Shown here piece after piece: positions 1 to 64,000 of a stretch of 64,000 nt of DNA. This stretch comes from a marine actinobacterium MedAcidi-G2B. GTDB taxonomy: Bacteria; Actinomycetota; Acidimicrobiia; Acidimicrobiales; MedAcidi-G1. The position numbers and the translations under genes were made by a program. Positions within the stretch are counted from its first letter, which is position 1, and each line of letters begins with the position of its first letter. Under the pieces are notes generated by a model, which searched no databases, was not told where the DNA came from, and saw only the letters and a program-made list of their open reading frames with translations. The DNA lies in assembly GCA_000817115.1 (NCBI GenBank), contig JUEO01000004.1, positions 1,067 through 65,066 on the forward strand, written 5' to 3'.

Positions 1-954
1 TATATTGAAAGCGCAGTTGGAGATCAAGACCGCTCACTTGTTTTAGAAGAAATGGATGAGAACAACTACCGAAGCGAGCAGAGCTCTGGATTTTCTATCG
101 CCCCTCTTATTGACGCAGCACAGACCCCACCTTTCTTAACAGAAAGTCGCGTAGTTGTAGGTAGACATATTGGAAGATTTGGAAACAAGGATCAAGTAGA
201 ACCATTAGTGGAATATTTGAATGCTCCTTCACCTACAACAAAACTCATTCTTGTTTGGGAAAAAGGAACAGAACCGGCCCAACAGCGCCTTTCCGCTATC
301 CCTAAGTCGCTAGCAGAGGCAGTTGAACAAGCTGGTGGGAAAATAATCTCTTCCACGGTCGGGAAAGGCAGAGAAGCTAATCAGTGGCTAGAAGACAGAC
401 TGAAATCGGCAGATATAGAAATAGATAAGAAAGCTCAGACGGCAATAATAGAGCGACTCGGACAAGACCGAACTCGCGTGGTTTCTTTACTGGCAACACT
501 TGAGGCTGTCTACGGATCAGGAGTAAGGGTTAATTTAGAGGAAATAAATCCATACCTTGGCGAAGCAGGTGACGTAGCCCCATGGGATTTAACTGACTCC
601 ATTGATAAAGGAAACACTGCTAGAGCATTGGAGAATCTTCATCGTTTGCAAGGAGCAGGAGGACGACATCCATTAGCGATACTCAGCATGCTGCATAATC
701 ATTACAGCCAACTGCTTCGGCTAGATGGTTTAGAAGTAGTAAGTGAAAAGCAAGTTAGCGACGTGCTCGGAGTAAAAGGGTTTCCCGCAAAGAAAATATT
801 TCAATTAAGTAGGAAAATGCCTACAGAGAGCATAAAAAAAGCTATCTCTCTTCTTGCTGCAGCAGACTTAGACCTTAAGGGAAAAACTGCTTGGACTCCA
901 GAACTAGTTACTGAGGTATTGGTAGCGCGTTTATCTTCCCTGCCAAAAAGGTGA
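1..954 (+). CDS. holA: DNA polymerase III subunit delta (5' partial)
   Basis: Frame is open from base 1. Motifs TPPFL..RVVV and LAAADLDLKG; convergent with rpsT as in other actinobacteria. Confidence 0.85.
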   Translation, partial: YIESAVGDQDRSLVLEEMDENNYRSEQSSGFSIAPLIDAAQTPPFLTESRVVVGRHIGRFGNKDQVEPLVEYLNAPSPTTKLILVWEKGTEPAQQRLSAIPKSLAEAVEQAGGKIISSTVGKGREANQWLEDRLKSADIEIDKKAQTAIIERLGQDRTRVVSLLATLEAVYGSGVRVNLEEINPYLGEAGDVAPWDLTDSIDKGNTARALENLHRLQGAGGRHPLAILSMLHNHYSQLLRLDGLEVVSEKQVSDVLGVKGFPAKKIFQLSRKMPTESIKKAISLLAAADLDLKGKTAWTPELVTEVLVARLSSLPKR

Positions 955-962
955 CATAAGGT

Positions 963-1223
963 TTATTGAGCTAATTCGTTAAAGCGTTTTTGAAGTCGAG
1001 ATTTTTTTCGAGCAGCATTATTGGGATGGATAACACGTTTTGCGGCAGCACTGTCAATACGTTTTATAGCCTCAGATAAAGCAGCCTTAGCTTCTTCGCT
1101 TGATCCATCAGATTCCAAAACGGCTTTTGTTCGTGTACGCAACTCAGAACGCACCATACGGTTACGTTGACGCTGCTTCTCTGTTTGTCGATTACGTTTA
1201 ATTTGACTCTTTATATTGGCCAC
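963..1223 (-). CDS. rpsT: 30S ribosomal protein S20
   Basis: ANIKSQIKRNRQ...IHPNNAARKKSRL; GTG start at 1223. Confidence 0.97.
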   Translation of the reverse strand: MANIKSQIKRNRQTEKQRQRNRMVRSELRTRTKAVLESDGSSEEAKAALSEAIKRIDSAAAKRVIHPNNAARKKSRLQKRFNELAQ

Positions 1224-1382
1224 GAGGCACACCCTTAAAGAATAGAATTGAGAAATAAATGTACGCTTCTAAGTCGAAACGGACAGAGAGCAATACTAGC
1301 GTCTAACTGAGGAAATCCGGTATATCGTGAGTTTTAACTTCAAAGAACGCCGATTCGACATAGTGCTCAACTACGGTCAACA

Positions 1383-3170
1383 ATGATGGATTTATCAAGA
1401 ATTCGAAACACTTCAATTATCGCCCACATAGATCACGGAAAGTCAACGCTCGCGGACCGAATGTTAGAACTATGCGGAGCGGTGGACCCCAGAGAGATGA
1501 GGGCCCAATATCTAGACTCTATGGATCTTGAACGTGAACGCGGAATCACCATCAAGTTGCAAAGCGTGCGCCTGGACTGGAAAGACGAGATTATCAATTT
1601 AATTGACACCCCTGGACATGTGGACTTTGGATATGAAGTAAGCCGTTCATTGGCAGCTTGCGAAGGTGTGATTCTTGTCGTAGATGCAGCGCAAGGCATA
1701 GAAGCGCAGACGCTCGCTAATTGCTATCTTGCTCTTGAAAATGATTTAGAAATTGTTGCGGCACTAAACAAAATAGACCTCCCAGCGGCAGAACCAGAGC
1801 GGTACGCCGAGGAAATCGAATCAGTCCTTGGAATACCTGCCGAAGAAATATTTCTCATAAGCGCAAAAACTGGAGAAGGTGTAGCCGAACTCTTAGACGC
1901 AGTGGTTGAGAAGACGCCGCCACCTAACGGTGACCCAAACGCGCCTCTTCAAGCCCTAGTTTATGACAGCCATTTTGATCAATACCGTGGTGTGGTTTCA
2001 TCAATTCGTGTGGTGAATGGAACATTAACGAAAGACGATCGTATTCAATTCATGCAAGCAAACACATCTCATGACGTTGATGAGATCGGTGTTCGACGCC
2101 CAGATCTGACACCAATAAGCAAGTTGGGACCAGGGGAAGTCGGGTATCTCCTAGCTGGAGTAAAAAATGTCGGAGAAGCTCGATCTGGTGAAACAATTAC
2201 AACTCATAAAAACGGAGCCAATGTACCACTATCGGGCTATAGGGAACCTCAGCCAATGGTCTACAGCGGCTTGTATCCCATTGAAGGAGATGAATATAAC
2301 GATTTGCGGGATGCTCTTGAAAAACTACGGCTTAATGACTCTAGTTTTACTTATCAGCCAGAAACTTCCGGAGCGTTAGGTTTTGGATTCCGATGCGGAT
2401 TCTTAGGCCTTCTCCATATGGAAATTGTTAGAGAGCGACTAGAAAGAGAATTCAATCTGAGCTTGATTACAACAGCACCATCGGTTGAATACGAAATAGA
2501 GAAAACAAACGGAGAGATCATAGAGGTGGATAACCCGTGTGACCTGCCCGCAGCAACTGAAATAAACACAATACGAGAGCCTTGGCTGTCTGCAAAAATA
2601 ATTACTCCCGCTGATTACACCGGAGCACTTATGGAGCTATGTCAAGAGCGCAGAGGCGAGTTAGATTCAATGACCTATCTCTCTCCAGAGCGAGTGGAGC
2701 TGAGTTATTTTTTGCCGCTAGCAGAAGTGGTGATTGATTTTTTTGATCAGATGAAAAGTCGCACACAAGGTTACGCAAGTTTGGATTATGAGCCCACTGG
2801 ATACAAGGCATCTGATTTAGTGCGTGTGGATATTCTCTTACATGGTGAACCGGTAGATGCTTTTTCCACTGTTGTACATCGCGGAACCTCAGAGGCGTAC
2901 GGTCGGAGGATGACAGCGAAATTGAAAGAGCTTATTCCGAGACAACAGTTTGAAATTCCAATTCAAGCGGCAATAGGTGGAAGAATCATTGCACGTGAAA
3001 CAGTTAGGGCTTTTAGGAAAGACGTAACTGCGAAACTCTACGGTGGAGACATCACAAGAAAACGAAAACTTCTTGAAAAACAGAAAGCCGGAAAACGCCG
3101 AATGAAATCAATAGGGCGAGTAGACATACCCCAGGAAGCGTTTGTTTCTGCCCTACGTCTCGATGACTAG
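1383..3170 (+). CDS. lepA: Elongation factor 4 (LepA)
   Basis: [48 protein letters not shown]. Confidence 0.98.
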
Positions 3171-3229
3171 CAAGAACTCCTACGTCTTTTCCATCACAGG
3201 CAAAGAAAGAACGAGATAACCTTCTTGTC

Positions 3230-4228
3230 ATGCTTGAAGAACGGAAAGCAGCTATCTTAAGCGCTGTTGTAGAAGAATATATTGAGACAGAGATCCCAGT
3301 TGGATCTTCGCATATTGCAAATGTTCCAGGAGTCGATGTCTCTTCAGCAACAGTACGTAACGAACTTGTTCAATTAGAAGAGCAGGGATATCTTTTCCAG
3401 CCGCATACTTCAGCAGGGCGTATTCCGACTGATAAGGCATACAGATTTTTTGTTGATCAACTTGAAACTCCAGATTCGCTGAGTCCAGTGGAAGGTTCGA
3501 AAATATCAGAATTTTTTGCTCGTTCTTACAGCGAAATTGAAGAAATGTTACGTGACACGAGCACGTTATTAGCAAACTTGACTGGAAGTGCGTCTGTGGT
3601 AGTTGCTCCTGATCGAGACCATCGAGAAATCCGCTCTGTTCAACTAGTCGGCCTTGGTGTAAAAGTAGCAATGCTAGTTTTAGTTACTGCAAATGGTCAG
3701 GTAGAGAAACATGTCATTGAGTTACGTAATGACATGCCAGACTCAGTTCTTGCAATAGCAAACGCCCATCTTTCTGCTTACTTAATCGGTAAGCGTTCAT
3801 CAAATGTGTTCGATCCGTCACCGACAGGAGAAACGGAAGTGGATGAAGTTATTTCTTCTGTAATGTCAGTACTTTCTAAAGAAAATGAAAATTTAGAACG
3901 AGCTTACGTTGGAGGAACTTCACAAGTTGCAGCAGCTTTTGAAGAAGTTGAACGCGTTCAAGAGGTTTTATCTGTCTTAGAAAGACAGTTTGTGGTTGTG
4001 AGTCTTATGCGAGATGTAATTAATCGTGGTCTCTCTGTCGCAATCGGATCTGAAACAGGCCTCAAACCGTTATCGGATTGTTCTTTAGTGGTAGCGCCAT
4101 ACGGAGCAGATGGAGAAAATGCTGGATCAATAGCTGTTCTTGGTCCAACCCGGATGAATTACTCTCGGGCCTTGGCGACAGTTGCTGTGGTAGGTAGACA
4201 ACTCGGGAATCGTCTAATAAAAGGTTGA
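3230..4228 (+). CDS. hrcA: Heat-inducible transcription repressor HrcA
   Basis: VSSATVRNEL, QPHTSAGRIPT, GPTRMNY. Confidence 0.96.
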   Translation: MLEERKAAILSAVVEEYIETEIPVGSSHIANVPGVDVSSATVRNELVQLEEQGYLFQPHTSAGRIPTDKAYRFFVDQLETPDSLSPVEGSKISEFFARSYSEIEEMLRDTSTLLANLTGSASVVVAPDRDHREIRSVQLVGLGVKVAMLVLVTANGQVEKHVIELRNDMPDSVLAIANAHLSAYLIGKRSSNVFDPSPTGETEVDEVISSVMSVLSKENENLERAYVGGTSQVAAAFEEVERVQEVLSVLERQFVVVSLMRDVINRGLSVAIGSETGLKPLSDCSLVVAPYGADGENAGSIAVLGPTRMNYSRALATVAVVGRQLGNRLIKG

Positions 4229-4235
4229 TGCTCGA

Positions 4236-5321
4236 ATGTCTAGAGACCTGTATCAAATACTAGAAGTGAATTCCAGAGCAAGTGCCGGTGAAATTAAAAG
4301 TGCCTATCGTACGCTCGCGAGAAAATATCATCCGGATGCAAACCCAGATAATCCAGAAGCAGGCGAACGTTTCAAAGAGATAGCTTCAGCTTATGAAATT
4401 CTTTCCGATCCAAACAGAAGAGCCCGTTACGATCAGTTTGGAGAAACTGGGACTTCTTCTAGTCATTCAAACCCATTTGGAGACTTTTCGGACATCTTCT
4501 CCTCTTTTTTTGGTGGCCAGAGTTCCGGTCCTTCTGGACCCCGAGTTGAATATGGAGAAGATTTAGAAATCGATCTAGAGATAGGTTTTGAAGAAGCCGT
4601 ATTCGGAACTCAAAAAGAAATAAGAGTGCGCACTGCAGTTCCCTGTGAACCGTGTGGCTCCACGGGAGCAACAGCGGGAACAGAACCAATTGAATGTACA
4701 AGGTGTAGTGGAATTGGTCAGATCCAAGAAATGCGACGATCGATACTTGGACAAATGCTGACACAGACGATCTGCCCAGACTGCAAAGGTTCAGGATCTA
4801 GAATCTCAAACCCGTGTAAAGACTGTAATGGTGAAGGACGCAAAGTAACCGAAATCGAATTTCCGATTGACGTTCAGCAAGGAGTAGACCACGGCAACAC
4901 GTTGAGACTCTCTGGAAGAGGAGCTACCGGGAGAAGAGGGGGTCCTCCAGGAGACCTTTACGTTCATCTTCGGGTAGCTGTCCACCCTGAGTTGGAGCGT
5001 CAGGGTCACGATCTAAGGCACCGTCTTCATATTCCTATGACTCAGGCCATCTTTGGAGTGGATCTAGATTACGCAACCCTTGATGGCGAGGAAGTTCTTT
5101 CAATAGCACCTGGAACACAGTCGGGGCATATTTTAAAACTAAAAGGGAAAGGTGTTCCACACCTGAACAGCAAAAACAGGGGAGATTTTTTTATTGAAGT
5201 GATTGTGGACACACCGACAGATCTAACGAGAGAAGAGGAAGAGACCCTACGCGAATACGCGTCTCAACGTAAAGAAGAGATCAGCCCGAATAAGAAAAAA
5301 GTGCGTAGCCGACGCCGGTAA
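4236..5321 (+). CDS. dnaJ: Chaperone DnaJ
   Basis: J domain with HPD, G/F-rich region, four CxxCxGxG zinc-finger repeats. Confidence 0.97.
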   Translation: MSRDLYQILEVNSRASAGEIKSAYRTLARKYHPDANPDNPEAGERFKEIASAYEILSDPNRRARYDQFGETGTSSSHSNPFGDFSDIFSSFFGGQSSGPSGPRVEYGEDLEIDLEIGFEEAVFGTQKEIRVRTAVPCEPCGSTGATAGTEPIECTRCSGIGQIQEMRRSILGQMLTQTICPDCKGSGSRISNPCKDCNGEGRKVTEIEFPIDVQQGVDHGNTLRLSGRGATGRRGGPPGDLYVHLRVAVHPELERQGHDLRHRLHIPMTQAIFGVDLDYATLDGEEVLSIAPGTQSGHILKLKGKGVPHLNSKNRGDFFIEVIVDTPTDLTREEEETLREYASQRKEEISPNKKKVRSRRR

Positions 5322-5530
5322 ATCCAAAATAAACGCTCAGCGTGATTAATTTATGTGAGAAATTGATTTCATAATTCTTAAAAAAACATACTATGAACTG
5401 GGGTTTTTTCCTAAATTTATTTAGATTGTTAGAATCTATTAAATCCGGTATCATCACCGGAATGACCACTATGTGTGCCGTCATCAAACTGATTGTCTAT
5501 TAGCAAAATCTACTCAGGAGAGTTGAATCC

Positions 5531-6049
5531 ATGGATGAAGAACTTGACGCCTTATATCGCCGTCGAGTAGGCGAACGAATAAGAGTCATACGACGTCAGC
5601 AACGCCTCTCACTTCATGATGTCGAAGATCGTTCCGAATCCGAATTCAAAGCTTCAGTGCTTGGAGCTTACGAAAGAGGAGAACGTGCAATATCAGTACC
5701 TCGTCTTCAACGGTTAGCCCGGTTCTATGGGGTGCCGGTAGATCAGTTACTCCCATCCGAAGGTGAAGGAGAATCTGGAGGAGTAACACAAAAGAATTTA
5801 GGATGGACTCCTGGGCAGAAGATTGTTATTGACTTAACCAAGCTGGATCAAGTCGAAGGCCCAGAATCAGAAATGATTGAACGCTATTTAACGATTATTC
5901 AAGTGAAACGTCAAGACTTCAATGGAAGGGTTCTGACAATTCGTGGAGACGATTTACAAGCCTTGGCAGCAATACTCGGAACAGATGTGGATGCAGCCGC
6001 ACCACGGTTAGAGGAATTGGGATTGCTGTACCGACCGGACGCTGCTTAA
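5531..6049 (+). CDS. bldD: BldD-family XRE transcriptional regulator
   Basis: HTH ...VLGAYERGERAISVPRLQRLARFYGVPV; C-terminal RQD-FNGRVLTI-RGDD; SD AGGAG upstream. Confidence 0.85.
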   Translation: MDEELDALYRRRVGERIRVIRRQQRLSLHDVEDRSESEFKASVLGAYERGERAISVPRLQRLARFYGVPVDQLLPSEGEGESGGVTQKNLGWTPGQKIVIDLTKLDQVEGPESEMIERYLTIIQVKRQDFNGRVLTIRGDDLQALAAILGTDVDAAAPRLEELGLLYRPDAA

Positions 6050-6083
6050 AGCCAGTCCTGCGATCTGATATTCTTTCACTGAT

Positions 6084-8774
6084 ATGGGAATTTTGTCGCG
6101 TGTTCTCCGTAGTGGAGAAGGAAAGAAAATCAAAGCACTTGAATCTTTAGTCCCGGACATCAACGCGCTCGAATCAGAAATATCAAATCTTTCTGATCAT
6201 GAACTTCAATCAAAAACTGGAGAATTTCGCCAACGCCTAGATCAAGGTGAAGATCTTGATGATCAACTAGTGGAATCTTTCGCAGTTGTAAGAGAAGCAG
6301 CGTGGAGGGTTATTGGGCAAAGACATTATGACGTTCAACTTATGGGAGGAGTAGCTCTTCATCTCGGCTGGGTAGCGGAAATGAGAACTGGTGAGGGGAA
6401 AACCTTAGTATCAACTCTTCCTGCCTATCTAAATGGACTCACTGGAAGAGGCGTTCACCTTTGCACGGTAAATGATTACCTAGCAACAAGAGATGCTGAC
6501 TGGATGGGCCAAATTCATCGTTGGCTAGGACTAGATGTTGGACTAGTAGTTCCAGATACACGAGATCCCATTGAGAAACGAAAAGCCTATAACGCAGATA
6601 TAACCTACGGAACTAACAACGAATTAGGATTTGATTATCTTCGTGACAATATGGCTATGTCACTCGACTCAAAAGCTCAAAGAGGTCACGCTTTTTGCAT
6701 AGTTGACGAAGTTGACTCAATTTTAATTGATGAGGCTCGAACACCCTTAATAATCAGTGGTCGACTCAGTGAAGCCGCATCGCTTTACAAACGATTCGCA
6801 ACTGTCGTAAAAGGCCTGAAACGTGATGTCCATTATGACTTTGATGAAGAAAAAAAGATTGTGGCGCCTACCGAAGAAGGTGTGCACTCGGTAGAACAAG
6901 CACTTGGTGTCACGAATCTGTATGACGAAGTCTCATCAAACTTAGTCCACCAACTTCAAGCAGCTTTGCGCGCTAAAGAGATTTATCAGCGTGACCGGGA
7001 TTACATAATTGTTGATGGTGAAGTGAGAATCGTAGATGAGTTCACTGGTCGAGTGCTTGAAGGTCGTCGTTGGTCGGAAGGTATCCACCAAGCCGTTGAA
7101 GCCAAAGAGGGCGTAGCAATAAAAGAAGAAAATCAAACCCTTGCCACCATTACTCTTCAAAACTATTTCCGTTTATATGAAAAACTCGCAGGAATGACTG
7201 GAACTGCAGAAACGGAAGCTGCTGAACTGGCAGGAATATATGACCTACAAGTGGTATCAATACCAACAAACAGACCTATCGGACGCGTAGATTCAAGCGA
7301 CCTGATATATAAAACGGAAGAAGGAAAATTTTCTGCGCTAATTGAAGATATTTCTACACGTCAAACAAATGGTCAACCGGTCTTAGTGGGAACAGTCTCA
7401 GTTGAAAAGTCAGAAAAACTTTCCCGTGAACTGGAAAAACGCGGCATAAGTCATGAAGTTTTGAATGCTAAACAACACTTTCGCGAGGCAGAGGTAATCG
7501 AACAAGCAGGTAGACCAGGGGCAGTCACCGTTGCAACAAATATGGCAGGTCGAGGAGTCGACATTCTTCTTGGTGGTAATCCTGAAAATCTTGCTAAGCG
7601 AAAAGTGATGTCTGAAGGGATTGATCCAAACTCTGCTTCTGGCCAGCAAAAAATCAAAAAATTGGCTAAAAAATTTGAAACAGAATGTATCACTGAGGGA
7701 GAGAAAGTCAGGCAAGCAGGAGGCCTTTATGTCTTAGGCACAGAACGACATGAATCTCGCCGGATAGATAATCAGTTGCGAGGAAGAAGTGGACGTCAAG
7801 GGGACCCAGGAGCAAGTCGCTTTTACCTCTCTTTAGATGACGACCTAATGCGTTTATTTTCTGGTGGTGGGATGCGCGGAGTGATGGACAGGGCGCTACC
7901 AGAAGACGTCCCAATCGAATCAAACATGGTCTCAAAAGCGATCGAAAGAGCACAGACCACTGTTGAGCAGAAAAACGCTGAAGTTCGAAAAAACATTCTC
8001 AAATATGACGAAGTGATGAATGAACAACGAAAAGTCATTTATTACAAACGAGATCAAATCCTAAATGGTTCAAACCTAAGAGAAGAGGTTTGTGAACAGA
8101 TAGAACAAGTTTCAAGCCAAGAAGTTCTAAAACACTGTGTGTCTGAATACCCAGAAGAATGGGAGGTAGACAGTCTTATTACTTCAATTGAGAGTTTCTG
8201 GCCACTTACAATAAGTACAGAAGAGATATCTAAAGCTGAAACAACATTGGAGTTAACAGATCTCCTTATAGACGATGCGTCTACTTGTTTAGGGGAGAGA
8301 GAATCTGAACTGGGGCTTGAGACATTCCGAGAAGTTGAACGACAAGTGATGCTCAGAATTATCGATCAGCGCTGGCGAGAACATCTTTATGAAATGGATC
8401 ACTTGCGGGAAGGGATTCATCTACGTGCGATGGGGCAACGCGACCCTGCGACTGAATGGCAGCGAGAAGGATTTGAACTTTTTGGACATCTCACCAAACT
8501 AATAGGTGAAGACTTCTTGCGGTATGTGATGCGAATTCAAGTGTCTGTAACAGACGACTCGCCAACGCCTTCTGACGTAGTCGCCAGCGGCCCAGAAGGC
8601 CCTGTATTAGGTGCGGCAGCAGTGGCGGCGGCAGCAGGTGCACCTACTCAAGTTAAAGAATCCGCACCAACACCAAAAGTCCAAAAAATTAACGATGAAT
8701 GGGAATCAACCCCACGAAATGCTCCTTGTCCATGTGACTCGGGACGTAAATTCAAACATTGCCATGGCCGTTAG
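6084..8774 (+). CDS. secA: Preprotein translocase subunit SecA
   Basis: MRTGEGKT, DEVDSILIDEARTPLIISG, TNMAGRG, C-terminal SEC-C motif CPCDSGRKFKHCH. Confidence 0.98.
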   Translation: MGILSRVLRSGEGKKIKALESLVPDINALESEISNLSDHELQSKTGEFRQRLDQGEDLDDQLVESFAVVREAAWRVIGQRHYDVQLMGGVALHLGWVAEMRTGEGKTLVSTLPAYLNGLTGRGVHLCTVNDYLATRDADWMGQIHRWLGLDVGLVVPDTRDPIEKRKAYNADITYGTNNELGFDYLRDNMAMSLDSKAQRGHAFCIVDEVDSILIDEARTPLIISGRLSEAASLYKRFATVVKGLKRDVHYDFDEEKKIVAPTEEGVHSVEQALGVTNLYDEVSSNLVHQLQAALRAKEIYQRDRDYIIVDGEVRIVDEFTGRVLEGRRWSEGIHQAVEAKEGVAIKEENQTLATITLQNYFRLYEKLAGMTGTAETEAAELAGIYDLQVVSIPTNRPIGRVDSSDLIYKTEEGKFSALIEDISTRQTNGQPVLVGTVSVEKSEKLSRELEKRGISHEVLNAKQHFREAEVIEQAGRPGAVTVATNMAGRGVDILLGGNPENLAKRKVMSEGIDPNSASGQQKIKKLAKKFETECITEGEKVRQAGGLYVLGTERHESRRIDNQLRGRSGRQGDPGASRFYLSLDDDLMRLFSGGGMRGVMDRALPEDVPIESNMVSKAIERAQTTVEQKNAEVRKNILKYDEVMNEQRKVIYYKRDQILNGSNLREEVCEQIEQVSSQEVLKHCVSEYPEEWEVDSLITSIESFWPLTISTEEISKAETTLELTDLLIDDASTCLGERESELGLETFREVERQVMLRIIDQRWREHLYEMDHLREGIHLRAMGQRDPATEWQREGFELFGHLTKLIGEDFLRYVMRIQVSVTDDSPTPSDVVASGPEGPVLGAAAVAAAAGAPTQVKESAPTPKVQKINDEWESTPRNAPCPCDSGRKFKHCHGR

Positions 8775-8784
8775 AAGCTATTGA

Positions 8785-9894
8785 ATGATGGAAGATATAA
8801 ACGAAGATATAAAAAATCTACGAGTTCGACTTGATGAAGCTTCCCGTTACCTTCGAATACCTGAATTACTCAAACGTCGTGAACAATTAGAAGAAGAAAT
8901 GGCAGCCCCGGATCTGTGGGATGATCAAAATCGTGGCCGAGAAGTTCAAAAGAATCTGTCTGAAGCCGTAGAAGATATAAGTCTCCATAAGGCATTAGAA
9001 AGTGAAGTAGAGGATTTAGAAACCCTTTTTGAACTAGCGACGGAAGAAGATGACGAATCTTTGGATGAAGAGATACGGACTGGTCTTCAGAAAATCCAAA
9101 CAAAATTTGATGAACTTGAAATCAGATCACTCTTTTCTGGAAAATACGATGAAAGTGATGCTGTTTGTCATATCCAGTCCGGCGCAGGTGGAACTGATGC
9201 ACAAGATTGGGCTGAGATGCTTGTTCGCATGTATTCCCGTTGGGCAGAACGACGCGGCTTCAACATAGAAATAGACTCCATATCTGAAGGAACTGAAGCC
9301 GGGTTTTCATCAGCCGAATTCATAATTCGTGGACGGCACGCCTTTGGACTTTTACAAGGAGAAAGAGGTGTTCATCGACTTGTACGTATTTCTCCATTCA
9401 ACAAAGAGGCCAAGCGACACACAGCTTTTGCTTCTCTTTATGTTGTGCCTTTTTTCGACAAGGTGGTAGATGAAGTCGCTATAGATGAAAATGATCTCCG
9501 GATAGATACTTACCGGGCTTCAGGTGCAGGTGGTCAGCACATAAATGTCACAGACTCGGCAGTCCGAATAACACATTTACCTACCGGGACGGTGACGTCT
9601 TGCCAAAATGAAAGAAGTCAACATCAAAACAAAGACCGAGCGATGCAGATACTTGCCGCCAAACTTTTAGATTTAGAACATCAAAAACGTGAAGAAGAGT
9701 TAGCGAAACTCGGTGGAGAACAAAGAAAAGTTGACTTTGGGAGTCAAATCCGTTCATATGTTCTTCAGCCCTACCAAATGGTGAAAGATCTTCGAACAGG
9801 ATATGAAGTGGGCAATGTAGATTCAGTCCTGGACGGAGACATAGATGGATTCATGGAGACTTATCTGCGTTGGAATAAAGAAAAAGAATCATGA
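8785..9894 (+). CDS. prfB: Peptide chain release factor 2 (no frameshift)
   Basis: SPF anticodon-mimic motif, GGQ motif; single uninterrupted ORF. Confidence 0.97.
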   Translation: MMEDINEDIKNLRVRLDEASRYLRIPELLKRREQLEEEMAAPDLWDDQNRGREVQKNLSEAVEDISLHKALESEVEDLETLFELATEEDDESLDEEIRTGLQKIQTKFDELEIRSLFSGKYDESDAVCHIQSGAGGTDAQDWAEMLVRMYSRWAERRGFNIEIDSISEGTEAGFSSAEFIIRGRHAFGLLQGERGVHRLVRISPFNKEAKRHTAFASLYVVPFFDKVVDEVAIDENDLRIDTYRASGAGGQHINVTDSAVRITHLPTGTVTSCQNERSQHQNKDRAMQILAAKLLDLEHQKREEELAKLGGEQRKVDFGSQIRSYVLQPYQMVKDLRTGYEVGNVDSVLDGDIDGFMETYLRWNKEKES

Positions 9895-9982
9895 ATCTAA
9901 AGCATCGCGCCACACTCAAGGCTCAACTCTCTGGTACTCTGCCCTACGTGAAAGAGATATCTAACGAAACTGGAAATCAACG

Positions 9983-10681
9983 ATGATTCGATTAGAGAAT
10001 GTAACGAAAGTGTACAAAGGGGACGTGACTGCGCTCAGAGCAGTGAACTTAGAAATCCAAAGAGGAGAATTTGTTTTCTTGGTTGGACAATCTGGTTCAG
10101 GGAAATCTACTTTCATCAGACTGTTAAATCGAGAAGAAGTTGCAGATTCTGGGAAGATATTACTTGCAGGAAAAGATCTTGGTTCGTTACGCTCTTGGAG
10201 CGTTCCTGCACTGCGAAGAAACATTGGCTGTATCTTTCAGGACTACAAACTTTTAGAGAAAAAAACTGTTCAAGAGAATGTTGCCTTCGCTCTTGAGGTG
10301 ATAGGGCAACCTCGCCCCGTAATCAGAAAAAATGTTCCTGCAATTTTAGACCTCGTTGGACTCACTCAGAAAGCTGACCGTTTCCCTGATGAGCTTTCAG
10401 GAGGAGAGCAGCAGCGCGTCTCTATAGCTCGCGCATTTGCGAACAGGCCTACGGTTATGCTCGCTGACGAACCGACTGGAAACCTTGATCCATCAACTTC
10501 GGTTGGGATAATGAAATTACTCGATTTGATTAATCGGCGTGGCACCACAGTGGTCATGGCAACACATGACCGGAGCATCGTTAACTCAATGCAACGAAGA
10601 GTGATAGAGCTGGATAGGGGAGTTGTCGTAAGAGACGATTCTCATGGAATTTACGACGAACCAAACGGCGTATACGAATGA
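9983..10681 (+). CDS. ftsE: Cell division ATP-binding protein FtsE
   Basis: GQSGSGKST, FQDYKLL, LSGGEQQRV; prfB-ftsE-ftsX synteny. Confidence 0.93.
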   Translation: MIRLENVTKVYKGDVTALRAVNLEIQRGEFVFLVGQSGSGKSTFIRLLNREEVADSGKILLAGKDLGSLRSWSVPALRRNIGCIFQDYKLLEKKTVQENVAFALEVIGQPRPVIRKNVPAILDLVGLTQKADRFPDELSGGEQQRVSIARAFANRPTVMLADEPTGNLDPSTSVGIMKLLDLINRRGTTVVMATHDRSIVNSMQRRVIELDRGVVVRDDSHGIYDEPNGVYE

Positions 10682-10694
10682 TGGGCCACTAAAG

Positions 10695-11588
10695 ATGTAT
10701 CGAATTTGGTATTACTTTCGAGAAGCTTTTGCCAGCATATGGAGAAATTTGAGCCTAACTCTTGCTGCTATATTCACTGTTGCGATTTCATTGGCTCTTG
10801 TTGGAAGTTCTCTACTCGTAAGAGAAGGGGCAGAGAGGGCGACAGCACAATTTCAAGAAGGAGTTGAGTTCATAGTCTTCATGAATGCTGATGCAACAGT
10901 AGAACAAGATGGTGCCATCAGAGACGTATTAGAAAACAGCCCAGCAATTGAAGACTACGCCTACGTAAACCAAGAACAGGCATATGAAGAATTCAGCACA
11001 CTATTCTCGGATAAACCAGATTTAGTTAATAGCGTTTCACCTGCGGTGATGCCGCCTTCGTATCGGATAGTTCCAACTGATCCATCGGCCGCAAATGTGA
11101 CAGAACTCGCTCGCCAGTTTGCTAATCAGCCCGGAGTAAAAGAAGTAGCTACGGCAACAGAAGCCATTCGACAAATAGATGATTTTTCCACGCGTGTGAG
11201 CCAGGCTCTATTGATAGCCGCAGTTGTATTGGTAGTAGTTTCTGCGCTCTTGATTTTAAACACAGTATTTACTGCTATCGGCGCTCGTCGTCAGGAAATT
11301 GAAGTTATGAAATTAGTGGGCGCTACGAACTGGTTTATCCGCATCCCCTTCATGCTGGAAGGAACCATTCATGGTCTGATTGGGGCGGCTTTAGCTATTC
11401 CTGCACTCTTTGTTGTAGATAATAAAGTTCTTGCTTTCTTTCAAGAATCAGATGCAGTTCCACTCTTTAGAGGATTCGCTGTTCCAGATGGATTCGTTTG
11501 GGACACGAGTATTTGGCTTCTCTTGATAGGAGGAGCAGTAGGAATGATTGGATCAGCAATAGCAGTAACTCGTTATTTGGATGTGTAA
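10695..11588 (+). CDS. ftsX: Cell division permease FtsX
   Basis: ARRQEIEVMKLVGATNWFIRIPFMLEG; start moved to ATG 10695. Confidence 0.92.
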   Translation: MYRIWYYFREAFASIWRNLSLTLAAIFTVAISLALVGSSLLVREGAERATAQFQEGVEFIVFMNADATVEQDGAIRDVLENSPAIEDYAYVNQEQAYEEFSTLFSDKPDLVNSVSPAVMPPSYRIVPTDPSAANVTELARQFANQPGVKEVATATEAIRQIDDFSTRVSQALLIAAVVLVVVSALLILNTVFTAIGARRQEIEVMKLVGATNWFIRIPFMLEGTIHGLIGAALAIPALFVVDNKVLAFFQESDAVPLFRGFAVPDGFVWDTSIWLLLIGGAVGMIGSAIAVTRYLDV

Positions 11589-11590
11589 CC

Positions 11591-11953
11591 ATGAACGATC
11601 CAGAAAGTTCCAGGGAGGAAGAGTGGGTGCCTATTGCATCGGCAGATCTAACTCCCGGTGCAATAGTTGAAACGAATCTTGACTCTGAGGAATTAGTTGT
11701 TTGGCGAACGCAGGAAGGCTTTCCTTGTGTCATGGAAGCTCGATGTCCGCATCAGTGGTCGCATCTAGGTGCAGAAGGAGTTGTGGAGGGGGAAGAAATA
11801 GTATGCCTAACGCATTGTTGGAGATTTTCAAGAAATGGTGAGGGGTGGAAAGCTGGAATGACTGGCCGCCGTGATCGAAAAGGCGACATTATGATCTTGC
11901 CGTGCAAAGAAGAATCAAATCAGATATGGGTTCAAAGGAGAAAAGATGAGTGA
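11591..11953 (+). CDS. Rieske [2Fe-2S] domain protein
   Basis: CPH...CLTH Rieske ligands; likely start ATG 11591, just after the ftsX stop. Confidence 0.8.
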   Translation: MNDPESSREEEWVPIASADLTPGAIVETNLDSEELVVWRTQEGFPCVMEARCPHQWSHLGAEGVVEGEEIVCLTHCWRFSRNGEGWKAGMTGRRDRKGDIMILPCKEESNQIWVQRRKDE

Positions 11954-13013
11954 ACAAAAAGAATTTGATCAAAAATCAATTGGAAAATACACCATGGCTA
12001 CATGGGGCTATAAGCAAGGCGAAATGGTTTCATTAATGATTCATTTAGGGCACAGGCTGGGACTCTATAAAGCTATGGATGGGGCGGGAGAAGTCACCTC
12101 AGCTGATTTAGCGAGCATCACAGGACTTCACGAAAGATGGTTGCGGGAGTGGCTACGGAGCCAAGCTGCAGCACATTTGCTTGAATCTGTAGATGGAGAA
12201 GTTTTTTTGTTAGAGCCTGAGGCAGCGTTTGTCCTCGCACGAGAGGACTCTCCTTCCTTTGCAGCAGGAGCATTCGCTGTAGTGCGGCCAAAAGAAGTCA
12301 TAGATGGGATAATCAACTCCTTCAGGACTGGCCTGGGTTTAGATTATGACGGACTAGGCGCCGAATCTGCGCAACATGTTGAGGGAATGCTTGGTCCGAT
12401 GACAAAAGCACTTTTGCTGCCGAGGATCATTCCAAACCTTCCTGGAGTTGCAGAAAAATTAGAGTCTGGGGCTCGAGTTGTTGATATTGGTTGTGGAGGT
12501 GGAATGGTGATTGACATGCTTGCTGAAGCGTTTCCAGCTTCAACCTATGTTGGTTATGACCCTTCAGAAAGAGCCATAGAATTGGCTACCAAACGTTTAG
12601 AGGGCAAAGAAAATGTTGAACTTCTTCTGGCGGGCGGTGAGGACCTTCCAGATTCAGGAAATGTGGATCTCGTAATAACTTTCGATTGTTTACATGACAT
12701 GCCGCGCCCTGATCTCACCATAAAAGCGATTAGAGGTGCTATAGCGACGGATGGTACATGGCTTATAAAAGACATAAAGTCAAGCGCTAAATGGGAAGAT
12801 AATTTGAAGAACCCAATGTTAGCTTTTATGTATGCGACTTCTGTCGGCTCTTGTCTGCAGTCAGCAATGTCGGAGCCAGAAGCTTTTGGGCTAGGGACGT
12901 TAGGTCTCAACCCAGAGGTTGCAGAAGAGATGGTCAGGGAAGCCGGCTTTACACGGTTTGCTATGCATGATTTTCACGATCCAACAAATCTTTATTACGA
13001 AGTTCGTCCCTAG
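11946..13013 (+). CDS. Class I SAM-dependent methyltransferase with N-terminal wHTH (Rv2258c-like)
   Basis: GHRLGLY, LHERWLREWL, VVDIGCGGG, FDCLHD. Confidence 0.85.
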   Translation: MSEQKEFDQKSIGKYTMATWGYKQGEMVSLMIHLGHRLGLYKAMDGAGEVTSADLASITGLHERWLREWLRSQAAAHLLESVDGEVFLLEPEAAFVLAREDSPSFAAGAFAVVRPKEVIDGIINSFRTGLGLDYDGLGAESAQHVEGMLGPMTKALLLPRIIPNLPGVAEKLESGARVVDIGCGGGMVIDMLAEAFPASTYVGYDPSERAIELATKRLEGKENVELLLAGGEDLPDSGNVDLVITFDCLHDMPRPDLTIKAIRGAIATDGTWLIKDIKSSAKWEDNLKNPMLAFMYATSVGSCLQSAMSEPEAFGLGTLGLNPEVAEEMVREAGFTRFAMHDFHDPTNLYYEVRP

Positions 13014-13024
13014 TATTTCAACGC

Positions 13025-14284
13025 ATGAGCGAAACAGACGACCCCGGGAAAGAAATTCCGTCTCCTGATCCTTCTAACGGAGAAAGCGACTCAACAGAAA
13101 TTTCCCAAACTTTCGGGACTGAGGTATCAGAAGGGCACCGGCGTCGCCGTGGAACTTTCTTCAAGTACTCCAGCGAACAGAGCGGGACTCTTGCTTCTTT
13201 GAATCTAGAGGCCGGTAGTCAATGGACTGAGAAAGAAGCAGATAAACGGATAAGGGAGTTCCTTATCCGTTTAGCCGGTGACCGTGAATTAGTTCATGAA
13301 GCAAGCCCTGTTGAGTTTGCCCGTAAGAACGATCTACTTCTTTTGTTTGGCCCGGAAGAAGAAGAATTGTTTGCTAAATTGGCAGCCCGGTTTCCACCGG
13401 AAACATTACAGGTATGGTCAGAATTACTTGGTGGAGGGGATTCTTCGGACTCTTTCGGACCGCGTTCGAGAGCTGAACGACAAGACGAGAAGGCAATTGC
13501 TTTATCGATTAAGAAAGCATTCAGGAGAAGGGCTGTCACATTCTTGGTGGTGGTTGGCCTAGTTGTTTTCGCAATTTTATTCTTTAGACGCTTGGCTGAC
13601 GAAGGAATTGTTGATGATTCCAGTCAGGCTCTTCGGTTTGCTTCTCAAGGAAGTGAAACTGTTATAGAGGGAGAGGTAGCGGAGTTTGGTCCTCCAGTTG
13701 TGGAACCCAACCTCGTCACATTTGCTGACCTCCTTGTAGCTTTACAAGACGGTGAGGGCTCGCCCGAAGATCGTGTTCGGGAAGTCGTCTCAGAAAATAT
13801 CCTAAAAGTTGAACCTGGTGAAATCATCGCAACTGTTTTTGGTTATAACAGTGGTGGACAAGTTGCCTTAATTGGTCCTGAGGGCTGGTTAAGTGAAGCA
13901 TGTGTTCGTGTTTCAGCCACTGATGATGAATTTCGGCCTTTTGACGTTGTTGTCTTTGAGTTGACTCAGGGTTTGTGCTCTGAAGAGTTGTCTGGGCGCA
14001 AAGTTTCTCCGACTTGTTTGGGTGAAAACCTACTGATTGTTCCTTTGTATATACCTCAAGGGGAAGTAACTCATCCCGAAGGGGGAAGTGGATGGGCAGA
14101 AATGATACGTGTTGGGTATGAAATGAACGTTCCAGGATGGGAGACACTTGCCATAAGGGGAACAATCGCAGTAGGCGCTCAAGAAGGCCAGACAGAAATA
14201 CCTCTCTTTAGCGGGAAAATAGGTGACGAAATCACCGTTAGTTTTGATGAACTGAACACTGGAAGCTGCACTTTGATGCAATAA
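13025..14284 (+). CDS. Hypothetical single-pass membrane protein
   Basis: 419-aa ORF with one TM helix (AVTFLVVVGLVVFAILFF) and Cys residues in the presumed extracellular part. Confidence 0.7.
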   Translation: MSETDDPGKEIPSPDPSNGESDSTEISQTFGTEVSEGHRRRRGTFFKYSSEQSGTLASLNLEAGSQWTEKEADKRIREFLIRLAGDRELVHEASPVEFARKNDLLLLFGPEEEELFAKLAARFPPETLQVWSELLGGGDSSDSFGPRSRAERQDEKAIALSIKKAFRRRAVTFLVVVGLVVFAILFFRRLADEGIVDDSSQALRFASQGSETVIEGEVAEFGPPVVEPNLVTFADLLVALQDGEGSPEDRVREVVSENILKVEPGEIIATVFGYNSGGQVALIGPEGWLSEACVRVSATDDEFRPFDVVVFELTQGLCSEELSGRKVSPTCLGENLLIVPLYIPQGEVTHPEGGSGWAEMIRVGYEMNVPGWETLAIRGTIAVGAQEGQTEIPLFSGKIGDEITVSFDELNTGSCTLMQ

Positions 14285-14329
14285 AGCGGTGTGCAACCGT
14301 ATGAACTAATTCCGGCTACGGTTATAGTC

Positions 14330-15871
14330 GTGGCAAATATATCGAAAGACCGGGCTTCTAGAGCGCTTGATTGGACCGGAGAGCACGTAGTTACAACTGT
14401 TCATACTGCGCGACGAAGATACGATATGGCGCTGCTTAGATTTCAAGCAAGACTGGAGAGCCCTAAAGCAGATCGCATTTTTCCGTGGGCTGTAGCGCTA
14501 TGCCTATGGCTTGTTCTAGCTATATTAGCTGTGGCTCGAAGTAAAGATTTAGGCTTGGGCAGCACATTGGGTTTCCACTTGCAGGCTTTACATCTAATGG
14601 AATCTGGGGTTTCTCCTGATGTCAGCGAACTAGGTATAAATATTTTCGCTCAGCACGCTGCTTTTATTTTCTTTCCTATCGCATTATTGACGAAAATTTT
14701 CCCCCCCACTGAAACGCTTTTAGTTGTCCAGGCTTTTGCTATTGCAATAGCAGTAGTGCCGCTTTGGAGAATTGGTAGAGAGTCAGCAAACCTTCGGGTT
14801 GGTGCTTGTAGTGCTATTACTCTTGCATACGCTCTCCATCCATCGGTACAAAATCTCAATTTGGCAGGATTTCACCCTGAAGTGTTTGCTTTACCAGCAT
14901 TATTAGCCGCTTATCTTCAGGGACAAAAAGAGCGCTGGTGGGCGGTGGCCATTTTCCTTTTAATAGTTCTCTCTTCGCGCTCAGACCTAGGGCTAGCAGT
15001 CGCAGCTCTAGGAGTTGTTTTCATATTGGAAGAGAAACAGCGAAAAGGTGTTCTGGTGGCTGCCATAGGCCTCTCCTGGTTCTTAGTAATGGCATTTGTT
15101 GTTCAACCGGCTATAGGAAATGGAGAATACCCGCACCTCAAATCTTTCGCTTCATACGGGGCTGGATCTTTTGGTGTGCTATTTGGACTGATTTCTGATC
15201 CGTTCTCTGTTCTGGGTGATTTGTTTGAAAGAGAGAGCTTCGAAAAAGTTCTTCTTCTTGTAGCTCCAGTGCTTTTTTTACCACTAGTGCGGATGCGGTA
15301 TTTATCACCCGTACTTCCCCTTTTGGGCTTTTATCTAATAGCAGAAGCGGCAGCAGACAACTTGTATAACCCGCAACAAGATGTGGCGCTCTTAACATTC
15401 GTATTTATTGCTGCTCTTTATGCATTAGCACGAATAGGTCAAGCAGGTGTTAAGCGAATCCTTGTAGATAAAAGAGTATTAGCGGTACTAGCACTCACAG
15501 CAATAGTTTTCTTCGTGCGAGATGCTGCTTCTTCTCCCTACGAAGAACCTTGGGAATGGGGAAAAAGAGATGTTAGCGATGTTGCTCGTTTAGATGCGGT
15601 TGAAAATATTGAAATTTATGATCGTGTTCTAGCGCATCCAAGTATTTTCAATCTTGTCGCAGAACGCGAAACTATAAAATTATTACCAGATGATGATTAC
15701 TATCTTCCAAGTTTGGATCTTGTCGTAGGAATAGACATTGTGGTTTTTGATTCAAATGATCTTGAGTGGGAGCAGAATGACATTGAAACATTTGGTCGAG
15801 GACTCCAAACGCTAGGTTTCAAAGAAGAATTTGATAGAGCCGGCATTCAAGTTTATTCAAGACACCCTTAA
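14330..15871 (+). CDS. DUF2079-like GT-C-fold membrane protein
   Basis: Polytopic; ALHPSV..NL..FHPE motif; leaderless-type GTG at 14330. Confidence 0.7.
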   Translation: MANISKDRASRALDWTGEHVVTTVHTARRRYDMALLRFQARLESPKADRIFPWAVALCLWLVLAILAVARSKDLGLGSTLGFHLQALHLMESGVSPDVSELGINIFAQHAAFIFFPIALLTKIFPPTETLLVVQAFAIAIAVVPLWRIGRESANLRVGACSAITLAYALHPSVQNLNLAGFHPEVFALPALLAAYLQGQKERWWAVAIFLLIVLSSRSDLGLAVAALGVVFILEEKQRKGVLVAAIGLSWFLVMAFVVQPAIGNGEYPHLKSFASYGAGSFGVLFGLISDPFSVLGDLFERESFEKVLLLVAPVLFLPLVRMRYLSPVLPLLGFYLIAEAAADNLYNPQQDVALLTFVFIAALYALARIGQAGVKRILVDKRVLAVLALTAIVFFVRDAASSPYEEPWEWGKRDVSDVARLDAVENIEIYDRVLAHPSIFNLVAERETIKLLPDDDYYLPSLDLVVGIDIVVFDSNDLEWEQNDIETFGRGLQTLGFKEEFDRAGIQVYSRHP

Positions 15872-16269
15872 ACGTTTTTGTTGAGTTTGTCGCGTAAAAG
15901 ATCAGCCACTTCATCTAAGTCATCCGGGTCACCCATCTGTGCCTGAGTAAAGTCAAGATGCGACATATCTTCTATGGGAACACAATGAATGTGGGTGTGA
16001 GGAACTTCAAATCCAGCAATCATCAAGCCAACTCTGGCTGGTTTAAAGATAAGTTGTTGAGCTTCAGCAACCTTATGGGCGATGGTCATTAAGTGACTTA
16101 TAGATGCAGCACTAAGCTCGTGCCATTTATCAACTTCTTCTCTGGGTATAACGAGCACGTGTCCACGGTTCAATGGGCGTATATCAACCATTGCGATACA
16201 GGTGGAGTCTTCCCAAATAATACGGCCAGGGATTTCTTTGTTGATAATTTTGGTAAATATTGAAGTCAT
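15868..16269 (-). CDS. HIT family hydrolase
   Basis: SIFTKII, GHVLVIP, HTHIH triad; ATG 16269 with AAGGA SD. Confidence 0.92.
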   Translation of the reverse strand: MTSIFTKIINKEIPGRIIWEDSTCIAMVDIRPLNRGHVLVIPREEVDKWHELSAASISHLMTIAHKVAEAQQLIFKPARVGLMIAGFEVPHTHIHCVPIEDMSHLDFTQAQMGDPDDLDEVADLLRDKLNKNV

Positions 16270-16324
16270 TTGAATCCTTGACTGAGATTGCGGCAGTTCT
16301 GTTCTTGATCGTAGGCTGCAAATT

Positions 16325-16927
16325 GTGAAAGAAGGCGTATTTTCAAAGTACTTGAATCGGGAAGAGATTCTGACGCTCCCAAATTTGATCAGCCTTGCGC
16401 GCTTGGGTTGCATACCGTGGTTTGCTTGGCTTCTCCTAGCAAATGATGACAGAATTTATGCTGGTTTACTTTTAGGGATTCTTGGAGTGACTGACTGGGT
16501 GGATGGCTGGATAGCAAGAAAATTCAATCAGATAAGTGAACTTGGAAAGGTTCTTGATCCAACTGCTGACCGTTTACTTCTAATTGTTGCAGTTCCAGTG
16601 CTAATTATTGATGGCTCTGTTCCAGCTTGGTTTGCGATTGCGGCACTCGTCCGAGAGGTAATGGTAGGTGGAGCAGCAATACTCCTAGCTACTTTAGGGG
16701 CACGACGTATAGACGTGACTTGGTGGGGTAAAACTTCCACGTTTGCAATGATGTGGGCTTTCCCATGTTTTCTGCTTGGTGAATCAGAGATATTTGGGAG
16801 TGAATTTTTCTCTATTTTTGCGTGGTTATCCGGACTTCCGGGCCTAATTATTGCTTGGTTCTCTGCGGCTCAATACATTCCCTTAGCTCAGCTCGCTTAT
16901 AAAGAAGGGCGATCTTTAGAAAGTTAA
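16325..16927 (+). CDS. CDP-alcohol phosphatidyltransferase (PgsA2-like)
   Basis: TLPNLIS, TDWVDGWIARKFNQISELGKVLDPTADR. Confidence 0.9.
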   Translation: MKEGVFSKYLNREEILTLPNLISLARLGCIPWFAWLLLANDDRIYAGLLLGILGVTDWVDGWIARKFNQISELGKVLDPTADRLLLIVAVPVLIIDGSVPAWFAIAALVREVMVGGAAILLATLGARRIDVTWWGKTSTFAMMWAFPCFLLGESEIFGSEFFSIFAWLSGLPGLIIAWFSAAQYIPLAQLAYKEGRSLES

Positions 16928-17043
16928 AATGTGCACCGTACTTTTGTGTGATAACTAAAGCAGTAGACTGGACTGGAAGAGGAATGCGAGGAGTATTGAT
17001 TCTTGATTTCACGGCATGATGAGTTTAAAGAAAAGGAGGGCCG

Positions 17044-17508
17044 ATGATTTCTATAACTTGCCAAATTTGTGGGCATATAGATAAACAATCGTCTAGATTT
17101 TGCCCTTCTTGTGGAAATAGGCTCATGTATGAGAATGAAGAGAATACGGACGTTTTTGAAATTGTAGAGTCGATTCCTCACGAAGATGATCGAGCTCAGT
17201 TCCCTCAGGATTGTGGACTGCTTGTTGTTGAGTCTGGCCCAAAGGCCGGAGCACGTTATGGTCTTGAAGCAGAGATAGTCACTATTGGGCGACATGGCGA
17301 AGCCGATATATTTCTTGACGACATAACAGTTTCTCGTCGCCATGCGCAGATTGAACAGGCAAATGGGCAATATCAAGTAACCGATGCCGGTTCGCTTAAC
17401 GGAACCTATGTGAATCGTGAGCGGATAGATAATCTTGAGCTTCATGACGAAGATGAAATTCAAATCGGGAGATTCCGGTTTGTCTTTTTTCATGGAATAG
17501 GAAACTGA
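17044..17508 (+). CDS. Zinc-ribbon/FHA protein (GarA/OdhI-like)
   Basis: CxxC..CxxC N-terminus; IGRH..DIFLDDITVSRRHA..GSLNGTYVN. Confidence 0.88.
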   Translation: MISITCQICGHIDKQSSRFCPSCGNRLMYENEENTDVFEIVESIPHEDDRAQFPQDCGLLVVESGPKAGARYGLEAEIVTIGRHGEADIFLDDITVSRRHAQIEQANGQYQVTDAGSLNGTYVNRERIDNLELHDEDEIQIGRFRFVFFHGIGN

Positions 17509-17515
17509 ATCAGCC

Positions 17516-18256
17516 ATGGTTGGAGGAAACACTGAAGAGGTAACTAGCGCTTCTGATAGGACGATGTCAATAGGTGAAGTTCTTTCGGGCTTGGAACCAG
17601 AGTTTCCAGATATCACTATTTCAAAAATTAGGTTTCTTGAATCGCAGGGGTTGCTAGATCCCCAGAGGACTGCTTCTGGGTATCGAAAATTTTCAGTCCA
17701 AGATATGACTGTCTTGAGGTGGATACTTCGACAGCAACGGGAGCATTTTTTACCTTTAAAAGTGATTAGGCAGTTGTTGGATGAGTCAGGTGGTGAGATA
17801 CCAGAGGAAGTTAGTGGAGAAGAAGTAGCTGGGGATGTCGAGCCTTTCCGAGAAAGAGGGAACAGCCATACTTTCGTGGGTTCAGTGAGTGTAAGTCTCG
17901 AGGAGTTGGCAAAAGCTTCCGGACTAGAAATATCTACCGTGCAAGAGTTAGAGAAGATGGGTCTCTTGTTTGGTCATGAAGCTGGAAGTGTGACTGTTTA
18001 TGATGATGATTCCCTTTTGATTACTCGACTTGCTTCAACATTTTTGGATCTCGGCTTTGATATCCGTCATCTACGAATGTATTTAGTTTCAGCTCAACGT
18101 GAAGCGGGGACATTGGAACAAGTCCTACTTCCGCTTATGCGTGAAGACTCTGTGGCACGTTCTCAAGTCAACAAACAACTAGATGAATTGATAGATGCCG
18201 GTTCTCGCCTACGTCGAATAGTCTTACGCCGCTCACTTGGACGCCTCGGTCAGTAA
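17516..18256 (+). CDS. MerR-family regulator (Rv1828/FtsR-like)
   Basis: MSIGEVL..EFPDITISKIRFLESQGL..RTASGYRKF. Confidence 0.88.
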   Translation: MVGGNTEEVTSASDRTMSIGEVLSGLEPEFPDITISKIRFLESQGLLDPQRTASGYRKFSVQDMTVLRWILRQQREHFLPLKVIRQLLDESGGEIPEEVSGEEVAGDVEPFRERGNSHTFVGSVSVSLEELAKASGLEISTVQELEKMGLLFGHEAGSVTVYDDDSLLITRLASTFLDLGFDIRHLRMYLVSAQREAGTLEQVLLPLMREDSVARSQVNKQLDELIDAGSRLRRIVLRRSLGRLGQ

Positions 18257-18259
18257 AAG

Positions 18260-18853
18260 ATGAAATCTCCTCAACTGCTTTATACGCGCGATCAAATTAT
18301 TAAGCGGGTTGATGAGTTAGGCGCTGAACTGACTTCCGAATTAGAAGAAGGGGCGGTAATTGTAGGAGTGCTCAAAGGTTGCTTGCCTTTTATGGCTGAT
18401 CTTGTCAGAAGAATAGATGTATCTATTGAGATTGACTTTCTAGCTTTAAGCACTTTTACTCCCGACAGTGGGAGAGTTAGGCTAACTCGAGACTTAGATA
18501 CAGATATAACTGGTCGGCAAGTTGTTTTGGTTGAAGATTTAGTAGATACCGGGCTACGGCTAAATTTTCTGTTGAAACATCTAAGGGATCGTTCGCCGTC
18601 GGAAGTAAGGGTTTGCACAATGTTTGATCGGGTTGAGCGCCGAGTGTTACCTATTGACTTGGAACACGTCGGATTTGAACTTGATTCCTCTTTCGTTGTT
18701 GGCTATGGATTGGACTATGGAGGCCAGTTTAGAAACCTCCCAGAACTGGTTTCGGTAGAATTAGGGGACTTGGAAAAAGATCCGGAGGGTATATGTGAAA
18801 AGATATACACCCTAGGTGAAAGAGATCAAGTATCTTCTGTGGAAGCAAGTTAG
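18260..18853 (+). CDS. Hypoxanthine phosphoribosyltransferase-like protein (divergent)
   Basis: GVLKG..FMADL, VLVEDLVDTG, FVVGYGLD..RNLP. Confidence 0.82.
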   Translation: MKSPQLLYTRDQIIKRVDELGAELTSELEEGAVIVGVLKGCLPFMADLVRRIDVSIEIDFLALSTFTPDSGRVRLTRDLDTDITGRQVVLVEDLVDTGLRLNFLLKHLRDRSPSEVRVCTMFDRVERRVLPIDLEHVGFELDSSFVVGYGLDYGGQFRNLPELVSVELGDLEKDPEGICEKIYTLGERDQVSSVEAS

Positions 18854-18866
18854 TGGGAGAGTAATG

Positions 18867-19346
18867 ATGATTGAGATGAAAATAATAAATGTGCAGGAAG
18901 TGCTGCCGACCAACGTTCCTGTGGTGATACTTCAAGAAGAATCTGGAAATCGGCTGCTTCCAATTTTTATTGGGAGGCCGGAGGCAACAGCGATTGGCTT
19001 ATCACTAGCAAATCAGGACCCTCCACGCCCGATGACCCATGACCTTTTAGCCACTATTGTTGAACTACTAGGATTCAAGGTTGAACGGATAGAGATCACA
19101 GAACTGCGCGAAAAAACCTTCTTTGCTGATATTTACTTTCGTGGCCCAAACGGAGTAGAAGTTGTATCTTCTCGTCCGTCTGATGCCTTAGCTATTGCAG
19201 TTCGTACTGGAGCTACTATTTATGCTGATGAAGGAGTAATGGATCAAGCCAGTTATTTGGCTGAAGAAGAAGACACTCTTTCTGAGACCCAAATTGATGA
19301 TTTTCGTGATTTTCTAGATTCAGTAAATCCGGATGATTTTGCGTAA
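18867..19346 (+). CDS. Bifunctional nuclease family protein (DUF151)
   Basis: LPIFIG..EA.AI, RPMTHDL, SRPSDALAIA. Confidence 0.9.
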   Translation: MIEMKIINVQEVLPTNVPVVILQEESGNRLLPIFIGRPEATAIGLSLANQDPPRPMTHDLLATIVELLGFKVERIEITELREKTFFADIYFRGPNGVEVVSSRPSDALAIAVRTGATIYADEGVMDQASYLAEEEDTLSETQIDDFRDFLDSVNPDDFA

Positions 19347-19483
19347 TTTTCTTACTTTTAGTGATTAATTTCGCGCCAAGCGCGCGAAATAGTTGAATTT
19401 TTGACTAAAAAACTCTAATCTTAGAAAAGTACACGCATGTAGTTCACTGATGAACTGCATCCTGGCAAAGGTTTATACTCTCC

Positions 19484-19966
19484 ATGACTACCAATCAGAC
19501 AGAAAAAGGCTATAGCGGTAAAAAGACAGCTGAAATAGTTGGAATCACTTACCGTCAACTTGATTATTGGGCTCGAACAGATCTAGTTCGTCCATCTATG
19601 ACAGATGCTTCCGGATCAGGAAGTCGGCGTCTTTATTCATATAGGGATCTTTTGGAGTTAAAAGCGATTAAGACACTTCTCGATGCCGGAATACGTTTAG
19701 AGATGGTTCGTGAAGTTTTTTCTTACCTCTCAAGCGAACTGGATGAAGACGTAACGCAAGTAAATCTTGTGATCAGTGGTAATAAATCTGTTCTTGTGAG
19801 AAGTGGTGAAGAAATAGTCGATCTACTGCAAAATGGTCAAGGGGTATTAAACATTCTTCCCTTGGCCGGCGTTAAAGAAGAAGTTGATGCAAAGATAGTA
19901 GATCTAAATATCTTCTCAAGAAAAGGAGTGGATGGACGAGGATCCCCACTGGCGGTAAGTCAATAG
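19484..19966 (+). CDS. MerR-family regulator (Rv1830-like)
   Basis: GITYRQLDYWARTDLVRPS..GSGSRRLYS. Confidence 0.9.
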   Translation: MTTNQTEKGYSGKKTAEIVGITYRQLDYWARTDLVRPSMTDASGSGSRRLYSYRDLLELKAIKTLLDAGIRLEMVREVFSYLSSELDEDVTQVNLVISGNKSVLVRSGEEIVDLLQNGQGVLNILPLAGVKEEVDAKIVDLNIFSRKGVDGRGSPLAVSQ

Positions 19967-19985
19967 GTTACGCTCAGTTACACCC

Positions 19986-20333
19986 ATGTCTGAGTTGTAT
20001 CAAATCCCTAATTCGAAAGTAAGCGAAGAGTTTGCTCACGACTCTGAGAGACGAATAGCTGATTTATTTGATTTCTATGGGGTGTCTTGGGAGTACGAAC
20101 CAAGAACTTTCATCCTTGATGAAGATGAGGATGGAAATCCTCTTTCTGCTTTCACACCAGATTTCTATTTGCCAGACTATGACGTCTATTTAGAGGTAAC
20201 CACGCTCCGTCAATCTCTAGTAACTCTTAAGAATAAAAAGATTCGACAGATGGGTGAAAGGTATCCAGAAGTGAAAGTTCGAATTCTTTATCAGCGTGAT
20301 GTTGAAAGATTATTCGTAACTCACGCCGCTTGA
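19986..20333 (+). CDS. Small PD-(D/E)XK-like hypothetical protein
   Basis: SE..W.YEP..F..FTPDFYLP..YLEVTT pattern. Confidence 0.65.
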   Translation: MSELYQIPNSKVSEEFAHDSERRIADLFDFYGVSWEYEPRTFILDEDEDGNPLSAFTPDFYLPDYDVYLEVTTLRQSLVTLKNKKIRQMGERYPEVKVRILYQRDVERLFVTHAA

Positions 20334-20348
20334 TCAAAAGTTGAAAAA

Positions 20349-21131
20349 TTATTTAATTAGATTTGGATGCTCTTGTAGAATTTGATCAAATAAAGGTTGA
20401 GCACTGAGCCAACTGGAAAACGGGTTGCCAACGTATTTGTGGGTGTGGGCAGCAGTCTCATGATCAAGTACAACTGGGGATCCGGCCGCTTCAGCTAAAA
20501 GCTGAGCTTGGCAAGAACGCTCCATTGTTACAAAAAGCCAGACAGCTTCATCTACCGAATCACCCACGGTTAATAGTCCATGGTTTCTTAATATGGCCGC
20601 ACGGCAACTTCCAAGAGATTCAGCAATCCGTACTCCTTCTTCTGGATCGTTTACTACTCCGGTGTAGTCATTGAAAAGAACGTGGTTCTCGTAAAAGATG
20701 CATGAATCTTGAGTTATTGGATCAAGTGAGCGTCCAAGAGAAGACCAAGCTTTTCCATAAAGCGAGTGAGAATGTGCTGCTGCATCGATCTCGGGATGCG
20801 TCATATGTATTCCAGAATGTATAGCGAACGCGGCTTGGTTCACTGCGTAGTTGCCCTCCAGTATTTCTCCGGTATGAGACACTAAAAGGAGATCTGAGAC
20901 AGAAATATCACTAAAGGGCTGACCAAGCGCATTAACCCAGAAAGCATCAGTTTGCTCTGGATCACGAACCGTAATATGTCCCGCTACGCCTTCGCTGAAA
21001 CCAAATTTTCCAAAAATGCGAAAACCAGCAGCTAAACGTTCTTTTCGATGCTTTCTTTCTTCTTCAATGGAGTCAAAAGAAGGTACTTCATAATAAATGG
21101 GTTTACTTCCTGATGGGGGTGGAACAGCCAT
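20349..21131 (-). CDS. Class II aldolase/adducin family protein
   Basis: EGVAGHITVRDP, AAHSHS, LRNHGLLT; ATG 21131 preceded by GAGGAG. Confidence 0.9.
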   Translation of the reverse strand: MAVPPPSGSKPIYYEVPSFDSIEEERKHRKERLAAGFRIFGKFGFSEGVAGHITVRDPEQTDAFWVNALGQPFSDISVSDLLLVSHTGEILEGNYAVNQAAFAIHSGIHMTHPEIDAAAHSHSLYGKAWSSLGRSLDPITQDSCIFYENHVLFNDYTGVVNDPEEGVRIAESLGSCRAAILRNHGLLTVGDSVDEAVWLFVTMERSCQAQLLAEAAGSPVVLDHETAAHTHKYVGNPFSSWLSAQPLFDQILQEHPNLIK

Positions 21132-21205
21132 ATCGAACTCCTCATATTTCAATTATTAATTGTAAGCCAAATATAAAGGCATGCCTCTAAAAAGAAATTC
21201 CACAC

Positions 21206-22300
21206 TTAGAGGACATCTATTGTCTTTTGGCGTAGCCAATGATCAGCCAACACTAGAAGCGCCATTGATTCGACCAATGGAACAGCACGAGGAAGAACAC
21301 AGGGGTCATGTCTTCCGGTGGCAGAAAGCTCGACAGGGTTGTTTTCAGTATCTACAGTTTCCTGCTTAGACGAAATTGTTGCAGTTGGTTTGAACGCAAC
21401 TCTAAAAATAACATCCGCACCGTTAGTGATTCCTCCTTGAACACCTCCGGAATGATTTGTTGCAGTAGTTGGGCCGTCTTCTCCAGCAACAAATGGATCG
21501 TTATGGTCTTTTCCAGTCATTTTCACTGCTTCAAAACCACTACCGATATCAAACCCTTTAACTGCGGGTAGAGAAAGCATTCCTTTTGCTAAATCTGCTT
21601 CCATACGGTCAAAAACTGGCTCTCCAAGGCCAGCGGGAACCCCGCGAGCAATACAGGTAACAACACCTCCGAGGGAGTCCCCATTTCTTCTTGCTTCTTC
21701 AATGGCAAAAGTCATCTTCGCAGCAGCATTTGAATCTGGGCATCGAGTTGGATCACTTTCGACTTCGTCAAGTGAAACGGTAGATGGATCCACCTCAGAG
21801 TGGATTGTGTGTATTTGAGAAACCCATGCGAGAACTTCTATTCCGCAGGCTTCTCGCAACAATGTTCGAGCAATAGCACCGGCAGCAACTCGCCCAACAG
21901 TTTCACGGGCACTGGACCGGCCACCTCCTTCCCAATTTCGTATCCCATACTTCTCTTGGTAAGTAAAATCAGCATGTGAAGGTCGATAAAGATCCTTTAG
22001 GTGATCATATGCTTCAGGTTTAGCATCAGAGTTTCTGACAAGGATAGCGATAGGCGTTCCAAGGGTTTTTCCCTCAAATACTCCCGAAAGTATTTCTGCC
22101 TCATCGGCTTCTTTACGCTGTGTGGTAAGGCGACTTTGTCCAGGCCGGCGCCGATCTAAATCATTTTGTATGAGATCCTCAGAAAGTTCAAGACGTGGAG
22201 GGCAGCCATCAACAACCACGCCGATTCCTCCGCCATGGCTTTCTCCCCAAGTTGCAATACGAAACGTATGTCCAAAATAACTACTCACTCCAGTCATCAT
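21206..22300 (-). CDS. aroC: Chorismate synthase
   Basis: [25 protein letters not shown]. Confidence 0.97.
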
Positions 22301-22363
22301 AGATGGCGAAAGAGACGATAGCCGAACACTTTAATTTAATAAGAGGAATGATAGATTTCCCTG

Positions 22364-23998
22364 ATGGCTGAAACGACACTCAATCTAGCTACTGCATGGG
22401 AAGCGATCGCTGACGAAATAGGTGATAAGCCCGCATTATCTCTTGCTGGCCAGCATACTTCTTGGACTGATTTTGATGATCGAGCTGCATGCTTAGCGGA
22501 AACTCTGAGAAGAAATGGGCTTAAACACGATTCAAAAGTAGTCCTTTATCTCTATAACGGACCAGAATATTCGGAAGCCCAATATGCAACATTCAAAATT
22601 AGAGGCGTACCCGCTAATGCGAATTACAGATACTTGGGTGACGAACTCGCATACATTTTGAACAATGCTGACGCTGAAGCAGTATTTTTTGACCACACTC
22701 TTGCTGAAAGAGTAGAAGTGGCGTATCCGCAGTGTCCACAACTCAAAGTAGCCATTCAGGTAGGTGGAGAGGAAACCCCCGATTGGGCAATCTCATACGA
22801 GGATGCTCTTGCAGAAGAGCCTATGGCTCGAATAAATAGATCCGGAGATGATCTCTGGTTCTTATATACGGGTGGAACGACTGGAATGCCGAAAGCTGTT
22901 ATGTGGAACCACGACAATATTTTTGGGATGATGCAATCGACATTTCGTTCTCTTGGCGCGAGTCTTCCAGAAACGCCTAAAGAATCTGCAGAGATCGCTC
23001 GTAGAGTCATTGATTCCGAATCTGAGATACGCCAGCTATGTGCAGCTCCACTTATGCATGGAACATCTGGTATAACGGGAATGGCCACTCACTCACACGG
23101 TGGACTAGTAACAACTTTAGTTTCAAGATCTTTTAATGCTGATGAACTTTGGGGCGTAGTAGAACTAGAGAAAATCACGATGGTTTCTATCGTTGGTGAT
23201 GCGTTTGCTAAACCAATGGCAGATGCAATGGATGAAGCGTCCACGAAGGAAGAAGTAAGAGACACCTCTTCTCTGAGAATGATTTTTTCTTCCGGTGTAA
23301 TGTTCAGCGATCCGGTGAAAGAACGATTGCTGAAATACTGTGATGTTTCAATAGTGGATGCTTTGGGTTCTAGCGAAGGAACTGGAATCGGAAATCAGAT
23401 ATCTTCACGCTCAAGTGGAAAGAGTGGTACAGCCCGATTTGTACTTGGACCACATACTCGTGTTTTCACTGATGAAGGAAAAGAGGTCCTGCCTGGATCA
23501 CAAGAAAGAGGACGTCTAGCAACTGGCTATCCGCTTCCGTTGGGTTATTTTAAGGACCCAAAAAAAACAGCTCAAACTTTCCCAGAAATTGATGGCCGCC
23601 GTTGGTCAATGGCGGGAGACTATGCCGTTGTCGAGGAAGATGGGACAATAACTCTCCTTGGTCGCGGTTCAGTCTGTATTAATACAGGGGGAGAAAAGGT
23701 TTATCCTGAGGAAGTTGAGGAAGCACTTAAAGAGCTTGAGAGTGTTCGGGACTGCAATGTGGTAGGAATTGAAGACGATCGTTGGGGCCAAGCGGTGACA
23801 GCAGTGGTGGAACTAGAAGACAATGTTCCTCTTGAAGAAAATACGGCTGCAGGACTACAGACCGATGTGAGAAAGAGTCTTGCTGGTTACAAAGTTCCAA
23901 AAGACATAGTTATTGTCCCAAAAATCCAACGCAGTCCAAACGGCAAAACAGACTACAGGTGGGCTAAAGAAATCGCCAAAGATTTCTTAGCTGGGTAA
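22364..23998 (+). CDS. Acyl-CoA synthetase (FadD19-like)
   Basis: YTGGTTGMPK, GRGSVCINTGGEKVYPEEVE. Confidence 0.9.
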   Translation: MAETTLNLATAWEAIADEIGDKPALSLAGQHTSWTDFDDRAACLAETLRRNGLKHDSKVVLYLYNGPEYSEAQYATFKIRGVPANANYRYLGDELAYILNNADAEAVFFDHTLAERVEVAYPQCPQLKVAIQVGGEETPDWAISYEDALAEEPMARINRSGDDLWFLYTGGTTGMPKAVMWNHDNIFGMMQSTFRSLGASLPETPKESAEIARRVIDSESEIRQLCAAPLMHGTSGITGMATHSHGGLVTTLVSRSFNADELWGVVELEKITMVSIVGDAFAKPMADAMDEASTKEEVRDTSSLRMIFSSGVMFSDPVKERLLKYCDVSIVDALGSSEGTGIGNQISSRSSGKSGTARFVLGPHTRVFTDEGKEVLPGSQERGRLATGYPLPLGYFKDPKKTAQTFPEIDGRRWSMAGDYAVVEEDGTITLLGRGSVCINTGGEKVYPEEVEEALKELESVRDCNVVGIEDDRWGQAVTAVVELEDNVPLEENTAAGLQTDVRKSLAGYKVPKDIVIVPKIQRSPNGKTDYRWAKEIAKDFLAG

Positions 23999-24000
23999 CA

Positions 24001-24858
24001 CTAGAGTTCTTCAATAATTCTTTCAGCAGTAGGGTCTCTACGTTCTTGAATTTCACTATGCCGCGCTTTGACCGCGTGGGTATGACTTTCTTCGGTGAAG
24101 ATCCAGAATTTTTTTTCTACCACCGCATCATGTACGAGGTCGGCAACGAAACTGGGTTGTAGAGCGTTAGCTCGCAGCCATTCTAAAGCTGCTTCTCTTT
24201 GAGTGACTTCTTCTTGGGAAGGTGGTTCTGTCAACGTGGTTTGCATTTTTTCTGGCTTATTTCTGTCAGAAGTAAAAATATTGGTAGAGACAAAACCTGG
24301 ACAGAGACAGGAAACACCCACATCCGATCCAGCTTCTTTCATTTCAGCAAACAATGTTTCTGCAATAGTTACTGTCGCATGTTTTGAAGCATTGTAAGAC
24401 GCCATATTGGCAAAAGAGGTATGACCCGCTATCGAGGCAGTCATCACTACATGGCCTTCATTTTGTTTGACTAACCCTGGTAAAAAAGTGTCAAGACCAT
24501 GAATGATCCCATAAAGGTTGACTCCTAACACCCAGTTCCATTCTTCAAGAGAGCTTTCAACAATTGGACCACCTGATGCCACACCGGCATTAAGGCACAG
24601 TAAATGAACTTCATCAAATTCTGATATGACAGATTCGTATAAGTTCTTTACTGATTCTGCTTTGGAAACATCACAGGGTATGCCAATTACTTCGATTCCA
24701 TTAGAACGTAAATCAGCAACTGTTTCTTCGAGGACAGGTATTTCAACATCGGCTAAGGCAAGTTTCATCCCTGCGGCACCAAATTTATGAGCAAATGCTT
24801 TACCTAATCCAGATGCTCCACCGGTGATGACTGCAACTTTTCCATTTAAGTCTTTCAT
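24001..24858 (-). CDS. Short-chain dehydrogenase/reductase
   Basis: TGGASGLG, NAG, YNASK. Confidence 0.92.
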   Translation of the reverse strand: MKDLNGKVAVITGGASGLGKAFAHKFGAAGMKLALADVEIPVLEETVADLRSNGIEVIGIPCDVSKAESVKNLYESVISEFDEVHLLCLNAGVASGGPIVESSLEEWNWVLGVNLYGIIHGLDTFLPGLVKQNEGHVVMTASIAGHTSFANMASYNASKHATVTIAETLFAEMKEAGSDVGVSCLCPGFVSTNIFTSDRNKPEKMQTTLTEPPSQEEVTQREAALEWLRANALQPSFVADLVHDAVVEKKFWIFTEESHTHAVKARHSEIQERRDPTAERIIEEL

Positions 24859-24883
24859 TTTCTCTTCCTTTAGTGTTGATTAT

Positions 24884-26230
24884 TTAGAATTCTAGAAGTG
24901 CTTGCTCAATTACTTCTGGTAGCGCGGGATGAATGTATAACTGAGATTTAGCCATTTCATCAACAGTTTGACCTAGGGACATTCCTTGTATCAACTGTTG
25001 TATGAGGGAGGGGGATTGTGGGCCAATCAGATGTGCACCTAGAAGGAGTCGGGTTAATGGGTCCATTAAGACCTTGATGAAGCTTTTTTGATCCTCCATC
25101 GCCCACCCGTATGCAGTGTCGGCAAACGGTCTGATCGCTACTACGTATGAGACCCCTTGATCTTGAGCCTCCTTCTCTGTCAGACCAACAGAAGCTATAG
25201 GTGGATAGCCAAACACTGCTGAAGGAGATAGGGAGCGATCAACGGGAAGTAAGTCATCTGGAGTGCATAAATTGTGGCCCACTATTTTCGCGTCAGCGTT
25301 CGCTAGATGTTTTAACTGAATCGGATTAGTTATATCTCCGATAGCCCAGACTCCTTTAGAGCTGGTTTGCAGATAGGCATCAGTTTCTATGTGTCCAGAA
25401 GGTGAAGTGACTATGTTCCCAGCGGCGGCATCGAGTGAATCAGTATTAGGTCTTCGTCCAGTGGCGACAAGGAGTTGGTCGCAAACTATTAAGTCTCCAG
25501 AAGAAAGATTTATTTCAAACGATTCATTATGTGCAATTTGAGAAACTTCGGTTTCTAGAAAAAGATTCATCCGGTTTGCATAAATCTCAGTTATTCGTTC
25601 GTTGATGTCAGAATCCATTTCTCGGAGAAGTCGGTCGCCTCTATGGACAATGGTTACTTCAGAACCAAAGGCAGAAAAGATATGAGCCATTTCTACTGCA
25701 ATAAAACCACCACCAATAATGACTAGGTGAGAGGGCAGTTCATCTACACGCATCATTTCATCTGAAGTCAGGTATGGAACTTCACTTATACCGGGTATGT
25801 CCGGAACACTTGGTCGAGCTCCTGCAGCTACAACAATTTGTTCTGCAGTAATTACATCGTCGTCAACCAGAATGGTCTTTTCGTCTATAAAACGTCCTGG
25901 AGACCTATAGACGGTCACATTTGGTAATGAAATCCGATAATTCAATCCAGATTCTGTTATTGGATCAATTCGGTTGAATACTCGATCTCTGATCTTCTCC
26001 CAATCGGCGCTTATGAAATTCGTTTCAATTCCAAAAGGAGCATTTTGTTGAGCCATATAAGCACGGTCAGCAGTATGAATAAACATTTTGGAAGGAACGC
26101 AACCTCGGTTAAGGCAAGTTCCCCCGAAGTCACCAGGTTCGATGATCGCAATGTTCCAATCATCGTGGCGCTCGTCAATGATGGAATTACCAGAACCAGC
26201 ACCAATTATAAGAAGATCGTAATGCGGCAC
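24884..26230 (-). CDS. mtr: Mycothione reductase
   Basis: GAGSGNS, GGTCLNRGCVPSK, QLKHLAN, AYGWAMED, IHPALPEV. Confidence 0.85.
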   Translation of the reverse strand: MPHYDLLIIGAGSGNSIIDERHDDWNIAIIEPGDFGGTCLNRGCVPSKMFIHTADRAYMAQQNAPFGIETNFISADWEKIRDRVFNRIDPITESGLNYRISLPNVTVYRSPGRFIDEKTILVDDDVITAEQIVVAAGARPSVPDIPGISEVPYLTSDEMMRVDELPSHLVIIGGGFIAVEMAHIFSAFGSEVTIVHRGDRLLREMDSDINERITEIYANRMNLFLETEVSQIAHNESFEINLSSGDLIVCDQLLVATGRRPNTDSLDAAAGNIVTSPSGHIETDAYLQTSSKGVWAIGDITNPIQLKHLANADAKIVGHNLCTPDDLLPVDRSLSPSAVFGYPPIASVGLTEKEAQDQGVSYVVAIRPFADTAYGWAMEDQKSFIKVLMDPLTRLLLGAHLIGPQSPSLIQQLIQGMSLGQTVDEMAKSQLYIHPALPEVIEQALLEF

Positions 26231-26257
26231 ATTTCTCCATTCAGGGAAATAAATAAA

Positions 26258-27484
26258 CTAACTTCTTGGGACGTCTTCCCAAGCTGCACCCTTGAACGGG
26301 TCAGGCTCCTTAGGCAGGCCTAGGACTCGTTCACCTATTATGTTTCTTTGAACTTCGTCAGTTCCACCAGCAATACTGATTCCAGCAGCTGCTAAACATC
26401 CAACAGCCCACTGGTTTCCATTAGAATTTTCTTTTTCCCATGCCTGCGCTGGAGTTTTGACAAGATCTATGCTCGTGTCACGAATAGTTCGAGCTAACAA
26501 AGCACCATTCAATTTAGCTATCGAGCCTTCAGGTCCTGGGACTTGTCCTGCAGAAACTGCATCACGAATTCTCTGACCGATAAAACTTTTGATTTTCTCT
26601 CGAATCCATAGGTCAGCTAATTTCTGTCGCATCAACGGATCTGTAGAGCGACCATTATTTTGGGCTAATTTTATTAGGTCTGAACTTCTATCGGCGTTCA
26701 GACCTCCAGCGCTTGCACCAATTGAAACACGCTCAAACATAAGCATCGAGACGGCCAAGTTCCATCCTTGGTTTAGTTCTCCAAGTTGATAGTCCACTGG
26801 GATTCGTAAATCAGTAAAGAAAATTTCGTTGAAACCTTTGCCACCAGAAATCTGCTTAAGTGGACGAACGTCAATAGCTGAATCAGTCATATCGATTATG
26901 AACATTGTTAAACCGCGATGCTTAGGAAGTGAAGGGTCAGTGCGGGCTATAACAATCCCGTAATCACAATAATGTGCGCCGGAAGTCCAAACTTTCTGTC
27001 CATTTATGATCCACTCATCACCATCAAGTACAGCACGGGTGGCCAAACTGGCTACGTCAGATCCAGCACCAGGTTCCGAAAAGAGCTGACACCAAATAGT
27101 TTTCCCACTTATGTTGTCTGGCATGAATTGTAGTTTTTGTTCATGAGTGCCAAATTGATTCAGCATTGGTAAGCACATTCCATGCGAAATAGAAAAAGGT
27201 GAAGTAGGGGAATCCCAGTTGGAAGCAACGCCACTGAAAATCTCTTGATGTCTGTCAGTCAAACCTGCTCCGCCATATTCTTCTGAGTAGGTGATTCCTG
27301 CGAGACCAGCTTCAGAGAGAGCAAGTTGGAAAGACTTTGCTCGATCAAGCGCTGTAGTATCGGCATCACCAATTCCCTCAGCAACAGCATCTATTTTGGA
27401 ATCCGCTTTGGAGAAAAAGCCTTCCACCTCTAAGCGAAAAGTGTCATCTGTTGATCCCGCTGATTCTTTAACTTCACTATTCAT
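26258..27484 (-). CDS. Acyl-CoA dehydrogenase
   Basis: WCQLFSEPGAGSD, NGQKVWTS, IAGGTDEVQRNIIGERVLGLP. Confidence 0.92.
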   Translation of the reverse strand: MNSEVKESAGSTDDTFRLEVEGFFSKADSKIDAVAEGIGDADTTALDRAKSFQLALSEAGLAGITYSEEYGGAGLTDRHQEIFSGVASNWDSPTSPFSISHGMCLPMLNQFGTHEQKLQFMPDNISGKTIWCQLFSEPGAGSDVASLATRAVLDGDEWIINGQKVWTSGAHYCDYGIVIARTDPSLPKHRGLTMFIIDMTDSAIDVRPLKQISGGKGFNEIFFTDLRIPVDYQLGELNQGWNLAVSMLMFERVSIGASAGGLNADRSSDLIKLAQNNGRSTDPLMRQKLADLWIREKIKSFIGQRIRDAVSAGQVPGPEGSIAKLNGALLARTIRDTSIDLVKTPAQAWEKENSNGNQWAVGCLAAAGISIAGGTDEVQRNIIGERVLGLPKEPDPFKGAAWEDVPRS

Positions 27485-27618
27485 TTTGTTGATATTAATA
27501 GCCGAATCAGCTCTTCACGTCATCGGCTTTTCTTCATTTCTTATCTGAGCTTTGTTATTGGTAAGCCAGTTAAGGGCGGTAGGGTTTTAATAGTTAAGAC
27601 GGTCTGAGAAGAGTTGTA

Positions 27619-28467
27619 GTGTCATTTAATCGTTCAAAAGTTTCGTTAGTCGTGATGGCAGGTGGCTTGGGATCTCGATTTGGTGGAAACAAACAATTGG
27701 TTTCAGTAGGACCAAATGGTGAAGCTTTTTTGGACTATGCCATACGGGATGCAAGAGAACTTGGTTTAGGTCAAGTAATCATCGTGGCAAGAACTGACAT
27801 AAATGACGAATTGCATGAACATCTGAATAGGCAGCATCTCGATGAGTCATTAATAATTGTTGTTAATCAAGATACTTTTGGGCCATCACGCGCTAAGCCG
27901 TGGGGGACAGGTCATGCAATATTGAGCGCTTCTCCTGAGGTGAGTGGACCAATCGTTGTCGTTAATGCAGATGACCACTATGGAATGAGTGGAATTCGAT
28001 TAGCGGTAGAAGCTTTAGAGGAAACAGACGGAGAATCAGCAGTATTGGTCGCGTTTGAGTTGAAGCAAACTCTCTCAGACACCGGTTCGGTTACGCGAGG
28101 GGTTTGCAGACTATCGGAAGTAGACGGGTCTCTAGTTGACCTAGTAGAGACTCACGGAATACGAAGAGAAGAGTCAGGCATCTTGGCAGAGGATCCGTTA
28201 GGGAGCCTTGAAGAGGACGCTCCGGTGTCCATGAATCTTTGGGCCCTGCCACGTGAAGCAGTAAGCCGTTTAGCTGGACAATGGGCTTCATTTCACTCCC
28301 AGAATTCTGATGATCCTTCCTCTGAATTTCTTTTACCAGAAGCTTTAGACCATCAACGATCTCAAGGTCTTCTAAGTATAAAAGTCATAAAGTCGGCGGA
28401 AAGATGGATTGGGATTACGAACAGGGAAGACCTTGTGTTAGCCCAGGAGCTTTTTAAAGATAAGTAA
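27619..28467 (+). CDS. Sugar-phosphate nucleotidyltransferase
   Basis: MAGGLGSRFGGNKQ, KPWGTGHA, NADD. Confidence 0.85.
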   Translation: MSFNRSKVSLVVMAGGLGSRFGGNKQLVSVGPNGEAFLDYAIRDARELGLGQVIIVARTDINDELHEHLNRQHLDESLIIVVNQDTFGPSRAKPWGTGHAILSASPEVSGPIVVVNADDHYGMSGIRLAVEALEETDGESAVLVAFELKQTLSDTGSVTRGVCRLSEVDGSLVDLVETHGIRREESGILAEDPLGSLEEDAPVSMNLWALPREAVSRLAGQWASFHSQNSDDPSSEFLLPEALDHQRSQGLLSIKVIKSAERWIGITNREDLVLAQELFKDK

Positions 28468-28468
28468 T

Positions 28469-29110
28469 CTAGTCTTCAATTAAGCGGGCATCGGATACTT
28501 CTAAACCAGGTAACTCTGGCTGAATTTCAAATCCCATCTCTGCAGCTAGATCAAGAATCATTTGCTCACAGTTGAGCCAACTTGTAGCACGTAGTCCATC
28601 TACTTCTTGGTTGTATGGGGCATCAAAAACAATGACAGAGTTTCCTGAACTTCGTAGAGACGCAATGTTATGTGGTGCGTCTTCAAGGTAAATATCTGCT
28701 TCGACCTCCGGCTTATCTCCAAGAAAGCAGATATCTCTATACGGGATACGAGCTTGGTCAAGCCACTCAACAGTGTCGGTTACAGCAACGGCATGGCCCC
28801 AATTTACGTACAGTCGATGAGTTATTATCCGTATCCATACTCCAGCGTCGGATAATCGCCAAAGCACCTCTGAAGCATTTTCGAAAACAGGCATAGAACG
28901 AAACATGCGATAATCTTCAACAGCTTTATGGTGAAGATCCTGAAATTGCTTTGGAGATAGCCCCCACTCGGAGAAATCCCAACTTCGCTCCTCTGGAAGT
29001 GAAGAAAGTGGAATATTTAATTCCTGCGCTACTAAAGGACGGAAAGCGGTTGTGTAGTCTGCGCAAACTCCATCAAGGTCTACACCAAGTATCAAAGTAT
29101 CTGACTGCAT
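28469..29110 (-). CDS. 5'(3')-deoxyribonucleotidase-like HAD phosphatase
   Basis: GVDLDGVCAD, EDAPHN, FDAPYN. Confidence 0.82.
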   Translation of the reverse strand: MQSDTLILGVDLDGVCADYTTAFRPLVAQELNIPLSSLPEERSWDFSEWGLSPKQFQDLHHKAVEDYRMFRSMPVFENASEVLWRLSDAGVWIRIITHRLYVNWGHAVAVTDTVEWLDQARIPYRDICFLGDKPEVEADIYLEDAPHNIASLRSSGNSVIVFDAPYNQEVDGLRATSWLNCEQMILDLAAEMGFEIQPELPGLEVSDARLIED

Positions 29111-29161
29111 TGACTTAGGGTAGCGGGCTGGAAGGCATTAGTGGAAGATGCTTGAAAACGA

Positions 29162-29197
29162 CAAAACCCCCACCGTCTGAAGACGATGGGGGTTTTG
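29162..29197 (-). terminator. Intrinsic terminator hairpin of the 29208-29531 gene
   Basis: caaaacccccaccgtc-tgaa-gacgatgggggttttg: 16-bp stem (one G-U on the minus strand), 10 nt past the stop codon. Confidence 0.85.
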
Positions 29198-29207
29198 AAA
29201 CGTTTAA

Positions 29208-29531
29208 TTACCGAGCAAATCCCTGTCCAAGAGCCTTGATAGCGGCATCTTTCACAGAAATGAAAGCCAACATTGAAATAGCGACTGCGATATCTACACC
29301 GAAATCACCCATTTGCAATACTTCCATATTTGCGCCGTATTCAACATGAATTGCACCGTCGGAAATCATTACGAAAAGGTATGCCCAGACCAGCATCATA
29401 TGCCCGCCGATTACTGGAATTCCTTTAATTATTGAATTAACACCGACCATGTCTAAAACACTGTCGATTACTGCCATGACACCTTGAAAGATCATTGCTG
29501 TGATCATCAAGGTAAGAATGGTTGACATCAT
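29208..29531 (-). CDS. Small Met-rich membrane protein of unknown function
   Basis: 107 aa, hydrophobic, strong AAGGGGG SD, own terminator. Confidence 0.75.
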   Translation of the reverse strand: MMSTILTLMITAMIFQGVMAVIDSVLDMVGVNSIIKGIPVIGGHMMLVWAYLFVMISDGAIHVEYGANMEVLQMGDFGVDIAVAISMLAFISVKDAAIKALGQGFAR

Positions 29532-29704
29532 AATGATGCATCCCCCTTATGGTTTGTTGTCTTCGAGCCGGTTTGACTCAAAATCTTTGACAACAAAACG
29601 CTATGTGAGATGTTGGGTTATGTTGAGACCATTTAATGAAACGTAGTCAAGCGACCACTTTTAGTGAGTGTGTGTTTTTTTTGGATTTAGTATTTCGAGT
29701 CGAT

Positions 29705-31144
29705 TTATTCAGATATCTCTTCGTGGTAGTCCTCTTCAACGTTCACTTGCCAGATGTCATGTGATGCTCCATAAATATTTTCAACAGAAAGCATGGCCGT
29801 AAGCATTGAATGATCTTGATTGTTGTATCGATGCATACCGTTACGGCCTACAGGGTAAACGTTCTTTGCGTGCTGGTTCAGCCACGATCGAATTATTTCA
29901 ACATTCTCTTGGTACTCGTTGTCATACATTGGGTAAGCCCGAGGCATGCGTACTACATATCCGCCTTCCACTAAACCAGGTTCAACTAATCCAAGAACAC
30001 CAAGTTCCTTGGTCGCTTTAGCTACGAGGTCTTCGTCGTTGGAGTTCCAAAGGTCATCTCCTATGTTGACAAAATATTCAAGCCCTAAACAGGTTCGTCC
30101 TTCTTTTACCAGATAGGGAGACCATTGACCAAAGTTCTGAACTCTACCTACCCGTACTTCTTCAGAATGTATATATATCCAGTTGTCTGGAAATCCTTTT
30201 TCTTCTGGGACGATTAGAGCGACAGTAAGAAAGTCTCGGAAAGTGAGCGAGGCAGCGGCTTTTAAAACTTGCTCAGAGGCTGGAGGGTCCATTGCCTGCA
30301 AAAGATGAGGGAGCGGCATGGAGGAAATTACAGAGTCTGCGTCAAATTCAACGCTTCCGTTAGGCGTAGTAGCTTGGACAGAAAAAACTTTTCCGTCTTT
30401 GTGTGAAAAATGATTTACTTTGTGCTCGAAGAGAACTTGACTTCCTTGTTCGCTGACGAGATCATGACATTTTTCCCACATCATTCCTGGGCCAAATTTT
30501 GGGTACTCAAATTCTTCGATCAAACTTGTGATTTCTTTTTGGTTTCTTCTAGGGAGAACGGCATTAAGAATTGCTTTAAAAAGAGATAGATTTTTTATTC
30601 TTTGAGCTGCCCAGTCTGCTTGAAGCTCGTCGGCTGGAATTCCCCAAACTTTTTCAGTGTATGTTTTGAAGAATTTCTTGTACAAACGCCAACCAAATCG
30701 ACTAGCGGTCCACCCTTCAAAGTGTGTTTGATCCTTGGGAGGATTGATGCGGACCCATACATAGGAAAGTACACAAAGGATTGATTCCCAGATGCCAAGA
30801 TTTCTAAGTGCATTAGTAGCTTTTAATGGATAGTCGTAAAATTTACCACCATAGTAAATCCGGCTCATTCGTGGACGAAGAAGAAAATCTTCTTCGTCGA
30901 GTATCTCGTGCCATAGATCGGAAACCGCTCTAACTTTTGTAAAAAAACGATGTCCACCGATATCAAAACGCCAGCCTTCTCTCTGAGCGGTTCGACTTAT
31001 GCCTCCTACTACAGTGTCTTCTTCCAAAACAGTTGCTGTCCCGCTGGCTTTACCTATCTGATACGCAGCAGTCAAACCTGCGGGTCCGGCTCCCACAATT
31101 ATTGATTTTGAGGTGCTGTTTTTAGTTTCCACTGGAGTTTCCAT
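29705..31144 (-). CDS. FAD-dependent oxidoreductase (protoporphyrinogen oxidase/UDP-galactopyranose mutase-like)
   Basis: GAGPAGL, DIGGHRFF, GRNGMHRYNNQDHSM. Confidence 0.85.
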   Translation of the reverse strand: METPVETKNSTSKSIIVGAGPAGLTAAYQIGKASGTATVLEEDTVVGGISRTAQREGWRFDIGGHRFFTKVRAVSDLWHEILDEEDFLLRPRMSRIYYGGKFYDYPLKATNALRNLGIWESILCVLSYVWVRINPPKDQTHFEGWTASRFGWRLYKKFFKTYTEKVWGIPADELQADWAAQRIKNLSLFKAILNAVLPRRNQKEITSLIEEFEYPKFGPGMMWEKCHDLVSEQGSQVLFEHKVNHFSHKDGKVFSVQATTPNGSVEFDADSVISSMPLPHLLQAMDPPASEQVLKAAASLTFRDFLTVALIVPEEKGFPDNWIYIHSEEVRVGRVQNFGQWSPYLVKEGRTCLGLEYFVNIGDDLWNSNDEDLVAKATKELGVLGLVEPGLVEGGYVVRMPRAYPMYDNEYQENVEIIRSWLNQHAKNVYPVGRNGMHRYNNQDHSMLTAMLSVENIYGASHDIWQVNVEEDYHEEISE

Positions 31145-31202
31145 ATCTCTAGCCTAGAGGTTTTCAATGAGGTCAATGAGGCAAATGAAGTACGATAAAA
31201 GT

Positions 31203-32747
31203 ATGAATTCAGAAGTGACGCGAAAATCAAGAGACTCTCTTTATTATGTCGCGATTTCTGTTACTGCTGGAATTGTACTTTTGAATGTTTTCCTCCGATT
31301 CTTTGCTGACTCTCCCTTTTGGTTAGACGAAGCAATCTCTGCATCAATAGCGGAAAAAGGTCCAGGCGGCTTAGTGGAAGCTCTTCGTCATGATGGGCAC
31401 CCACCATTGTATTATTTGCTTCTTCACTGGTGGTCCATCATCATTGGAGATTCTGATTTTGCTCTAAGAGCGATGTCAGGAGTTTTCTCAGTCTTTTCCT
31501 TGTTTCTTATTTATCGAGTTGCTCAGAGGTTTACTGATAACTGGTTAAGGCTATTTGTTGTAGGTGTTTTAGCAAGCAGTCCTTTTGCGATTCGATATGC
31601 AACTGAAGTTCGAATGTATTCATTACTGGTTTTACTCATATTGGTCGCTCACCTTCTTATTCACAACGCATGGAGTAAGCCAACGCCCTGGAGGCTTTTT
31701 GCTGTTAGTTGTGTAACTGCAGCGTTGCTTTACACGCATTATTGGTCGTCATTCTTGATTTTGTCGTTAGGTTTGGTGCTGCTCATTGGAGTAATGCGCG
31801 GTAAAGACGAAATTGCTCAAAAAAATAAGAAGTTACTTCTTGCCGTGGTCGGAGGAGTAGCCTCTTTTCTTCCATGGCTTCCTGTCTTCATGGAACAACT
31901 AGCTCACACTGGGACACCGTGGTCAGACGCACCACGACCAACAGTAGTAGTGGCTTTAGCCTTGGAATCCTATGGAGGGGGAAGAGGATCTGAGGCCTTG
32001 CTAGTAGCAGTAGTAATAGTTGCACTGGCTACATTGGGACTTTTTTCGCGCAAACAAAGATTGGAAGAAGAGTTCGTAGTTGTTTTAGGGCAGACACAAC
32101 ACGAATTCCTCAAAATCTCTGCAGCGGTTGGAGCCTTAGCGATACTCCTAGGTGTATTAGCAAGCCTCATTTTTGATTCAGCTTTTCAGGGAAGGTATGG
32201 GGTCTTTGCATTTATTCCCATAGTTCTGGCGGTTGGAGTTGGTCTCAGCCAACTTCCGCGTCGAACAGGCATAGTTTTACTAGTTGTGCTCTCCCTAATA
32301 TCGGTAGTTTCCGTTGCGCGAGAGTTATCAAGAGATAGAACACAGATTGGTGAAATAGCCGCAAGCATAGAGAAAAATGGAACTGTTGGAGATTCGGTGG
32401 TTTTCTGTCCAGATCAACTCGCTCCGGCTGCCCACCGAGTTTTAGGGGAGGAGTTCAATCTTTATGCTTACCCCACTTTGGATAGTGGTGAAACTGTTGA
32501 CTGGTATGACTATGAACTTCGTAACGCTAATTCAGACCCAAGTGAAATCGCTGAAAGAATTCTCTCTCTGCATATTCCCGAACAATCTCTTTGGCTTGTA
32601 TGGATAGATGGATATAAAACCTTTGGTTCGCAGTGCGGAGAGTTAGAAAGAGAGCTAGCTGCTTTCTCTTCGAGCAGCAAGATCTTTGTTTCTTCAAATG
32701 GTGATGACTTTTACAACTCTGCGAATCTGACGAGATTCATGAAATGA
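31203..32747 (+). CDS. GT39/PMT-like membrane glycosyltransferase
   Basis: FWLDE, D.HPPLYY, EVRMYS, YTHYW; leaderless-type ATG 31203. Confidence 0.82.
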   Translation: MNSEVTRKSRDSLYYVAISVTAGIVLLNVFLRFFADSPFWLDEAISASIAEKGPGGLVEALRHDGHPPLYYLLLHWWSIIIGDSDFALRAMSGVFSVFSLFLIYRVAQRFTDNWLRLFVVGVLASSPFAIRYATEVRMYSLLVLLILVAHLLIHNAWSKPTPWRLFAVSCVTAALLYTHYWSSFLILSLGLVLLIGVMRGKDEIAQKNKKLLLAVVGGVASFLPWLPVFMEQLAHTGTPWSDAPRPTVVVALALESYGGGRGSEALLVAVVIVALATLGLFSRKQRLEEEFVVVLGQTQHEFLKISAAVGALAILLGVLASLIFDSAFQGRYGVFAFIPIVLAVGVGLSQLPRRTGIVLLVVLSLISVVSVARELSRDRTQIGEIAASIEKNGTVGDSVVFCPDQLAPAAHRVLGEEFNLYAYPTLDSGETVDWYDYELRNANSDPSEIAERILSLHIPEQSLWLVWIDGYKTFGSQCGELERELAAFSSSSKIFVSSNGDDFYNSANLTRFMK

Positions 32748-33841
32748 AATTTACCCAAACTAGAAGATTTCATAAAGATTTGATTTCAGTTTTCTTTGCT
32801 TGGTTTACTTCAAGAATAGTGGTTGTAGCAACTATGTGGATCACTAATTTGTTTGCATCAAGTGAGGCACGTGAGTTCAGTTCTCAAGGATTTCGATTAT
32901 GGGACGCTGGGTGGTATCAACAACTGATTTCGGGCACCTATGCGGAGTTAGGCGAAGAAGCTTTCCGTTTCTTTCCGGGGTTTGTCCTTCTCGGAAGGTT
33001 GGTCAAACCTCTTCTTGGGGGAGATGAAGTACTGGCTTCAGTGTTGATAGCGAACCTCTTCTCGCTTTGCATGTTTGCTGTTCTCTATCGGCTAGTCATA
33101 GTTGAGACAGGTAATGTCGCCAGAGCGAAAATTACAGTTTGGATGTTGGCACTATTCCCCACAGCTTTTGTTTTGGTTTGGGGTTATGCCGAAAGCTTGT
33201 TTATAACTCTGACGTTGGTCGTTTTCTTGGCTCTGAAGAAACAAAATTGGAAAATGGTGGCTCTTGTTGCCTTCTTAGCTGGTCTTACTAGACCCACAGG
33301 AGCGTTGATCGCAGTTGCTGTTGTAACTGCGTCAGGGTTTTGGAATATGGCAAGCGGTTTCAAAGGTCGTGTTGAGCGTTTAGCAGCTTTCACCGGCGGG
33401 CCGTTGGGTGTGATGGTTTTTCTGTTGTGGTCAAATTCTCAAAATGAAGAAAAATGGGTTCCCTTTACTGTCCAGGAAGAATTTCGTGGTGGTTTTGTAG
33501 ATCCGGTGCGGCGATTGGTTTCAGGTGTTAGAGAAATTTTTGCTTTGGATCCAGATGGATTGCATGTGTTATTTGCGTTTAGTTTTTTTCTTCTCTTAGT
33601 AGTTGTTTGGAAGAACCTCCCTCGACATTATTTCTTTTACGCTTTTGTTTCTTTACTGGTAGCTGTATCTGCGGAGAATCTAAATAGTTTGGAGCGTTAT
33701 GTCATGGCCGCGTTTCCATTTGTCATGGCACTAGCGGTCTTTATCGATAAGAAGAAGTTTCAGAAGGTGGTGTATCCGCTGTCAGCAGTTTGTTTAGTTG
33801 CTTGCACAGTCGCATCAGTTACGGGGCGGTACGTTCCGTAA
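32744..33841 (+). CDS. Mannosyltransferase-like (PIG-V/GT76-type) membrane protein
   Basis: WDAGWY, FFPG, YAESLF, TRPTG; ATGA overlap with the upstream gene. Confidence 0.8.
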   Translation: MKFTQTRRFHKDLISVFFAWFTSRIVVVATMWITNLFASSEAREFSSQGFRLWDAGWYQQLISGTYAELGEEAFRFFPGFVLLGRLVKPLLGGDEVLASVLIANLFSLCMFAVLYRLVIVETGNVARAKITVWMLALFPTAFVLVWGYAESLFITLTLVVFLALKKQNWKMVALVAFLAGLTRPTGALIAVAVVTASGFWNMASGFKGRVERLAAFTGGPLGVMVFLLWSNSQNEEKWVPFTVQEEFRGGFVDPVRRLVSGVREIFALDPDGLHVLFAFSFFLLLVVVWKNLPRHYFFYAFVSLLVAVSAENLNSLERYVMAAFPFVMALAVFIDKKKFQKVVYPLSAVCLVACTVASVTGRYVP

Positions 33842-33842
33842 T

Positions 33843-33930
33843 AAAAGTGGCTATAACGCGGAAACGACCCCAAGTAGCCTTCCGGCGAACCGGTTAACTC
33901 CTTGGAGTCGCTCCTAGCGTTGCGTGCCAC
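33843..33930 (-). terminator. 3'-terminal long irregular hairpin plus UUUU tract of the putative ncRNA
   Basis: gtggc(33847-51)/gccac(33926-30) closes an ~84-nt stem capped by CCGG-UUCG-CCGG, followed on the minus strand by UUUUAUU. Confidence 0.6.
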
Positions 33931-34445
33931 CGAATGAGAACTTCCTAAGAAGTACCATTCCTGAATAAAAAACTCCGAAGAGTTTATTATCCGAACATAA
34001 ATTCAACTTCTCGACAGGAGAAGAACTTATGTCTGGTAAACCGTAAACTCTCGAGAGAGTTAACTAACAGGATTCTTTTGATACCGAAGTATCTAAAGAA
34101 CCTGATTCGTTTGACACATCGAAACAAGATCCACTCAACTGTTTTTGTTGTCCGTCAACAACTTCACAGCTTTGTGCTGCAATTAAATGCAGACCTTGGA
34201 TCGACTGAGGTGCTTATTGGTTAGAGGTTGAAGTCCGAAGACTTTAACGTTCCTACCAACTCGACACCTCAGTGCCTACGGCTGACTTACTAATTCCCAA
34301 AGGAACCAGTGTGTCACGGTCCTCCCCAAACATTTAATGGAAACTTTCCCAAGAATTTGACGGTCCTCCGCTGGAACCAGCTTTCGCTTTTTCCAGGGGT
34401 GGTGTCGGTTTCGTTGGTTCCGATAACCACGCTATATTTGGCGTG
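33843..34445 (-). ncRNA. Putative large (~600 nt) structured non-coding RNA, unassigned family
   Basis: No ORF of 60 aa or more; nearly contiguous stem-loops with C(UUCG)G x3, G(UUCG)C, C(UUAG)G, C(UUUG)G and GAAA loops on the minus strand; G-U-containing helices; promoter upstream and hairpin plus U-tract at the 3' end. Confidence 0.75.
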
Positions 34446-34450
34446 AAAGC

Positions 34451-34479
34451 ATCTTGCCTGATCTTTTCTTGCGAGTCAA
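34451..34479 (-). promoter_or_regulatory. SigmaA-like promoter TTGACT-N17-CAAGAT
   Basis: Minus strand: -35 at 34479-34474, 17-nt spacer, -10 at 34456-34451 (non-canonical first base); predicted TSS about 34444. Confidence 0.6.
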
Positions 34480-34533
34480 CTCATTTTTAGGTATTCCCCA
34501 GAACTTTGGTCAATTTCCCCAAAGATTCTCTCT

Positions 34534-34553
34534 CTTTCCACATCCTGTCCACA
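34534..34553 (+). promoter_or_regulatory. Pair of DnaA-box-like sites
   Basis: ctttccaca (34534-42) and ctgtccaca (34545-53), each one mismatch from a DnaA-box consensus (TTWTNCACA; actinobacterial TTGTCCACA), 2 nt apart. Confidence 0.4.
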
Positions 34554-34583
34554 GAAAAAGATGAATTTTGGGGTTATTGAGCG

Positions 34584-34973
34584 TTAATTAACTAGTAGGA
34601 CTCCACTCAAAAGTGCACCAAGGGCAGTTAAAAGTCCAAGCGCACCCGTAGCCGCACGAAGAGGAACAGATTTTGTTCGACTATGTATAAGAGCAGAGGC
34701 ACCTGAAACAGCCACCAAGAGTAATTTGATGAACAGCGTTATTTGGTACGCAGAGTCTTTGTTTGACAACTCGATTTCAAAAATGCTCCAAATTCCGGTA
34801 ATCAAAGCAAGCAATAGAAAAGTCCAAGCAAAACGTCCAAATCTTTCTGCAGCGAGACGAGGAGCATCGGGACTGATTTTACGGAGGACTGGTACGAGAC
34901 TTACCATCAAGAGCTGTCCGCCGACCCAACCGCAAATTGAAATGATGTGTAAGAAGATGCGGGCAGTGTTCAT
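34584..34973 (-). CDS. CopD-like small membrane protein
   Basis: LHIISICGWVGG, four TM segments. Confidence 0.7.
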   Translation of the reverse strand: MNTARIFLHIISICGWVGGQLLMVSLVPVLRKISPDAPRLAAERFGRFAWTFLLLALITGIWSIFEIELSNKDSAYQITLFIKLLLVAVSGASALIHSRTKSVPLRAATGALGLLTALGALLSGVLLVN

Positions 34974-34980
34974 TTGCTGC

Positions 34981-35739
34981 TCAACTCCACAATTTTCTTT
35001 CTGTTAATATTTCCTTCAACAGGGCAGGTTTGTCTGTCATGATGCCGTCAACTCCAAGATCTATAAGTCGGTTCATTTCTGCTGGATCATCAATGGTCCA
35101 AATATGAACTTGAAGGTTTTGTTCGTGAGCGTTATCGACAAATCTTTTATCAACCAAAGTAATTCCATTTTGTTTGACAGGAACTTGAAGGCAATTGAAA
35201 TACAACTTTGCCTTGCCTATGCCAAAGTTTGAAGCTTTGAATCGTGCTACGCCTTGAGGCCCAGCAGAAACGCAAGCTTTTCCTTCCATGAGAGTTTGAA
35301 AGTGTTTTATTCTGCGATCAGAAAAAGCGCCTATGCAGACTCTATGTAGCGCACTGTGTTTTTGCAGTAAATTTGCAAGAGGTTCAACTACAGCATCGTG
35401 TTTCGGATCAATGTTTATATTTACTTGCGGAAACTCTTCAAGAACTTCTTCCAATAAAGGTATTGGATCGCTTCCGCCAACACGGGCTTGTTCGACTTCC
35501 TTCCAAGTAAGTTCAGATATCAATCCAGTTGAATCAGTTACACGATCAAGTTTTGTGTCATGGAAAGCTATGACTGTTCCATCTGCTGTGAGATGCACAT
35601 CAGTTTCGATGTATTTGTAACCCATGTCAACCGCATGCTGGAAAGCTCGAAGCGTGTTTTCTGGCCAGTTGCCAGTCCCACCGCGGTGGGCAAATGCTAA
35701 GAACGGATCAGATCCGAAATAAGAATGTTTATTATTCAC
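34981..35739 (-). CDS. Glycerophosphodiester phosphodiesterase
   Basis: AHRGG..PENT..AF, ETDV, HD..LDR, WTIDD, GVDGIMTD. Confidence 0.92.
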   Translation of the reverse strand: MNNKHSYFGSDPFLAFAHRGGTGNWPENTLRAFQHAVDMGYKYIETDVHLTADGTVIAFHDTKLDRVTDSTGLISELTWKEVEQARVGGSDPIPLLEEVLEEFPQVNINIDPKHDAVVEPLANLLQKHSALHRVCIGAFSDRRIKHFQTLMEGKACVSAGPQGVARFKASNFGIGKAKLYFNCLQVPVKQNGITLVDKRFVDNAHEQNLQVHIWTIDDPAEMNRLIDLGVDGIMTDKPALLKEILTERKLWS

Positions 35740-35821
35740 GGGACAACACCTTACGCAAGTTAGAGGAAAACCGGTCAGTTAATCGCATTCCAATAGATTT
35801 TGTTGCGGTAGCGTGGAAGTT

Positions 35822-37255
35822 GTGACACGTAGAACGAAAATCATTGCAACTATAGGCCCTGCCTCAGAGTCTGAAGAGGTTTTACGGGAGATGATCCAAG
35901 CAGGCATGGATATAGCGCGTATCGGATTAGCGCACGGAACCTACGAATTGGCTGAAGAACGAATACACAGAATCAGGAAAATCGCTGCAGAAGAAGGTAA
36001 GGCAGTAGGAATTCTGATTGATTTACCTGGACCCAAGATACGGGTAGGAGATTTTGGTCGGGAACAATTGCTGCTAGAAGAAGGAAGTCAAGTTGATTTA
36101 GTTGTCGGCGATCATAAAAGCACGGAAAAAAGGATTGAAGTTGACTATGACGATCTTCTCGAGCATGTGAAAGAAGGATCAGAGTTAAACATCGGTGACG
36201 GAAGAGCTGTTTTAAGGGTCGAAGAGATTTTTGATGATCGACTGAAATCTGTTGTTGTGCATGGAGGGGTGCTCTCTGGTCGACCCGGAGTTCATATACC
36301 TTCAGATCAACTTTCTTTGACTGCGCCAACTATGGAAGACCTCGAAGCAGTGGAACGATTTATTCCGTTAGGTATTGACATTTTGGCTTTATCTTTTGTC
36401 CGGACAGCAAAAGATATAGAACGATTGAACTTACCGCCACATCCTGAAGGGCCTTTAGTAGTAGCGAAGATTGAGACTCAAGCGGCCTTAGAAGATTTGC
36501 CAGGAATAATAGATTCAGCGGGGGCCGTAATGGTTGCTCGAGGTGACCTTGGTCAAGAGTATGGGATAGAGGGCCTACCGATGCTTCAGAAAAACATTAT
36601 AAGAAAATGCATCGCTTCTGGCCGTCCTGCGATTACAGCCACTCAGATGTTAGAAAGCATGGTTGATTCTCCTGAGCCAACACGGGCCGAAGTCTCTGAT
36701 GTCGCTAATGCGGTGTGGGATGGTTCAAGTGCGGTGATGCTTTCTGGTGAAACAGCAATCGGATCAGACCCAGTAAACGTGATATCTACAATGGGTCGAA
36801 TTGTCGCTCGTGCCGATCAGGAATTTGATCACCGTAGTTGGGCTAACGACCTCGCTGAAATCCGATTAACAAATAGGGATGCAGTAGAGACTTCAATAAC
36901 TGATGCGATGACATTAGCTACTTCGCGTGCAGTTGTTGAGCTAGGAATCAAAACTATTGTTTGCATATCTGGTTCGGGTTTCACCGTTCGTTCCATGGCT
37001 CGATTTAGGCCTTCAGCACGAATACTTGGCTTAAGTAGCGACGAGAAGACAGTTGGACAATTATGTCTTAGTTGGGGAACTGAACCGCGATATTTGTCAG
37101 TTGAAGGAACTATTGATGACCGGGTTGTTGCAGCACTACAGTTGGCCAGAGATAATGGTGACCTCAAAGCAGGAGAAATGGTTGCTGTGCTCGCAGGAAC
37201 TAGCGACTCGTCTAGATCAACAAATGTTCTACGAATAGAACAAGTGCCTGCTTAA
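35822..37255 (+). CDS. pyk: Pyruvate kinase
   Basis: RRTKIIATIGP, DLPGPKIR, MVARGDLG, ATQMLESM, MLSGET; leaderless-type GTG 35822. Confidence 0.95.
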   Translation: MTRRTKIIATIGPASESEEVLREMIQAGMDIARIGLAHGTYELAEERIHRIRKIAAEEGKAVGILIDLPGPKIRVGDFGREQLLLEEGSQVDLVVGDHKSTEKRIEVDYDDLLEHVKEGSELNIGDGRAVLRVEEIFDDRLKSVVVHGGVLSGRPGVHIPSDQLSLTAPTMEDLEAVERFIPLGIDILALSFVRTAKDIERLNLPPHPEGPLVVAKIETQAALEDLPGIIDSAGAVMVARGDLGQEYGIEGLPMLQKNIIRKCIASGRPAITATQMLESMVDSPEPTRAEVSDVANAVWDGSSAVMLSGETAIGSDPVNVISTMGRIVARADQEFDHRSWANDLAEIRLTNRDAVETSITDAMTLATSRAVVELGIKTIVCISGSGFTVRSMARFRPSARILGLSSDEKTVGQLCLSWGTEPRYLSVEGTIDDRVVAALQLARDNGDLKAGEMVAVLAGTSDSSRSTNVLRIEQVPA

Positions 37256-37280
37256 ATTCCTTCAATACTTTTGGAATGAT

Positions 37281-37589
37281 TCATTCACAGTTAGGGTTTT
37301 TGTCAACAGGAATTTGAACCGTTTGTCCAAAAAGGTCGCAAGAACAAGTTTCAACACAATCTGTCAGTTGACCGCGTTGTTGCCATAAAGAAAAACTTAA
37401 TCCCACAGCGAGAACAAGCAGCAAAGACCTAAATACGACTTTTCTAACCACTCGAAAGATAAGCCAGGTCCCGACAACAACCAAAGCTATCGCAGCGACG
37501 CTTAATCCTTTTAGAAGATCTGGATCCGCCCAAGAAGGCAGTTCTCCTATCTCGGGTATAACAGAAAGATCAATGAAATATAGAAGCAT
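37281..37589 (-). CDS. Small membrane protein with C-terminal Cys cluster
   Basis: Two TM helices, then CxxxCxC...C; TATTAT-6nt-ATG start. Confidence 0.65.
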   Translation of the reverse strand: MLLYFIDLSVIPEIGELPSWADPDLLKGLSVAAIALVVVGTWLIFRVVRKVVFRSLLLVLAVGLSFSLWQQRGQLTDCVETCSCDLFGQTVQIPVDKNPNCE

Positions 37590-37651
37590 TTTCACATAAT
37601 AGGTTGCCGAGCGTGTCCTATGGGATATATGTCAAGAACTAGACTACTGAC

Positions 37652-38236
37652 ATGACTAAGAACCCTCCATTTGTAGGCGTAGTTCTTAATGGTGGACGTA
37701 GTGAACGGATGGGCACAGACAAGGCGAATCTTTTGTTGAATGGAAAGACGCTTCTTGAGTCATCTGTCTTAAAACTAAAGGAAGCGTCTGCTTCTTCGAT
37801 TTTAATTATCGGTAAAGCGTTAACGGAAGAATTTGAAATAGAGGTAACGGTTATCAAAGATCTGTGGCCTAACGAAGGACCACTTGGTGGCATTTTGACC
37901 GCGCTTCAATTTTTAGAAGGTACTGAGTTGCCGGTGGTAATTGTTGCATGCGACTTTCCGGAACTTGATACGAAAGAAATAACAAATCTGGTAAAGCATG
38001 CTTACTTAAATAAAGACTCCATAATCGTTCCTCGCGTTGGAGGAATAAACCAGTGGATGCATTCGTGCTGGCCTACTAGTTCTACAGAACATTTAAGTAA
38101 ATCATTTTTGGGTGGCGAACGTGCTCCATATAGAGCAGTTGCTGGTCATGAGATAGTAGTTTTAGATCGGAAAAAAGAGTCGGCTTATTTCGATGTAGAC
38201 ACTCCGGAAGATTTCGAAAAGGTAAAAATACGATGA
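37652..38236 (+). CDS. Molybdenum cofactor guanylyltransferase (MobA-like)
   Basis: GGRSERMGTDKA, GPLGGI, ACD.P, DVDTPED. Confidence 0.8.
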   Translation: MTKNPPFVGVVLNGGRSERMGTDKANLLLNGKTLLESSVLKLKEASASSILIIGKALTEEFEIEVTVIKDLWPNEGPLGGILTALQFLEGTELPVVIVACDFPELDTKEITNLVKHAYLNKDSIIVPRVGGINQWMHSCWPTSSTEHLSKSFLGGERAPYRAVAGHEIVVLDRKKESAYFDVDTPEDFEKVKIR

Positions 38237-39429
38237 AGAGAAATAAGCCAGAAACAATTACTGGTGCTGAATTTTTTCAAGACTTTACCTACATTGAAGA
38301 TCAAAAAGTCTTTGAGGACTTAGTAGATGCTCTTTTGTTAGAAAAACGAGTAGCAATAGATACTGAATTCCATCGAGAACGCACTTATTTCCCAAGTGTG
38401 GCGCTTATTCAAATAGCGCACGCGAAGGGAATCTCTCTTATTGATCCACTTAAAGTTAATTTAAGGGGACTTTCAAGGCTGCTAAACAGTCAGGTCTTGA
38501 TCATCATGCATGCGGCAAGTCAGGATCTTGAAGTCTTTCAGCACGTCTGTGGGGTTGTCCCTAAATGCCTATTTGACACTCAAGTGGCTGCTGGATTTTT
38601 AGGGATGTCAACCCCATCGTTATCTGCTTTATATGAAAAGCAATTGGGAATTCTAATTAAGAAAGAGAGCCGGCTTACTGACTGGATGGCTCGGCCGTTG
38701 AGTAGTTCGCAACTTGAGTATGCAGCAAACGATGTTCGCTATCTTTTACAGATGTACGACCAGATAAGCGCAGAGTTAGAAGACCGGGGGAGGACTACAT
38801 GGGTCGAAGCAGAATGCTCAATTCTTTTGGAAAAAGAAAAGAGACGTCGTATTCCCGAGGAAGCTTGGAAGAAAATTAAAGAAGGAAAGAATCTTCGCGG
38901 GAATGCACAAAATAATATTAGAGCACTAGCAGCATGGAGAGAAACAAAAGCTGCAAAATTAAATATTCCAGTACGTTACGTATTCCCGGACATAGCGCTA
39001 GTAGCGATCGCTCAACAAGAACCAAAGAATTTAAATTCTCTCGAATCTATTCGCGGCGTCGAAACGAGACACCTCAAGAATTCTTTCCCAAAAGAAATCT
39101 TTGCCGAACTCAAGTCGGCGAAAGAACTGGAACCTCTGCCACAAAAAGAGAAACAAGGAAAAGACAAAAGTAAAGATTTGAGAGCTGGAGTAACTCTTGT
39201 CTCAGCTTGGGTAGCACAAGCAGCACGTCAACTAGATCTCGATCCAGCTATTTTGGGCACCAGATCAGATGTAGAAGCATTAGTTCGTGGCGACAGTGAT
39301 GCGCGGATGAGTAAGGGATGGCGGAATGAAATAGTAGGAGAATCAGTCAAAGAACTATTGAAAGGCGAAGCTGCTTTAGCATTCGATGGTGATGCAGGAT
39401 TAGTTCTTGAGAGTCGTAAAAGAAGATAA
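38233..39429 (+). CDS. rnd: Ribonuclease D
   Basis: AIDTEFHRERTY, HAASQDLE, FDTQVAAG, DW..RPL, YAANDV, HRDC domain. Confidence 0.92.
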   Translation: MKRNKPETITGAEFFQDFTYIEDQKVFEDLVDALLLEKRVAIDTEFHRERTYFPSVALIQIAHAKGISLIDPLKVNLRGLSRLLNSQVLIIMHAASQDLEVFQHVCGVVPKCLFDTQVAAGFLGMSTPSLSALYEKQLGILIKKESRLTDWMARPLSSSQLEYAANDVRYLLQMYDQISAELEDRGRTTWVEAECSILLEKEKRRRIPEEAWKKIKEGKNLRGNAQNNIRALAAWRETKAAKLNIPVRYVFPDIALVAIAQQEPKNLNSLESIRGVETRHLKNSFPKEIFAELKSAKELEPLPQKEKQGKDKSKDLRAGVTLVSAWVAQAARQLDLDPAILGTRSDVEALVRGDSDARMSKGWRNEIVGESVKELLKGEAALAFDGDAGLVLESRKRR

Positions 39430-39501
39430 ACTGAGAGTCCCTCAGGCTTTAAAATTTGATAGTTAAAGTATTAGAAACAGTAAGAAAATATCAGGAGTAA
39501 C

Positions 39502-39693
39502 GTGGTGAAAAAAGGAAGACATCGCAGATTTGAAGAAGCGCGCGCACTGAAGCGTAGTGATGATTTGGATCTTGATTCAATTTTTGACAGTCTTGCCTCA
39601 GAGGAAGAAGAGGAGAATGTCTCTCCTGCGCATGCGGCTTGGGCTGACGAGTTTGAAGAAGTAGAAGAAACAGAAGAAGAAGAGGCTTCTTAA
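39502..39693 (+). CDS. Small protein with basic N-terminus and acidic C-terminus
   Basis: 63 aa; SD AGGAG; fills the gap between rnd and the ClC gene. Confidence 0.6.
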   Translation: MVKKGRHRRFEEARALKRSDDLDLDSIFDSLASEEEEENVSPAHAAWADEFEEVEETEEEEAS

Positions 39694-39701
39694 GGTTTTA
39701 T

Positions 39702-41423
39702 TTAGCTCCCAGTTTCATCAAGAATCTCATTTAATTTCAAGATGTCTTCTTCGTACACAACTCCAATGAATCCGCCATCATTATCTGTCACAGCTAGAAC
39801 GTCAATTTGAGAACTTTCCATGGCAGCTATTGTGTCACGCAAGGACCATGAAGGACGGGCTACAGGCATATCGCTCCTTACTAGGTCTGAAACAGGCGTT
39901 TCTTCCCATAACGCCCGGTCGGTTCCAGAAAGATCAGAGAGGCTAATCATCCCGAGATATTTGTCTTTATCCACTACTGGCACAGAGCGTTGCCGTCGAC
40001 CTAGAACATGTAAATAGACAAATTCTGAAGTTGTGGCATCAGGGGGGACAGTCAAGACATCTGTGGTTAAGGCAGAAGTAATCGGCAAAGTAAACCGGCG
40101 TTCGAGATGGCCAAGTCGCATACTTTGTTGATGTTCTGCCACTGAAGATTTTCCACCCACTACTTGGCTTACTGCAGCAGCTATTAGGGCGGGAACCACG
40201 AAAGACGCTCCAGTAGATTCCGCAACAAACATCACGGCAGCTATCGGAGCTTTATATCCTGCCCCGAGGAAAGCCGCCAAACCGAGTGTTGGGTATAAAC
40301 CTGGTCGGTCTGCCTGTAAAAGCTGCCCAGTGAATTGTCCAAGTATCACGCCTTGTACAGCAAGAGGGATGAAAAGCCCACCTACTCCACCAGCACCTAA
40401 TGTCACTACAGTAGCTGCGAGACGCATTCCAAAGAGAAGAGCGATTAGCCCAAGGCCATGATTAGGACTAACCACCCAAGACATTGCTTCTTGTCCGGGG
40501 CCAATAGTCAACGGGGCATCAAAAACGAAGTCAGCCCAGAGGGCGAGCAAAGCAAGAATACAGCCCCCAGCCAAAATTCTTGGGAGGAAATTTTCAGATT
40601 TAGATTGAGATTTAGCCCAGCGAACCAACCACGCCATTGATCGTCCACCAACTCCCGCTCCGATTCCAATAATGAAAGCCCCCAGCATGTCGCCTGCTTC
40701 AACACCGCCGAACATGGCGGTCAAATCATTTGCGGTGAACCACATTTGATCGCTGTCAGCTCCTAGACGGAAGTGAGGATCATCTAAGAAGGGAACAACG
40801 GCACCATGACCAATGAGATTAATATAGGTGACGTAACTTGTTGCTGCAGCGAGAAGAGAGGGAAGTAAAGCTTTACGATTCACATCATCTCTATAGGGGG
40901 CTTCCAAAGCAAATAAGACACCAGTAGCAGGGGCTTGAAACACTGCTGCTACACCAGCTGCGGCTCCCGCGGTGAGGAGGATCTTTATGTCTTCTTTTCG
41001 TAACCAATTCTTGAAACGATCCCTAACTGCTAGCCCTGTAACAGAACCTGCATAAATAGAAGGTCCTTCTAAACCAAGAGAGCCCCCGAACCCAATTGTG
41101 GTCACACCAGCTAAAAGTTTGGCAGGGAGATCTCTTATAGGAAGACGAGGAGTTCTGTCATGAAAAGCACGGACAAACTCATCGGAAGTAGCTGGAGATG
41201 TTTTATTACCGAGATATCTGAGAATCAAATGGGCAAGAATGAGCCCAATTCCAGGAGCGAAGATAACTTGCCATCTTGATAAACCTTTTACGTGCTCAAG
41301 AACTACAGAATCAGCGAGAGTTTCAAATCCGGCTATTAACAGCGCAACTAAAAATCCTGTCACTACAGCAAGAGCTAATACAGGAGTGTCACCCCTAGTG
41401 GCGATGGCTTTGAAACGGTTCAC
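39702..41423 (-). CDS. ClC chloride channel/transporter with CBS domains
   Basis: GLEGP, GAAAGVAAVFQAP, GGLFIP, two CBS domains. Confidence 0.9.
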   Translation of the reverse strand: MNRFKAIATRGDTPVLALAVVTGFLVALLIAGFETLADSVVLEHVKGLSRWQVIFAPGIGLILAHLILRYLGNKTSPATSDEFVRAFHDRTPRLPIRDLPAKLLAGVTTIGFGGSLGLEGPSIYAGSVTGLAVRDRFKNWLRKEDIKILLTAGAAAGVAAVFQAPATGVLFALEAPYRDDVNRKALLPSLLAAATSYVTYINLIGHGAVVPFLDDPHFRLGADSDQMWFTANDLTAMFGGVEAGDMLGAFIIGIGAGVGGRSMAWLVRWAKSQSKSENFLPRILAGGCILALLALWADFVFDAPLTIGPGQEAMSWVVSPNHGLGLIALLFGMRLAATVVTLGAGGVGGLFIPLAVQGVILGQFTGQLLQADRPGLYPTLGLAAFLGAGYKAPIAAVMFVAESTGASFVVPALIAAAVSQVVGGKSSVAEHQQSMRLGHLERRFTLPITSALTTDVLTVPPDATTSEFVYLHVLGRRQRSVPVVDKDKYLGMISLSDLSGTDRALWEETPVSDLVRSDMPVARPSWSLRDTIAAMESSQIDVLAVTDNDGGFIGVVYEEDILKLNEILDETGS

Positions 41424-41549
41424 TCATCATTCCTACCGCTTTTAGTGAACTAATGCTCTTTCTTTCAGAAACTAATTAGAAGCTGTTTCTTTGCTTAATA
41501 AGAAGGCATACACGAGGAGGCATCTGCAACATAGAACTAAGATGATTGT

Positions 41550-43022
41550 GTGGGAATTAACTTCTTTAAAAACATAAATCGTTCAAAACAGAGCGATCAA
41601 TTATTCAGAGAACTTTGCCGCGATATCGGGACTGCTCGAGTTCATCGTGACGGAGCTTCTCAACTTTTATACAGTCGGGATGGCTCAGCATTTCCTGGCG
41701 GCATTCCAGGGGTTGTCTGTTTTCCTGAAACCACACAGCACGTCATTGATTGCATTAAGGCCGCTAACAGGCATGATCGATCTTTTGTTCCACGTGGTGC
41801 GGGAACAGGGTTAGCTGGGGGCGCTGTTCCCTGTGACGCCCCATTGGTAATTTCTACGACAAAGATGAACTCTATTTTTGAAGTGAACTATGAAAAACGA
41901 TTTGCCTGGGTCGGACCAGGAGTGGTCAATTTAGATCTCACGAAAAGCTTGAGCGGAACTGGGTTTCATTTCGCTCCCGATCCATCAAGTCAACAATCAT
42001 GCACGATCGGTGGAAATGTAGCAAATAACTCTGGGGGGCCGCATTGTCTTGCATATGGCGTTACTAATGCCCATATTTTAGCTATTGAGGTGGTGCTTCC
42101 TGACGGGACACTCGTTCAGTTAGGTGATGTCGACGGACATGCATCCGGGTATGACTTACGTGGAGTTTTTGTTGGGGGAGAAGGGACTCTGGGAATAGCA
42201 ACACGGATCGCTGTAAAGCTGACACCTGATCCACCAGAGATCTGTACATTACTTCTGGATTTTATGGATGTAGCAGACGCCGCTAAAACGGTTAGTGCCA
42301 TTATTGCTTCCGGAATAGTGCCTGCCGCAATAGAAATGATGGATAAGCGCATCGTTAACGTTGTTGAAGAATTTGTCAAGGTTGGATATCCAACAGACGC
42401 AGCCGCTGTGTTGATAATTGAGGTAGATGGTTTGCCTGAAGGTGTAAGAATTGAAGTTGAACGAATTCAAAGCATCAGCCTCGAATATGGTGCACGCTCG
42501 GTGAGAGTGGCTTCTTCAGATGCAGAACGGGAACAAATATGGAAGGGGCGTAAAAGCGCTTTTGGTGCAGTAGCTCAGATTCAACCAGGCTACTACTTGC
42601 ATGACACTGTGATCCCCAGAACAAAGCTTGTGGAAGTGTTAGAAGCTGTTTATGAAATAGCAAATAGATATGAATTGATTGTTATGAATGTTTTTCACGC
42701 TGGTGATGGAAACCTTCACCCACTTCTTGTCTTTGATCCACAAGAGCCTGGAATTATGGAGAGAGTGCTTGCGGCAGGAGAAGAAATCGTCCAAGTCTCG
42801 CTTGATGCTGGTGGAGTTCTTTCTGGAGAACATGGAATAGGTTTAGAGAAAATAAGATTTATGGAAAACCTCTTTTCTGAAGAGGACTTAGCAGCCCAGA
42901 AATTACTTAAAGATGCATTTGATCCAGATGGGCGAGCTAATCCATTCAAAGTCTTGCCTAGCGGTGCTAGTTGTAGCGAAGTTAACCATCTAAATCAATT
43001 ACCAGACGGGGCATGGGTATGA
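41550..43022 (+). CDS. glcD: Glycolate oxidase subunit GlcD-like FAD-linked oxidase
   Basis: [41 protein letters not shown]. Confidence 0.85.
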
Positions 43023-43912
43023 ACGATTTAGAGGATTTCAGAGAGAGCGTAGGGGAAAGCGATCCAGTAGCAGTTATTGGTGGGAGAACTCACTGGACTA
43101 TTGGTGGCAATCCAACTGATGACACGAGACTGGTTTGCGCTCCAGCTGGAATAGATTCCTTTGATCCGTCTGAAATGACTGTAAGCGTTAAAGCGGGAAC
43201 AAAACTCAAATATTTAAATGCGGAACTATCTGGATACAGGCAAGAGGTTTGTCTGGAAGGCTTATCGGAAACGACTGTTGGTGGAGCGTTGATGATCGGC
43301 ACTGATGGAATTAGGCGCAATTTAATTGGTTCAATTCGAGAAACGTTACTGCAAGCAGAATATGTCGATGCGAAGGGGAAGATAATAAAAGCAGGTGGCC
43401 CTACTGTGAAGAACGTAACTGGTTATGATCTTTGCCGCTTACTCGTTGGGTCTTTAGGCACCCTCGGCTTGGTCGGCAGAGTAATTTTACGCACACGCCC
43501 AAAATCTGAAAAGAGCGTCTGGCTTCAAGGCGGGTTACAACCTGAAGAAGCTCGTCATGTTTGTTTTCGACCCGCCTCGTTGTTGTGGAATGGAAAAGAG
43601 ACGTTTATTCAACTAGAGGGTTATGGAATAGACGTCGATTCAGAGGTGCTCAAGTTAAAGAACTTAGGGTATGAAGAGATGGGCACGAAATGCCCTATTT
43701 CAATACCAAGGTTTCGTCATAAATTTGTTAGCGGAATGTGCTTAGATAGCGGGATTGTAGATGTATATAGCTCAATTATTTATAAGTCTGAAGAAGCAGC
43801 GGAGCCTCAGCATTCAAAAGAAGTAGTACGCCTCGGGAACAAGGTTCGCAAAATGTTCGACCCTTCAGGTCGCCTGAATCCAGGTCGCGATCCTTATAGG
43901 GCTGGACCATGA
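43013..43912 (+). CDS. glcE: Glycolate oxidase FAD-binding subunit GlcE-like
   Basis: [32 protein letters not shown]. Confidence 0.8.
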
Positions 43913-45087
43913 ACACTTCGCTTAACTTGGACAAAGATCATTTAACCGCATGTATTTCTTGTGGACTTTGTTTACCTCATTGTCCGACATATCAAACAAC
44001 TCAAGACGAGAGTCGTTCTCCGCGTGGCCGCATCAGCCTCATGAAGGGTGTAGAGAATGGGCTAATTCCATTGAGCAAAGAAGTGGTTGAATCGATGGAT
44101 ACCTGCGTCCAATGCTTGGGGTGTGAGACGGCATGTCCGTCTGGTGTCCAGTATGGGGAACTTATCGCACAGACCCGAGAAGCCTTAAGCGATCATCGAA
44201 AAGTGAGTTTTCAATTGAGGGTGGGATTATGGATCCTTTTACATACGAGAATTTTATTAGTGGGAAGTCGAGTATTGGCGGTTCTTCAACGGTTGAAATT
44301 AGTACCAGCTAAGGCTCTACCGGTTCCTTCGAGAATTCCACTTCGTAGAGGCAGATATGTCCAGCATGACGATCCTGAAGTAATCCTTTTCACTGGTTGC
44401 GTGATGGACGTATGGCTATCACAAGTCCATGAAGCCGCTCTTTCAGTACTTGACTCAATTGGCATCAGATACATGATTTCAGGAAATCAGGCTGGATGCT
44501 GCGGGGCGCTTCACAGCCATGCTGGTTTTCGTTCAACGGCGAAGAAACAAGCACTTCAAGTAATTTCTGCATTGCCTACGGATTTACCGATTCTTGTAGA
44601 TTCAGCGGGTTGTGGAGCAGTTTTAAAAGAATATGGAAATCTCTTAGGGACGGAAGAAGCAAAAATTTTCTCTTCAAGGGTCTACGACATACATGAATGG
44701 CTAATAAACGACCCCAAGTGGCGAGAATCTCTACCACTCAGGCGGCCCGGCAGCAAGAAGGTTATCGTGCAAGATCCATGCCACCTTCGCCATGTGCAAA
44801 AAGCACATGAATCTGTTCGAGAACTACTAACTCCTTTCGTTGATTGTCTTGAGCTGGACGACGAAGGACTTTGCTGCGGAGCCGGAGGAGCATTTTCAGT
44901 GGATCAACCAGAACTCGCAAAGGACATAAGAGATAAAAAGTTGAAATCAATACAACGAGCTGGAGGACACCTAGTAGTAAGTGCTAATCCAGGATGCATG
45001 ATTCATCTAGAATCCGCAGGGGTAGAAATATTGCACCCAATTCAAGTGGTGGCAGAATATATAGACGGAAGAAAAGATCATGAGTAA
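43909..45087 (+). CDS. glcF: Glycolate oxidase Fe-S subunit GlcF-like
   Basis: Two CxxCxxCxxxCP clusters and two CCG domains. Confidence 0.85.
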
Positions 45088-45283
45088 TTCATACGAATCA
45101 ATTCAAGAGAAACTCCGAGCCATATCAGATGAAATAGCAGATTTGGCAATGAGTGACATCCGTAGTTCAATCGAAGAAGGTCATAACAAGACATCAGATA
45201 TCGAAAAAAGACTTACGCGTGCACGCCGTGCAATAGAGAAAGCCATCCACCTCTTAGAGGCGGAAGACACTGATTTCATTTGA
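45080..45283 (+). CDS. Small helical hypothetical protein
   Basis: 67 aa; overlaps the glcF stop; amphipathic helices. Confidence 0.65.
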   Translation: MSNSYESIQEKLRAISDEIADLAMSDIRSSIEEGHNKTSDIEKRLTRARRAIEKAIHLLEAEDTDFI

Positions 45284-46313
45284 TGCCGTAGTCGTTTATC
45301 GCATCAATTAAGAGACGCAATCTGGATTGCGAAGAATGGTTGTATTGAAAGGCGATCCTGTTGAGGCTCAAAAAGTCAGAGTCTTCAACCTCTGATGGAT
45401 CTGGTTCGGTCTTTTCTATAACCCCAGAAGTCAGTAGATCTCCGAAAGAATGATTGAGTGAAATCAATTCATCGTCACTTACTGGCCTGTTCAAACGGAT
45501 AACAAGACGATCCCGAACATAACGCATCGAGTGGTAGGAAGAATAGAAATGGCATAAGTGATCTGCCGCAACTTCCGGGTCTTTACAAACATGCACAAGA
45601 GATAAATCATTCTCGCTAATTAAGCCTCCATCTAAGAGCTCTAATCGCACAAAATCTATCCATCGATCCCAGTATGTACTTCCAGGAGGATCAAGTAAAA
45701 CGACTGGATTAAGTGGAGATTTTCCGGTCTGCATAAGGGTAAGTAGTTCAAATGCTTCATCCATAGTGCCAAACCCGCCAGGAAGCAGGGCGTAACCATG
45801 CGTTTCTTTCATGAAGATTACTTTTCGAGTGAAGAAATATTTGAAGTTGATTAGTTTTGGGTCATCAGCTATGAATTCGTTAGCTGATGATTCAAATGGA
45901 AGTTTGATGTTTATACCAAAAGAGCGTTCTTTGCCGGCACCCTCTAATCCTGCAGCCATGATTCCGGGTCCCGCTCCAGTGAGTACGTACCATCCTCTCT
46001 TAGCCATAGCAGCACCGAACTCACGGGCGCTAACGTACGCGGGGTCTCCAGCAGAAATTCTGGCTGAACCGAAGAGAGTCGCTTTTCTTTCAGAGCGATA
46101 CGGAGCAAAAACACTAAAAGAATGACGCAACTCTTTTAAAGCGCTATTAGTGAGCTTTAACTCACCTCGGTTAACGTCTTCCAGGCCAAGTCGAATTCCC
46201 GAGACTAGAAGCTCAGCGATGAGGTCTAAGTCTTCCGAAGGAACTTCTTTTAGAAGATCAGCTATTTGCTGATCAATCGATTGAACTCCGGTCCGGTAGT
46301 TGCTTAAAACCAT
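45276..46313 (-). CDS. LOG family (TIGR00730-like) nucleotide phosphoribohydrolase
   Basis: FGSAR, TGAGPGIM, FFTRK, PGGFGTMDE. Confidence 0.9.
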   Translation of the reverse strand: MVLSNYRTGVQSIDQQIADLLKEVPSEDLDLIAELLVSGIRLGLEDVNRGELKLTNSALKELRHSFSVFAPYRSERKATLFGSARISAGDPAYVSAREFGAAMAKRGWYVLTGAGPGIMAAGLEGAGKERSFGINIKLPFESSANEFIADDPKLINFKYFFTRKVIFMKETHGYALLPGGFGTMDEAFELLTLMQTGKSPLNPVVLLDPPGSTYWDRWIDFVRLELLDGGLISENDLSLVHVCKDPEVAADHLCHFYSSYHSMRYVRDRLVIRLNRPVSDDELISLNHSFGDLLTSGVIEKTEPDPSEVEDSDFLSLNRIAFQYNHSSQSRLRLLIDAINDYGIK

Positions 46314-46347
46314 AAAGAAAGATTAGAGCACACTGGAGTTGGACGGG

Positions 46348-48723
46348 TTAACCATTTGTAACTGGGATCAAAATGCGACCATCGTCCTCTCGGGTGACGT
46401 CTAGCTTAATATTTTTATCAAGATGCTTATAAAGAGTGGTTCTTTGCACCAATGTTCTACCAAGAGGCTGCACTAAATCCGCTAGATCAGATTCTGAAAC
46501 AAGTTGCCCATGATCAGCACCGGCGGCACGAGAAATATTTTCATCAATGAGAGTTCCACCAAGGTCGTTGACTCCTGCTTGAAGTAGTTGTTCTACTCCT
46601 TTAAGGCCAATCTTGACCCAAGAGGCTTGAATATTGTCAATCAAACCACGATAAGTAATGCGAGCTACTGCATGCATAAGCAAAGTCTCTCTAAATGTTG
46701 GTCCTCGGCGCGACTTACGTTGTAAATAAATTGGTGAAGCCATGTGCACAAACGGCAGTCCAACAAACTCAGTAAAGCCCCCAGTTTCTTTTTGAAGATC
46801 TCGACAAACTAAAAGATGATCCGCCCAGTGCTCGGGTCTTTCAATTGAACCAAACATAATCGTAATGTTCGAACGAAGGCCTACTTTATGGGCAGTGCGG
46901 TGTGCTTCTAACCATTCTTCTGTATTGATTTTGTCAGAACATAGTTCCTCACGGACCTCGTCAGAAAGGATTTCTGCTGCCGTTCCTGGCAAAGTCTTGA
47001 GGCCGGCCTCACGAATGCGCTCAAGATAGCTTTCTAGCGGTTCGTTAAGTCTTGCAGCCCCTTCAGTTACTTCTAAGGCCGTAAATCCGTGAATATGAAT
47101 ATCGGGAACGGCCTCTTTGACAGCCTTAGTTACTTCTATGTAGTAATTGCCGTCAAAATCTGGGTGTATACCACCCTGTAAACAAACTTCGGTAGCTCCC
47201 ATCCTTGCTGCATCTGCGGTTCGCTGTGCTATTTCATCCATTTCAAGCAAATACGGATTTCCCCTTAGATTCAATGAAAGAGGACCCTTTGAAAATCCGC
47301 AAAATTTACATTTATAAGTGCAAACATTTGTGTAGTTAATGTTTCTGTTAGCAACCCATGTCACTGCATCTCCTACCGAGGAACGACGTAACTCATCTGC
47401 AACTTCAGCAACGGCAGCTACCTCACGACCACGGGCGGCAAAGAGGGAAAGTATTTCTCCTTTGCCTACTTCCTCACCATCTAGAACTCCATTTAGAACT
47501 TCTTTTAAGTGACCAGTAACTCTTGGAATATTTGGAATTAAGAGAGGAGGGGAGTAGGGGGCCCCAGAATACCAAGTAGATGAAAGCGGTGTTTGAGCAC
47601 TCAAATCATGCTTTAGATCGTCTTTAGACAGTGGTGCAAAGAAAGGACCAGGATCGTTTCTTGCCAGGCCATGACTATCTGACCTATCCATAATTGGAAA
47701 ATGAAGATTCTCGTCAAACCATCGTTCAGGAGCAGTAACAAATTCAGGATGCACAGTTAAGCGGGGAGCAAGTTCAAATCCGCGTTCTTCTGTTAGTTGG
47801 CGTAGCTTTCCAAGAGAAGGCCAAGGCCTTTCAGGATTCACATAGTCAGAAGTAACGGGAGAAACTCCACCCCAGTCGTCCACTCCTGCTGCAATGAGCT
47901 GCTGGAAGTCGTCAGAGAGATTAGGTGGGGCTTGGATGTGTATATCGGAAGGAAGAATAACTCGAGCTAACGCGATTGCGTCAAGGTAAGTATCGGTGGG
48001 ACAAGCAGGAGCTTTGTGCATGGAAGTTCCAGATTTTGGGAGAAAGTTCTGAACGATTACCTCCTGTATGTGTCCATGACGCTGATGAGACTCTCCAATG
48101 GCCTGAAGCGCTTCGATTCGATCTTCTCTGGACTCTCCAATGCCGACAAGAATTCCAGTTGTAAAAGGTATTGAAAGTTCCCCGGCAGCTTCAAGAGTTG
48201 CTAATCGTCGGTCAGGCTCCTTATCAGGTGATCCCCGGTGACATTCAAGTTCAGCTAAAGACTCAATCATCATCCCTTGAGAAGGCGAGAAAGGGCGAAG
48301 TTTCTTTAGGTCTGAGTAATCAAGTGCTCCCGCATTAGCGTGCGGAAGTAAGCCAGTTTCCTCTAGTACTAATTCAGCCATTTTCGCGAGGTAGTCAATA
48401 GTTGATTCGTAGCCATTCTTCTCAAGCCATTCGGCTGCAGTTGGATATCTCAACTCCGGCTTTTCTCCAAGAGTAAAGAGAGCTTCATGGCAGCCAACTG
48501 AAGCCCCTTTATGGGCAATATCTATTACTTGCTCCGGAGAAAGAAATGGAGCATCTAAACGAGCTGGTGGCTGTGCAAACGTGCAGTAACCGCATTTGTC
48601 TCGACAGAGCATCGTCAGAGGTATAAAAACTTTTGGGCTGTAGGTGATTAAATTCCCAAAACTTTCAAATCGTCGGTTACTTGCCTCGGAAAAGAGTTCG
48701 TCACCTTGAGGGAAAGCGTTCAT
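46348..48723 (-). CDS. fbiC: Bifunctional FO synthase (fused CofG-CofH)
   Basis: Two radical-SAM CxxxCxxC motifs (CRDKCGYC; CTYKCKFC), DWGGVSP, NDLGGTL. Confidence 0.93.
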   Translation of the reverse strand: MNAFPQGDELFSEASNRRFESFGNLITYSPKVFIPLTMLCRDKCGYCTFAQPPARLDAPFLSPEQVIDIAHKGASVGCHEALFTLGEKPELRYPTAAEWLEKNGYESTIDYLAKMAELVLEETGLLPHANAGALDYSDLKKLRPFSPSQGMMIESLAELECHRGSPDKEPDRRLATLEAAGELSIPFTTGILVGIGESREDRIEALQAIGESHQRHGHIQEVIVQNFLPKSGTSMHKAPACPTDTYLDAIALARVILPSDIHIQAPPNLSDDFQQLIAAGVDDWGGVSPVTSDYVNPERPWPSLGKLRQLTEERGFELAPRLTVHPEFVTAPERWFDENLHFPIMDRSDSHGLARNDPGPFFAPLSKDDLKHDLSAQTPLSSTWYSGAPYSPPLLIPNIPRVTGHLKEVLNGVLDGEEVGKGEILSLFAARGREVAAVAEVADELRRSSVGDAVTWVANRNINYTNVCTYKCKFCGFSKGPLSLNLRGNPYLLEMDEIAQRTADAARMGATEVCLQGGIHPDFDGNYYIEVTKAVKEAVPDIHIHGFTALEVTEGAARLNEPLESYLERIREAGLKTLPGTAAEILSDEVREELCSDKINTEEWLEAHRTAHKVGLRSNITIMFGSIERPEHWADHLLVCRDLQKETGGFTEFVGLPFVHMASPIYLQRKSRRGPTFRETLLMHAVARITYRGLIDNIQASWVKIGLKGVEQLLQAGVNDLGGTLIDENISRAAGADHGQLVSESDLADLVQPLGRTLVQRTTLYKHLDKNIKLDVTREDDGRILIPVTNG

Positions 48724-49187
48724 TGTTTCTGCTTTCTCCCGGGTCCAGACTTACTACGAATTTTTTTAGGGGGAACAATGAGTGAGCAGGTTGGGCAACT
48801 CACAGCGTGCTGAAGAGGGGTGTCGCATTCTTCATGAACTAGAACAGTTGGAGGGCCTTCAGTAGCGCACCAAGTGTCACCCCAGTGCATCAACGCCACT
48901 AGAGAAGGGGAGAGATCTAATCCTTTGGACGTTAGGCGGTATTCGTGACGAACAGGTCGGTGTTGATAGGGAACACGCACTACTATTTCGTTATTGACTA
49001 GTTTATTAAGCCTGTCACTAAGGAGATTTCTTGCTATTCCTAAATTCTTCTGCAAATCTCCAAAGCGTCGAACTCCTTTAAAAAGGTCTCTTAAAATCAA
49101 GAGAGTCCAACGTTCACCAATGCTGTCAAGTGTTGCGGCGATTGAGCAATCAAACTTTTCTTGGTCGGGTTTAACGATGTCTTGCAT
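48720..49187 (-). CDS. HxlR-family wHTH regulator
   Basis: CSIA.TLD.IGERWTLLILR, EYRLTSKG..L; ATGA overlap with fbiC. Confidence 0.9.
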   Translation of the reverse strand: MQDIVKPDQEKFDCSIAATLDSIGERWTLLILRDLFKGVRRFGDLQKNLGIARNLLSDRLNKLVNNEIVVRVPYQHRPVRHEYRLTSKGLDLSPSLVALMHWGDTWCATEGPPTVLVHEECDTPLQHAVSCPTCSLIVPPKKIRSKSGPGRKQKQ

Positions 49188-49239
49188 TTTGACACCTTAG
49201 CAGTCAGTAGCAAAATAAAACTTACTCAGGCAAATTTCA

Positions 49240-50328
49240 TCAAAATGAGGAAGCTTTGATGCTCAGACTCTCAATCAAGTTTTCGAAAGAAGTGATGAAA
49301 GAATCTATTCCTTCTGTTTCAAGCACATCACCTACTTCTTCAAGATCGATGCCAAGAGAACTGATTTCGCTAAGAATTTTCTCTGCCTTACTGCTGTTCG
49401 CATCAACGGTACGGGCAACAGTGCCGTGGTCTTCAAAAGCCTCAATGGTGGTATTTGGAAGTGTATTCACGGTGTTAGGTCCGATCAGAGTATCAACGTA
49501 AAGGGTGTCGACGTAGGAAGGATTTTTAGTAGAAGTAGAAGCCCAAAGTGGCCGCTGCACACGAGCGCCGCGTGATTCAAGTGCTTCCCATCGAGGACCA
49601 GAGAATGTTTCTTTAAAGAGAGAGTAGGCGGCTTGGCCTAAAGCTACAGCGGCTTGTCCCTTGAGATCTGTAGCTTTCTGGCTCCCTATTTCATCAAGTC
49701 TTCTATCTACTTCAGTATCTGTGCGACTAATAAAGAAGGAAGCAACAGATGAAATTTTTGAAAGATCTCCAGAGGAATTCTCTAGGCCCGAAATATATGC
49801 CTCCATCACTTCTACATAACGGGATAAGGAGAATATGAGAGTTACGTTCACACTCCTTCCTTCAGAAATCATGGTTTGAACCGGAGGGATGCTTTCTTTA
49901 GTTGCAGGAATTTTTATTAAGACATTTGGCTTATTAATTCGTTTATGTAGAGAACGTGCAGAGTCAAGAGTGCCGGAAGTATCGCGAGCAAGCCTGGGAT
50001 CAACTTCTACTGAAACAAATCCATCTGTTCCGTTCGAAGATTCATAAACAGGTTTGAGAACTTCTAGAGCACCAAGAATGTCGGTTATAACAAGATCCCA
50101 ATAACATTCAGTTACGTCTTTACCACTAGCGATAAGTTCTTTGAATTCATGGTCATAGTCGTCGGTGTCTGCCATTGCTTTTTCGAAAATAGATGGGTTA
50201 GAAGTAATACCACGTACTCCCTTAGTTACCCAATCTGCTAACTCACCTGACTCAAGCCAACTTCGCCGTAAGTTATCTAGCCACGGACTTTGTCCTTCCG
50301 TTTGGAAAAGGTCATTTAGGCGAGTCAA
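49240..50328 (-). CDS. tal: Transaldolase
   Basis: WLDNL, GITSNPSIF, IKIPAT, NVTLIFS, RPLWAST. Confidence 0.95.
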   Translation of the reverse strand: MTRLNDLFQTEGQSPWLDNLRRSWLESGELADWVTKGVRGITSNPSIFEKAMADTDDYDHEFKELIASGKDVTECYWDLVITDILGALEVLKPVYESSNGTDGFVSVEVDPRLARDTSGTLDSARSLHKRINKPNVLIKIPATKESIPPVQTMISEGRSVNVTLIFSLSRYVEVMEAYISGLENSSGDLSKISSVASFFISRTDTEVDRRLDEIGSQKATDLKGQAAVALGQAAYSLFKETFSGPRWEALESRGARVQRPLWASTSTKNPSYVDTLYVDTLIGPNTVNTLPNTTIEAFEDHGTVARTVDANSSKAEKILSEISSLGIDLEEVGDVLETEGIDSFITSFENLIESLSIKASSF

Positions 50329-50335
50329 CTTTAAG

Positions 50336-52288
50336 TCACCTTTGTAGCAACTCTTGTGCGGCTGCTACTACTGCCGCTGTATTGATGCCGAGGTTTTCCA
50401 TGGCCACTTCTCCAGGAGCTGAAGCACCAAATCTGTCAATACCGATCTGTGTATCCGACCATTGGTGCCATCCAAAGGTACTTCCTGCCTCGATAGAGAT
50501 AGTGGGTGTTTCTTTTGGAAGAACGCTGGACTGATACTTCTTATCTTGTTGAGCGAATAAACCCATGGAGGGCATTGAAACCACTCGAGTATTTATGCCT
50601 TGCTTGCTGAGCTCTTGAGCTGCGTCAACAGCAAGGCAAACTTCGCTACCAGTTCCGATGAGTACAAGATCAGGAGTTTGTTCTGAATCGGAGAGAATGT
50701 AGGCGCCTTTTGAAACTTTTTCAAGATCACTCGTTCCATCTAGTACAGGAACATCTTGGCGTGTGAGCACCAAACCAGTGGGTCCTGGATTATCGATAGC
50801 AAATACCCAAGCAGCGGCGGTTTCGTTCGCATCTGCTGGTCTAAATAACTCAAGATTCGGCATTGAACGTAAAGAAGAAAGATGCTCTACTGGTTGATGA
50901 GTGGGGCCGTCTTCACCAACACCAACTGAGTCATGGCTCCAAACAAAAATATTTTTAGCATTACTCAAAGCGGCAAGACGAACAGCACCACGCATGTAAT
51001 CACTAAATACGAAAAAAGTACCATTAACCGGAATGCAGCCGCCATGAAGTGCTAACCCGTTACAGATTGCCCCCATTGCATGCTCACGAACGCCAAAATA
51101 AATTTGACGCCCCTCAGGACATTCAGAGCCATGTACACCAATTCCTTTCAGAGTTGTGCCGGTATTTCCTGTAAGGTCTGCACCGCCGCCTAAAAGACCA
51201 GGTACAAACTCCGACAAAGTTTGAAAGCATGAATTCGAAGCTTTTCTTGTAGCAACAGAATCCCCGACATTCCAACTTGGTAATTGATCACGCCAACCTT
51301 TTACACCGGTGCTGGATTGACAGGCTTCCCAGGTCTCAGAGTTCTCTGAATTGCGCTTTTCCCATTCATTTCGAACCCCAGAACTTCTACTGCCCGCGGA
51401 TCGATAGAAATCAAGAACTTCCTGCGGACAATAAAAAGATTCGCTTTCAGGGATACCCATTCGCTTTTTGGTTTCAGCGATTTTTTCATCCTTAAGGGAA
51501 TAGCCGTGAACGTCAGCAGTGTCAACATCAGGAGAAGGGGATCCAATGTGGGTTCGGAGAACGATGAGGGACGGCTTATCTTCTATTGATTTAGCTGCAA
51601 GAAATGCTTCTTCCATAGCATCCAGATCTTCGCTTGATTCACCGAGGTCAATCACGTGCCATCCGTACGATTCAAATCGTTGGACCGCATTATCTGAAAG
51701 AGCCAACTCGGTCGGTCCGTCAATCGAAATATGATTGTCGTCATAAACTCCGATTAGTCTTCCGAGTTTCTGATGGCCAGCAAAGGAAGAAGCTTCGTGG
51801 CTGATTCCTTCGGCTAGATCTCCATCCCCACAGAAGAAATACGTGAAATGATTACAGGATTTTTCGCCGAATCTTGCACGAAGATTACGTTCGGCGACTG
51901 CCATACCTACTGCATTTGCTACTCCTTGACCAAGGGGACCTGTTGTTACTTCAACCCCTGCAGTATGACCTGCTTCGGGATGACCGGGAGTCGAAGACCC
52001 CCATTGACGAAAATCTTTTAGATCCTCAATGGTCAATCCATGCCCGGTGAGGTAGAGCATGGAGTACAGAAGAATTGAAGCGTGTCCTGCAGAGAGAATA
52101 AAACGATCACGATCGAACCATAAAGGTTCAGCAGAGTCATATGTCAATATACGAGTCCATAAGACGTGAGCTAATGGGGCAAGAGCCATCGCCGTGCCTT
52201 GGTGCCCCGATTGAGCTGCATGCGGGGCATCCATACTCAGCCCCTTAATTACATCTATTCCAAGATTTTCTAGTTCGGTTGTAGTCAT
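50336..52288 (-). CDS. tkt: Transketolase
   Basis: SGHQG, TTGPLGQG, GDG..EG, GVREHAM, GEDGPTHQP. Confidence 0.97.
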   Translation of the reverse strand: MTTTELENLGIDVIKGLSMDAPHAAQSGHQGTAMALAPLAHVLWTRILTYDSAEPLWFDRDRFILSAGHASILLYSMLYLTGHGLTIEDLKDFRQWGSSTPGHPEAGHTAGVEVTTGPLGQGVANAVGMAVAERNLRARFGEKSCNHFTYFFCGDGDLAEGISHEASSFAGHQKLGRLIGVYDDNHISIDGPTELALSDNAVQRFESYGWHVIDLGESSEDLDAMEEAFLAAKSIEDKPSLIVLRTHIGSPSPDVDTADVHGYSLKDEKIAETKKRMGIPESESFYCPQEVLDFYRSAGSRSSGVRNEWEKRNSENSETWEACQSSTGVKGWRDQLPSWNVGDSVATRKASNSCFQTLSEFVPGLLGGGADLTGNTGTTLKGIGVHGSECPEGRQIYFGVREHAMGAICNGLALHGGCIPVNGTFFVFSDYMRGAVRLAALSNAKNIFVWSHDSVGVGEDGPTHQPVEHLSSLRSMPNLELFRPADANETAAAWVFAIDNPGPTGLVLTRQDVPVLDGTSDLEKVSKGAYILSDSEQTPDLVLIGTGSEVCLAVDAAQELSKQGINTRVVSMPSMGLFAQQDKKYQSSVLPKETPTISIEAGSTFGWHQWSDTQIGIDRFGASAPGEVAMENLGINTAAVVAAAQELLQR

Positions 52289-52406
52289 AAAATATTCTGT
52301 TCAAAATTAGTGTACTGAGGGCCACAATATCGGAGCGAAGGCTTGTAGTGGGTTTTCATTTCCAACTGCATCACAAAGACCCTACCGGTCATCTAATATG
52401 TAAGAA

Positions 52407-53846
52407 GTGATACGCAGACTTATCTTTCCATTAGTTCTTGCTCTGCTAGCAATTGGACTATTTCTCCAATCCAATGCTGCTGATGAAGATGCTAATCGTC
52501 CATCGTTGGTGGCTTCAGAACCGACACCTCCACGTTTGTCGACTCCTCTTCTTTCAGCACGTCGCCTTCCAGAACATTTACAAACTCCGGAGGCTAATAG
52601 ACGATTGGTGACAAGTCTGAATGAAAATATTAATCTCCTGCCTGAACAAAGCTGCTTCGTGGTTTCTGAAGGGGGCGAGATTCGCTATCACCATCAACCT
52701 GAATCTCAGTTGATACCTGCAAGTACTCAAAAATTGATAACAGCTGTCGCCGCATTGAGTGAATTAGGACAGGATTATAAGTTCACAACTCAGATCCTCG
52801 CTCAAAGCGCGCCGATTGATGGAGTGATCGACGGAAACGTTTGGCTAGTAGGTGGGGGAGACCCCCTAGTGATGACCCCAGATTATGCACAACGCTATTT
52901 AGATGATCTTGCTTATACCGATCTCGAAATTCTCGCTGATCAAATTATTAATTTAGGGGTAAACACCATCACTGGAGCAGTTGTAGGAGATGAAAGTTAT
53001 TTTGACGAGATTCGTTGGGTTGAGTCTTGGCCTGAAAGGTTTCGTGCGGGTGCTCAAAATCAGGCAGGTCCTTTAAGTGCTCTTTCAGTAAATGACGGGT
53101 TCATGAATTGGGATGCAGAAAACACAGCCAATTCTTTAAATACTCCAGCTGTAGAGCCTGCCCAGTTTGCAGCAGCGTTATTTGATGACTTGCTTGAAGA
53201 GAGATCTGTTCGAATTTTCCAAAGTGCTTACGCCGAAACGAAACCAGTAGATGCCGTTATCCAACTAGGTGTTATTGAGTCTCCTACTATTTCAGAAATA
53301 GTGAAACAAATGCTTCAGACAAGCGACAACACCACTGCAGAGATCCTTGTGAAAGCCATAAGTGCTGACTCAGGAGTTGCTGGATCAACTAGCTCTGGAA
53401 ATCAGATCATCCAACAGGTAGTTGAAACTCTGACTGGCATGACTGACTCAACAGTTGTTGCTGATGGTTCCGGATTGGATCCAAGCAACAGAACCACTTG
53501 TTCTGTTTTGGTCGACTTACTTGAAATGGAAAGCTTTTCGGCTGACCTATATGACGGCCTGGCAGTAGCGGGAGAATCAGGAACTCTAAGAAACCGTCTT
53601 ACTGGTTCTTCTGCCGAAGGACGACTACTAGCAAAGACGGGCACGTTAAACGACTCAAAGAGCTTGGCTGGGGTTGTACACACTTTAGAAGGCAGAACGT
53701 TAATTTTTGCTTTGATTTCAAATGCTGACCCGATGCCATCAGACATTATGGATCTACATGATCAGTTTGTTCTGGATCTGGTGGCTTACCCAACTGGGCC
53801 TCCGATTAGCCTCTTGATTCCATTTCCTGTTGTAGTGACCAACTGA
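52407..53846 (+). CDS. dacB: D-Ala-D-Ala carboxypeptidase/endopeptidase (PBP4, S13)
   Basis: Signal peptide, PASTQK, SDN, DGSGL, KTGTL. Confidence 0.9.
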   Translation: MIRRLIFPLVLALLAIGLFLQSNAADEDANRPSLVASEPTPPRLSTPLLSARRLPEHLQTPEANRRLVTSLNENINLLPEQSCFVVSEGGEIRYHHQPESQLIPASTQKLITAVAALSELGQDYKFTTQILAQSAPIDGVIDGNVWLVGGGDPLVMTPDYAQRYLDDLAYTDLEILADQIINLGVNTITGAVVGDESYFDEIRWVESWPERFRAGAQNQAGPLSALSVNDGFMNWDAENTANSLNTPAVEPAQFAAALFDDLLEERSVRIFQSAYAETKPVDAVIQLGVIESPTISEIVKQMLQTSDNTTAEILVKAISADSGVAGSTSSGNQIIQQVVETLTGMTDSTVVADGSGLDPSNRTTCSVLVDLLEMESFSADLYDGLAVAGESGTLRNRLTGSSAEGRLLAKTGTLNDSKSLAGVVHTLEGRTLIFALISNADPMPSDIMDLHDQFVLDLVAYPTGPPISLLIPFPVVVTN

Positions 53847-53981
53847 ACCAGAGTTCTCCTGCGTGGCGAATTTTTGAAAAAATCACGACTCCCTCTATGA
53901 GGGAACGCTATACACAGCGGCTTTTAGTTAGAGGCTAAGAGTAACTAGGCTTAGGTGAACAAGTAGGAGAAAGGTCAGCTT

Positions 53982-54893
53982 ATGCGAGTAGCAGCAGTTC
54001 AAGATTCGCCGGTTTATCTAAATCGGACAGCAACCTTAGATCTCGTTAAAGAAAGAATTACTGAAGCAGGAGAAGGAAACGCCGATTTAATAGCGTTTCC
54101 AGAAGTTTTTTTATCTGGTTATCCAGTTTGGATAGATGTCACGGATGCCTCTGCTTGGGAAAAGCATGATCAGCAAGAAGCATTTGCTCGTTACCTAGAA
54201 CAATCGGTTGATTTAGATAGCTCAGAATTTCTTGAAGTTATTGAAACAGTTAAAAGTTCTGGTGCTTTCACCTATTTAGGTGTAGTTGAGAGAGCAACTT
54301 CAGGTGGCTCCGTCTATTGCTCCTTAGTAGCGATAGACCCAACAGAAGGAATAGTTAGTGTTCACCGGAAACTGAAACCAACCTATGGTGAACGACTAGT
54401 TTGGGCAGACGGAGATGGTGCAGGTCTAGTGGCTCATGATCACAAAGGTGTTCGATTAACCGGACTTAATTGCTGGGAGAACTGGATGCCTTTAGCGCGT
54501 ACAGCGATGTACGAGACCGGTACACAAATTCATATTGCAGCCTGGCCTGGATCAGTGGGTCTAACCGAAGACATCACGCGATTCATTGCTAAAGAAGGCC
54601 GTTTGTTTGTTATAAGTGTTGGAGCGATTTATGACGCAACGATGATTCCTGACGACTTTCCACTTAGAAACCAACTCGGCGTAGACGATAAGTATCACAA
54701 CGGCGGAACCTGTATAGCTGGTCCGGATGGCAAATGGATAGTGGAACCTAATCATGGAGAAAAAGGCATCATTTGGGCCGATCTAGACGTAAGCGAAGTA
54801 AGCCGACAGCGACAAAACTTTGACCCAACAGGTCATTACAGTCGACCAGATGTCTTGCGCCTGCACGTAACAAGAGAACGGCTCACTCCGTAA
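53982..54893 (+). CDS. Nitrilase-family carbon-nitrogen hydrolase
   Basis: E-K-C triad (FPE, HRKLKPT, CWENW), GHYSRPDV. Confidence 0.9.
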   Translation: MRVAAVQDSPVYLNRTATLDLVKERITEAGEGNADLIAFPEVFLSGYPVWIDVTDASAWEKHDQQEAFARYLEQSVDLDSSEFLEVIETVKSSGAFTYLGVVERATSGGSVYCSLVAIDPTEGIVSVHRKLKPTYGERLVWADGDGAGLVAHDHKGVRLTGLNCWENWMPLARTAMYETGTQIHIAAWPGSVGLTEDITRFIAKEGRLFVISVGAIYDATMIPDDFPLRNQLGVDDKYHNGGTCIAGPDGKWIVEPNHGEKGIIWADLDVSEVSRQRQNFDPTGHYSRPDVLRLHVTRERLTP

Positions 54894-54944
54894 GGTCGCT
54901 TGCTATTAGGTGCTAGCAATCGTTCCAGATAACGTGGATATCCC

Positions 54945-55229
54945 ATGAGTAAGAAAAACACTGCAGAAGATACCGTCGGACTGTTTCAACAGTACTTACA
55001 ACAAGAACTAGTTGACCCTCTCCGCTCCTTAGGACGGTTTTTAGCCTACGGAGTCGTAGGGTCACTCCTTATAGGAGCAGGCCTGGTTCTTCTTGCGATC
55101 GGAACATTACGCGGGTTTCAAGCCGCTGAGGTATTCGAAAATTGGTGGTCTTGGGTTCCTTACATTATTTCTGCACTGGCTTTAACAGCAGCCGCTGCTC
55201 TGACTCTGAGTCAAATTAAAGAAAAATAG
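54945..55229 (+). CDS. Small 2-TM membrane protein (actinobacterial holin-like)
   Basis: YLQQELVDPL.SLGRFLAYG followed by two TM helices. Confidence 0.65.
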   Translation: MSKKNTAEDTVGLFQQYLQQELVDPLRSLGRFLAYGVVGSLLIGAGLVLLAIGTLRGFQAAEVFENWWSWVPYIISALALTAAAALTLSQIKEK

Positions 55230-55236
55230 AAACTAT

Positions 55237-55440
55237 ATGGCTAATCAAATAACTCAAGAGGATCTTGCAAAAAACTTAGGAGAAATCCTAGGCGAAACAG
55301 AAACGCGTATACCTGGAGGGAAGAACACTCTTCTTGCCGGGGCAGCACTCCTTGGTTTATCAGCTCTAACTATTGCCTATTTTCTTGGACGCAGAATTGG
55401 CCGACTCAAATCTACAACAGTTGAAATTCGCCGGATATAA
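55237..55440 (+). CDS. Small membrane-anchored protein
   Basis: One TM helix followed by YFLGRR..T.VEIRRI. Confidence 0.65.
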   Translation: MANQITQEDLAKNLGEILGETETRIPGGKNTLLAGAALLGLSALTIAYFLGRRIGRLKSTTVEIRRI

Positions 55441-55441
55441 A

Positions 55442-55672
55442 ATGCCTTTCTCATACACCAAATTGATAAGAAAAGGTGCACTAAAGGGAATTTTAGGTGG
55501 ACACCGCGGATGGCAAGTAGGCCTATTCATACTTGTCGTAGGGCAATTATTGCGTAAAGCCGTAAAAAGGGGATCCGGAGTTGTGACTCATAGCCAAAAA
55601 ATCCCTGTTGGTGAAGGACTCGAGGTACTACACCAAAGAAACGCAGAAGAGAAATCGTTAGAAGATGAGTGA
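55442..55672 (+). CDS. Small hypothetical membrane protein
   Basis: ATG 55442 right after the previous stop; overlaps the trmI start. Confidence 0.55.
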   Translation: MPFSYTKLIRKGALKGILGGHRGWQVGLFILVVGQLLRKAVKRGSGVVTHSQKIPVGEGLEVLHQRNAEEKSLEDE

Positions 55673-56441
55673 AAAAAATTACATTGAAGGTGAACAAATT
55701 CTTCTAATTGATTCAAAGAAAAGAAGATACCTCATTGAACTAAAAGCAGGAGGCGAATTCCATACCCATGTAGGAGCTGTTTTACATGACGACCTAATAG
55801 GTTCAGCTGATGGGTCAAGCCTGAAGTCAAATCGGGGAGGGGTTTTCTCAACAGTCAGGCCCACAATGTCAGACTTTGTTCTAAAAATGCCGCGAGGAGC
55901 GCAAGTAATATACCCTAAAGATCTCGGCCCAATTCTTATGCTGGCAGATCTGTTCCCAGGAGCCCAAGTATTCGAATCAGGGGTCGGGTCTGGAGCACTC
56001 TCTATGACGATGCTAAGAGCAGGAGCGAATATAACTGGATATGAGATCCGAGAAGATTTTGCCGAACGAGCTAAAAAAAACGTCAAAGCTGCTTTAGGGG
56101 AGAAAGCTCTTGACCGGTACGACGTTCTAATAAGAGACGCTTACGAGGGAATAGAAGAAAAAGACTTCGACCGTATGGTTCTAGATCTCCCTGAACCTTG
56201 GAGCGTAGTACCACATGCAAAAACGGCTTTACGCAGCGGAGGGATCATACTTGCTTACACCCCAAGTATCGTCCAAGCAGCAAAATTCAAAGAAGCGTTA
56301 GAAGGAAATGGCTTTGCGCTAATTGAAACCATGGAAGTTATGAACAGGACCTGGCACATTGAAGGTCAGGCAGTTCGGCCTGATCATCGCATGGTCGCAC
56401 ACACAGCATTTCTAACGCATGCAAGATTATTGAGCACGTGA
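55665..56441 (+). CDS. trmI: tRNA (adenine58-N1)-methyltransferase
   Basis: MPRGAQVIYPKD, ESGVGSGAL, LDLPEPW, RPDHRMVAHT. Confidence 0.93.
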   Translation: MSEKNYIEGEQILLIDSKKRRYLIELKAGGEFHTHVGAVLHDDLIGSADGSSLKSNRGGVFSTVRPTMSDFVLKMPRGAQVIYPKDLGPILMLADLFPGAQVFESGVGSGALSMTMLRAGANITGYEIREDFAERAKKNVKAALGEKALDRYDVLIRDAYEGIEEKDFDRMVLDLPEPWSVVPHAKTALRSGGIILAYTPSIVQAAKFKEALEGNGFALIETMEVMNRTWHIEGQAVRPDHRMVAHTAFLTHARLLST

Positions 56442-57202
56442 AGGACTGGTTATCTGCCGCTGCAGTACTAATAGTTTTAACAGTTGCAACTCTGATAGTT
56501 CCTGAATCAGATAAGAGTGAGGACCATAGCCAAGATTTAGATTTACTGATCCTGCCTGAAACTTCTGTACCAAGTAGCGAAGAGTTTGATGTAGATCTCA
56601 TAAGCACAGCGAGAAGTTCCACGGTTTCAATTAGAGGAAGCAATTGCCCACGGTTCCAATTCGGTTCAGGATTCTCACTGACTAATGGTTTGATAATTAC
56701 TAACGCTCACGTAGTGGCAGGAATAGATAGCCCATTAGTGAAAATAGTTGATCCTGACGGAACCACAATAGAAACTGAGGCACGAGTAATTGGATTTGAT
56801 GCTGTCACAGATTTAGCAGCCTTAGATATAGGCGTACACGAAATGAGAGGTTTCGAAATCGCACAAGCAACAAACGGAGAAAATGTAGCCCTAATTGGAT
56901 ACGACAGAGATGGCGAACCGGACTGGCGCCCTGGTCAGATTTCTCAACATATACGAGCTACAGGTTTAGACATCTACAGAAACTCAGGACCGGGTCGCGA
57001 CGCACTTGTTCTATCTATGGATGTTGACCCTGGTCATTCTGGATCACCACTCGTTAATTCATTAGGTCAAGTCGTAGGGGTTGTATTTTCTTCCGTAAAG
57101 GGCGGAAGTTCTACGGCATACGCGGTTCAAGTTAATGAACTAAATTCGTTTATAGATGACTTGCCAAGTGGAGCTATAACTGTCTCAAGTCAGTGTCGAT
57201 GA
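56438..57202 (+). CDS. Trypsin-like serine protease (S1C)
   Basis: TNAHVV, DLA, PGHSGSP triad; N-terminal anchor. Confidence 0.85.
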   Translation: MKDWLSAAAVLIVLTVATLIVPESDKSEDHSQDLDLLILPETSVPSSEEFDVDLISTARSSTVSIRGSNCPRFQFGSGFSLTNGLIITNAHVVAGIDSPLVKIVDPDGTTIETEARVIGFDAVTDLAALDIGVHEMRGFEIAQATNGENVALIGYDRDGEPDWRPGQISQHIRATGLDIYRNSGPGRDALVLSMDVDPGHSGSPLVNSLGQVVGVVFSSVKGGSSTAYAVQVNELNSFIDDLPSGAITVSSQCR

Positions 57203-57215
57203 GGAAAATCGAAAA

Positions 57216-57455
57216 TCAATCAGCTTCGATGAATATGCATTCACCGGGGCATTCTTCAGCAGACTCAATAGTTGCTTCTATCTGATCCTCAGGAATGGGA
57301 GCAAGTGCGTCGGCTCCACCTGGGTCGCTGAGAATGTTATCTCCATCCTTTACGTAGGCTAAACCATCATCAAGCATGGCGAATACGCTCGGAGCTATTT
57401 CTTCGCAGAGTCCGTCTCCGGTGCAAAGATCTTGATCTATCCATACCTTTAACAT
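57216..57455 (-). CDS. Single-cluster ferredoxin
   Basis: CTGDGLC...ECPGECI; SD GGAGG. Confidence 0.92.
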   Translation of the reverse strand: MLKVWIDQDLCTGDGLCEEIAPSVFAMLDDGLAYVKDGDNILSDPGGADALAPIPEDQIEATIESAEECPGECIFIEAD

Positions 57456-57617
57456 CTTTAAGATCCCTCCATCTTTAAAGTTAGTAAAAATTGATTTAAA
57501 AACTTCATCTCACTAATGATACATAATTCTCGCTAAAAGTTGTGTTCCTTAATCGTTACTTTTGTCACTAACTAAGGTAAGGTCGCGGCGAAATAGAATT
57601 GTTTCCCTGGAGGGACG

Positions 57618-59354
57618 TTGACTTCCGAAGATGTAAATGGAGAAAACATAGAAATTGAAAGGCTTCAATCTGAAGTGGCTGATCTACGACGACGCCTAGT
57701 TGATGCCCCGCTCCAACAGCAAGACCTTGAAATCGAACTTCGGGAAACTAAAAAAGAAATTCGTAAAGCGATTAATCGAAACGAAAAGTTAGATAAAGCT
57801 CTTGAAGTAACGCGTCAACGTGTCGCTGACCTAAGAGAAGAAATAGATCAGTTATCAAAACCTCCTTCTCCGTATGGAACAGTAGTTGGAATCAATGATG
57901 ATGGAAGCGTAGACATACTTTCAGCGAGTAAAAAAATGAGAGTAAATGCATCTCCTGAACTTATTAGTTCTCTGGGGATTGGTCAGGAAGTTGTACTAAA
58001 CGAAGCCATGAATGTAATCATGGCTAGACGACCACATCTACTCGGCGAAGTTGCCACCGTTAAGGAAGTTCTTCCTGACGGAGCGCGTGCAGTAGTCGTC
58101 GGAAATAATGGAGAAGAACGAGTGGTCGAGTTAGCAGGAGAGCTAGTCAAACAAAAGACTCTCCGCCTGAGAAGTGGCGATTCTGTCATGCTGGATTCCC
58201 GATCTGGACTACTGCTTGAAAGATTGCCTCGTCCAGAAGTTGAGACATTATTACTTGAAGATGTTCCAGATGTGACTTACGAAGATGTGGGAGGATTAGA
58301 TCTTCAAATAGAAAAGATAGTTGATGCAGTTGAATTGCCTTTCTTGCATAAGCAACTATTTAACGAATATTCTCTTCCTGCTCCTAAAGGAATACTTCTT
58401 TACGGACCGCCCGGATGCGGAAAGACCTTAATCGCTAAGGCAGTCGCAAACTCCCTAGCCCGAAAAGTTGCAGATATATCCGGAGAAAAAGAAGCCCCCA
58501 GTTACTTCCTAAACATAAAGGGCCCCGAATTGTTGAATATGTATGTCGGAGAAACAGAAAGACAAATAAGACTCATCTTTGAAAGAGCACGTGAGAAATC
58601 CGAACAAGGATGGCCTGTTATCGTCTTCTTCGATGAAATGGAATCCCTATTCCGAACACGCGGCACTGGAATAAGTTCAGATATTGAATCAACGATTGTT
58701 CCACAATTACTAGCAGAAATCGACGGAGTTGAAGCACTCAATAACGTGATCGTGATAGGTGCCTCAAATCGAGAAGATTTAATCGATCCTGCCATCTTGC
58801 GCCCCGGAAGACTTGATGTGAAAATTCGAATAGACAGACCAGATGCCACTGCTGCAGCGAAAATATTTTCAAGATACTTAGTCCCTGAGCTCCCTATTGA
58901 TTCTGAATTAATCAAGAAGATCGGAGGAGGCGACCGAAACAAAGCAGTTCTTGGAATGATTGATGAAACAGTAGACGCTATGTATAGCGATAAGGAAACA
59001 AATCGTTTCCTTGAGGTGACTTATCAAAACGGCGACAAAGAAGTTCTTTATTTCAGAGACTTCGCGTCAGGGGCAATGGTAGAGAATATTGTCAGACGAG
59101 CCAAAACACTAGCGATCAAAAGAAAATTAGCTGGCGGTAGAGAAGGAATTCATACCGACGACCTAATCCGTTCAGTACGCCAAGAATTCCGTGAACACGA
59201 AGATCTTCCAAACACAACAAACCCTGATGATTGGGCAAAAGTCTCCGGCAAGAAAGGTGAACGAATAATTTATGTTCGAACCCTTGTTAGTGGTGACGAA
59301 GATGAAACTGGTGGAAGATCAATAGATGGAGTAGCGACCGGACAGTACCTCTGA
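57618..59354 (+). CDS. arc: Proteasome ATPase ARC/Mpa
   Basis: Coiled coil, [23 protein letters not shown]-terminal GQYL. Confidence 0.96.
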
Positions 59355-59391
59355 CTCCACACAAGACAACACTGGGGTTAAGGTCGGATCT

Positions 59392-60924
59392 ATGACTATC
59401 AAGAAAACATTTGGTATAGAGACCGAATACGGAGTTATTCACCGCGGAGTCTCTGACCCAAATCCGATCCTTGCATCATCTTTATTAATTAACGCCTATT
59501 TGTATGCGCATTCTCCAGCAGCTAGTGGACCGAGTGCTCCTCGCCCCGGATGGGATTTTGTTCATGAAACACCAGACAAAGATATACGCGGGTTTATTGC
59601 CCCAGAATCAATTGCTCCTGAAATAGAGGCCCATTTAGTAAATGCAGTATTAACCAATGGTTCAAGATATTACGTTGACCATGCACACCCTGAGCTAAGC
59701 GCTCCGGAGTGCTCAAACCCATTATCAGTTGTTCAGTATGACTTAGCTTCTGACCAGATACTGATTTCCTCCATGAAAGCCGCCAAGGAAGTGATGCCTC
59801 CGGGCCAAGAAATAGTTGTCTACAAGAACAACTCTGATGGAAAAGGAAATAGCTATGGATGTCATGAAAATTATCTTGTTGACCGAGAGACTTCGTTTGA
59901 TCTAATAGCAGACCATGCGACCGCTCATTTTATTACTAGACAAATATTCACTGGAGCAGGAAAAGTCGGCTGTGAAATTCCCGGTTACAGTCGCAGCGAT
60001 GTGCCATTTCAAATAACACAACGCTCTGATTTCTTTGAAGAAAAAATCGGACTTGAAACGACTTTAAAGAGGCCAATAATCAATACACGAGATGAACCTC
60101 ATGCAGATCCAACAAAATATCGACGTCTGCATGTAATCGTAGGGGATGCAAACCTTTGCCAAATCGCAACTTTCCTCAAAGTGGGAACAACGGGGATTAT
60201 TTTGAGCATGGTTGAATCTGGGTTTCTGGATCAGAAAATAAGGTTTGAAGATCCCGTTCGTTCGCTCCAACAAGTGTCTTTTGATTTAGGGCTAAAAGAG
60301 CCACTTCAACTAACTAACGGAACCACCATGACGGCTATAGAAGTTCAATGGTGGTTCTACGAACAAGCAGAGAAGTATGTAGAAAATTTTGGAACTGACC
60401 ACCTTGGTGGCAATTCCGTACCTCTGGTACTGGAGTGGTGGAGAAAAGTACTAGAAGGACTTGAATCTCCAGACAATCTAGAACCACTGGTGGGAATTCT
60501 AGATTGGGTCTCTAAAAAACATATATTAGATGGATTTCAGGAGAGGAAAAAGATCTCCTCTTCTGATGTGCAATTAGCTGCAATAGATCTTCAATACCAT
60601 GACCTACGTCCCGAGAAATCATTATTCAAGAAAATAAAACAAGAAATCTTGATATCAGAAGAAGAATCAAATTTCGCTACAAAGAACCCCCCAGAAGATA
60701 CACGAGCATATTTCCGAGGCAAATGTTTAGAAAAATGGCCCGAAAATATTGTTAGTGCAAATTGGGACTCACTAGTCTTCGATTCAGGAGAGAAAAATTT
60801 ACAAAGAGTACCAATGCTTGAACCCTCACGAGGCACACGGGAACAAACGGAAAATCTTCTAAATTCTTCAAATTCGGTTTCAGACTTGCTAGAAAGACTA
60901 GAAGACAACAAAAGAGATGATTAA
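59392..60924 (+). CDS. dop: Depupylase/deamidase Dop
   Basis: GIETEYG, NGSRYYVDHAHPE, KNNSDGKG.SYG.HENY, ANWDS. Confidence 0.93.
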   Translation: MTIKKTFGIETEYGVIHRGVSDPNPILASSLLINAYLYAHSPAASGPSAPRPGWDFVHETPDKDIRGFIAPESIAPEIEAHLVNAVLTNGSRYYVDHAHPELSAPECSNPLSVVQYDLASDQILISSMKAAKEVMPPGQEIVVYKNNSDGKGNSYGCHENYLVDRETSFDLIADHATAHFITRQIFTGAGKVGCEIPGYSRSDVPFQITQRSDFFEEKIGLETTLKRPIINTRDEPHADPTKYRRLHVIVGDANLCQIATFLKVGTTGIILSMVESGFLDQKIRFEDPVRSLQQVSFDLGLKEPLQLTNGTTMTAIEVQWWFYEQAEKYVENFGTDHLGGNSVPLVLEWWRKVLEGLESPDNLEPLVGILDWVSKKHILDGFQERKKISSSDVQLAAIDLQYHDLRPEKSLFKKIKQEILISEEESNFATKNPPEDTRAYFRGKCLEKWPENIVSANWDSLVFDSGEKNLQRVPMLEPSRGTREQTENLLNSSNSVSDLLERLEDNKRDD

Positions 60925-60945
60925 CTACTTTTAGGAGGAAACAAA

Positions 60946-61146
60946 ATGACTGAACAAGAAAAACGAAATAGAAGTTTCTCATCGGAACCTGAACTAGAAG
61001 AAGATGCTGAGGTTTCATCCGATGCACTAAAAAACAGTGAAAGGATCAAAGGTGACCTTGACGGCCTTTTAGACGAGATAGATGAGGTACTAGAAGCAAA
61101 TGCTGAAGAATTTGTAAAAAGCTATATTCAGAAAGGTGGAGAGTAG
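60946..61146 (+). CDS. pup: Prokaryotic ubiquitin-like protein Pup
   Basis: LLDEIDEVLEANAEEFVKSYIQKGGE; SD AGGAGG. Confidence 0.96.
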   Translation: MTEQEKRNRSFSSEPELEEDAEVSSDALKNSERIKGDLDGLLDEIDEVLEANAEEFVKSYIQKGGE

Positions 61147-61177
61147 CAATGCCGTTTCGAGAGGTATCCTCCAAGTC

Positions 61178-61969
61178 GTGACACTTCCGCGTTTTTCCCC
61201 AGATTCAGATCCAGGGCCTGATTTCCTCGGCCTTCTACAGCGTCTTGAGCGTTCTCCTAGCTGGGATGGCGTTCCAGCAGATGCGACTCAAATAACCCAC
61301 GGGACAACAGTAGTAGCAATACAGACTTTAGATGGGGTTGTTATGTCCGGTGACCGTCGCGCCACTTCTGGCCATCTAATCAGCCACCGCACAATTGAAA
61401 AAGTCTTTCCTGCAGATCAACATTCTGGAGTAGCGATTGCAGGGGCTGCAGGCCCTGCCATGGAAATGGTTCGCCTATTCCAATTACAAATAGAACATTA
61501 TGAAAAAGTTGAAGGGCGACCTTTGAGTCTTGACGGAAAGGCTAATCAACTCAGCCAAATGCTTCGAAATAACCTTCCGGCTGCACTCCAAGGCTTAGGA
61601 GTTGTGCCAATTTTTGCCGGATTTGATGAAAAGCTTCAAAAGGGTCGACTCTTTGAATTTGATATCACGGGAGGTCGGTATGAAGAAAAAGATTTTGCGG
61701 CCTCTGGATCTGGAAGCCTTCATGCAAGTACAGTGCTCAAACTTCGACACAATGGGAAATTATCGACTGACGAAGGAATAGATTTATCAATAGAAGCCCT
61801 GTTCCATGCCGCAGACGAAGATAGTGCTACCGGTGGACCCGACCCAATACGTGGGATTTACCCAGTGGTTGCTGTTATTAATTCAAGTGGTTTCACCAGA
61901 ATTGAAGATTCTGAACTGGCTACTCGCACTAATACCTTGGTTGAAAAAATAGCTGGAGAACGATCATGA
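61178..61969 (+). CDS. prcB: 20S proteasome beta subunit
   Basis: Propeptide then HG/TT, GDRRAT, GSGS; GTG 61178. Confidence 0.95.
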   Translation: MTLPRFSPDSDPGPDFLGLLQRLERSPSWDGVPADATQITHGTTVVAIQTLDGVVMSGDRRATSGHLISHRTIEKVFPADQHSGVAIAGAAGPAMEMVRLFQLQIEHYEKVEGRPLSLDGKANQLSQMLRNNLPAALQGLGVVPIFAGFDEKLQKGRLFEFDITGGRYEEKDFAASGSGSLHASTVLKLRHNGKLSTDEGIDLSIEALFHAADEDSATGGPDPIRGIYPVVAVINSSGFTRIEDSELATRTNTLVEKIAGERS

Positions 61970-62649
61970 ATATGCCAATGTATGTATCTCCTGAGCAGTT
62001 AATGAAAGACAGAGCTGACTACGCTCGAAAAGGAATAACTCGTGGCCGTGCCGCAATAGTTTCAGTTTTTTCAGACGGTGTACTCTTATGCGCCGAAAAC
62101 CCATCAAACACTCTTCGGAAAATTGGCGAAATATATGATCGCATCGGATTTATTGGAGTAGGAAAATACAACGAATTTGATCAATTACGCGTAGCTGGAG
62201 TCCGTCATGCTGACCTCAAAGGATATTCGTTTAGTCGAGAGGATGTAGATGCACGTTGGTTAGCGAATCAATACGCACAAACTCTTGGACAATATTTCAC
62301 TCATGAAATGAAACCCTTAGAAGTAGAGATAGCAATAGCGGAGATAGGAGAAGAAACTGGTTCTGATCAGATCTTCCATCTGCTCTATGACGGAACTGTT
62401 ATGGACACGGAAACTTTCGTTGTCATTGGGGGCGAAACTGAAACAGTGAAGACTCGACTTGAAGAATCATGGAAGTCAAACCAGCCACTTACAGACATCT
62501 TAAATCAAGCAGTTAGCGCACTAGCCGGACCAGATCGAACTCTCAAAGCTGATGATTTGGAAGTCGCAGTACTCGGGCGCGGAAATGGGCGTCGAGCGTT
62601 TCGTCGTATCGAAAACGAAGCACTTGACGAACATTTAAGCGAAAATTAG
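61966..62649 (+). CDS. prcA: 20S proteasome alpha subunit
   Basis: [25 protein letters not shown]. Confidence 0.95.
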
Positions 62650-62654
62650 ACGAC

Positions 62655-64000
62655 GTGCAGCGCCGAATTTACGGCATAGAAACAGAATACGGAATTACTT
62701 GCACACAAGGTGGCCAGCGCCGACTTAGCCCTGACGAAGTAGCTAGATATTTATTTCGCCGGATACAGAATTGGGGCCGAAGTTCAAATGTATTTCTCCC
62801 GAACGGAGCTCGACTCTACTTAGACGTAGGTTCTCACCCTGAATATGCGACCCCAGAGTGTGATTCAGTTTCAGGAGTCATCTCTCATGATAAAGCAGGC
62901 GAGAGAATAGTTGAAGAACTGATGATTGGGGCGCAAGAGAAACTCAATGAAGAAGGAATCGATGGAGAAATACATATCTATAAAAACAACACCGATTCTG
63001 CAGGAAATTCTTACGGAAGTCACGAGAATTATCTGACAGTAAGAGATGATGACACTTCCATGATTGGTGAAACTCTTATTCCTTTTCTAGTTAGTAGACA
63101 AATATGGGCTGGGGCTGGCAAAGTACTTCAAACAGCTCGTGGCGCCATGTATTGCATTAGCCAACGCGCAGATCATGTGTGGGAAGATTTTTCCAGCGCC
63201 ACAACACGATCAAGACCCATCATTAACTCAAGAGACGAACCACATTCTGATGCGAACCTCTATAGACGCCTTCATGTGATCGTTGGTGATTCAAACATGA
63301 GTGAATATGCCAGTTTTTTAAAAGTAGCCGCATGTGGCCTAGTCCTGAGAATGGTAGAAGAGTCTGGAACAATTCTTCGCGACATGACTTTAGAGAATCC
63401 AATACGAGCGATTCGGGAAATAAGCCATGATGTGACCTGCCAAAGAACAGTTCGTCTAGTTAATGGCAGGGAACTTCGCGCATTAGACATGCAACGAGAA
63501 TTCCTTGACAGGGCCATACGTTTTTCCGACCACCATGAAATGTCTGTTGAAGAAAAAATGGCTTTAGAGATGTGGGAACATTGTCTGACAGCTATAGAAA
63601 AAGATCCCCTAACCTTAAGACGAGAATGTGATTGGGTAGCAAAATATCTCCTTATTGAGGAATACAGAGAACGTCATAATTTACCTTTAGCCGACCCCCG
63701 GTTAGCTCTTATGGATCTTCAATATCATGAAATACGAAAAGAAACGAGCCTTTTCTACCTTTTACAGAATCGCGATTTACTGGAAAGAACCCTCACAGAA
63801 TCTGAGATTGATGAAGCCATTTCCACAGCGCCTCAAACCACGCGAGCGCGACTCCGCGGAGAATTTATAAAACGAGCACGCGAACAAAACCGCGACTACA
63901 CAGTTGATTGGGTTCATTTGAAATTAAATGACCACCCACAGCAACGTAGTGTTCTCTGCAAAGACCCTTTTAAATTCGTAGATGAACGAGTAGAAAAGCT
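62655..64000 (+). CDS. pafA: Pup-protein ligase PafA (3' end just beyond the window; absent from the ORF track)
   Basis: GTG CAG CGC CGA ATT TAC GGC = [13 protein letters not shown]; [17 protein letters not shown]; ends ...[10 protein letters not shown]...CKDPF. Confidence 0.95.

Follow-up and report, generated by a model that had tools for sequence, protein, structure and literature searches.

Does the longest gap between the genes of this DNA encode an RNA and, if so, of what kind? The window, which is the whole 64-kb stretch analysed here, stems from the marine actinobacterium MedAcidi-G2B (class Acidimicrobiia, order Acidimicrobiales, family MedAcidi-G1). A preliminary description, made from the letters of the window, had proposed a large, structured and novel non-coding RNA at positions 33843-34445.

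A stand-alone RNA gene on the minus strand

The segment 33843-34445 lies inside a gap of 742 nt, the longest of the seven gaps of more than 200 nt in the window. The preliminary description had called it the only long gap; it is indeed the longest, but six others measure 209-479 nt each. Gaps of more than 400 nt that lack a long reading frame are also found at 955-1382, 54894-55372 and 57203-57617. On the minus strand, the segment folds at -238 kcal/mol with a z of -10.2, and its helices are kept by compensatory change among homologues, which bears out the proposed structured RNA. For comparison, 25 other 603-nt windows folded on either strand gave -118 to -198 kcal/mol. As the plus strand of the segment reaches -208 kcal/mol with a z of -10.9, the z value alone cannot fix the strand of the RNA. 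The minus strand, which had been proposed before, is favoured because its folding energy is lower in all 25 distinct homologues folded, and by its UUCG/GACG loops, the promoter and an adapter junction at 34444. The coordinates of the RNA, its parts and its surroundings are compiled in Table 1.

Table 1. Positions of the RNA, its structural parts, its promoter region and the neighbouring genes in the window
Feature	Position	Strand	Basis or remark
Non-coding RNA, ~585-600 nt	33847..34444	-	folding, homologues, RNA contigs over 33863-34444
RNA ends	5' = A34444, 3' ~33845-33863	-	adapter junction at 34444 in one contig
-35 hexamer TTGACT, sigma-A type	34474..34479	-	sequence; conserved in homologues
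-10 hexamer CAAGAT, 7 nt before the start	34451..34456	-	sequence; homologues; adapter position
Four phased boxes TG(T/G)GGA(A/C/T) at 34500, 34521, 34542 and 34553	34492..34553	-	predicted DnaA sites
5' rod, RNA 3-122, long irregular hairpin closed by 3-10/115-122	34324..34443	-	RNAalifold; minimum-energy fold of the 5' 130 nt alone
Conserved hairpin 3' of the GGGGAGGACC linker	34289..34310	-	folding of homologues, pair alignment
Central multibranch domain	34039..34283	-	closed by 34283-34278 with 34044-34039
Three tandem hairpins, long form only	33932..34032	-	in 23, 23 and 18 of 25 long homologues; missing from short forms
3' signature hairpin	33855..33921	-	found across the order, the class and part of the phylum
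CopD-like small membrane protein and glycerophosphodiester phosphodiesterase, upstream	34584..35739	-	kept in most of the family; context only
Convergent 365-aa gene, ends at the RNA 3' end	32744..33841	+	context only

Transcripts of the element are present in marine RNA libraries. Nineteen RNA runs from 12 marine studies contain 51-55% of the words of a 1-kb stretch; these runs were selected because they contain the element, and contigs give no abundance. Contigs cover the element in all eight runs examined (seven studies); they begin at 34427-34444 on the 5' side and stop at 33863-33924 on the 3' side. In one contig of run X12, 26 foreign letters are joined to position 34444 on the minus strand, which we take to be a template-switch oligonucleotide and hence the marker of an RNA 5' end. 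The junction coincides with the start predicted earlier. Between 27000 and 42000, four runs yielded almost no contig outside the element, although gaps between contigs are not evidence of level; likewise, contig depth in X12, which is not evidence of abundance, was 3-6 over the upstream genes vs 109-1310 over the element. The RNA is likely abundant. A second contig, from run X1, contains the 3' part of a short, 230-nt type of the RNA. Elsewhere in the window, 39655-39685 gave 31-letter matches with three mismatches to short, deep RNA contigs in two runs; this is a purine-rich repeat, and the matching RNA probably comes from another organism.

The RNA is a stand-alone gene on the minus strand with its own promoter, TTGACT-N17-CAAGAT at 34479-34451, exactly as first described. 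It cannot be a leader of the 365-aa gene since that gene is convergent. That it represents a real, functional RNA family is almost certain.

Homologues in the family

A DNA search of 61 genomes recovered the element in 34 of the 36 family genomes and in all seven genera; the two family genomes without it are 61% and 79% complete. Double matches turned out to be the 5' and 3' pieces of a single element. A 29-letter pattern gave 30 matches among 185,579 species genomes, all titled as Acidimicrobiia or Actinomycetota assemblies. The promoter defines the RNA start in 36 of 40 distinct loci, of which 25 have a long form (562-639 nt) and 11 a shorter one (231-393 nt). Shorter forms have lost whole internal modules and kept the promoter, the 5' part and the 3' hairpin. 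Most family loci are located behind the phosphodiesterase and CopD-like genes and face the convergent gene. In the genus with the 230-nt form (L025, L027 1-313, minus strand), the same strand carries an RNase P RNA gene some 1.2 kb downstream, past the convergent gene.

The fold is supported by pairing across homologues

Comparison with the 25 long homologues corrected the initial fold in its 5' part and upheld most of the remainder. The outer hairpin drawn at 34399-34430 and the hairpin drawn at 34327-34359 recur in none of the 25; instead, the 5' 122 nt form one long rod, whose helices 1-5 are 95-100% paired. A closing helix gatcca/tggatc was recovered in 3/25 and is therefore not general. 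In contrast, the hairpins at 34283-34316, 34204-34273, 34137-34171, 34068-34104, 33995-34032, 33963-33991 and 33932-33960 recur in 17-25 of the 25. From a long-range helix drawn with 10 bp, the six pairs of 34283-34278 with 34044-34039 stand, being 96.7% paired with compensatory changes. Further inside, the helix 34276-34272/34117-34113 (RNA 170-174 with 329-333) is 99.2% paired. The central multibranch domain is partly or wholly gone from the family members of 231-393 nt. The terminal stem was likewise right in its core, which recurs in 17-25/25; its outer part before the U4 run is present in 7/25, and the terminator scan did not call it. Within the 3' hairpin, 33905-33898 pairs with 33877-33870 around a one-by-one purine mismatch. 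This invariant core reads CCCGAG-R-AG...UACUCGGG.

A curated set of 83 pairs is 95.9% paired over the 25 long forms, with two-sided change at 38 pairs. In a shuffle control, not one of 500 shuffles equalled the alignment on four of the five measures, while 75 did so on the fifth; because the pairs were picked by inspecting the alignment, related sequences are not independent and many changes track a single split between AT-rich and GC-rich forms, this result is support and no significance test. For the 3' hairpin, 37 diverse copies have 17 pairs that are 96.2% paired, 10 of them with two-sided change, which 0/500 shuffles matched. A central bubble of the Ms1 or 6S kind was not found in 46 predicted folds, where the largest interior loop is 12 nt. 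Sequence conservation is confined to the core of the 3' hairpin: in 46 loci outside the family that have the promoter, no shared 6-mer in the RNA body rose above shuffles.

A family of variable length across Acidimicrobiia

Models of the 3' hairpin match at least 43/151 order, 37/151 class and 12/151 phylum genomes, counts that are lower bounds, with 28 candidates scored per genome. A closer look at five genomes without an earlier match recovered the RNA in one (G313), and misses therefore understate the range. One exact form of the core is present in 85 of 401 class genomes, as a single copy in 84 of them (control 1), and in 17 of 401 phylum genomes, 12 of which belong to one family (control 3); the order tally, the phylum hairpin tally and the class tally of 401 include genomes flagged as unpublished (G177; G327; G672, G570, G515), on which, apart from the 6S count below that involves G327, nothing else claimed here depends. 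Pattern matches in the phylum genomes G719, G905 and G267 were set aside, since they do not exceed the control and received no score from the model.

Outside the family, 50 of 63 loci show a TTGAC promoter pattern upstream in sense orientation, compared with 4, 2 and 1 at control positions. The 46 non-family loci with a promoter encode RNAs of 133-562 nt (median 250), usually with a 5' rod, a middle domain and the 3' hairpin arranged back to back, and RNA length across the whole family is 133-640 nt. The long-form profile found no middle-domain homology outside the MedAcidi-G1 family. The RNA of the window is hence an expanded member of an Acidimicrobiia-wide family with a usual size of about 250 nt and a dispensable middle, and, judged by hairpin sequence, the family is also present in some other Actinomycetota. 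This settles two earlier expectations. A fixed ornate RNA of about 600 nt, of the OLE/ROOL/GOLLD type, does not agree with a smaller usual size and a middle that can be lost. That an RNA so far undescribed in Acidimicrobiia had been met was borne out, but its class-wide reach and the box array upstream (see below) had been missed.

No partner gene travels with the RNA, and its neighbours vary across loci. In at least 22 of 64 non-family loci, the next gene on the same strand, mostly about 90-270 nt away, encodes a UvrD helicase with an HRDC domain (UvrD2-type). An assignment of this helicase as PcrA was dropped: its score of about 290 bits falls short of the cut-off of 911, and the HRDC domain is present. 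Viral contigs gave three loose matches of at most 17.6 bits and no strict one, so no convincing phage copy, and phages and plasmids gave no match to the RNA. In some lineages, the RNA is present as two paralogues, in tandem or divergent arrangement and with the variant core CCCCGAGAGGG...CUCCCUCGGGG (L187 700-1650 in G313, L122 850-1650 in G343, and L123 in G397); the body of one paralogue contains several repeats of CCCGAGAGGG. A cobalamin riboswitch lies close to one of the shortest forms (L077 196-293, minus strand).

Comparison with known RNAs

Rfam gave nothing at gathering score in the window, only two chance matches at E<10, and nothing at the RNA in the homologous loci. No description of this RNA was found in the literature searched, where supplementary lists or older ocean small-RNA surveys may hold it under another label; in the main text of PMC9130861, the word "Acidimicrob" is absent. 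The RNA represents a new family, outside every family tested; its presumed novelty withstood the comparison with Rfam, and the homologues show the expected compensatory changes.

As initially stated, it is not RNase P RNA, tmRNA, SRP RNA or Ms1, none of whose models match here. The genome has its RNase P RNA (C19) and tmRNA (C2) elsewhere, and three of four tested relatives that carry this RNA have SRP RNA at another locus. 6S, Ms1 and SRP RNA were not found in the window's genome, an assembly that is 85% complete. The small SRP RNA had no match in G000 (85% complete) and G010 (94%), while three relatives have one.

Ms1 (RF02566; mycobacteria, scr3559 of Streptomyces) comes close in several respects: it is a stand-alone RNA of Actinomycetota in the 230-300 nt class, with a 5' hairpin, a middle domain and a 3' hairpin. 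However, RF02566 has no match in the window's genome or at the locus in five relatives, although this model is narrow and matched only 4 of 151 phylum genomes. No HAD-IB hydrolase is encoded among the flanking proteins scanned, consistent with the lack of an Ms1 neighbourhood noted before, and the 3' hairpin has no match in four mycobacterial Ms1 loci. The conserved, binding-relevant part of Ms1 is its middle domain according to PMC4191392, whereas the RNA studied here is conserved in its 3' hairpin, not in a central bubble, and can dispense with its middle.

PMC11077062 proposes one abundant polymerase-binding RNA per species, with the 516-nt CoRP, reported only from Corynebacterium and located between tRNA genes, as an example. 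CoRP resembles the RNA of the window as a stand-alone RNA of about 500-600 nt from an actinobacterial lineage in which 6S and Ms1 were not found (PMC11077062). CoRP differs by its tRNA neighbourhood, as the window has no tRNA gene.

The 6S model RF00013 does not match at this RNA. Within the class, it found 6S in 0/151 genomes, while the same model found 56/151 phylum genomes, which suggests that 6S was lost at the base of Acidimicrobiia. Both RNAs can nevertheless occur together: eight of 10 out-of-class genomes with the 3' hairpin (G327 being one of the two others) have 6S on another contig, and they are therefore not exclusive. Replacement of 6S by mutual exclusion thus fails outside the class. 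The RNA is 6S-like in its housekeeping-like single copy, a size near that of the short forms and duplication in some lineages, but it is not a single rod with a central bubble. OLE, ROOL, GOLLD, MISL and the raiA motif gave no Rfam match. They are also large, hairpin-rich and multibranched without a coding role; in contrast, this RNA varies almost five-fold in length and is chromosomal and syntenic.

A phased array of DnaA-type boxes precedes the promoter

The four boxes upstream of the promoter lie 21, 42, 63 and 74 nt before TTGAC, all in a single orientation and on the same face of the helix. No other cluster of four within 120 bp exists in the assembly, which lacks the dnaA region. At least two boxes at fixed spacing precede all 36 family promoters. 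Elsewhere, at least two were counted in 20 of 24 other loci of the order vs 2 of 27 loci outside it (L081 excluded). Between dnaA and dnaN, four family genomes have 3-6 copies of the same words, so that the candidate boxes are of the type found at dnaA in the family. We take them to match the DnaA consensus as generally known. On these sequence grounds, the boxes are likely DnaA sites. MraZ is less likely as the binding protein: in the one genome inspected, the 480 nt before mraZ contain none of the box words, and the repeats there lack the GGA core. In the literature searched, no precedent was found for a phased DnaA-type array on a structural RNA.

A long hairpin at 34510-34581 (minus strand), just past the CopD-like gene, overlaps three of the four promoter boxes and may end the CopD-like transcript; it drew a chance Rfam match. 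Upstream of mraZ (G000:C26, L158 260-460), about 100 nt with phased (G/T)GG repeats are directly duplicated, apparently without a mismatch; the duplication is either real or an assembly artefact.

A putative store of RNA polymerase and its alternatives

We tentatively favour, at somewhat less than an even chance, a DnaA-timed RNA that stores RNA polymerase as Ms1 or CoRP do. DnaA would bind the phased boxes and activate the sigma-A type promoter; this activator reading is preferred because the nearest box lies at about -56 to -48, an activator position. Such control would tie the supply of the RNA to the state of replication. By analogy, the RNA may bind RNA polymerase and hold it in reserve, thereby standing in for 6S or Ms1, neither of which was found in this class. 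The invariant 3' hairpin would serve protein recognition and stability, and the 5' rod together with the expandable middle would form a stacked helical scaffold. Storage of polymerase is favoured by the housekeeping-like spread of the RNA (34/36 family genomes, single-copy core), by the failure to find 6S in any of 151 class genomes and the lack of Ms1 hits alongside an Ms1-like size and layout, and because CoRP demonstrates that homology searches can miss a polymerase-binding RNA of 516 nt. Against it stand the missing central bubble and dispensable middle, the co-occurrence with 6S in eight of 10 out-of-class carriers, and the lack of a hairpin match in the four mycobacterial Ms1 loci. In addition, the neighbouring helicase is of the UvrD2 type and not the polymerase-binding PcrA, and several Acidimicrobiia families show neither RNA in our searches (0/17 for f7 and 0/35 for f132 with the hairpin model; 0/38 genomes of f7 with the exact core form). 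The timing by DnaA is further weakened by boxes in only two of 27 loci outside the order.

It is rather doubtful, if conceivable, that we are dealing with a fourth class of housekeeping-scale bacterial RNA, ancient in Actinomycetota, 130-640 nt long, switched by a DnaA array and feeding back on the transcription or replication machinery. If true, such an RNA would tie the initiation of chromosome replication to a stored reserve of polymerase, or of another core enzyme, in slow-growing Acidimicrobiia of ocean and soil. Few large conserved bacterial RNAs still lack a name, and the present one extends across an entire class that is common in oceans and soils. It provides a concrete candidate for the abundant polymerase-binding RNA predicted in lineages without 6S and Ms1; a phased DnaA-type array upstream would link the replication state to a structural RNA. 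Built around one invariant hairpin, the lengths from 133 to 640 nt form a natural series, which shows by what route an ornate RNA can arise from a small core.

A close competitor, which we hold only slightly less probable than polymerase storage, is that the RNA serves, much as OLE or the raiA motif does, as scaffold or sponge for some protein that is not RNA polymerase and that would hold on to the invariant mismatch stem of the 3' hairpin; the multibranch domain of the long form may then allow oligomerisation or more partners. The confinement of sequence conservation to the hairpin core, with no body 6-mer above shuffles, agrees with this, as do the co-occurrence with 6S outside the class, the covarying long-range helices of the long form and the two paralogues in some lineages. 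On the other hand, no partner gene accompanies the RNA past its varying neighbours, and ornate RNAs such as OLE and ROOL are generally known to keep a fixed fold, whereas lengths here extend from 133 to 640 nt. The recurrent UvrD2-type gene on the same strand, at the distances given above, would fit an origin as a cis-acting leader or attenuator of uvrD2 with the hairpin as its terminator, lingering in the window as a detached transcript. We regard this as improbable: the family RNA has been kept, expanded and covaries while facing a convergent gene, uvrD2 is on another contig in the window's genome, in G082 it abuts its usual neighbour with no RNA in between, and a search for a leader peptide found none.

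Three further explanations are less probable still. The unique, phased box cluster with its fixed spacing would suit a datA-like site for DnaA titration, with the DNA as the working part and the RNA as a by-product; the constant distance of the boxes from the -35 hexamer, the pairing constraint on the RNA and its persistence without boxes in other orders make this very improbable. About as improbable is that the RNA is what remains of a mobile or catalytic element, for instance a group II intron. As read in the window alone, its long-range helix AGCCGUA/UACGGUU resembles intron domain V, but 18 of 25 homologues have G as the first base of the AGC triad, which is at odds with an AGC/CGC triad, and the helix is lost in short forms. 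Moreover, the RNA sits as one copy at a syntenic site with no Rfam intron, phage or plasmid match. Finally, that the transcript encodes a small protein seems extremely improbable: a GGAGG-like word is conserved at RNA 121-125, but the 36 family RNAs share no frame, their longest frames (12-154 codons) lie at unrelated places, and many indels break the frame.
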